The translations under genes were made by a program, and so were the position numbers. DNA of 26,221 bases from a virus (Duplodnaviria > Caudoviricetes): positions 1-26,221 of the IMG/VR virus record IMGVR_UViG_3300046830_000018, one strand, 5' to 3'. Shown here piece after piece: positions 1 through 26,221 of the stretch. The first letter of the stretch is position 1; the number at the start of each line of letters is the position of its first letter. A model generated the notes under the pieces. That model saw nothing but the letters and a program-made list of their open reading frames with translations, was not told the DNA's origin and did not search any database.

Positions 1-2
1 GA

Positions 3-1187
3 TGTACCCGTGCCGGTGTTGACGTAGAAGTCGCCGTTCCTCTTGGTCCCTGGCTCAGGGTCAGAGGTGGCATCGATCATCCCCTTGTAATCAACGCCAT
101 CACCCGGAGGGCCGATGGGCCCACGCTCTCCAACCGGGATGCCAAACGTGAATTGCAGATCGCTGTTGGCGTCAGCTGTGACTGCTGCAGTGGCCTGGCC
201 GATTGATCCGTCAGGGTTGTTCGCAACGTTGTTGGCTACAGCTGCATTGCCCTGCAGCCCAGGTGGCGGGCCAGGGACTGTGGAGTCTGCGCCGGTATCT
301 CCCTTGTCCCCCTTCTCCCCGGCGGGGATGCCAAACAGGAACTTCAGATCCTTGGTCGATGGGTCCTGGACGACATCAGCTGTTGCATCGCCAATCGAGC
401 CGTCCTCGTTAAGCGGGACCGTGGCAGCCGTGGCCGGTGGGTCCTGCAATCCAGGGGCAGGGCCAACTGGTCCTTGGTCGCCCTGCTCGCCCTTGGTAGA
501 TGCCTGCACCCATGCGGTGCCGTTCCAATAGAAGAAGCCAGGGATTGCAGTATCGGGGTTGATCCGCAGCTTGCCGACCTTGCCCGTAGTTCCTGCAGCG
601 GGATAGCCAATGCCATCTCCAATGTCCTGAGAGAAAGCAATATCAACTGCCTTCTCCGACAGAACCTTGGTGTCGCTGGTTAATGCGTTCGGGTCGTCAG
701 TTGACTTGGTCTCGTCGATAGAAACGACAGGAAGCTGATCGTCGGTGTTGTCGACCTGAATCGGCTCGACCCCCGTGACCAGCTTGACCGCTTCACCAAT
801 GACCGTGCCGTCAATGGAGCTGATCTCGTCCTCAAGCTCCTGGATGTTGTAGAGCCACTGAAGATCTGATTCGTTCAGATCTGCCGCAACGATGTAACTG
901 CCATCAGCCCACTGAACCAGCTGCTGATTCTCCGGGGTGTCTCTCTGAATCCGTAACGTCTGATCAGCAGTCGGCGCAGTGCCGAGCTTGACCTGCGTGT
1001 CCGTGACCCAAACGTATTCATCACCAACCGGAGAAGCGTTGGCGGTGTAGGTCAGCTTTGTCTCTGCCTTTGTCGCCGTATCAATTCGATAGACCTCAAC
1101 GTGCGCCCGCTGGAGAAAGGAGAAGCTGACGCCGAAGTCAACCTGCGACCCGTCTCCGGTGTAAGTATCAACTGCGTAGGTCGTCAT
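3..1187 (-). CDS. gp17: Tail fibre protein (T7 gp17-like N-terminal adaptor), runs off the left window edge
   Basis: Not in the ORF track. Manual translation from ATG 1187 is open to the edge: MTTYAVDTYTGDGSQVDFGVSFSFLQRAHVEVY...LRIQRDTP...WADGSYIVAADLNESDLQWLYNIQE (gp17 N-terminal pattern), then collagen-like Gly-X-Y runs. Follows the internal virion genes. Confidence 0.92.
   Translation of the reverse strand, partial: MTTYAVDTYTGDGSQVDFGVSFSFLQRAHVEVYRIDTATKAETKLTYTANASPVGDEYVWVTDTQVKLGTAPTADQTLRIQRDTPENQQLVQWADGSYIVAADLNESDLQWLYNIQELEDEISSIDGTVIGEAVKLVTGVEPIQVDNTDDQLPVVSIDETKSTDDPNALTSDTKVLSEKAVDIAFSQDIGDGIGYPAAGTTGKVGKLRINPDTAIPGFFYWNGTAWVQASTKGEQGDQGPVGPAPGLQDPPATAATVPLNEDGSIGDATADVVQDPSTKDLKFLFGIPAGEKGDKGDTGADSTVPGPPPGLQGNAAVANNVANNPDGSIGQATAAVTADANSDLQFTFGIPVGERGPIGPPGDGVDYKGMIDATSDPEPGTKRNGDFYVNTGTGT
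102..464 (-). repeat. Two ~57-aa internal repeats in the tail fibre, each ending in collagen-like triplets
   Basis: GPAPGLQ...DGSIGDATA...DLKFLFGIPAGEKGDKGDTG (291-464) versus GPPPGLQ...DGSIGQATA...DLQFTFGIPVGERGPIGPPG (102-272). Confidence 0.85.
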
Positions 1188-1194
1188 CCCTGGG

Positions 1195-1210
1195 TTGCAC
1201 AGGTGCAGAC
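1195..1210 (-). promoter_or_regulatory. Conserved motif upstream of tail fibre (putative phage RNAP promoter/operator; phi17-equivalent position)
   Basis: GTCTGCACCTGTGCAA on the minus strand in the 41-bp intergenic gap, with a TACACT (-10-like) hexamer just upstream. The same core recurs at other intergenic sites. Confidence 0.6.
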
Positions 1211-1228
1211 CTCAGTGTATGTCGCTTG

Positions 1229-4200
1229 CTAGGGAGAGGAAAGGCTAGGCATCATTGCCTCAGCATCTTCCTGCCGGCGAACATCTTTTAGCTCCTGATT
1301 GGCGAGCGCCTTCGTCACAAACTCAGGGTGCTGTTGAGCCATGCGCTCGATCGCCTGACGGTCGTAATAGGTGATGACTGCATCCCAAACCTTGTAGACA
1401 CCACGCGGGTCGTTGATTGATTTCTTCCGCTCGCTTAGTGATTGCTCGCTGTACGGGCGTTGCTTGGCTGTGAGGCTGGGGCTGTTAGGGGAAGAAAGGT
1501 CAGCGCCGTAGTCAGGGTCTTGGCTTAATGCTGTCAACGCTTCCAGCAGCGTGTTGCCCTGGACATAGCGATCAATGTTGTAAACGGCGAAGCCGGTGTT
1601 AATCAAAGAGTTCTTCCCAAGCCAATAGCCAGCCGGTGCCTCACCTTTGATGGTGGTGAATTCTGCGTGCCAGGTGTTCTCCTCGTCCAGGCTCATCGTT
1701 GTTGAGCCACCGCCCTTGAGTGGAGTGTCGGAGGAAGAGATCTTGCCGCCGGGGTGAGGAGGCGCACCGAAGCCGTGCTTGTCCATCCAGCGATCCAGCG
1801 GCGTGTCGCTCGTCAAGATCGGGGCGAACGGTGCATTGGTGTCGTAGGGGATAGAGAACGGGCGCTTGAGGTCCCGACCCAACCAATCACGATTCCGCGC
1901 TTGATAGCCAGCAGTGCCCAGCAGTGGATAGTTCCGTGCAACTGCAGCACCAAACTGCTGGAACAGATTGAAGTTGGGGTCTTTGCCCAGGGCCTGAACC
2001 TCAACGTCACTCATCTCGCGGCGACCCTGCACCAATGCTGGGTCCTGTCCAGCACGCGAACCCCAGGTCAACGCACCAGATAAAGGCAAGGTGCCATTCA
2101 TCTGACGCGACATCAGATTCACCCAGTTGGTATTGCGGTTCGCTGCTGACGAGGTCATCCCATTGAACAGATCAACCACTCCACTCAGTGATTCCTTGTT
2201 GCCAATGATCCGGGCGTAGGACTTCACGATGCCGTCCATGAACTTGTTGAAGTCCTGGTCCTTAATCAGCCCCTCGTAAAACGCACGCTGCACATCAGCC
2301 TGCAGACCCATCAGGTCAACGATGTCGATTGAGCTGCCAGGGATGTTGATCTTGCTCATGCCCATCAGACCCAACGTCCCAATGGAGAACGAATAGGGCG
2401 GGGTCCGATCGCGCTGGCGCTTGTTTTGGTCAGGCACAAAGCTGCCGCCATCACTGAACAATCCGCGAGACCAAAGCTGATTCACGATCACTGCCATGCC
2501 AGCAGCAACGACAGTCCTGCCCCTGGCATCGGCCATCTCGTCTGCAGTGAATGGCAGCTCGGCACCAGACCGCTTGCCCTGAAGCTGGCGTGCCTCCCTC
2601 TGCAGCAGGTCAGCTGTCGAGATGAAAACATCACGGGACAGCAGCCACTTCAATCCGTTCCACGGCGTAGTGAACACCGGTAGGTTCCAACCAATTAGCG
2701 GGTTCTGCCTGGCACGATTCACGCCCTGGCCGATCGGATCGTCGAGAGGCTTGGTGAATGTGACCTCTTGCATCCGCTCAAGAGCAGCACGTCCTGCCGG
2801 GGTGTCAGGCCTAGGGACGCCGGCTTGATCGTTCATGATCTTCAGCCGCAGCGCTTCGTTCGACATGTCGCCGTACTGCTGAGCACCGGCCTGCCGACGC
2901 AGCTTCACCAGCTCGTCATCGGTCATGGCACCACTGAACACTGCCTGATCGGCAAGCTCATTGGCACGCTGTGCCACCCAGTCCGGCTTAGGGACATTGG
3001 GCTTTTCAGCCATGCCCTTCCATTCATCCAATGCCTGCAGCCAAGACGTGCTGCTGGCCGCCCAATCCTTAGCCATGTGGCGGGTGACTTCATCACCACT
3101 ACCCAGCAAGTGAAACGCTGGCATAAAGCCCGCTGTTGATCCCGTTGTCTTCTCGATGGCGGTGCCGAGCCAATAGCGAACCCCAAGGTTCAGCAAGTTC
3201 ATTGCCGCCACAGGGGATGCAGCTACGCCATCAATGAAGTTGGTGTTCCATGCCTCGACCAGGCTCTCCTTCACAAACTTGGTTTGGTCTGCGTTGTTCT
3301 GCTTTGCGTTCTGCAAAGAAAGAGGGTCAAGCCCCTCCTTCATGCCAAGCGACGTGAGCGTTGGCTTGCCGTTATTCAGCAGCTGGAACGCAGCGCCAAA
3401 CGCTTCGTTCATGCCCATGAACATGCGGCTCGCCGCAAACGTGGACATCTCATAGGCGTCCTTCACGCTGCCGGTCTTGAACGCTGCAGAAGCAAAGTCC
3501 TCAACACCCATGTAGGCATTGACCGCGGCGCCAGCCACTACGTTGCGCTGGATCCAGGTGTTGGGGCTGAGGAAGAAGTTGTCCTTCCGCAGGTTGTTCA
3601 ACAAACGAATCTGCGTGAAGAAGTTGGGCTCATCAATCGTGGCCTCAGCTGCAGCCAGCACTCGCTTGGCTGTTGCCACACGACGCAGCGCGTCAGCATC
3701 GCCGCTCTCGATTGCCTCCAATACCTGTGCCGCCAGGCTCCCCTCCCTGAGGGTGTCCATGTTCAGCTTGGAGACATCCTCAAAACTCAAGTTGTCGCCG
3801 CCCAGGTCCACTGCCTTGAACTCATCAAAGCTTCTGGCACGCAACGCCTGGCCAACCTTCCTGGCATACAGAGCATCCAGCTGCTCAAAGAAGTGCATGT
3901 ACTGCGATGCACGCGACAGCTCTGCTTTCTTCTGCGGGCTCAGACCAAACGATGAGATCAGATCCGCTGAGTCCTCCAGCATGTCGGCGTAATGCCGAGC
4001 GCTATCGCCTCGCATCTTGGTGATCAGCACCATCCGCAGTGGCAGCTTTGCTACCGCCCCGGTGTCCCTGGATAGACCACGGGCAATCTCCTCAACGTTG
4101 CCGCCCTGCAGTGCCACCTCTTGCAGCAGCTGGTCGCGTGCCACTTCTTCAGTGAACTTCTGCGCTAGTTCTTTACCTGCTGTGGAGTTAGCGCGACGAG

Positions 4201-4561
4201 CACCCGCCAACTCCAACAAGGCGTTGACGTTCTCATCGTTGAACTCCATCTGGGCGTAGTTGATGTTCAGCCCCTTGCTGCCCACTGGCTTGACCTTCTT
4301 GTCAAACCGTTCGCGCACCAGCTGACGCAACTGCTCCTCGCCCATAGCGATGTTGTCAGCTTCGACTTGGTCGTAAAACTCCTTGGCGTTAATACGAATC
4401 TTGGTGCCATCCACCATGGAGAAGGTGCGGAAGGTTGGCCCAGAACCAGCCTTCGCATCCAGCTCGGCTTCACCCTCAACAGTGCGCTGAAGCTTCTTTG
4501 CCTGGGCAAGACGCTCCTCAGCCGCGGCCAACCTTGCTTCGAGTTCTGAGCAATCAGCCAT
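1229..4561 (-). CDS. Large internal virion (core/ejection) protein, gp16-like, 1110 aa
   Basis: Last large helical ORF before the tail fibre, the gp16 position. No catalytic motif recognised. Confidence 0.7.
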   Translation of the reverse strand: MADCSELEARLAAAEERLAQAKKLQRTVEGEAELDAKAGSGPTFRTFSMVDGTKIRINAKEFYDQVEADNIAMGEEQLRQLVRERFDKKVKPVGSKGLNINYAQMEFNDENVNALLELAGARRANSTAGKELAQKFTEEVARDQLLQEVALQGGNVEEIARGLSRDTGAVAKLPLRMVLITKMRGDSARHYADMLEDSADLISSFGLSPQKKAELSRASQYMHFFEQLDALYARKVGQALRARSFDEFKAVDLGGDNLSFEDVSKLNMDTLREGSLAAQVLEAIESGDADALRRVATAKRVLAAAEATIDEPNFFTQIRLLNNLRKDNFFLSPNTWIQRNVVAGAAVNAYMGVEDFASAAFKTGSVKDAYEMSTFAASRMFMGMNEAFGAAFQLLNNGKPTLTSLGMKEGLDPLSLQNAKQNNADQTKFVKESLVEAWNTNFIDGVAASPVAAMNLLNLGVRYWLGTAIEKTTGSTAGFMPAFHLLGSGDEVTRHMAKDWAASSTSWLQALDEWKGMAEKPNVPKPDWVAQRANELADQAVFSGAMTDDELVKLRRQAGAQQYGDMSNEALRLKIMNDQAGVPRPDTPAGRAALERMQEVTFTKPLDDPIGQGVNRARQNPLIGWNLPVFTTPWNGLKWLLSRDVFISTADLLQREARQLQGKRSGAELPFTADEMADARGRTVVAAGMAVIVNQLWSRGLFSDGGSFVPDQNKRQRDRTPPYSFSIGTLGLMGMSKINIPGSSIDIVDLMGLQADVQRAFYEGLIKDQDFNKFMDGIVKSYARIIGNKESLSGVVDLFNGMTSSAANRNTNWVNLMSRQMNGTLPLSGALTWGSRAGQDPALVQGRREMSDVEVQALGKDPNFNLFQQFGAAVARNYPLLGTAGYQARNRDWLGRDLKRPFSIPYDTNAPFAPILTSDTPLDRWMDKHGFGAPPHPGGKISSSDTPLKGGGSTTMSLDEENTWHAEFTTIKGEAPAGYWLGKNSLINTGFAVYNIDRYVQGNTLLEALTALSQDPDYGADLSSPNSPSLTAKQRPYSEQSLSERKKSINDPRGVYKVWDAVITYYDRQAIERMAQQHPEFVTKALANQELKDVRRQEDAEAMMPSLSSP

Positions 4562-7232
4562 TGCAGGTAGCCCTCTCTAGTTGCTTCTTAAGCGCTGCGA
4601 CTTCCGCCTCAGCTTTGCCCGTAGTTTCGCGTGCCTTCTTCACCTGTGTCGATGTTGTCGTTTTCTTCTTTCTCTTCTTGGCCTCGGGTTTTGGCTTAAC
4701 CACCGCTGCTTGCTCTGCACTGATGTTGCCTTCGGGGGTCCACTCCAGCAACGCAGTCAGAGGCGTGTCGACCATTTGCTGCTCAACAACATCTGGTGAA
4801 TCAATTGCTGTGACCTCACCAGGGGTCTGCCGATAAAGACCACGCTCCTCAAACGCCTTCTTCTTCTCCTCCCAGGTCATTATCTTCCAGTTGTTCTTTG
4901 CCCACATCGCTTCATCACTGGCTTTCTTGGCAGCGCCGTCCATCTCGGCCCAACCAAACCGCTGCCGCACCTCCTCGATCAACGCATCAGCACTGCGGCC
5001 GCCAGCCTTGTAAGTAGGCAGCTCGCCACTGGCGTAGCGGATCATCGTCTGCCCGTCGTCATCCACGTCAAACAAGGTTTCGAGTAGCTGGCCTTGGTTG
5101 AACTCAGCAGTTGGCAAGCTGTCAGGGATAGGGCTGACATCTGCCTGGACTTCACCGTTCTCCAGTGCGGACTCCAGGATCTTGCGCTTCATCTCCTCCC
5201 GCGCTTCGTTCGTCAGACCGCGAGGGGCATAGGCCGGTGGGGCATCCAGGTTCAGGTTTTGCTGCAGCCCCTCAATCGGCAGCTGCTCAGGCTGCACCGC
5301 ATAACGCTTGGTACGGGAGGCGTACTCCACCAACGCATCGACGATGTCTGACTTCTTGGCGTTCCACACCCGGCGGCCAGTCCGTACTTTCAGGATTGCC
5401 GCCACCTCAGGGCTGTTGTTTGGTGAAGACATGCCACGCAGGATGTCCCGGTTCCAGCCTGAGATGTCCGCCCGGTATGCCTCCAGTGAGGGGTAGCCAC
5501 CTTCTGCCCGAGAAGGTCGCCACATCTCAGTAGCTTCGTCCCACTCCATGTCGCGGATAGGAGGCAGCTCAATGCCCGACTCGGGGGCCAGATCCAGCGT
5601 CTGCTGCAACATCAGACCCAGCTGCTCACCGACGTTCTCAGCCTTCAGCGGGTCAGCAGTGATATTGCTCAACTGCATCCGTGCTGCCTCCAGCTCAGCG
5701 TTGGCCTTGTTCAGCAAACGCTTAGAGCCCTGTTCGGTCAGCCTGCCCTTCTTGCCTTCGGGCAATGCCAGCCGCTCATTGATGCTCTCGATCTGCAGCG
5801 TGGCGTCATCCACTCGGGCCTGCGCTGCTTGCAGCACTTGCTCACGTTGAATCAACTGCTCTTTGGTGCTGACCCTGGGCAGCAGTTCCTTCAGTTGGTC
5901 GTCACTCAGTTCATCCAGTTCAGCCAGGTAGGTGCTGATCTCTGGCCGGGGGTCTGGTGCATCACCAAACGAGCCGAGGTCAAGCGCAGCTTGCTTAGGG
6001 CGCTGGCGATAGTGAACGCCCTCTTCCATCTCAGGGCCGCTGACCACAGTGCCTTCACCGTCAGGGTTGTCCACCCGTGGCAGCGGAGTGCCGTCCTCGC
6101 GAAACGCAGCGCCTGCGCCAGTGACATCCAGCTGAAGCTGACCCTCACCACCCTCGAACGTCTTCAGTCCGGGGAACATGGTGTTGATCCTGTCCCGCTG
6201 CTGCTGCACCTGCTGCACCTGCAGGTTGCTTGAAGTGCTGCGATCAATAGCTGAGTCACCAACTGCTGCAGGCAGTAATGGCTGCGTGATGCCACGCGGC
6301 ACATACGGTGCCAGCTCAACGTCAGCGATCTCATCGAGGTTCCAAGCCAGATCACCGTCAGCCAGACGACGGGTCCATGGGGTCAGCTGACCAGCACCGA
6401 TCAAGGTGAGAGGCAGCAAGACGCCATCGGCGATCAGCTTGTTGCCAAGGTTCTCGAAATAGCTGTTGTCCTCCCTTGCGGACAGCGGGTTCTGGCCAAA
6501 CAAATCAGCAGAGTTGCCGAAGTCGGCGTCCTGATACAGCGCAGCCAGAGACGTGTCGATCATTGCCTCACCACCCCACCGGACAGTGTTCAGCGCACGC
6601 CGTGTTGTCTGGTTGGTCTTGGCTGCAACTGCCAGCCGGCGCACTGCTTGCGTCTGCTTTAGCCGGTTGGTCAGGCTTAAAAGCTGCGGGACGCGCTTCA
6701 GCAGCGTGCTGCCAGTGACAAAACCAGCCAGCTCACCAGCAGATTCCGCCCCAATCTCGTAACCGAACTTGTCAGCAGGAGTGTCGGCGGTATCGCCCTC
6801 CCGCAACGGGTTGATTTGCTTCAGCGGCTCAGATGAGATCTGCCAAGCAGGAGTGTCATCAACCGGTGCCCCAAACGTTTCCTGGGCAAACCAGTCCATG
6901 CCGGCGTTGCCCAGCTTGAGCAATGCGTTGGGGACGCCGAGCAACATCCCCTCGCCCACGCTAGGCGCAGTCATTGTGTTCATGAACTGAGCCAACGGCC
7001 GAGCCCAGCCGGAGGCATCTTCAAACCGCTGGTTCTTCAGTGCCCTCAATTCACTAGGGCTCATCTGTTCGAGCTTGTCCTGAGGCAGTGGCCCCTGGCT
7101 ATTGCCAACGTTGGTCCGCAGGCTGTCAGTCAACTGGCCACCCTTGGCTTCGGGGTAGCCAAACTCGATGGGCTTGAGTTGATCAAGCTCCTCGTCGCTC
7201 AGCTCAGGCAGTTCGGGAAGTTGAAAGTCCAT
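4554..7232 (-). CDS. Internal virion protein, 892 aa (additional core protein or N-terminal part of a split gp16)
   Basis: Lies between the gp15-like and gp16-like genes. Acidic/helical, Gly-rich hydrophobic N-terminal region, Lys-rich C-terminus. 8-bp ATGGCTGA overlap with the next gene. Confidence 0.6.
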   Translation of the reverse strand: MDFQLPELPELSDEELDQLKPIEFGYPEAKGGQLTDSLRTNVGNSQGPLPQDKLEQMSPSELRALKNQRFEDASGWARPLAQFMNTMTAPSVGEGMLLGVPNALLKLGNAGMDWFAQETFGAPVDDTPAWQISSEPLKQINPLREGDTADTPADKFGYEIGAESAGELAGFVTGSTLLKRVPQLLSLTNRLKQTQAVRRLAVAAKTNQTTRRALNTVRWGGEAMIDTSLAALYQDADFGNSADLFGQNPLSAREDNSYFENLGNKLIADGVLLPLTLIGAGQLTPWTRRLADGDLAWNLDEIADVELAPYVPRGITQPLLPAAVGDSAIDRSTSSNLQVQQVQQQRDRINTMFPGLKTFEGGEGQLQLDVTGAGAAFREDGTPLPRVDNPDGEGTVVSGPEMEEGVHYRQRPKQAALDLGSFGDAPDPRPEISTYLAELDELSDDQLKELLPRVSTKEQLIQREQVLQAAQARVDDATLQIESINERLALPEGKKGRLTEQGSKRLLNKANAELEAARMQLSNITADPLKAENVGEQLGLMLQQTLDLAPESGIELPPIRDMEWDEATEMWRPSRAEGGYPSLEAYRADISGWNRDILRGMSSPNNSPEVAAILKVRTGRRVWNAKKSDIVDALVEYASRTKRYAVQPEQLPIEGLQQNLNLDAPPAYAPRGLTNEAREEMKRKILESALENGEVQADVSPIPDSLPTAEFNQGQLLETLFDVDDDGQTMIRYASGELPTYKAGGRSADALIEEVRQRFGWAEMDGAAKKASDEAMWAKNNWKIMTWEEKKKAFEERGLYRQTPGEVTAIDSPDVVEQQMVDTPLTALLEWTPEGNISAEQAAVVKPKPEAKKRKKKTTTSTQVKKARETTGKAEAEVAALKKQLERATCNG

Positions 7233-7235
7233 GGA

Positions 7236-9650
7236 TCAGGCCTGCGGAATAGGGGTCTGGAAGTTGGGTGCCGGTTCTCTGCCGTCAGGCCCCCAGCCCA
7301 TGCCGGGGATGCGTTGCACTGGGGTGTATGGACCTTGGGCTGGGCCCTGCTCACCACCCGGCAAGCGGCTGATCTCCACTGGCATCACCAACTGGTTCAG
7401 CCATGCGCCAGGCGACCGTGACGTAGACGACTGATCGCCATACGTCGCGGCCGGAGTGCTGTTTGTTTTCTGCTGCTGCAGTGACTTCTCAAGCCAGCCC
7501 CGGTACGCGCCAGTCGGGTCCAGCGTTGGCCCGTAGAACTTCAGCTGCTCAAGCAGGTAACGATGCGGCTTAACTCCAGCAGCCTTCGCCAGCCCTTTCA
7601 GCTCTGTGCTGCCAGCCACCGTGCCCCCGCGGATTGAACTCAGCTCACTGCGCACCCACCTGGCGTTCATCACCGGCTTGTCGACGTAAGAGCTGGCTTG
7701 CTCTGGGGTCACACTGCTGGCCGCAGCCTTGGGGACTGGGCCAGTCTTTGGGTCCTGATTGACCTGCGGCGGTGGAGTTGATTCACCCTGCTGCAGCGCT
7801 TTGTCTTTGGCCTTTTTGAATGCCTCCGACTTGCGCACCGCCTCGGCAGAGTCCGAGATGATCTGCGCCTCAGTCCCAGGGTCAACCCGCATCCCAGGGT
7901 TTTGGCCCCGCCATTCATTGAGGCGCTTCATGTACTCCTGGGTGTGGAGCCTGTTCACCGTGTTGCCAAACGCCCGGTAACGCTGCTCTGACTGTGTTGG
8001 CGCAGCGCCGTTGCGGTTGATCCATGTCCCGTTCTGGAACCCTGTTGCGCCCTTAAGCCCAGCAATTGACGGGTCAGCCAGGTCCTCTTTGACTTGATTG
8101 TTGATTGCAGAACGCATCGCTGAGTTCTTAGGCAGCCCTGCAAATTGCTCCCGCTTCTTGTTAATAATTCCGATGTATTCCTTATATGCTTTCTCTCTTA
8201 GTTCTTCGGTCGGCTCACGCATTGCAGCCTGACGGGCCAGTGAATTAACAGTGTTCATCATGTCTACCGACTGAACATCTCCTGGCGTCAGGTTGTTCAG
8301 CGCTTCTTCAAACAATGCCTTCTCCTCGAAGGACATCGGGTTGGCACCGCCGTTACCTTCAGCAACAGCTCGGTCATCAGCGATGCGGTCACGGATAAAC
8401 CCTGCGGTGTCTCGATAGTTTTCGGCTTCAAGCTCCGCCTCACGTAGTTTCAGCTCGTCTTGGTACTCAGGGCTATCCACCTGCAGGCCAGACATCGTCT
8501 GGTTCCACCGCTGTTCGGCACTGTCTTTGATTGATTGCTGCTGTGCCTCGTAAGCGTCACTCCTTAGCGTCAGCGCCTTGTTGCTGTAATCCTGCAGTTC
8601 AAACGGATTGGCATCAATCCACCGTGGACGTTTATCCATCGGCAGGTTGACACTGCCAAGGCGGATATTGTCAATTGCGGTCGTCGCTCCAGGTGTATTG
8701 GAGTTGTAAAGCAAGCCAAGGTTTTCTCGTATGGATTGCAGTGCCTTGGTCTTATCGTCACCGCCAAGCAGTGACACACCCTTGTCAATCTCCTGCGTCA
8801 GTTTGATGCCTGCATAGTTCCCAAAACGTGGGTCGCCAGGCATCACCCGCTCACCAGTTTGCAGCAACACGCCTTCAGTAAGAAGCGAACTCAAAGCTGT
8901 CTTGACTGCTGCACCAGTCAGTGCGGTCGAACTGCGATAAACCTCAGCTGAATACAGCTCACTCTGCTTCTGGGTGAACTTGTCCCAGCTCTTGTTGATC
9001 TGCGGAGAGACGTAATAAGAAGACTCAAGTTCATCGCCAGAAAGGCCAAAGTCAGAGAGGACGCCTTGCGTCAGCTCTGCCTTGCGCTGCATCAGCTCGG
9101 GGCTGCCGGGCGCCATCGTGGCCAGCATCCCTGCGTTCTGAGCCAGCTCTGCATTGAACCGTGCAGAGACTTCGCCAGCAGCAAGCTGTGCCAATGCACG
9201 CTTGCGGCCAATCAGCTTCCAGGGGTTTGCTTCCTTGGCAAGCGTTGCGCCAATCGGGTCAACCTTCCCTAGCGCAGTAATCGTCTCCGCTGCGTCTGCT
9301 GCACCAGCCTCTTGGTTCTGCTGCATCTGCAGCTTTGCCCTGAGCTGTTCATTCTTCAGCTCGTCGTAATAGCCATCCTCAATGTTGTTGATGGCGTACT
9401 GACGGAACCCTTTCTTGACAGCGCCATCCAGCTGCTTACTGAATGGCTTCAGTGCAGATGTCAGCTGTTCCCACTGGTTGAAACCAGCAACGCTGCTGGT
9501 GCCGGCTTGCTGCTGGGTGACAATCCCCCGGCCAATCTGGACCTGCGACTGCTGCGTTGGGCCAGCAATGTTGCTTTGCCCAGGCTGAACAAAGGCATTC
9601 AGCGGGCGGGCTTGAGGCTGAATCGAACCATTAAAAAGACGTTGTGCCAT
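7236..9650 (-). CDS. Internal virion protein, gp15-like, 804 aa
   Basis: Position after the gp14-like gene, size close to gp15, Pro/Gln-rich N-terminus followed by helical body (WEQLTSALKPFSKQL). Confidence 0.7.
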   Translation of the reverse strand: MAQRLFNGSIQPQARPLNAFVQPGQSNIAGPTQQSQVQIGRGIVTQQQAGTSSVAGFNQWEQLTSALKPFSKQLDGAVKKGFRQYAINNIEDGYYDELKNEQLRAKLQMQQNQEAGAADAAETITALGKVDPIGATLAKEANPWKLIGRKRALAQLAAGEVSARFNAELAQNAGMLATMAPGSPELMQRKAELTQGVLSDFGLSGDELESSYYVSPQINKSWDKFTQKQSELYSAEVYRSSTALTGAAVKTALSSLLTEGVLLQTGERVMPGDPRFGNYAGIKLTQEIDKGVSLLGGDDKTKALQSIRENLGLLYNSNTPGATTAIDNIRLGSVNLPMDKRPRWIDANPFELQDYSNKALTLRSDAYEAQQQSIKDSAEQRWNQTMSGLQVDSPEYQDELKLREAELEAENYRDTAGFIRDRIADDRAVAEGNGGANPMSFEEKALFEEALNNLTPGDVQSVDMMNTVNSLARQAAMREPTEELREKAYKEYIGIINKKREQFAGLPKNSAMRSAINNQVKEDLADPSIAGLKGATGFQNGTWINRNGAAPTQSEQRYRAFGNTVNRLHTQEYMKRLNEWRGQNPGMRVDPGTEAQIISDSAEAVRKSEAFKKAKDKALQQGESTPPPQVNQDPKTGPVPKAAASSVTPEQASSYVDKPVMNARWVRSELSSIRGGTVAGSTELKGLAKAAGVKPHRYLLEQLKFYGPTLDPTGAYRGWLEKSLQQQKTNSTPAATYGDQSSTSRSPGAWLNQLVMPVEISRLPGGEQGPAQGPYTPVQRIPGMGWGPDGREPAPNFQTPIPQA

Positions 9651-9656
9651 GGCTCA

Positions 9657-10559
9657 TCAATCTCCCAGGTAGGACTGGATTTGAGTCAGGAGTGCTGCGC
9701 CACCAGCACCACCAATGCCGGACCCTGGCGTGCCAGGACCAGAACCAGCCGATGGCGTCTTGAGCGCATTCATCGAGCCGTAAGTAGAGAACCCTGTCGC
9801 GATACCACCCAGGGCAGCAGTGCCAAGGTTGGTCAAGAACGCTGCTTGGCTTGGCGGTGCGCCTACCCTGCTCGGCGGTGGCGGCGAGATCATCGTCGGC
9901 AACGGCGGGAACGGCTTGATCGGATCCAGAACTTCCGTGGGGTTGTAGAAGTCCTGGCTGTTGTATCGGCTCAGGTACTGCGTCACCGCACCTGCCTGCG
10001 CCCGTGTGTACTGCCGGTCTCGGATCCCTTTGTTGATCGACTCCAGCGTCATCTGATCGCCCAGCTGCATGGCGTAGTTATTCACCATCCGGTCAACGCT
10101 GTTGCCTTCGACGTTCAGCGCTTGCACCGAAGACCGGGCCTGCATCGCCCGCCAGGTGTATTGCTGCTGCGCAACTGCCGCGGCCATCTCCGCCTCCATG
10201 TAGCCATCAGAGATGGCAGAGGAGTCGCTTACATACGCGGCGCCAGCGTTGGCTCGCGTCTCAAACACCACGCGGGCCTGCTCGGCTTCTTTCAGGAACT
10301 CGACGTTGCGTTGCGAATTCGCGAAAGCCTTCCCCTGGTTGTAATTAAAAGTGCTCTCCCAATACTTGTACTGAGCGTTGGCATCCGCCACGCGAGCGTT
10401 TAAGCCTGCCTGCCATGACGAGAAACGGTTGTTCGCTTGCTGAAACGCAAGGTCATCGGCGTACTTCTGCCGGGCAGCAGCGTTCTTGCCAAATGCACCG
10501 AGAGCACCAGTAGTCGCGTTAATGCCCCCAGCGATGAGAGCCATGGTGAACGGTTCCAT
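9657..10559 (-). CDS. Internal virion protein, gp14-like, 300 aa
   Basis: N-terminal MEPFTMALIAGGINATTGALGAFG, Ala/Gln-rich coil, EGNSVDR (GxSV motif), Pro-rich linker, then Gly-rich hydrophobic helix; gp14 position. Confidence 0.75.
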   Translation of the reverse strand: MEPFTMALIAGGINATTGALGAFGKNAAARQKYADDLAFQQANNRFSSWQAGLNARVADANAQYKYWESTFNYNQGKAFANSQRNVEFLKEAEQARVVFETRANAGAAYVSDSSAISDGYMEAEMAAAVAQQQYTWRAMQARSSVQALNVEGNSVDRMVNNYAMQLGDQMTLESINKGIRDRQYTRAQAGAVTQYLSRYNSQDFYNPTEVLDPIKPFPPLPTMISPPPPSRVGAPPSQAAFLTNLGTAALGGIATGFSTYGSMNALKTPSAGSGPGTPGSGIGGAGGAALLTQIQSYLGD

Positions 10560-11005
10560 CAGGCAGCCCTCCAGAACTCACAGAACAAAGCGGCTGAATG
10601 ACCCATTGGCCTGGGGTCGGCAACAGTGAAACCCAGATGTTTTAGCCACCGGATGCTCTCTGTGTTCTTGGAATAAACGTCATTGCCGATGGGCATCCCA
10701 GCAACATCCAGACAGTGCTGAACCCATCCTCGCCCTTCATTGCACAATTGCAAACGTCGGCGCCTTGTCGCGGTCAATTCATCGGTTCCCAGCATCCAAA
10801 TCCGGTCCCCGTTCAACCCGGTGAGGCCCACAGGCTCGCCAGCGTCCGTCTCAATGCACCGGCAGATGTCGCTGGACTCCCAACTGCCCACCACCGCCTC
10901 CAGCGGATCGGTCTGGTGGCTAAGCCAAACCTCGATTCGATCAGCCTCTCGGAGATTCCGAGCGATCGAAATCACCTTTTCTTCTGTCGGCCTGCCCCAC
11001 TTCAT
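10559..11005 (-). CDS. gp13-like protein (internal virion protein A, acetyltransferase-like fold), ~148 aa
   Basis: NLREADRIEV...IWMLGT...NDVYSKNTESIRWLKHLGF...FCEF typical of gp13-like proteins. Start moved to ATG 11005 (ATGA overlap with the gp12 stop) rather than 11065. Confidence 0.8.
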   Translation of the reverse strand: MKWGRPTEEKVISIARNLREADRIEVWLSHQTDPLEAVVGSWESSDICRCIETDAGEPVGLTGLNGDRIWMLGTDELTATRRRRLQLCNEGRGWVQHCLDVAGMPIGNDVYSKNTESIRWLKHLGFTVADPRPMGHSAALFCEFWRAA

Positions 11006-13560
11006 TGCATTGACCTCGCTCTTGTCGTCACAAGTGCAATCCATTCGCAAGTCGAGAACTTGCAAGGGATGGGCTTGCTGCTCCTTATCTCAACAAGTAT
11101 CTGCTCGCCTTGCCCGTAAATCGGGACGCTAAACACCCCCTCGAAAAAGCGAACGCTGTCAGCGTTGAACTCACTCATTGGCGGCTTGCCGATCGCAGCA
11201 TTCCGCACGGCAGAGATTGTGCCGTCGTAGGTGTAGACGCCACCTTCCCTGAACTCAGGAAGGACGTGGACCTCGAAATAGCCAGCTTCGTGATAACGAA
11301 GCTTTGCTGTACGGATCTGCGTTCGCACTGCGTTGGCCGCGGCTTTACCCCCGCCGATCTCGCGGGTCATCTTGAACTTGGTGAACCGATACCGGAACTC
11401 ATACGGCTCACCGCACATCACATCAACGTTTCGCCAGTCACCACGGGCAACGATCGTGGTGCCACTGCTGGCCTCGCCAACCAACACAGGGCCGGTGCTT
11501 GCGGGGCTGGCCATGTCCCACATTGACCAGATCTGCGTTGTCGCCTTCATCTCGTAGGGGACGGTGAAGGTCGACTGCTTGGTGTATTCGTCGTAAGTGG
11601 GCGCCCCAATCCGCAAGGCCGCTGGTGTCGCCGTTGTGCTGGTGACGCGACGATCAAGCAGCAAGGCATAAGGGGCGAATCCGTCCGTTTCCTCCTGCCT
11701 GTCCTTCACTGACATGCGTTCGAGGAACACGTCGTCGCCGTACTGCGTCAACAGGTACAGCTCTTCCTGGACACAGAGCACCTGGAGGATTGCATCGGCC
11801 CCTGTCATCTCGAAATGACTCCAGCTGGACTGAGCACGCTCAACCCCGCCGCCTTGGTTCCGATAGAAATACTTGTAGGTGTAGATCCGGTTTTGGTAGT
11901 TGATCCCGCCGGGACCTGCCGTGTGACGCCCGCTGATCGCGAACACCGCGTTACCGGTGTCGTTCACAGTCATCTTGAAAATCTGAGACGGGATGTAGCT
12001 GGAGACGTACCCGGTCAGATCAGCGGCATCAGCAGTTAAAGCAGTTCCTGCGCCACGGACACTGAACTCACGCATCTGAGTCCACTCACCGTTCTGCTGA
12101 GCGAAGATGATTCCACCGCCGGCCTGCTGGGGCCTGACGTTGGTGTCGACCTCAAACTGCGTCAGCACAGTCAGCTGCGCTGTCTTTGGCGTCAACACCG
12201 TCTCCGCAGCGTTGAACCTGAATTGGTACTGAGCCGAGAAAAGGATCAGCTCGTCTTGATATGGAACTGCAAAACGCAGGACCGAGACCTTGTTGTTGCT
12301 GGCGACAAGATCAATCGGGTCCGTGTCAAGGATTGTCGTTGTCGTCTCAGGGAAGAAGTCGAAGAACTTCCTGGTCTGACTGAGGATGATGTTTTCATCC
12401 GCTAAAAGGCCAAGTCGATTCTTGTAGATGAAAACGTCGTTGATCGGGTAGCCAATAAAGCTGGGGTCAGGTGCGGTCTCGTAATCGCCGCATGTCCTCT
12501 GCCCCCATGACGGCAGCCCACCAGGCACTCCAGAAACGGCCGCACCATCTGCAGGGCCGAAATAGAACTCGCTGCCGCTAGTGCGCACCAACAGGTGCGG
12601 CATGGTGGCGGGGTTGACCTTGTACTCAACTCCAGGGCTAACCGTCTCTAACCAAGCGCCTTCATTGAACTCGCCGTTTGGGTTTTTGACATCAGCACCA
12701 CGCGGCTCAAACTCGACGTAGTAATTGTCGAAGTTATTGCCAGGGTCTCCAGTGATCTCGACTTGATAGCCAACTGGGGCAATCGTTGGCAGCTCAGTAA
12801 ATGCCTGGACTGAGCCCAGGATTGCAGTGATGTCAGCGTTAGATCTTGCGTCTGAAACCTCAACCGAGATAGGGCTATTGCCTCTGAGCCAGATGACAGA
12901 GCCAACGGCATTCATCGTCAGGCCTGTGCCGCCAAGGCCAACGATGATCGCCTCAGCAATCTCCTCTGAACTGATCCGGTTCTCCGTAATCGTGGTGCCG
13001 TCGCTAATGACTGGCGCGACTGGTGTCGTGACCTCAACGTTGTTCCCGTTGACATTCACGATGTATTTCTGGCCGTAGTTAGCGGCCCGCACCCAGATCA
13101 AACACTCATGCGCAGCAGGACGAGAATTGGCTGGTGCCAAGTCCGAACTCATCGCCGTGGGTGTGTTCAGGTTGCAGATGAAGGTGTAGTCAGCAACCGT
13201 GACCGCACGAATCTGCGAACGAGCGTCAGTGACGCTGCTCAAGTAGCTGTAGCTGGAGGCGCTGGTATTGACTGTGTACTCAGTCCCATCCAGCCCGAAA
13301 ACCTTGATTCCAGTCTTCGTGATTACAGAGAGATACTCTTCACTCTGATCCCGCAGGATCGAATGGATGAAAGCATCCCCAAAAGGGGTGGAGCTGACTT
13401 TGGCAATGGTTCGCGTGAAGTCACGCTTCCGCAAACCCTCAGCAATGGAAGACACGCCATTGATCTGAATTGCGCCCTGCGATGGGTCACGCTGCGCATC
13501 AGGTTGCTGGCTTATCCCCTGGATCAGGTTGGGGATTGCATAAGAAACAAGATCAGCCAA
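11002..13560 (-). CDS. gp12: Tail tubular protein B (nozzle)
   Basis: IPNLIQGISQQP N-terminus, VADYTFICN, MPHLLVR, PSFIG...YKNRLGLL, FFDFFPET, DPID, QSSWS motifs. Likely TTG start at 13560 with GGAGGT SD 7 nt upstream. Confidence 0.93.
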   Translation of the reverse strand: MADLVSYAIPNLIQGISQQPDAQRDPSQGAIQINGVSSIAEGLRKRDFTRTIAKVSSTPFGDAFIHSILRDQSEEYLSVITKTGIKVFGLDGTEYTVNTSASSYSYLSSVTDARSQIRAVTVADYTFICNLNTPTAMSSDLAPANSRPAAHECLIWVRAANYGQKYIVNVNGNNVEVTTPVAPVISDGTTITENRISSEEIAEAIIVGLGGTGLTMNAVGSVIWLRGNSPISVEVSDARSNADITAILGSVQAFTELPTIAPVGYQVEITGDPGNNFDNYYVEFEPRGADVKNPNGEFNEGAWLETVSPGVEYKVNPATMPHLLVRTSGSEFYFGPADGAAVSGVPGGLPSWGQRTCGDYETAPDPSFIGYPINDVFIYKNRLGLLADENIILSQTRKFFDFFPETTTTILDTDPIDLVASNNKVSVLRFAVPYQDELILFSAQYQFRFNAAETVLTPKTAQLTVLTQFEVDTNVRPQQAGGGIIFAQQNGEWTQMREFSVRGAGTALTADAADLTGYVSSYIPSQIFKMTVNDTGNAVFAISGRHTAGPGGINYQNRIYTYKYFYRNQGGGVERAQSSWSHFEMTGADAILQVLCVQEELYLLTQYGDDVFLERMSVKDRQEETDGFAPYALLLDRRVTSTTATPAALRIGAPTYDEYTKQSTFTVPYEMKATTQIWSMWDMASPASTGPVLVGEASSGTTIVARGDWRNVDVMCGEPYEFRYRFTKFKMTREIGGGKAAANAVRTQIRTAKLRYHEAGYFEVHVLPEFREGGVYTYDGTISAVRNAAIGKPPMSEFNADSVRFFEGVFSVPIYGQGEQILVEIRSSKPIPCKFSTCEWIALVTTRARSMQ

Positions 13561-14215
13561 TTCGGGCACCTCCGAACATTCCGCGGCGCAGACCGGACTC
13601 TGCGCTGTAGGTAGGCATCGGGACAGAGAACGGCCCGCCCGTCAGCGAATTTGGCTGTGACTGTCCGTACTCAACCCTCATCAATTCAGCCAGCGCGGCT
13701 TGCTCATCAATTGCGGTGTAATTAACCAGCGAGTCAGCGCCGAGCATTCGCGAGGAAAACACTCGCGCCGAACGGATTGTTGTCCACCTGTTAAATGCCT
13801 CAGGGCTTTCGTCCCACGACAGCAGCCAAATCACATCTGCCTGAATGGGCGCATTGACTGGGTCGATCTGAAACGTTCTGTTCTTCTTGTCGTAAACCCT
13901 TGTGCCCCTCAGGATGAAACGCCCGTCAAGTTGGTAAGGGTCGACATTCCACTTCACCACTGAAGTGGGGACCTTTACTTCACCAGTTCCAGAGTCAACG
14001 TCAAACGGATAAGCCTGCTCTGTGTTCCATGACCAACCACGGCTCTGCCCTTCCTTGGCGAATTCGAGCAGCGTTCGCTCTGCAACTCGCGCATCTTGAA
14101 TCTGCTGGTTCTCCAGCGAATCCACCGGCATCTCGCCGATATTGGTGAGCAAGACATTGACGGCGTCCAGCAGCGTCGTCCGCCCCGGAGTCGCCGCCTG
14201 CTGGGTGTTCGCCAT
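13553..14215 (-). CDS. gp11: Tail tubular protein A (adaptor)
   Basis: LDAVNVLLTNIGEMPVDSL, QSRGWSWNTE, RGTRVYDK, RSARVF; directly after capsid. Confidence 0.93.
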   Translation of the reverse strand: MANTQQAATPGRTTLLDAVNVLLTNIGEMPVDSLENQQIQDARVAERTLLEFAKEGQSRGWSWNTEQAYPFDVDSGTGEVKVPTSVVKWNVDPYQLDGRFILRGTRVYDKKNRTFQIDPVNAPIQADVIWLLSWDESPEAFNRWTTIRSARVFSSRMLGADSLVNYTAIDEQAALAELMRVEYGQSQPNSLTGGPFSVPMPTYSAESGLRRGMFGGARIG

Positions 14216-14221
14216 CTGTCA

Positions 14222-14237
14222 TCTGCACAGGTGATGT
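14222..14237 (-). promoter_or_regulatory. Conserved motif between capsid terminator and gp11 (putative promoter/operator)
   Basis: ACATCACCTGTGCAGA on the minus strand, preceded by TACCAT; near-identical to the copy before the SSB gene. Confidence 0.6.
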
Positions 14238-14255
14238 CCTAATGGTAAAGCTCAC

Positions 14256-14288
14256 AAAAAAAGGGGCCAGGTCCGAAGACCCAGCCCC
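14256..14288 (-). terminator. Rho-independent terminator after major capsid gene (Tphi-equivalent)
   Basis: Minus strand GGGGCTGGGTC-TTCG-GACCTGGCCCC-TTTTTTT: 11-bp GC-rich stem (with G-U pairs), UUCG tetraloop, U7 tail. Confidence 0.93.
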
Positions 14289-14315
14289 CTCGCTCATGCT
14301 TCTTGAAAGTAGCAA

Positions 14316-15356
14316 TCAGGCGGTGCCGATAGAAACAGCACACTCAGCACGCAGCACACCCATGCCGATGCTCTGACGAGCAACCATCAGGGTGGACTGG
14401 TGAGAAACATTCCAGTCGCCGCTGGTCACCTGCAGAGCAGGGGACAGCAGGGTCAGAACGCCTGCGCAGTCCTTGTGGAACACAAGGCCCTTGTTGTTGC
14501 TGAGATCCTGGGCGTACTCACCGTTGCAGTCACCAGCAACCAGGCTGTAGGCGTCCTGGGTGACGTGGTTGCTGGAGAAGATGGGGATACCAGCGACCTG
14601 CATGGTGCGGCCATCGGCGATGGTGCCGTTGGAACCATTGCCACCGTTGAAGTCGGTGTTGATGGCACGCGACGACATGGTGATGGCGTAGTAGTCCTCA
14701 GGTCCGAAGACTGCATAGAGGTTGTCCGTGGGGACATCCTTCTTCTCCATCGCAATGCGAGCGTCGAAGATGCTGTTCACCAGGGCATCACCCTTGGCCT
14801 GGCGGGTGGCGTCAGCAGCGGTGTAGTCGGTGCCCAGAGTGACCTGAGCGCCAGTACGGCCGGTGTTGATGGCCTTAGCCAGAGGCTCGGTGCTGTTGGC
14901 AGCAGCGGCGTAGATGATGCGAGCGACACGCTTGTCGTACTCATAGGCAAGAGCCCTTCCCAATTCGCGCGTTATCTCCTGCCTGGCTGGCCAGTAGGCC
15001 ATCAGCTCGTCGACCTCGGCAATCGCTGCGTCAGCCACCATCAAGGAATCGAGGGTGAGCACCCGCTCGTTCAGATCTGACGGGTCGTTTGTGCCACCTG
15101 TCAGTTCGGTCCCGGGCTGGTGATACGCAGCCTCCTGCTTACCGGTGATCGGGAAGGCCATTGACTTGCCGCCCCGGATGTTGCGCTCCTTGGTCTTGCC
15201 CTTGAAAACGCAATACTCCTCGAAGGCAGAAAGCACCTCCGCGGAGCCCAGCTTCAGGAACAAAGCGCGGTAGCCGTCCTGAGCAGTAGCACCGGCAGTC
15301 CATGAACCACCGGTGCCCTTAATTTGACCTACTCGTTTGAGATCAGCGTCAGCCAT
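14316..15356 (-). CDS. gp10: Major capsid protein
   Basis: ALFLKLGSAEVLSAF, RNIRGGKSMAFPITG, YHQPG, ELGRALAYEYD, VAGIPIFSSNH, GMGVLRAECA; follows scaffold. Confidence 0.97.
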   Translation of the reverse strand: MADADLKRVGQIKGTGGSWTAGATAQDGYRALFLKLGSAEVLSAFEEYCVFKGKTKERNIRGGKSMAFPITGKQEAAYHQPGTELTGGTNDPSDLNERVLTLDSLMVADAAIAEVDELMAYWPARQEITRELGRALAYEYDKRVARIIYAAAANSTEPLAKAINTGRTGAQVTLGTDYTAADATRQAKGDALVNSIFDARIAMEKKDVPTDNLYAVFGPEDYYAITMSSRAINTDFNGGNGSNGTIADGRTMQVAGIPIFSSNHVTQDAYSLVAGDCNGEYAQDLSNNKGLVFHKDCAGVLTLLSPALQVTSGDWNVSHQSTLMVARQSIGMGVLRAECAVSIGTA

Positions 15357-15362
15357 GACGAA

Positions 15363-15428
15363 AGAAAATTGAGGTTTGCGTAGGGTGCGCAGCCTCTCAA
15401 TCTTCTCGGTTATCCCCGCGGGGGCCGA
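15363..15428 (-). promoter_or_regulatory. Structured 5' leader of the capsid mRNA (two adjacent hairpins)
   Basis: AGAAGATTGAG pairs with CTCAATTTTCT (11 bp, one G-U) around an inner TGCG/CGCA stem; upstream TCGG-CCCCCGCGGGG-ATAA-CCGA hairpin. Confidence 0.55.
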
Positions 15429-15432
15429 TCAG

Positions 15433-15448
15433 TTGCAGTGGTGCAGAC
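15433..15448 (-). promoter_or_regulatory. Conserved motif upstream of capsid (phi10-equivalent position)
   Basis: GTCTGCACCACTGCAA, 14/16 identical to the tail-fibre copy. Confidence 0.65.
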
Positions 15449-15464
15449 TTCCCTGCCCCCAAAG

Positions 15465-16325
15465 TTAGAACACATCACTGTTACTGAGAAGTTCTGCGAA
15501 CTTCTGCTGATAAGCAGTGTCGACCTCGTAAAGCTTCCGACCGCGTGAATCACGCTTGTTCATCGCTTCCATCACCTCAGACTTGCTGCTGAACTTGCGG
15601 GGTTCTGCAGCAGGCGCTTGACCGCGAATCAGCTTGGGCTCAGAAGATGTTGGCCCTTGAGATTTGGCTTGCATTGCTTTTAGTGCCCAACGGATTGCGC
15701 TCTTGTTTCCGCTGTCGACAACAGCGTTGTAATCAGCCAACTCAGCAGGATCCAGGTTTGCCTTTGCCCAGCCAGACAGCTGTTGGAACGCTTCCTGCCC
15801 GCCAACTTCAGACATGATCTGCGCCTCATCAGCAGCAGTCATCTCAGAGACAACAGCATCACCGGCTTGCGCTTTGGAGACATAGTTCTCGACCACTTGG
15901 CGGGGGACACCAACAGCTTCAGCCAAGGCGTCGTAGTGCTCACTGATGTCACTGCCGTTGTCGGCTTTCCACATCAGCTCAGCCATATCCAGGCCAGCCT
16001 CATTCACTGCATTGACGATGTCATCGCCATAGACCTCGACAGCCTGCTCAGAGGTGTAACCATCTGAAGCGGACGCTTCAGCGGAGTCAGTGGACGACTG
16101 ACTCTGCTTTCTCTCCAGCTCTTGATAAGCACGAAGCAAGTCCTCATTGGTCTTGAACTTCCCGCCAATCAAGTCCGAATCCTGCTGTGGCTCAGCCTGC
16201 GGCTCAGGCTGTCCCATGAACTCAGCAGCCAGCTCTTCCTGGCCGGGTCCGACTAATCCCTCAGCTCCCTCGAACTGCGGGTCGTACCCGACGGGCACGG
16301 TTTGTGCCGGTGTGATGTCAGCCAT
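15465..16325 (-). CDS. gp9: Capsid assembly scaffolding protein
   Basis: LIGGKFKTNEDLLRAYQELERK, VGGQEAFQQLSGWAKANL, FSSKSEVMEAM...YEVDTAY; between portal and capsid. Confidence 0.92.
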   Translation of the reverse strand: MADITPAQTVPVGYDPQFEGAEGLVGPGQEELAAEFMGQPEPQAEPQQDSDLIGGKFKTNEDLLRAYQELERKQSQSSTDSAEASASDGYTSEQAVEVYGDDIVNAVNEAGLDMAELMWKADNGSDISEHYDALAEAVGVPRQVVENYVSKAQAGDAVVSEMTAADEAQIMSEVGGQEAFQQLSGWAKANLDPAELADYNAVVDSGNKSAIRWALKAMQAKSQGPTSSEPKLIRGQAPAAEPRKFSSKSEVMEAMNKRDSRGRKLYEVDTAYQQKFAELLSNSDVF

Positions 16326-17943
16326 TGGTTTCCTCAGTGGGTGTGTTCATTTCCTGGACAGTTGCGGCAGCAGACGCAACGCCCTGGGGATTTGCAGCAA
16401 GCTCTTGAGCCATTTGTGCTTGTTGAGCTTGTTGCATTTCAGCAGCAATTTGCTGCTCTGATTTAACCAGACCCAGAGGCGAAATACCCATGCTGCTACT
16501 CAATCTCTTGATCAACTCCGTGTTGTTGATGTAGGTCGCCATACCCTCAGGGCCAAGCGCTTGCTGGAGAATTTGAATAAACCGTGCAGTCTTTTCGAGG
16601 TCATTGCCGCGGCCCACACCAGACAAGCCCACGCTGACCATTGGCTGGACAAGTCCTTCCGGCAAGCGCTGCATTCCTCCCTGCCGCATATAAAGTTCGA
16701 GGCGTCTTCTGATATACGGGGCTTGGAATTCACTGGTCAGAATTGCGTAGACATTCCCGAGAGCATTTTCCGTTTGCAGGGTTTGGATGCGGACTTCTTC
16801 CGCTGTAACCCGCTCTGCATCTCGCATCTCGGCCAACATGAATGATGCCGCCAACCGCTGTTCAATTCTCTGAAGCGCGGTGAAAGCAACATTGATGTCA
16901 CTCCCCTTGTCAGTTCTGACAGTAAATACGTCCTCTGGGTTGCCCGGCAGATAAGCGCCGTTCGCAGCATCAGCAAGTGTCTTCGCATTGGTCACGCCAG
17001 ACGGCTTAACCAGATGCTTTACCTGGGCACTAACTAATGCACACTCAGACACTGCTTGAGACAATGCCTCTGCAGTTTGCAGGTCAGCGATGCAAGCTGA
17101 CTCGATGTAGCCAGGGCCATAGCTGCTGGCCTGGAACGAGGTCATCCGTAGCGGCAGCCACGGTGACGTTGACTTTTTCGAGTTACCCCTGGTCCCCTCA
17201 ATCTCCTTCTTGTTGATCTCCTGCCACCAGCTGACGCTTTCACCTTTCCACTGAACGCAGGTGTAAAGGTCGACCGTCCTCTCTGGCTGGCCGGTGTTCA
17301 TCGGGTCAGACGATTCGTCCATCCCATAGAACTCCTCGTCATCTTTCTGCAGCTCACCGCGAATACTTGCCGGCAACTGCTCAATCGCCATCGTTTCGCA
17401 AACAACAGCCGTCAGCGGTTCACCCACTGGATCGCGCAGCAGCACATAACGATTGAGCGGGTAGCAAACCAGACCGTCGTCGCCGACATAAACCAAGCAG
17501 TTGCCTGAAACGATCAAATGCAGCAGCGCCTCATGCACCACCACGCGGTCGTTGCTGGTCTCGATGCTGCGCAGAATTGACAGCTCAAGCTTGTTCAGCG
17601 CCAGCTCCATCTCCGACTGGATGGATGCAACCTCATCAGGGGACATGCCCTGATCCAGCATCTGCGCTTCCTGCTTCTCCATCTCGACTGGGTCGAGGGT
17701 GAAACGGAAGAAGGCTTCCGTTGGAGGCAAGATCGCCATCAACAGCTTTGCGCTGAGGTTGTTGCACCCGCGCTGGCCGATCCCGTTCCACGGCAGCACA
17801 TAGCTGTCGTAGTTCTCTTGCGAGGGAGTGTTTGACCTGGGGATCAAATACGGGATGGTCAGGGACGCCGAACGGCGTGCCCGATCCAGCCAGTAGTTCC
17901 GCTCGCTCTGCAAGCCGTCGTAGATGCTTTGGGCTGACTTCAT
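16318..17943 (-). CDS. gp8: Head-to-tail connector (portal)
   Basis: ASLTIPYLIP, GQRGCNNLSAKLLMAILPP...FFR, LIVSGN, PWLPLR, RDAERVTAEEVR, LGNVYAILTSEFQAP; 541 aa. Confidence 0.96.
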   Translation of the reverse strand: MKSAQSIYDGLQSERNYWLDRARRSASLTIPYLIPRSNTPSQENYDSYVLPWNGIGQRGCNNLSAKLLMAILPPTEAFFRFTLDPVEMEKQEAQMLDQGMSPDEVASIQSEMELALNKLELSILRSIETSNDRVVVHEALLHLIVSGNCLVYVGDDGLVCYPLNRYVLLRDPVGEPLTAVVCETMAIEQLPASIRGELQKDDEEFYGMDESSDPMNTGQPERTVDLYTCVQWKGESVSWWQEINKKEIEGTRGNSKKSTSPWLPLRMTSFQASSYGPGYIESACIADLQTAEALSQAVSECALVSAQVKHLVKPSGVTNAKTLADAANGAYLPGNPEDVFTVRTDKGSDINVAFTALQRIEQRLAASFMLAEMRDAERVTAEEVRIQTLQTENALGNVYAILTSEFQAPYIRRRLELYMRQGGMQRLPEGLVQPMVSVGLSGVGRGNDLEKTARFIQILQQALGPEGMATYINNTELIKRLSSSMGISPLGLVKSEQQIAAEMQQAQQAQMAQELAANPQGVASAAATVQEMNTPTEETNG

Positions 17944-17945
17944 GG

Positions 17946-18476
17946 CTAGATGCTGAGGTTGGAACCAGACCCGCCACCAGTGCCCGTCTGGCCGATGCTC
18001 AATGACGCTGTGGTCTGGCGGCTGCCTTTAGAGGTGGTTCGACGTTTTGATTGGGTCGCGGTCTTGCCTTGCTTGCCGCCCTGCTTTGAAAGCACCTCAA
18101 GCGACGAAGCCACTGACTCGCCAGCCGCCAAGGCCTCACCACGACGCCGCTCTGCCCGCTCAGTCGCGACTCGCGCAACCTCTTGCTGCTCTGCCGTTCG
18201 AGCCCGCGCAGCGTCCTGCCGCGTTGACATCTCCGCCAACCTGGCCGCCTGTTGGTCACGGAGTGTTGCCGCCTGTTGCTGGCTTGCCGCGAGTGCTGCC
18301 GCCTGCTGGGCCTCCAGATCTGCCCTCCGCCGGTCTTGCTGGCGGGCCTCAATCCTGCGCTGCTGCGCAATCCGATCCAGCTCTCTCTGCCGCGCCTTGG
18401 CCTCCTGATTTGCTTTCTTCTGCTCCTTCCGCGCCTTGCGGTTGGCCTCTTTCCGCTTGCTGTTTCCGCTGCACAT
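17946..18476 (-). CDS. gp6.7/gp7.3-like small virion protein, 176 aa
   Basis: MC start, basic coiled-coil, C-terminal SLSIGQTGTGGGSGSNLSI resembling the gp7.3 tail; immediately upstream of portal. Confidence 0.65.
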   Translation of the reverse strand: MCSGNSKRKEANRKARKEQKKANQEAKARQRELDRIAQQRRIEARQQDRRRADLEAQQAAALAASQQQAATLRDQQAARLAEMSTRQDAARARTAEQQEVARVATERAERRRGEALAAGESVASSLEVLSKQGGKQGKTATQSKRRTTSKGSRQTTASLSIGQTGTGGGSGSNLSI

Positions 18477-18478
18477 GA

Positions 18479-18955
18479 TCAGACCCCGATGTTGAGACCG
18501 CTGCCCGCCTGAGCAGTAGCGGAAGGCGAAATCTTCAGAGTGCTCTTGGGCTTCTTCTTAGGCTTGATCGTGGTAGTCGTTTGCGCGGCAGGCGCCTCGC
18601 TCTCGGTAGCTGTCACTCCATACGCGCCAACCGGCGTGTACGTTCCGCCAGCCGCAGCAGCAGCGGCTTCAGCAGCTTGAGCAGCCTGCTCGGCGGCAGT
18701 GGCGCCTTCTTCAATCCCAGCTGTCTGTTCCTCCAATGCCGACAACTCTTCGTCGAATTTGGTCTGGAGGTCTGCTGTGTCCTGGTTGGCCTTATCAATC
18801 TGCGCCTGAATCGTCGCCGCAGTAGAAGACTGCTGCTCTGCGATTTGTCGCTGGAAATCTTCAAGCTCCCGCTCTTGCCGCCTGATGTCGTCCTTGGAAG
18901 GGCCTTGGTATTTGATTTCTGGGGCCTTAGGGGCCGAGCCGCCGCCGAAACACAT
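18479..18955 (-). CDS. gp6.7/gp7.3-like small virion protein, 158 aa
   Basis: MCFGGGSAPKAP start (gp6.7-like), acidic coiled-coil, C-terminal KSTLKI...GSGLNIGV. Confidence 0.7.
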   Translation of the reverse strand: MCFGGGSAPKAPEIKYQGPSKDDIRRQERELEDFQRQIAEQQSSTAATIQAQIDKANQDTADLQTKFDEELSALEEQTAGIEEGATAAEQAAQAAEAAAAAAGGTYTPVGAYGVTATESEAPAAQTTTTIKPKKKPKSTLKISPSATAQAGSGLNIGV

Positions 18956-18966
18956 GGGTTTGCTCC

Positions 18967-19386
18967 TTAGATGATGTTGAGGCCAGCACCACTGCCAGCG
19001 GTTGACGCGACCTGACGGCCAATCCGCAAGCCCCGCTTGCCGGCTGGTCGTTCATTCGCTCTCTTGTTCTGAGTCCGTGCAGCCCCAGTGACAGGGGCAG
19101 CAGCAGACGCTTCCGGCGGCGGCGCACCGATGATGTTCGACATTCGTCGAGCTTCAGCCTCAACAGAAGCAACGTTTTCTGCCCGCTCAGTGCGAACGTC
19201 AACAAGCTTCTCAAGCAAGTCTTCTTGCGCAGATTGCGCTGAAGTCAGGCTTGCTTGCAGGTCAGTCAGCTCAGACGACTGCGCCATCTGCATCATCTGC
19301 ATCTGACGGTCGTACATCCGGTCGTACTTGCCAGTGTCTGGCATCGTGATGGTGGTGCCGCCTCCACCCCCGCCGCCCATACACAT
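18967..19386 (-). CDS. gp6.7/gp7.3-like small virion protein, ~139 aa
   Basis: Start moved to ATG 19386 (MCMGGGGG; TGATG overlap with upstream stop). C-terminal GKRGLRI...GSGAGLNII. Confidence 0.7.
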   Translation of the reverse strand: MCMGGGGGGGTTITMPDTGKYDRMYDRQMQMMQMAQSSELTDLQASLTSAQSAQEDLLEKLVDVRTERAENVASVEAEARRMSNIIGAPPPEASAAAPVTGAARTQNKRANERPAGKRGLRIGRQVASTAGSGAGLNII

Positions 19387-19571
19387 CAGAGCCCCTCCAG
19401 GTTTTGCTGGTTCTGCTCTTCGAGTTTCAAAGCAAGCCAACGGACAACGTCAGCACGACCTGCGTTGAACCAGACTTCTTTCTCAGACATCTGAATGTCC
19501 GGCGCTTGGTCAGGGAACTTGGCCCCTAACGCCGCGATCAGACGTTCATCAATCGGCGGAAAGTATTCCAT
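19386..19571 (-). CDS. Conserved small T7-like phage protein (gp6.5 position), 61 aa
   Basis: FPPIDERLIAALGAKFPD...VWFNAGRADVVRWL pattern common between exonuclease and portal in T7-like phages. Confidence 0.75.
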   Translation of the reverse strand: MEYFPPIDERLIAALGAKFPDQAPDIQMSEKEVWFNAGRADVVRWLALKLEEQNQQNLEGL

Positions 19572-19589
19572 GAACAGGAAGAACCACCT

Positions 19590-20342
19590 TTAGATTACCG
19601 GTGGTTCCCACAGGTGAGGAGTACCTGAATCCAGGTCAAACTCACCGCGGCGCAAGATTCGGGCACATCGTGCCTGCGTGATTGCATACAGCTCATCAAA
19701 TCCTGCCTTCTCGTATTGATGCAGGACTTGCGCCCACAGCTCTTTTTCGGTGGTGGCAGTTAGCCATTCCTTGCTGCGAAATAGCGGGTTCTTGTCACCA
19801 ATCTTCGGGCAGCCGGGATAGTTGTCGCTGGTGTCGCCAACAAGCGTCTGCTTGTAAAACGCGACGTTGGCGTCCCACTCCTTAACGACAATCAGCTCAT
19901 CGTTCCGGTAGTGCTGTCCCGGCAGGGTGAGCATGTCCTTGTCACCGCTGCAGATGATCGCACCGGGCTCATTGAGCAATCCCAGAACGTCATCGCCCTC
20001 AACGCCCTTGAATCCACCAGTGAGCCAACCCCTGCTTCTGGCGTATTCACTCAGACCCTTAAGGAACGCGCCATAGCCCGGAGGCCTGCGGCGGTCCTTG
20101 CGGTTTGCCTTGTAGTCCGGCCAGATGTCATGCCTGAAGTTTCGGGTGTCACCCCGGACAAGGAATAGATCGTGTCCATGGAACTTGCTGAGCAGTCCTT
20201 CGACGTGCTCAGCGAAGTCCACCATCGCGTTCTGGTGATTGAGACGATGGATCCAATCACCACCACCGAAGTCAAAATCTTCAGTGTTCCCGGCAGCGAA
20301 GCGATAGGCATAGAACTCAAGGTCATAAAGGAGATAACTCAT
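19590..20342 (-). CDS. gp6: 5'-3' exonuclease (T7 gp6, FEN/PIN family)
   Basis: NFRHDIWPDYKANR, EGDDVLG, SGDKDMLTLPG, LVGDTSDNYPGCPKIG, ARCARILR. Confidence 0.93.
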   Translation of the reverse strand: MSYLLYDLEFYAYRFAAGNTEDFDFGGGDWIHRLNHQNAMVDFAEHVEGLLSKFHGHDLFLVRGDTRNFRHDIWPDYKANRKDRRRPPGYGAFLKGLSEYARSRGWLTGGFKGVEGDDVLGLLNEPGAIICSGDKDMLTLPGQHYRNDELIVVKEWDANVAFYKQTLVGDTSDNYPGCPKIGDKNPLFRSKEWLTATTEKELWAQVLHQYEKAGFDELYAITQARCARILRRGEFDLDSGTPHLWEPPVI

Positions 20343-20596
20343 GGTTCACAAGGCAAGATTTCGATCACCTTCGCCCTGTTGGGTCCGACAGAGAACTTCG
20401 GGATCGACAGCCGAAACTTCGCTGGGTCGAGGTTGTGCTCGGGGTACTGGACTGACCACCAACTCCACTGACAGAACCCACACTCCCGAGTACGAGCGAT
20501 GCGACCATCTTTTGTGTAGTAGGTGTTCTTGACCCTGCTCACCGTCTTCCCGCACTTGGGACACTCAGGAGCTGGGTAAAGCTTGCGGGCACCCAT
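20339..20596 (-). CDS. Stand-alone Zn-ribbon protein (NrdR-N/Ogr-like), 85 aa
   Basis: CPKC...SRVKNT...RIARTRECGFC; translationally coupled to both neighbours. Confidence 0.7.
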   Translation of the reverse strand: MGARKLYPAPECPKCGKTVSRVKNTYYTKDGRIARTRECGFCQWSWWSVQYPEHNLDPAKFRLSIPKFSVGPNRAKVIEILPCEP

Positions 20597-20814
20597 CAGT
20601 TGCCCTCCGATTCAATGATCCAACGGGCCATGGCCAGAGCGCCGTCCCACCAGGCCTGATCGTGAGCACTGTCGCTGTGGAATGCTCTGTCGTATTCCTC
20701 GCTGGCGTAATGGGCGTAGGCCAGCAGGGTGCCGTACTGAAGCTCAGCAGGGCGGTTCTCCTTGAACTCAGAAAGCTGAGCGATGATTTGCTCTCTTGTA
20801 GGCGGGTAGGTCAC
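20596..20814 (-). CDS. Hypothetical protein, 72 aa
   Basis: Helical-looking ORF filling the operon; TGATG coupling to the next gene; exact start uncertain. Confidence 0.6.
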   Translation of the reverse strand: MTYPPTREQIIAQLSEFKENRPAELQYGTLLAYAHYASEEYDRAFHSDSAHDQAWWDGALAMARWIIESEGN

Positions 20815-21007
20815 GGAAATTCATGTCGAGAAATTGGGGGTGGTCTTTTAAAAACCCAGAGCTGGGCAAGACCTTGGGGCGATCCAAAGCAGCCGGGATC
20901 TCAGACCAGTAGTCACGCCTGTTGAACTCAGCGATTGACCACTTGCCAGTCACCAGGCCACGTTCGAGGATTACTTGGAGTTGCGACTGGTCAATCAGTC
21001 GTTCCAT
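20768..21007 (-). CDS. Hypothetical protein, 79 aa
   Basis: In-operon ORF with GAGGAGG SD-like sequence just upstream of ATG 21007. Confidence 0.6.
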   Translation of the reverse strand: MERLIDQSQLQVILERGLVTGKWSIAEFNRRDYWSEIPAALDRPKVLPSSGFLKDHPQFLDMNFRDLPAYKRANHRSAF

Positions 21008-21515
21008 TCACCTCCTCAGCAAGGTGGCGGAGATACTGAGCCCATTCCTCCCGACTAATGCCTTCGTCGTTATCGACGACAGGAGGCAGCAACGGGTGGG
21101 CTTCAGCTTCAAAAGGGACGTAGGCGTCAGTGTTGGTCGGGTCAGCGGCACCAGCGATTGATCGAGGTTTGCCTGGCAGCAACGTCTTCTGCTCATCAGT
21201 CGGGGCAACAAACGGCGGAAGCTCGCGCTTAAACCCCCAGCTGCGGTTGGCCTTGCCGTTTTCCGTCGCATACAGCGAGGTCATTAGCTCAGCCCAAACC
21301 GGGAAACGGGAGAAGTCCTTGTGGCTGTAGGCCTGCACCCACTGCTCACACGCCCAGAAGAACTGAGCGTCATTGACTTCAGGGAACTCCGACTGGAAGC
21401 TGTGAAACTTCAGCTTGCAGACCACGTCTGACCAGCGGTCCTCGCGCTTGACGCGAAGCTGCTGCTGAATCAACTCAACGCCTGCCAGGAAAGTTGTCGG
21501 CGTTAGCTGTTCCAT
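20991..21515 (-). CDS. Putative helicase loader/inhibitor-like protein (SPP1 G39P / lambda P role), 174 aa
   Basis: N-terminal helical bundle ending FFWACEQWV...RFPVWAELM, resembling the FP-x-x-AE-hydrophobic signature of phage loader proteins; directly after an initiator-like gene. ORF is solid, function inferred. Confidence 0.5.
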
Positions 21516-22036
21516 GTCTCGATCGCTCGCTGCATGGCTGAGTCCTTAGGCATCAACACGCCGTCAGGCACCGGGGACACATCGTTGACGTAGCCCTCTT
21601 GCAGGCTCTGCCAACCCATCTCCGCGCCAAGCTTGGCCAAAGCCATCGCCTTCAATGGGTTCATCGCCAACACGCGAGTGACGTTCTGAAGCCACGCATT
21701 GCGGGTCCAGGTCGCCTTGCTTTTGTGCTTTGACCAGCGAGCTTCGTTCCACCACTCAGTGAGCAGGGCAGCCAGCTCGGCATCAGCGCCGTTGAACTCG
21801 TCCTCAATCTGAGCCGGGTGGAACTTCTCGAACTTGGATGGTCGAAGCTTCTGCTGAAGCTCAATCACCGTGTCCTGGGGTTCTTCGCAGATCCAGCCGC
21901 GATGGCGACCAGCGAAGGCAGCAATGGTTTCGATGGTTGAGAAGTCCTTCAGGCACTCGCCGCATTGGCGTACCCGTCGGTCTCCTCTCGTTTCAAGGAC
22001 ACGACTCTTTTCGTGCCCGCAATGGGGACATTTCAT
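21503..22036 (-). CDS. NrdR-type Zn ribbon fused to putative replication-initiator C-terminal domain, 177 aa
   Basis: [34 protein letters not shown] matches the NrdR N-terminal ribbon, with no ATP-cone. C-terminal EWW..R..K.K..T..AW...GWQSL resembles phage replication-initiator C-termini. Confidence 0.55.
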
Positions 22037-22404
22037 GGCAAATACCAGAGACGAATTTCAATCGTTGAATCCTTTTGCTTGGCTTTCTTGTGCTCGCCAA
22101 CAAGCCTGCTGATCACTGAAACCCGGTCGTCTCGCCACACCAGCTGGTTGCCGCAGTCGAGGATGGCGCCCATCAGATTGTCCAGATCCGCCCTAGCGGG
22201 GCCAGAAAACCTGAGGCTGAGAACGTTGACGGTTTCCAGTGGCGGATCAACCCACCACTCAGCAAGTTGTGCGCGAACGTCTGCCTTCCACTTCTTGTAA
22301 GCGGCAGGCATGTAAGGGACCTTTTGCCCAGAAAAGGATCTGGGCCGGGCCTTACTCATTAACGGGACATGCAGCGTTATGCGCCGCGCCACCATGCGAG
22401 GCAT
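22033..22404 (-). CDS. rusA: RusA-family Holliday junction resolvase
   Basis: [33 protein letters not shown] catalytic Asp pattern. Confidence 0.88.
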
Positions 22405-23054
22405 CAGAAAGGGATGTCCTCTTCTGCTGCCTGAGCTGCAGCCGTAAGTTGCTCACCAAACGCCGCAGCTTCCGGGTCAGTGACCGGCGCCACAGCACCG
22501 CCAGGGACAGCAGCAAAACCACCATCAGAAGGTTCTTCGCGGGTATAGGGGACGTGTTTGACGATCTGCAGGCCGTGCAGTTCAGCGGACAGGCCAACGC
22601 CTTCACCAGCGCGGCTCCAGCCCCAGAAATGGATCTTGGCGATAACAGTGGAGCCGTTGCCGATCAGTTCGCTCTCAGGCCACTTGGCCAGCTGCGAATC
22701 GACTACCAAGGGGCCGGCATTCTCCAGGCCCTGGGCCTTGTTGAGCAGCTTGCGCTTTGCCTTGAGCACCAGCATCCCAGTGGGCTCCTTCTCGCCCATG
22801 TCGTTCTTCTCTTCATGGCGCTTGAGGGGCATCCCGTTGGCGCTGACCTTGGGCTTGGCGCCATGGGCCTCGACCATGCAGGCACGGATCTGATCGCGCA
22901 GCTTGGTGATGGCGTCGTCGTTGGGGTCACCGAGCAGGTCAATTGACCACATCGGGTCGTCGCCTTCGCTGCGTGCCTGGGCCTTACCGAGCACCTTGGC
23001 CCAGTTGGCCATCATCGGCGGGGTGTAAATGATTTCGGACCTGTAGCCAGCCAT
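22404..23054 (-). CDS. gp2.5: Single-stranded DNA-binding protein (T7 gp2.5-like)
   Basis: TP...WAKV, PLVVDS, IGNGSTV, GVGLSAELHGLQIVKHVPY, acidic tail ending EEDIPF; directly after RNAP. Confidence 0.88.
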   Translation of the reverse strand: MAGYRSEIIYTPPMMANWAKVLGKAQARSEGDDPMWSIDLLGDPNDDAITKLRDQIRACMVEAHGAKPKVSANGMPLKRHEEKNDMGEKEPTGMLVLKAKRKLLNKAQGLENAGPLVVDSQLAKWPESELIGNGSTVIAKIHFWGWSRAGEGVGLSAELHGLQIVKHVPYTREEPSDGGFAAVPGGAVAPVTDPEAAAFGEQLTAAAQAAEEDIPF

Positions 23055-23060
23055 AAAAGC

Positions 23061-23076
23061 TCTGCAGTGGTGATGT
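23061..23076 (-). promoter_or_regulatory. Conserved motif upstream of SSB
   Basis: ACATCACCACTGCAGA, 14/16 identical to the gp11 copy. Confidence 0.6.
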
Positions 23077-23084
23077 GCAGATTG

Positions 23085-23113
23085 AGTATGAGGGCCTAGG
23101 TCCGTCGCGTCAA
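23085..23113 (-). promoter_or_regulatory. Host sigma70-type promoter for the SSB/replication operon
   Basis: TTGACG-N17-CATACT in the RNAP-SSB intergenic gap. Confidence 0.75.
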
Positions 23114-23138
23114 TGAATCTAGTAAGACGATATTGAGA

Positions 23139-25478
23139 CTACGAGAAGCAGTAAGGGTTTTGGCCTATTTCTCCCTCGCACAAATCGTTCACAAAAGGTG
23201 GCAGCGGCAAGTCCACATCGGCGTAGTAGCAGACCTCTTCACGCAAATCCGTCAGCCAGTCCGGCTTGTAGTGCTCACGCAGTTCATCCAGCAGAGTGTT
23301 GTGCAACTGCAGGGCATCTGTCGGCAGCGTTGCAAAGCAATCATGGTTCGTCAGGACCTGCTTCTGCACCCGCTGCATTCTTTGCACTACTGCATGACAC
23401 ATGCTGGCGTCGAAGGCGTGAATCACGTTGGCGGTGATGCCACGGTTGGTCGCCCTAGCGCTCAGTTCCCCCGGCACCACCCCTGAGTCCAGGGTCTCCC
23501 AGCGCTTAGTCCCGTTGATCACCGTGGAGACCTTCTGACGGGCTTCCTGTTCGACTCCAAGGGCAATGGGAAAGCCCATCGGTGAAGTGAACCGGATTCG
23601 CTGCTGCCGCTTCATACAGGCCTTGCTGACGCTTCTCAGCCATGCCTCCATCGCCACACAGCTCTTGAGTCGGTGGGCGATCACCACGTTCAACTTGGTG
23701 GCCAGGTATTGCGCCGGCCAGGTGTACTCACGGTCCCAGTCCTCCAGCTCGACCCGCGGGTTCCGCTGCATCAGGAAGTCGACCAACTGCTCGACAATTC
23801 CGAAGTGCCTCGCGCCATAGATCCGCGTCAGCGTTGGCCCCTTCGTCACCTCACGGGTGATTCCATGCTTCAGCCAGATCTCTGCCATCCGCGCACTGCG
23901 GAAGTCGAAGCCCTGCAGGTCACGCTGCAACCCATCGTTCAGGTCTTTAGCGACCTGGGCGTAGAGATCCTCTCGACTGTCGCCGATGCAATTGGTAAGA
24001 CGGGCCAACTCCCTGTCTCTCGTCAGGCAGGCGATGATCCCCATCCCGCTGCACGTTTGGTCAAACCTGACCGGCAAGTGCAGTTTCCTGCCTGGGTCCA
24101 CCAGCCAGTCGTTAATAGCCTTGGCGGCCTGCACGAACTGCCACGGGTCGGAGGCGTCCTTCCATAGATCCATCCGATCCAGAGGGCTCTGAGCCACCGC
24201 ACTGATCATGTGCAGGTTCTGCTTGCCCCAGTCCAGCCTTTCCTTCCAGGTCTTCTTGCCCAGGCCGTAGTGACCGGCCGCGGCCTTGAGCATCTCCTGA
24301 AAGCCGTCCTCACCCGCCACGGCTCCCAGGCCGAACTCCACCAACGCCTTCATGTGGTCAGGCCCCTGGTGGCCCACCAGCCGCGATGAGCAGTAGACCC
24401 GTCCGCGGAAGTCGAGGTCATGTTCAAGCCAGATCGGACGGCCAGCGATCTCCTCGGCCTGCAGCATTGCCTCCTCAATGCGAGCCCGCTTGCGCACCAC
24501 CTCACCGCCAAATTCATGACGCTCGGGCTCACGGGACACCGAGAACAGCGGCAGGTTGCAGTCCCATGCCTCGCGTTGCACCTCCGCCATCCACGGGTCA
24601 ACACGCATCTGCTGCTCTTCCAGCCCATTCACGATCTCCATCTGTGCCACCACAGAACCGACCGTGATGTGACTGAGGTCCATCGGCCGGCGACTGGAGA
24701 CCAACGGCTTCCCATCACGGCGGATGTCTGACCAGGGCTCCAGGGGCAGCAGCGACGGCAGCCGACGGACAGACATGGCCCGCGGCGGCTTGCTGCGAAT
24801 CAGCTCCTCTACGTCAGGGGTGGGCTTAATCAGCAGCTTGCGGCCCTGCTGCACCTCCTCCACGAGGTTGGTGCTGGCCATGAGCAGGTCCAACACCAGA
24901 CAGCCAAGCTCACGCTTCTCCGGCGTCGTCCACTCCTTAGGCGACACCTTGAGCTTGTTCATCACCTTGGCCGACACCGTTTTGCGGCCGAACTTCTTCT
25001 TGACCACCGAGAGCAGCACCATGCCGCGCTGGTCATGGACGACGGTGCCGTTCAGTTCATCCTGCAGCGCACGGCCGATAACAATCGCCAGCTTGGTTTT
25101 CTCATTGATGGTGCTGATCCGATCGATCACGCAGGTCAATGCAATCACCGCAATTGAGCGCGGGCCTCTATTGCAGAAGTGCAGAAGAAACTCCCAAGCC
25201 TGGTGATGTCTGCCAGCGCTGTACGGGTCAACAAGCTTCTTGGTCAGGAAGACATTGATGCCTTGGCTGAACAACTCGCCGTAGTTCTGGAAGAGGGCAT
25301 GGCCGTAAGAGGTCTTGCTTTCGCGGCCGGATGCCTTCAGCCTTGTCTGGTTGTTTTTCGCACGTTCCTCAGCCCGCTTAACCTCTCGCTGTTGTCTGCG
25401 GTGCTGGTCCTGTTCGGGTGTTTGCCCTGTCTGCATTTCGTCTGCGGCCACTGAAAACTGTCTGCTTCCGGCAGACAA
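23139..25478 (-). CDS. gp1: T7-like single-subunit DNA-dependent RNA polymerase
   Basis: DFRGRVY, DPWQF, motif A FDQTCSG, motif B REVTKGPTLTRIYG, NVIHAFDA, motif C NHDCF. Start uncertain (TTG 25478, GTG 25451 or ATG 25436). Confidence 0.96.
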   Translation of the reverse strand: MSAGSRQFSVAADEMQTGQTPEQDQHRRQQREVKRAEERAKNNQTRLKASGRESKTSYGHALFQNYGELFSQGINVFLTKKLVDPYSAGRHHQAWEFLLHFCNRGPRSIAVIALTCVIDRISTINEKTKLAIVIGRALQDELNGTVVHDQRGMVLLSVVKKKFGRKTVSAKVMNKLKVSPKEWTTPEKRELGCLVLDLLMASTNLVEEVQQGRKLLIKPTPDVEELIRSKPPRAMSVRRLPSLLPLEPWSDIRRDGKPLVSSRRPMDLSHITVGSVVAQMEIVNGLEEQQMRVDPWMAEVQREAWDCNLPLFSVSREPERHEFGGEVVRKRARIEEAMLQAEEIAGRPIWLEHDLDFRGRVYCSSRLVGHQGPDHMKALVEFGLGAVAGEDGFQEMLKAAAGHYGLGKKTWKERLDWGKQNLHMISAVAQSPLDRMDLWKDASDPWQFVQAAKAINDWLVDPGRKLHLPVRFDQTCSGMGIIACLTRDRELARLTNCIGDSREDLYAQVAKDLNDGLQRDLQGFDFRSARMAEIWLKHGITREVTKGPTLTRIYGARHFGIVEQLVDFLMQRNPRVELEDWDREYTWPAQYLATKLNVVIAHRLKSCVAMEAWLRSVSKACMKRQQRIRFTSPMGFPIALGVEQEARQKVSTVINGTKRWETLDSGVVPGELSARATNRGITANVIHAFDASMCHAVVQRMQRVQKQVLTNHDCFATLPTDALQLHNTLLDELREHYKPDWLTDLREEVCYYADVDLPLPPFVNDLCEGEIGQNPYCFS

Positions 25479-25701
25479 AGCAAACCACCTGTGCAGACCT
25501 TTTGGAACCAGTGTCCAGAACAGCGCAAAACCCAGTTTCAGTGCCTGGTCTGCACCTATGCATAGTTAAACCAATGGCTGGCCACAGCATTGGCAACCCA
25601 AAAGACCTCTGCACCACTGGGACTTAACCAGCAGGTGTCTGCCGAATCTGCATTTAGCAGCAGACAGAAATGCAGACGCTTCTGGTTTTTGCCTGGTTAA
25701 G
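25393..25701. repeat. Cluster of TCTGC/GCAGA direct and inverted repeats with palindromes (ori- or attP-like)
   Basis: About 12 TCTGC/GCAGA copies. GTCTGCATTTCGTCTGC (25429-25445) is inverted against GCAGACAGAAATGCAGAC (25660-25677). Also TGTCTGC-N5-GCAGACA (25459-25477), CTATGCATAG (25556-25565) and CTTAACCAG/CTGGTTAAG (25623-25631, 25693-25701). Confidence 0.7.
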
Positions 25702-25710
25702 CAATGGCTG

Positions 25711-25866
25711 TCATTTCCACCGTCCTCGCTTGTATTCAGCAAGCAACCGCTGAAGGCGATCGACGGTCTGTAGGGCCTCAGCTGCGATCCAAAACGGGTC
25801 AGCCCCGTCATCGATCAGTTCGCGCCGAATACGCCTGATTTGAATTGTGGTGTCCACGTTGCCCAT
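25711..25866 (-). CDS. Small hypothetical protein, 51 aa
   Basis: Below the ORF-track cutoff: MGNVDTTIQIRRIRRELIDDGADPFWIAAEALQTVDRLQRLLAEYKRGRWK; GGGAG SD 6 nt before ATG; amphipathic helices. Confidence 0.6.
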   Translation of the reverse strand: MGNVDTTIQIRRIRRELIDDGADPFWIAAEALQTVDRLQRLLAEYKRGRWK

Positions 25867-25959
25867 AACAGGCTCCCGTGTACTACAGCCTCAACATAAC
25901 AAAGTGAAACAATTTGCGATTGCTTGCATACTGAAGTGAGACATATGCACAAGTGACGA

Positions 25960-26220
25960 GTGGCTGACCTCAATGAAGAGCTTCAGGAACTTCACGCATC
26001 TGTTGTTCGTGCTGTTCGCTTACGCATTGACACCGGAGAGCAGTCCAACGACGACATCCGCACGGCTCTTCAGCTGCTCAAACAGAACAGCATCACCGCA
26101 GCCCTCGATAAAGACGAGGCCACAGAGCTGAAAGCCAAGATGGCCAAAAAACTGGACTTTTCGGCCCTTGCCGGAAAGGTCGTTCCGATTAGAGAGAACG
26201 AGCAGAAACGCCAGGCCTGA
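25960..26220 (+). CDS. Terminase small subunit (gp18-like, cyanopodovirus type)
   Basis: ELQELHASVVRAVRLRIDTGE...DIRTALQLLKQNSIT matches the ELH...RIxxGE...D+xxAxxxLKxNxI pattern of marine T7-like TerS; 86 aa, GTG start. Confidence 0.7.
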   Translation: MADLNEELQELHASVVRAVRLRIDTGEQSNDDIRTALQLLKQNSITAALDKDEATELKAKMAKKLDFSALAGKVVPIRENEQKRQA

Positions 26221-26221
26221 C

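Follow-up and report, generated by a model that had tools for sequence, protein, structure and literature searches.

The window, by which we mean the whole stretch of 26,221 nucleotides analysed here, is a partial contig. Its minus strand encodes, in order, a T7-like single-subunit RNA polymerase (RNAP; positions 23,139 to 25,478; phrog_414, E 7.5e-116), a gp2.5-like ssDNA-binding/annealing protein (SSB; 22,404 to 23,054; phrog_112, E 1.3e-21), a RusA Holliday-junction resolvase occupying the place of T7 gp3 (22,033 to 22,404; PF05866, E 1.3e-9), five small open reading frames (ORFs), a gp6-like 5'-3' exonuclease (19,590 to 20,342; phrog_107, E 2.8e-37), and then the virion genes up to the tail fibre. 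ORF coordinates together with Pfam and PHROG matches bear out the gene order given in a preliminary description of this DNA, including RusA and the five small ORFs between SSB and exonuclease. This interval, hereafter the slot, measures 2.06 kb and has no space for gp4 or gp5. The terminase small subunit (25,960 to 26,220; PF11123, E 2.5e-9) lies on the plus strand, opposite to RNAP, which breaks colinearity with T7.

All five small ORFs lie on the minus strand. ORF177 (21,503 to 22,036) combines an NrdR-type zinc ribbon (PF22811, E 1.2e-8) with a helical C-domain seen in its model. ORF174 (20,991 to 21,515) is a candidate helicase loader by predicted structure, and ORF79 (20,768 to 21,007) is a conserved small protein. 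These three genes form what we call the cassette, and they are followed by ORF72 (20,596 to 20,814) and by ORF85 (20,339 to 20,596), which has a second NrdR-type zinc ribbon with a score below the cut-off (PF22811, E 9e-6). Comparison with 10 relatives revealed third-position divergence of the coding type in ORF177, ORF174, ORF79 and ORF72; ORF85 had no match among the same 10 relatives.

RNAP trees and the exonuclease tree (87) place the phage together with Synechococcus phage S-SRP02 (MW822601). Its RNAP is 48% identical to that of Stopalavirus S38-C3 (AP013548) and 42% to that of S-SRP02. Both phages, as well as 'clade S' of PMC12695635, share its gene order and cassette, with identities of 41-43% for ORF177, 56-57% for ORF174 and 45-49% for ORF79. 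DnaB_C is absent from S-SRP02 and S38-C3; a beta-clamp-like gene is present in S-SRP02 but was not found in G001, the complete genome described below. The S-SRP02 orthologue of the exonuclease, ORF34, is a protein of 246 aa with 5'-3' exonuclease domains only. It carries the annotation 'DNA polymerase I', and is so listed in PMC8790148. Regarding the host, the phage's kin infects Synechococcus, and cassette contigs occur in 4 of 401 genomes of a Cyanobium bin's family, plus differently labelled bins. No integration site was seen.

Replisome genes and the place of gp4

Because the window is a partial contig, gene absences were tested on G001, a circularly complete genome of 41,412 bp (139-bp end overlap) with 99.6% identity across the entire window. 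The preliminary description had reported no gp4, gp5, gp3 or ribonucleotide reductase, a claim that G001 and its relatives uphold by Pfam domains, tblastn and a six-frame gp4 profile. Neither a family A DNA polymerase nor DnaB/gp4 was found in the complete genome. More broadly, DNA_pol_A was found in none of five near-complete genomes (control, 10 of 14), and DnaB_C in none of 23 cassette-bearing records (G001 and 22 relatives), both gp4-type sister records being positive. Tblastn with gp3, gp4, gp5 and reductase of P-SSP7, HTVC019P and P-SCSP2 gave no match in 98 cassette-type sequences, and the same search recovered gp4 in all 60 sister sequences. Likewise, the gp4 profile run on six frames matched 0/18 cassette-type pieces and 5/5 controls. 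By DnaB_C and the gp4 profile, the phage encodes no helicase for a loader to load. The preliminary description was right that loss of the polymerase is not new, and this extends to the primase-helicase, as the Methods of PMC12695635 (Nature 2025) describe S-SRP02 as having neither gene. Loss of both is thus already published, and the content of the slot is the new part.

The ORF177 C-domain, ORF174 and ORF79 are kept in 79, 80 and 80 of 80 cassette loci, respectively, although the RNAPs of these relatives are only ~40% identical. None of the 80 cassette loci carries gp4 and none of 58 gp4 loci carries the cassette, a mutual exclusion that represents one evolutionary event and not 138 independent ones. 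In the RNAP tree, the cassette clade (100/98) and the gp4 clade (100/100) are both recovered, and all three outgroups carry gp4. With gp4 still present at this position in the sister clade, a single replacement of gp4 by the cassette is likely. One locus, L230, is devoid of ORF177, most of ORF174 and gp4; this is a single case among 68 informative loci, and the locus is perhaps defective.

The preliminary description took RusA and the five small ORFs for a lambdoid-style replacement module. Comparison of synteny across the 80 loci retains three of these genes, ORF177, ORF174 and ORF79, as a fixed cassette, and identifies ORF72 (12/80 cassette loci, 3/58 gp4 loci) and ORF85 (3/80) as accessory. 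RusA is no part of what was imported, since it is also present in 45 of the 58 gp4-bearing sister loci (in cassette loci with enough flank, 66 of 66). RusA and the zinc ribbon, which in gp4 loci is a stand-alone ORF before gp4, are older than the swap between gp4 and cassette. Oinezvirus S37-C6 and Nohivirus S31-C1 of the sister clade share with the window's clade the T7-like RNAP and virion, RusA, the zinc ribbon and the lack of a DNA polymerase, but their slot still holds a TOPRIM-DnaB primase-helicase. The MPP-C cyanopodoviruses (PMC9860041) also have a T7-like RNAP and virion and no DNA polymerase, but they keep as a core gene the primase/helicase that the window's clade lacks. We infer that polymerase and gp3 were lost first, and that gp4 was replaced afterwards in one branch.

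Candidate loader and initiator genes in the slot

The ORF174 model (pLDDT 82) comprises an N-domain (aa 4-79), a long linker and a C-terminal helix. A likeness to G39P had been proposed ahead of the PDB comparison, because a language model placed ORF174 near the G39P_N and lambda P clusters (0.91). Among 48,161 PDB chains, the best match was 1NO1, SPP1 G39P (Z 5.5, rmsd 2.5, 67/67 aligned), with AAA+ lid domains within 1 Z (5.2, 4.7, 4.6), and structural Z values below 8 may reflect a common helical arrangement. In BFVD, five of the 11 functionally named rows had an rmsd below 8, all of them named 'G39P', 'loader of G40P' or 'replisome organizer', and the G39P rows had E values of 1.2-3.4. Language model, BFVD and PDB search hence point to the structural link with a replication loader that the preliminary description had called for. 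Sequence comparisons detected no such link: PF11417 matched 0 of 88 members of the ORF174 family at E 1, the PDB gave no match by sequence, HH comparison with SPP1 G39P reached 0.1%, and 23 family representatives had no PHROG match under E 0.03. A DnaC/DnaI-type AAA+ loader found no support either, with no AAA+ Pfam match and no Walker A in window frames. ORF174 is best described as a candidate helicase loader with a predicted G39P-like fold.

An ORF174 homologue is carried by G295:C85 (HH probability 95%, E 4e-8) behind a 415-aa ORF that contains DNA repeats and has no PHROG match. Read by eye, this gene pair has an O-type layout in which the upstream gene looks initiator-like. Viral contigs contained no further lambdoid context for ORF174, and 401 cyanobacterial genomes no new one. 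The ORF79 profile matches 9 of 42 ORF174-family representatives within the same polypeptide, and in distant homologues ORF79 is fused to the ORF174 C-terminus. A comparison of ORF79 with a 109-aa ORF on G295 was not significant.

ORF177 occupies the position expected of an initiator. Pfam and the model define a zinc ribbon (aa 1-36) without ATP cone, fused to the C-domain, which is found in 79/80 cassette loci and 0/58 gp4 loci. An NrdR repressor was rejected because the match is limited to residues 1-53 and the ATP cone is absent. ORF177 gave no helix-turn-helix match, having a zinc ribbon at its start instead of a winged helix, and Foldseek against the PDB returned ribbon matches only. For the C-domain, whose function is unproven, profile tests against SPP1 G38P (HH 2.9%) and against the initiator-like family of G295 (HH 0.1%, with bit scores that were negative and lower than those of shuffles) were negative, a likeness to the latter seen by eye not being significant; an atlas score of 0.89 to Phg_2220_C is no more than a lead. 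No convincing iterons or origin repeats were seen in the slot, where degenerate sites could remain. The initiator that the preliminary description placed here is therefore not shown, because ORF177 has neither a helix-turn-helix match nor a significant link to known initiators. A winged-helix gene lies ~8 kb away; it occurs in 18/18 cassette genomes and 0/13 gp4-type genomes, but weak family scores disqualify it as proof of an initiator. At a similar position, S37-C6, which is of the gp4 type, encodes a different winged helix that scores better against O-like families (E 1e-7).

Possible recruitment of the host replication machinery

Without genes for a polymerase or a primase-helicase, and with a loader-like fold predicted in the slot, the phage probably uses the host replication machinery for copying its DNA. 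We estimate a probability of about 60% that ORF174 is a loader of the G39P/VdhL type that recruits host DnaB, on the basis of gene content, exclusion of gp4 and a single cassette-bearing clade, together with the predicted fold. The cassette stands where the sister clade has its primase-helicase. From there, ORF174, as a non-ATPase loader, would bring host DnaB onto phage DNA, and host primase and Pol III would perform synthesis. ORF79 may be a C-terminal portion of the loader that became a separate gene, and ORF177 an adaptor that connects DNA, through its zinc ribbon, to the loader, through its C-domain. Either the phage RNAP or a winged-helix protein from another locus might mark or open the origin. 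In T7, gp2.5, gp6 and gp3 take care of ssDNA, primer removal, concatemers and junctions, tasks that would fall here to the phage SSB, exonuclease and RusA. A more elaborate scenario appears doubtful: a two-step loss of the replisome throughout the clade and a chimeric initiation, with a captured initiator C-domain joined to the resident ribbon (ORF177), a split G39P-type loader (ORF174 and ORF79), a winged-helix origin binder acting in trans and the phage RNAP giving host DnaB, DnaG and Pol III access to the origin by opening it.

Recruitment of host DnaB by ORF174 has partial precedents. SPP1 relies on host primase and polymerase (PMC9860041, discussion), and residues 1-67 of its G39P superpose on the modelled ORF174 N-domain. 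However, the helicase that SPP1 loads, G40P (gene 40), is its own, whereas the window's phage encodes none, and no G38P homology was seen. In PMC11087808, VdhL1, which derives from a Vibrio phage, aligns with 1NO1 at the same Z as ORF174 (5.5) and has a moderate promoting effect on host DnaB in vitro. By analogy with VdhL and lambda O/P, ORF174 would be a small non-ATPase phage protein with a G39P-like core, encoded behind a partner gene. Unlike in those systems, the slot has no helix-turn-helix O-like or DnaD-like gene and no visible iterons, and belongs to a T7-like RNAP operon.

It is unlikely that ORF174 acts as an inhibitor or sequestering factor of host DnaB that stops host replication, phage forks arising by host restart at RNAP-made R-loops or at SSB/exonuclease/RusA recombination intermediates. 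The G39P structure entry is titled loader/inhibitor, the slot has no detected initiator or iterons, SSB/annealing protein, exonuclease and RusA are retained, and L230 has neither most of the cassette nor gp4. However, the cassette sits exactly at the place of gp4, which fits a functional replacement, the G295 homologue follows an initiator-like gene, and L230 is a single, perhaps defective locus. Quite unlikely, too, is a cassette unrelated to helicase handling (e.g., devoted to transcription control or host takeover), with gp4 merely lost and the helical match due to chance. This would suit an NrdR-like zinc ribbon annotated as a regulator, G39P links that are each weak taken singly, and a single phylogenetic contrast, but three methods converge on one family, a helicase-less phage still requires a route to a helicase, and the cassette is strictly conserved despite the divergence of the RNAPs. 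A divergent helicase, primase or polymerase missed by profiles is very improbable: Pfam gives no significant match for ORFs of 804, 892, 1110 and 1496 aa, and six-frame searches covered family A polymerase and DnaB/gp4, but these ORFs occupy internal-virion and tail positions, no window frame of at least 150 aa contains a Walker A, and terminase is its sole bearer in G001.

T7-like phages are textbook examples of viruses with a complete replisome of their own, made of four proteins. How polymerase-less cyanopodoviruses replicate was left open in PMC9860041, which named SPP1-type recruitment as one guess. The window's clade goes beyond those viruses, and provides candidates with gene names in a phage-host pair that is in culture. 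In GenBank, the S-SRP02-type cassette is annotated as 'NrdR regulator' plus hypotheticals, and the accessible parts of PMC12695635 and PMC8790148 give it no role. According to PMC9145550, the siphoviruses S-CBS4 and KBS-S-2A share hypotheticals with S-SRP02; the cassette has no match in either. Surveys using gp4 or polymerase as markers miss the cassette clade. With p028, p029 and an unannotated ORF79 homologue as the cassette counterparts in S-SRP02, the replication question becomes testable, and recruitment by ORF174, if true, would give a first handle on the loading of cyanobacterial DnaB by a phage protein.

Gene order and missing replisome genes

The minus strand of the window, taken from one partial phage contig, carries RNAP, a gp2.5-like SSB, RusA, ORF177, ORF174, ORF79, ORF72, ORF85 and a 5'-3' exonuclease, followed downstream on the same strand by portal, scaffold, capsid, tail tube, internal protein and tail fibre genes. 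This order bears out the gene content given in the preliminary description. The small terminase gene at the right end (25960-26220) is oppositely oriented, and hence the genome differs from T7 by rearrangement. Terminase, MarR-integrase, RNAP operon and virion blocks are shuffled and inverted among relatives (window 25960-26220; 11194-19828 in L085, the locus of complete genome G001), to an extent unusual for T7-like genomes. In another locus, L068, RNAP, integrase, portal and capsid genes all contain many frameshifts, reflecting either a decayed element or a poor assembly.

The 41,412-bp G001 spans the entire window at 99.6% identity and its ends overlap by 139 bp; we therefore took it as the complete genome. 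No family A polymerase turned up in five near-complete genomes (control, 10/14). DnaB_C was detected in none of 23 records bearing the ORF177-ORF174-ORF79 cassette, 16 of them IMG/VR entries with a completeness of 90% or more; the same search detected it in both gp4-type sisters. Twelve control proteins (gp3, gp4, gp5 and reductase of P-SSP7, HTVC019P and P-SCSP2) had no match in 98 cassette-type sequences; the gp4 queries matched 60/60 sister sequences. Moreover, a 46-sequence gp4 profile run in six frames at E 1 found nothing in 18 cassette-type pieces and matched all five controls. Outside the window, 65 ORFs are listed for G001; a Pfam scan of 36 of them, the only search covering polymerase families other than A, returned tail fibre, lysozyme, integrase, MarR, a weak winged helix and large terminase. 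The earlier claim that gp4, gp5, gp3 and reductase are missing agrees with all these searches. Loss of polymerase and primase-helicase is already in print for S-SRP02 (PMC12695635). The "DNA polymerase I" annotations of S-SRP02 (MW822601, 22389-23129; L001) and S37-C6 (20750-21481; L003) belong to products of 243-246 aa that contain 5'-3' exonuclease domains and no others. The part of PMC8790148 cited here names ORF34 DNA polymerase I, contains neither the word primase nor helicase, and presents a tree built with a "DNA polymerase".

Exchange of gp4 and the cassette

In loci chosen by ORF174 (best 80 of 101), the ORF177 C-domain adjoins in 79/80 and ORF79 in 80/80, gp4 occurs in none, and the accessory ORF72 and ORF85 occur in 12 and 3. 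The three cassette parts were found in none of 58 loci chosen by sister gp4, 45 of which carry RusA. The RNAP-chosen loci were the best 80 of 189 by similarity to the window, a ranking that favours its clade; of these, 66 held the cassette, one gp4 and one ORF79 only, and 12 were too short. The ORF79-only locus (L230:3164-8440) has SSB and RusA, only a short ORF174-like tail, neither ORF177 nor gp4, and next a 421-aa ORF of no recognised family; it represents either a deletion or an alternative route. Frames of 342-475 aa over the RusA-ORF177 interval (L026:7945-9372, L025:8314-9384, L077:8219-9247) are possibly shadow frames or inserted genes.

Among annotated genomes, the window is most closely related to Stopalavirus S38-C3 and to S-SRP02, a cultured phage of Synechococcus. 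S37-C6 and S31-C1 share the order RNAP-SSB-RusA-zinc ribbon-[slot]-exonuclease and likewise lack a polymerase; however, their slot holds a TOPRIM-DnaB primase-helicase. Cassette and gp4 types are sister clades in a 22-row RNAP tree (support 100/98 and 100/100) and in a second of 47 rows (0.992), with outgroups flagged by long-branch warnings. The exonuclease tree recovers the cassette clade (87) and not the gp4 type as a single clade. As all three outgroups carry gp4, a single replacement of gp4 by the cassette is the simplest reading, and their mutual exclusion therefore weighs as one observation. PMC9860041 states that MPP-C retains primase/helicase and puts forward SPP1-type recruitment as a hypothesis. 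Cassette phage contigs L237 (genome G024), L239 and L240 come from bins titled Klebsiella, Sphingomonadaceae and Lysobacterales, labels that may mislead on host; G024 belongs to the family of a Cyanobium bin.

ORF177 and a winged-helix gene

ORF177 is modelled as a zinc ribbon plus a five-helix C-region. In gp4-type loci, a stand-alone zinc-ribbon gene immediately before gp4 matches its first ~55 residues; hence, from sequence, ORF177 looks like this resident gene fused to an incoming domain. The module had been labelled lambdoid, with an initiator, which proved too strong: each test linking ORF177 to initiators gave a negative result or a mere lead.

Outside the window, a small winged-helix protein with weak HTH_36/RepL/O-like scores (G001:C1:16426-16884, L085; S-SRP02 p013; S38-C3 42290-42655) could supply origin binding in trans. 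Its gene occurs in 18/18 cassette genomes versus 0/13 gp4-type records (five of them <90% complete), which is the same single contrast as the slot exchange. S37-C6, of gp4 type, has a different winged helix at a similar position. The 8-mer CAGTGGTG has five copies around the gene (L085:16091-16375 and 17580-17713) and recurs at window 23065-23072, in the RNAP-SSB gap.

A candidate helicase loader

The predicted structure of ORF174 is good (pLDDT 82). Among 48,161 PDB representatives, its top match was the SPP1 G39P loader domain (1NO1; Z 5.5, rmsd 2.5, 67/67 residues), with which we treat the AAA+ lid domains that come next (Z 5.2-4.5) as tied. Only the S38-C3 orthologue was significant in BFVD. 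The top 50 rows include 11 with a functional name, and the five of these with rmsd <8 were G39P, G40P-loader or replisome-organizer proteins (E 1.2-3.4). In the atlas, the named clusters closest to ORF174, scoring 0.91, contain G39P_N in 26% of their members and lambda P in 11%. Sequence methods found no link for ORF174, whose small family has 44 representatives at 50% identity. ORF79 is fused within the same polypeptide in 9 of 42 scanned family representatives, so both appear to be parts of one unit. In S-SRP02, the ORF79 homologue (L001:21101-21337) overlaps the 3' end of p029, the ORF174 counterpart, in a different frame and lacks a corresponding annotation. Tails of this kind occur in several ORF174 homologues.

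On contig G295:C85, a distant ORF174 homologue (E 9.9e-6; HH 95%) directly follows an ORF of 415 aa. This ORF contains internal DNA repeats in three copies, has an N-terminus that is helix-turn-helix-like by eye, and gave no match in a PHROG search. There (L251; 4022-6110), this initiator-like ORF, the homologue and a 109-aa ORF adjoin a phage-type exonuclease gene, in one instance of a possible donor-type context. In a proteobacterial genome (L253; G615:C31), a DnaT-like initiator and P-like loader pair lies close to dnaB, like domesticated VdhL cases.

In lambda, O is the initiator and P the helicase loader; in T7, gp2.5, gp6 and gp3 deal with ssDNA, primer removal, concatemers and junctions, tasks that SSB, exonuclease and RusA would take on here. 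A full-text literature search, with most subscription journals outside its reach, found no loader assigned to any T7-like phage, nor any printed account of the cassette, of the precise swap with gp4 or of a G39P-like candidate. We give a probability of about 60% to ORF174/ORF79 being a loader of host DnaB of the G39P/VdhL type, the VdhL loaders being those described in PMC11087808. That ORF174 is instead an inhibitor, with phage forks arising via the restart pathway, seems unlikely; a cassette unrelated to helicase handling is a shade less likely still. A hidden, divergent phage-encoded enzyme is very improbable. The beta-clamp-like gene of S-SRP02 (L001:10903-11607), present in 6/80 cassette loci (best 80 of 101) and 2/58 gp4 loci, fits host Pol III use, though it is not general.

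With no phage helicase, primase or polymerase in the gene content, host enzymes must serve. The replication step that calls for a phage factor is helicase loading, which ORF174/ORF79 would provide for host DnaB, with ORF177 as the likely adaptor.
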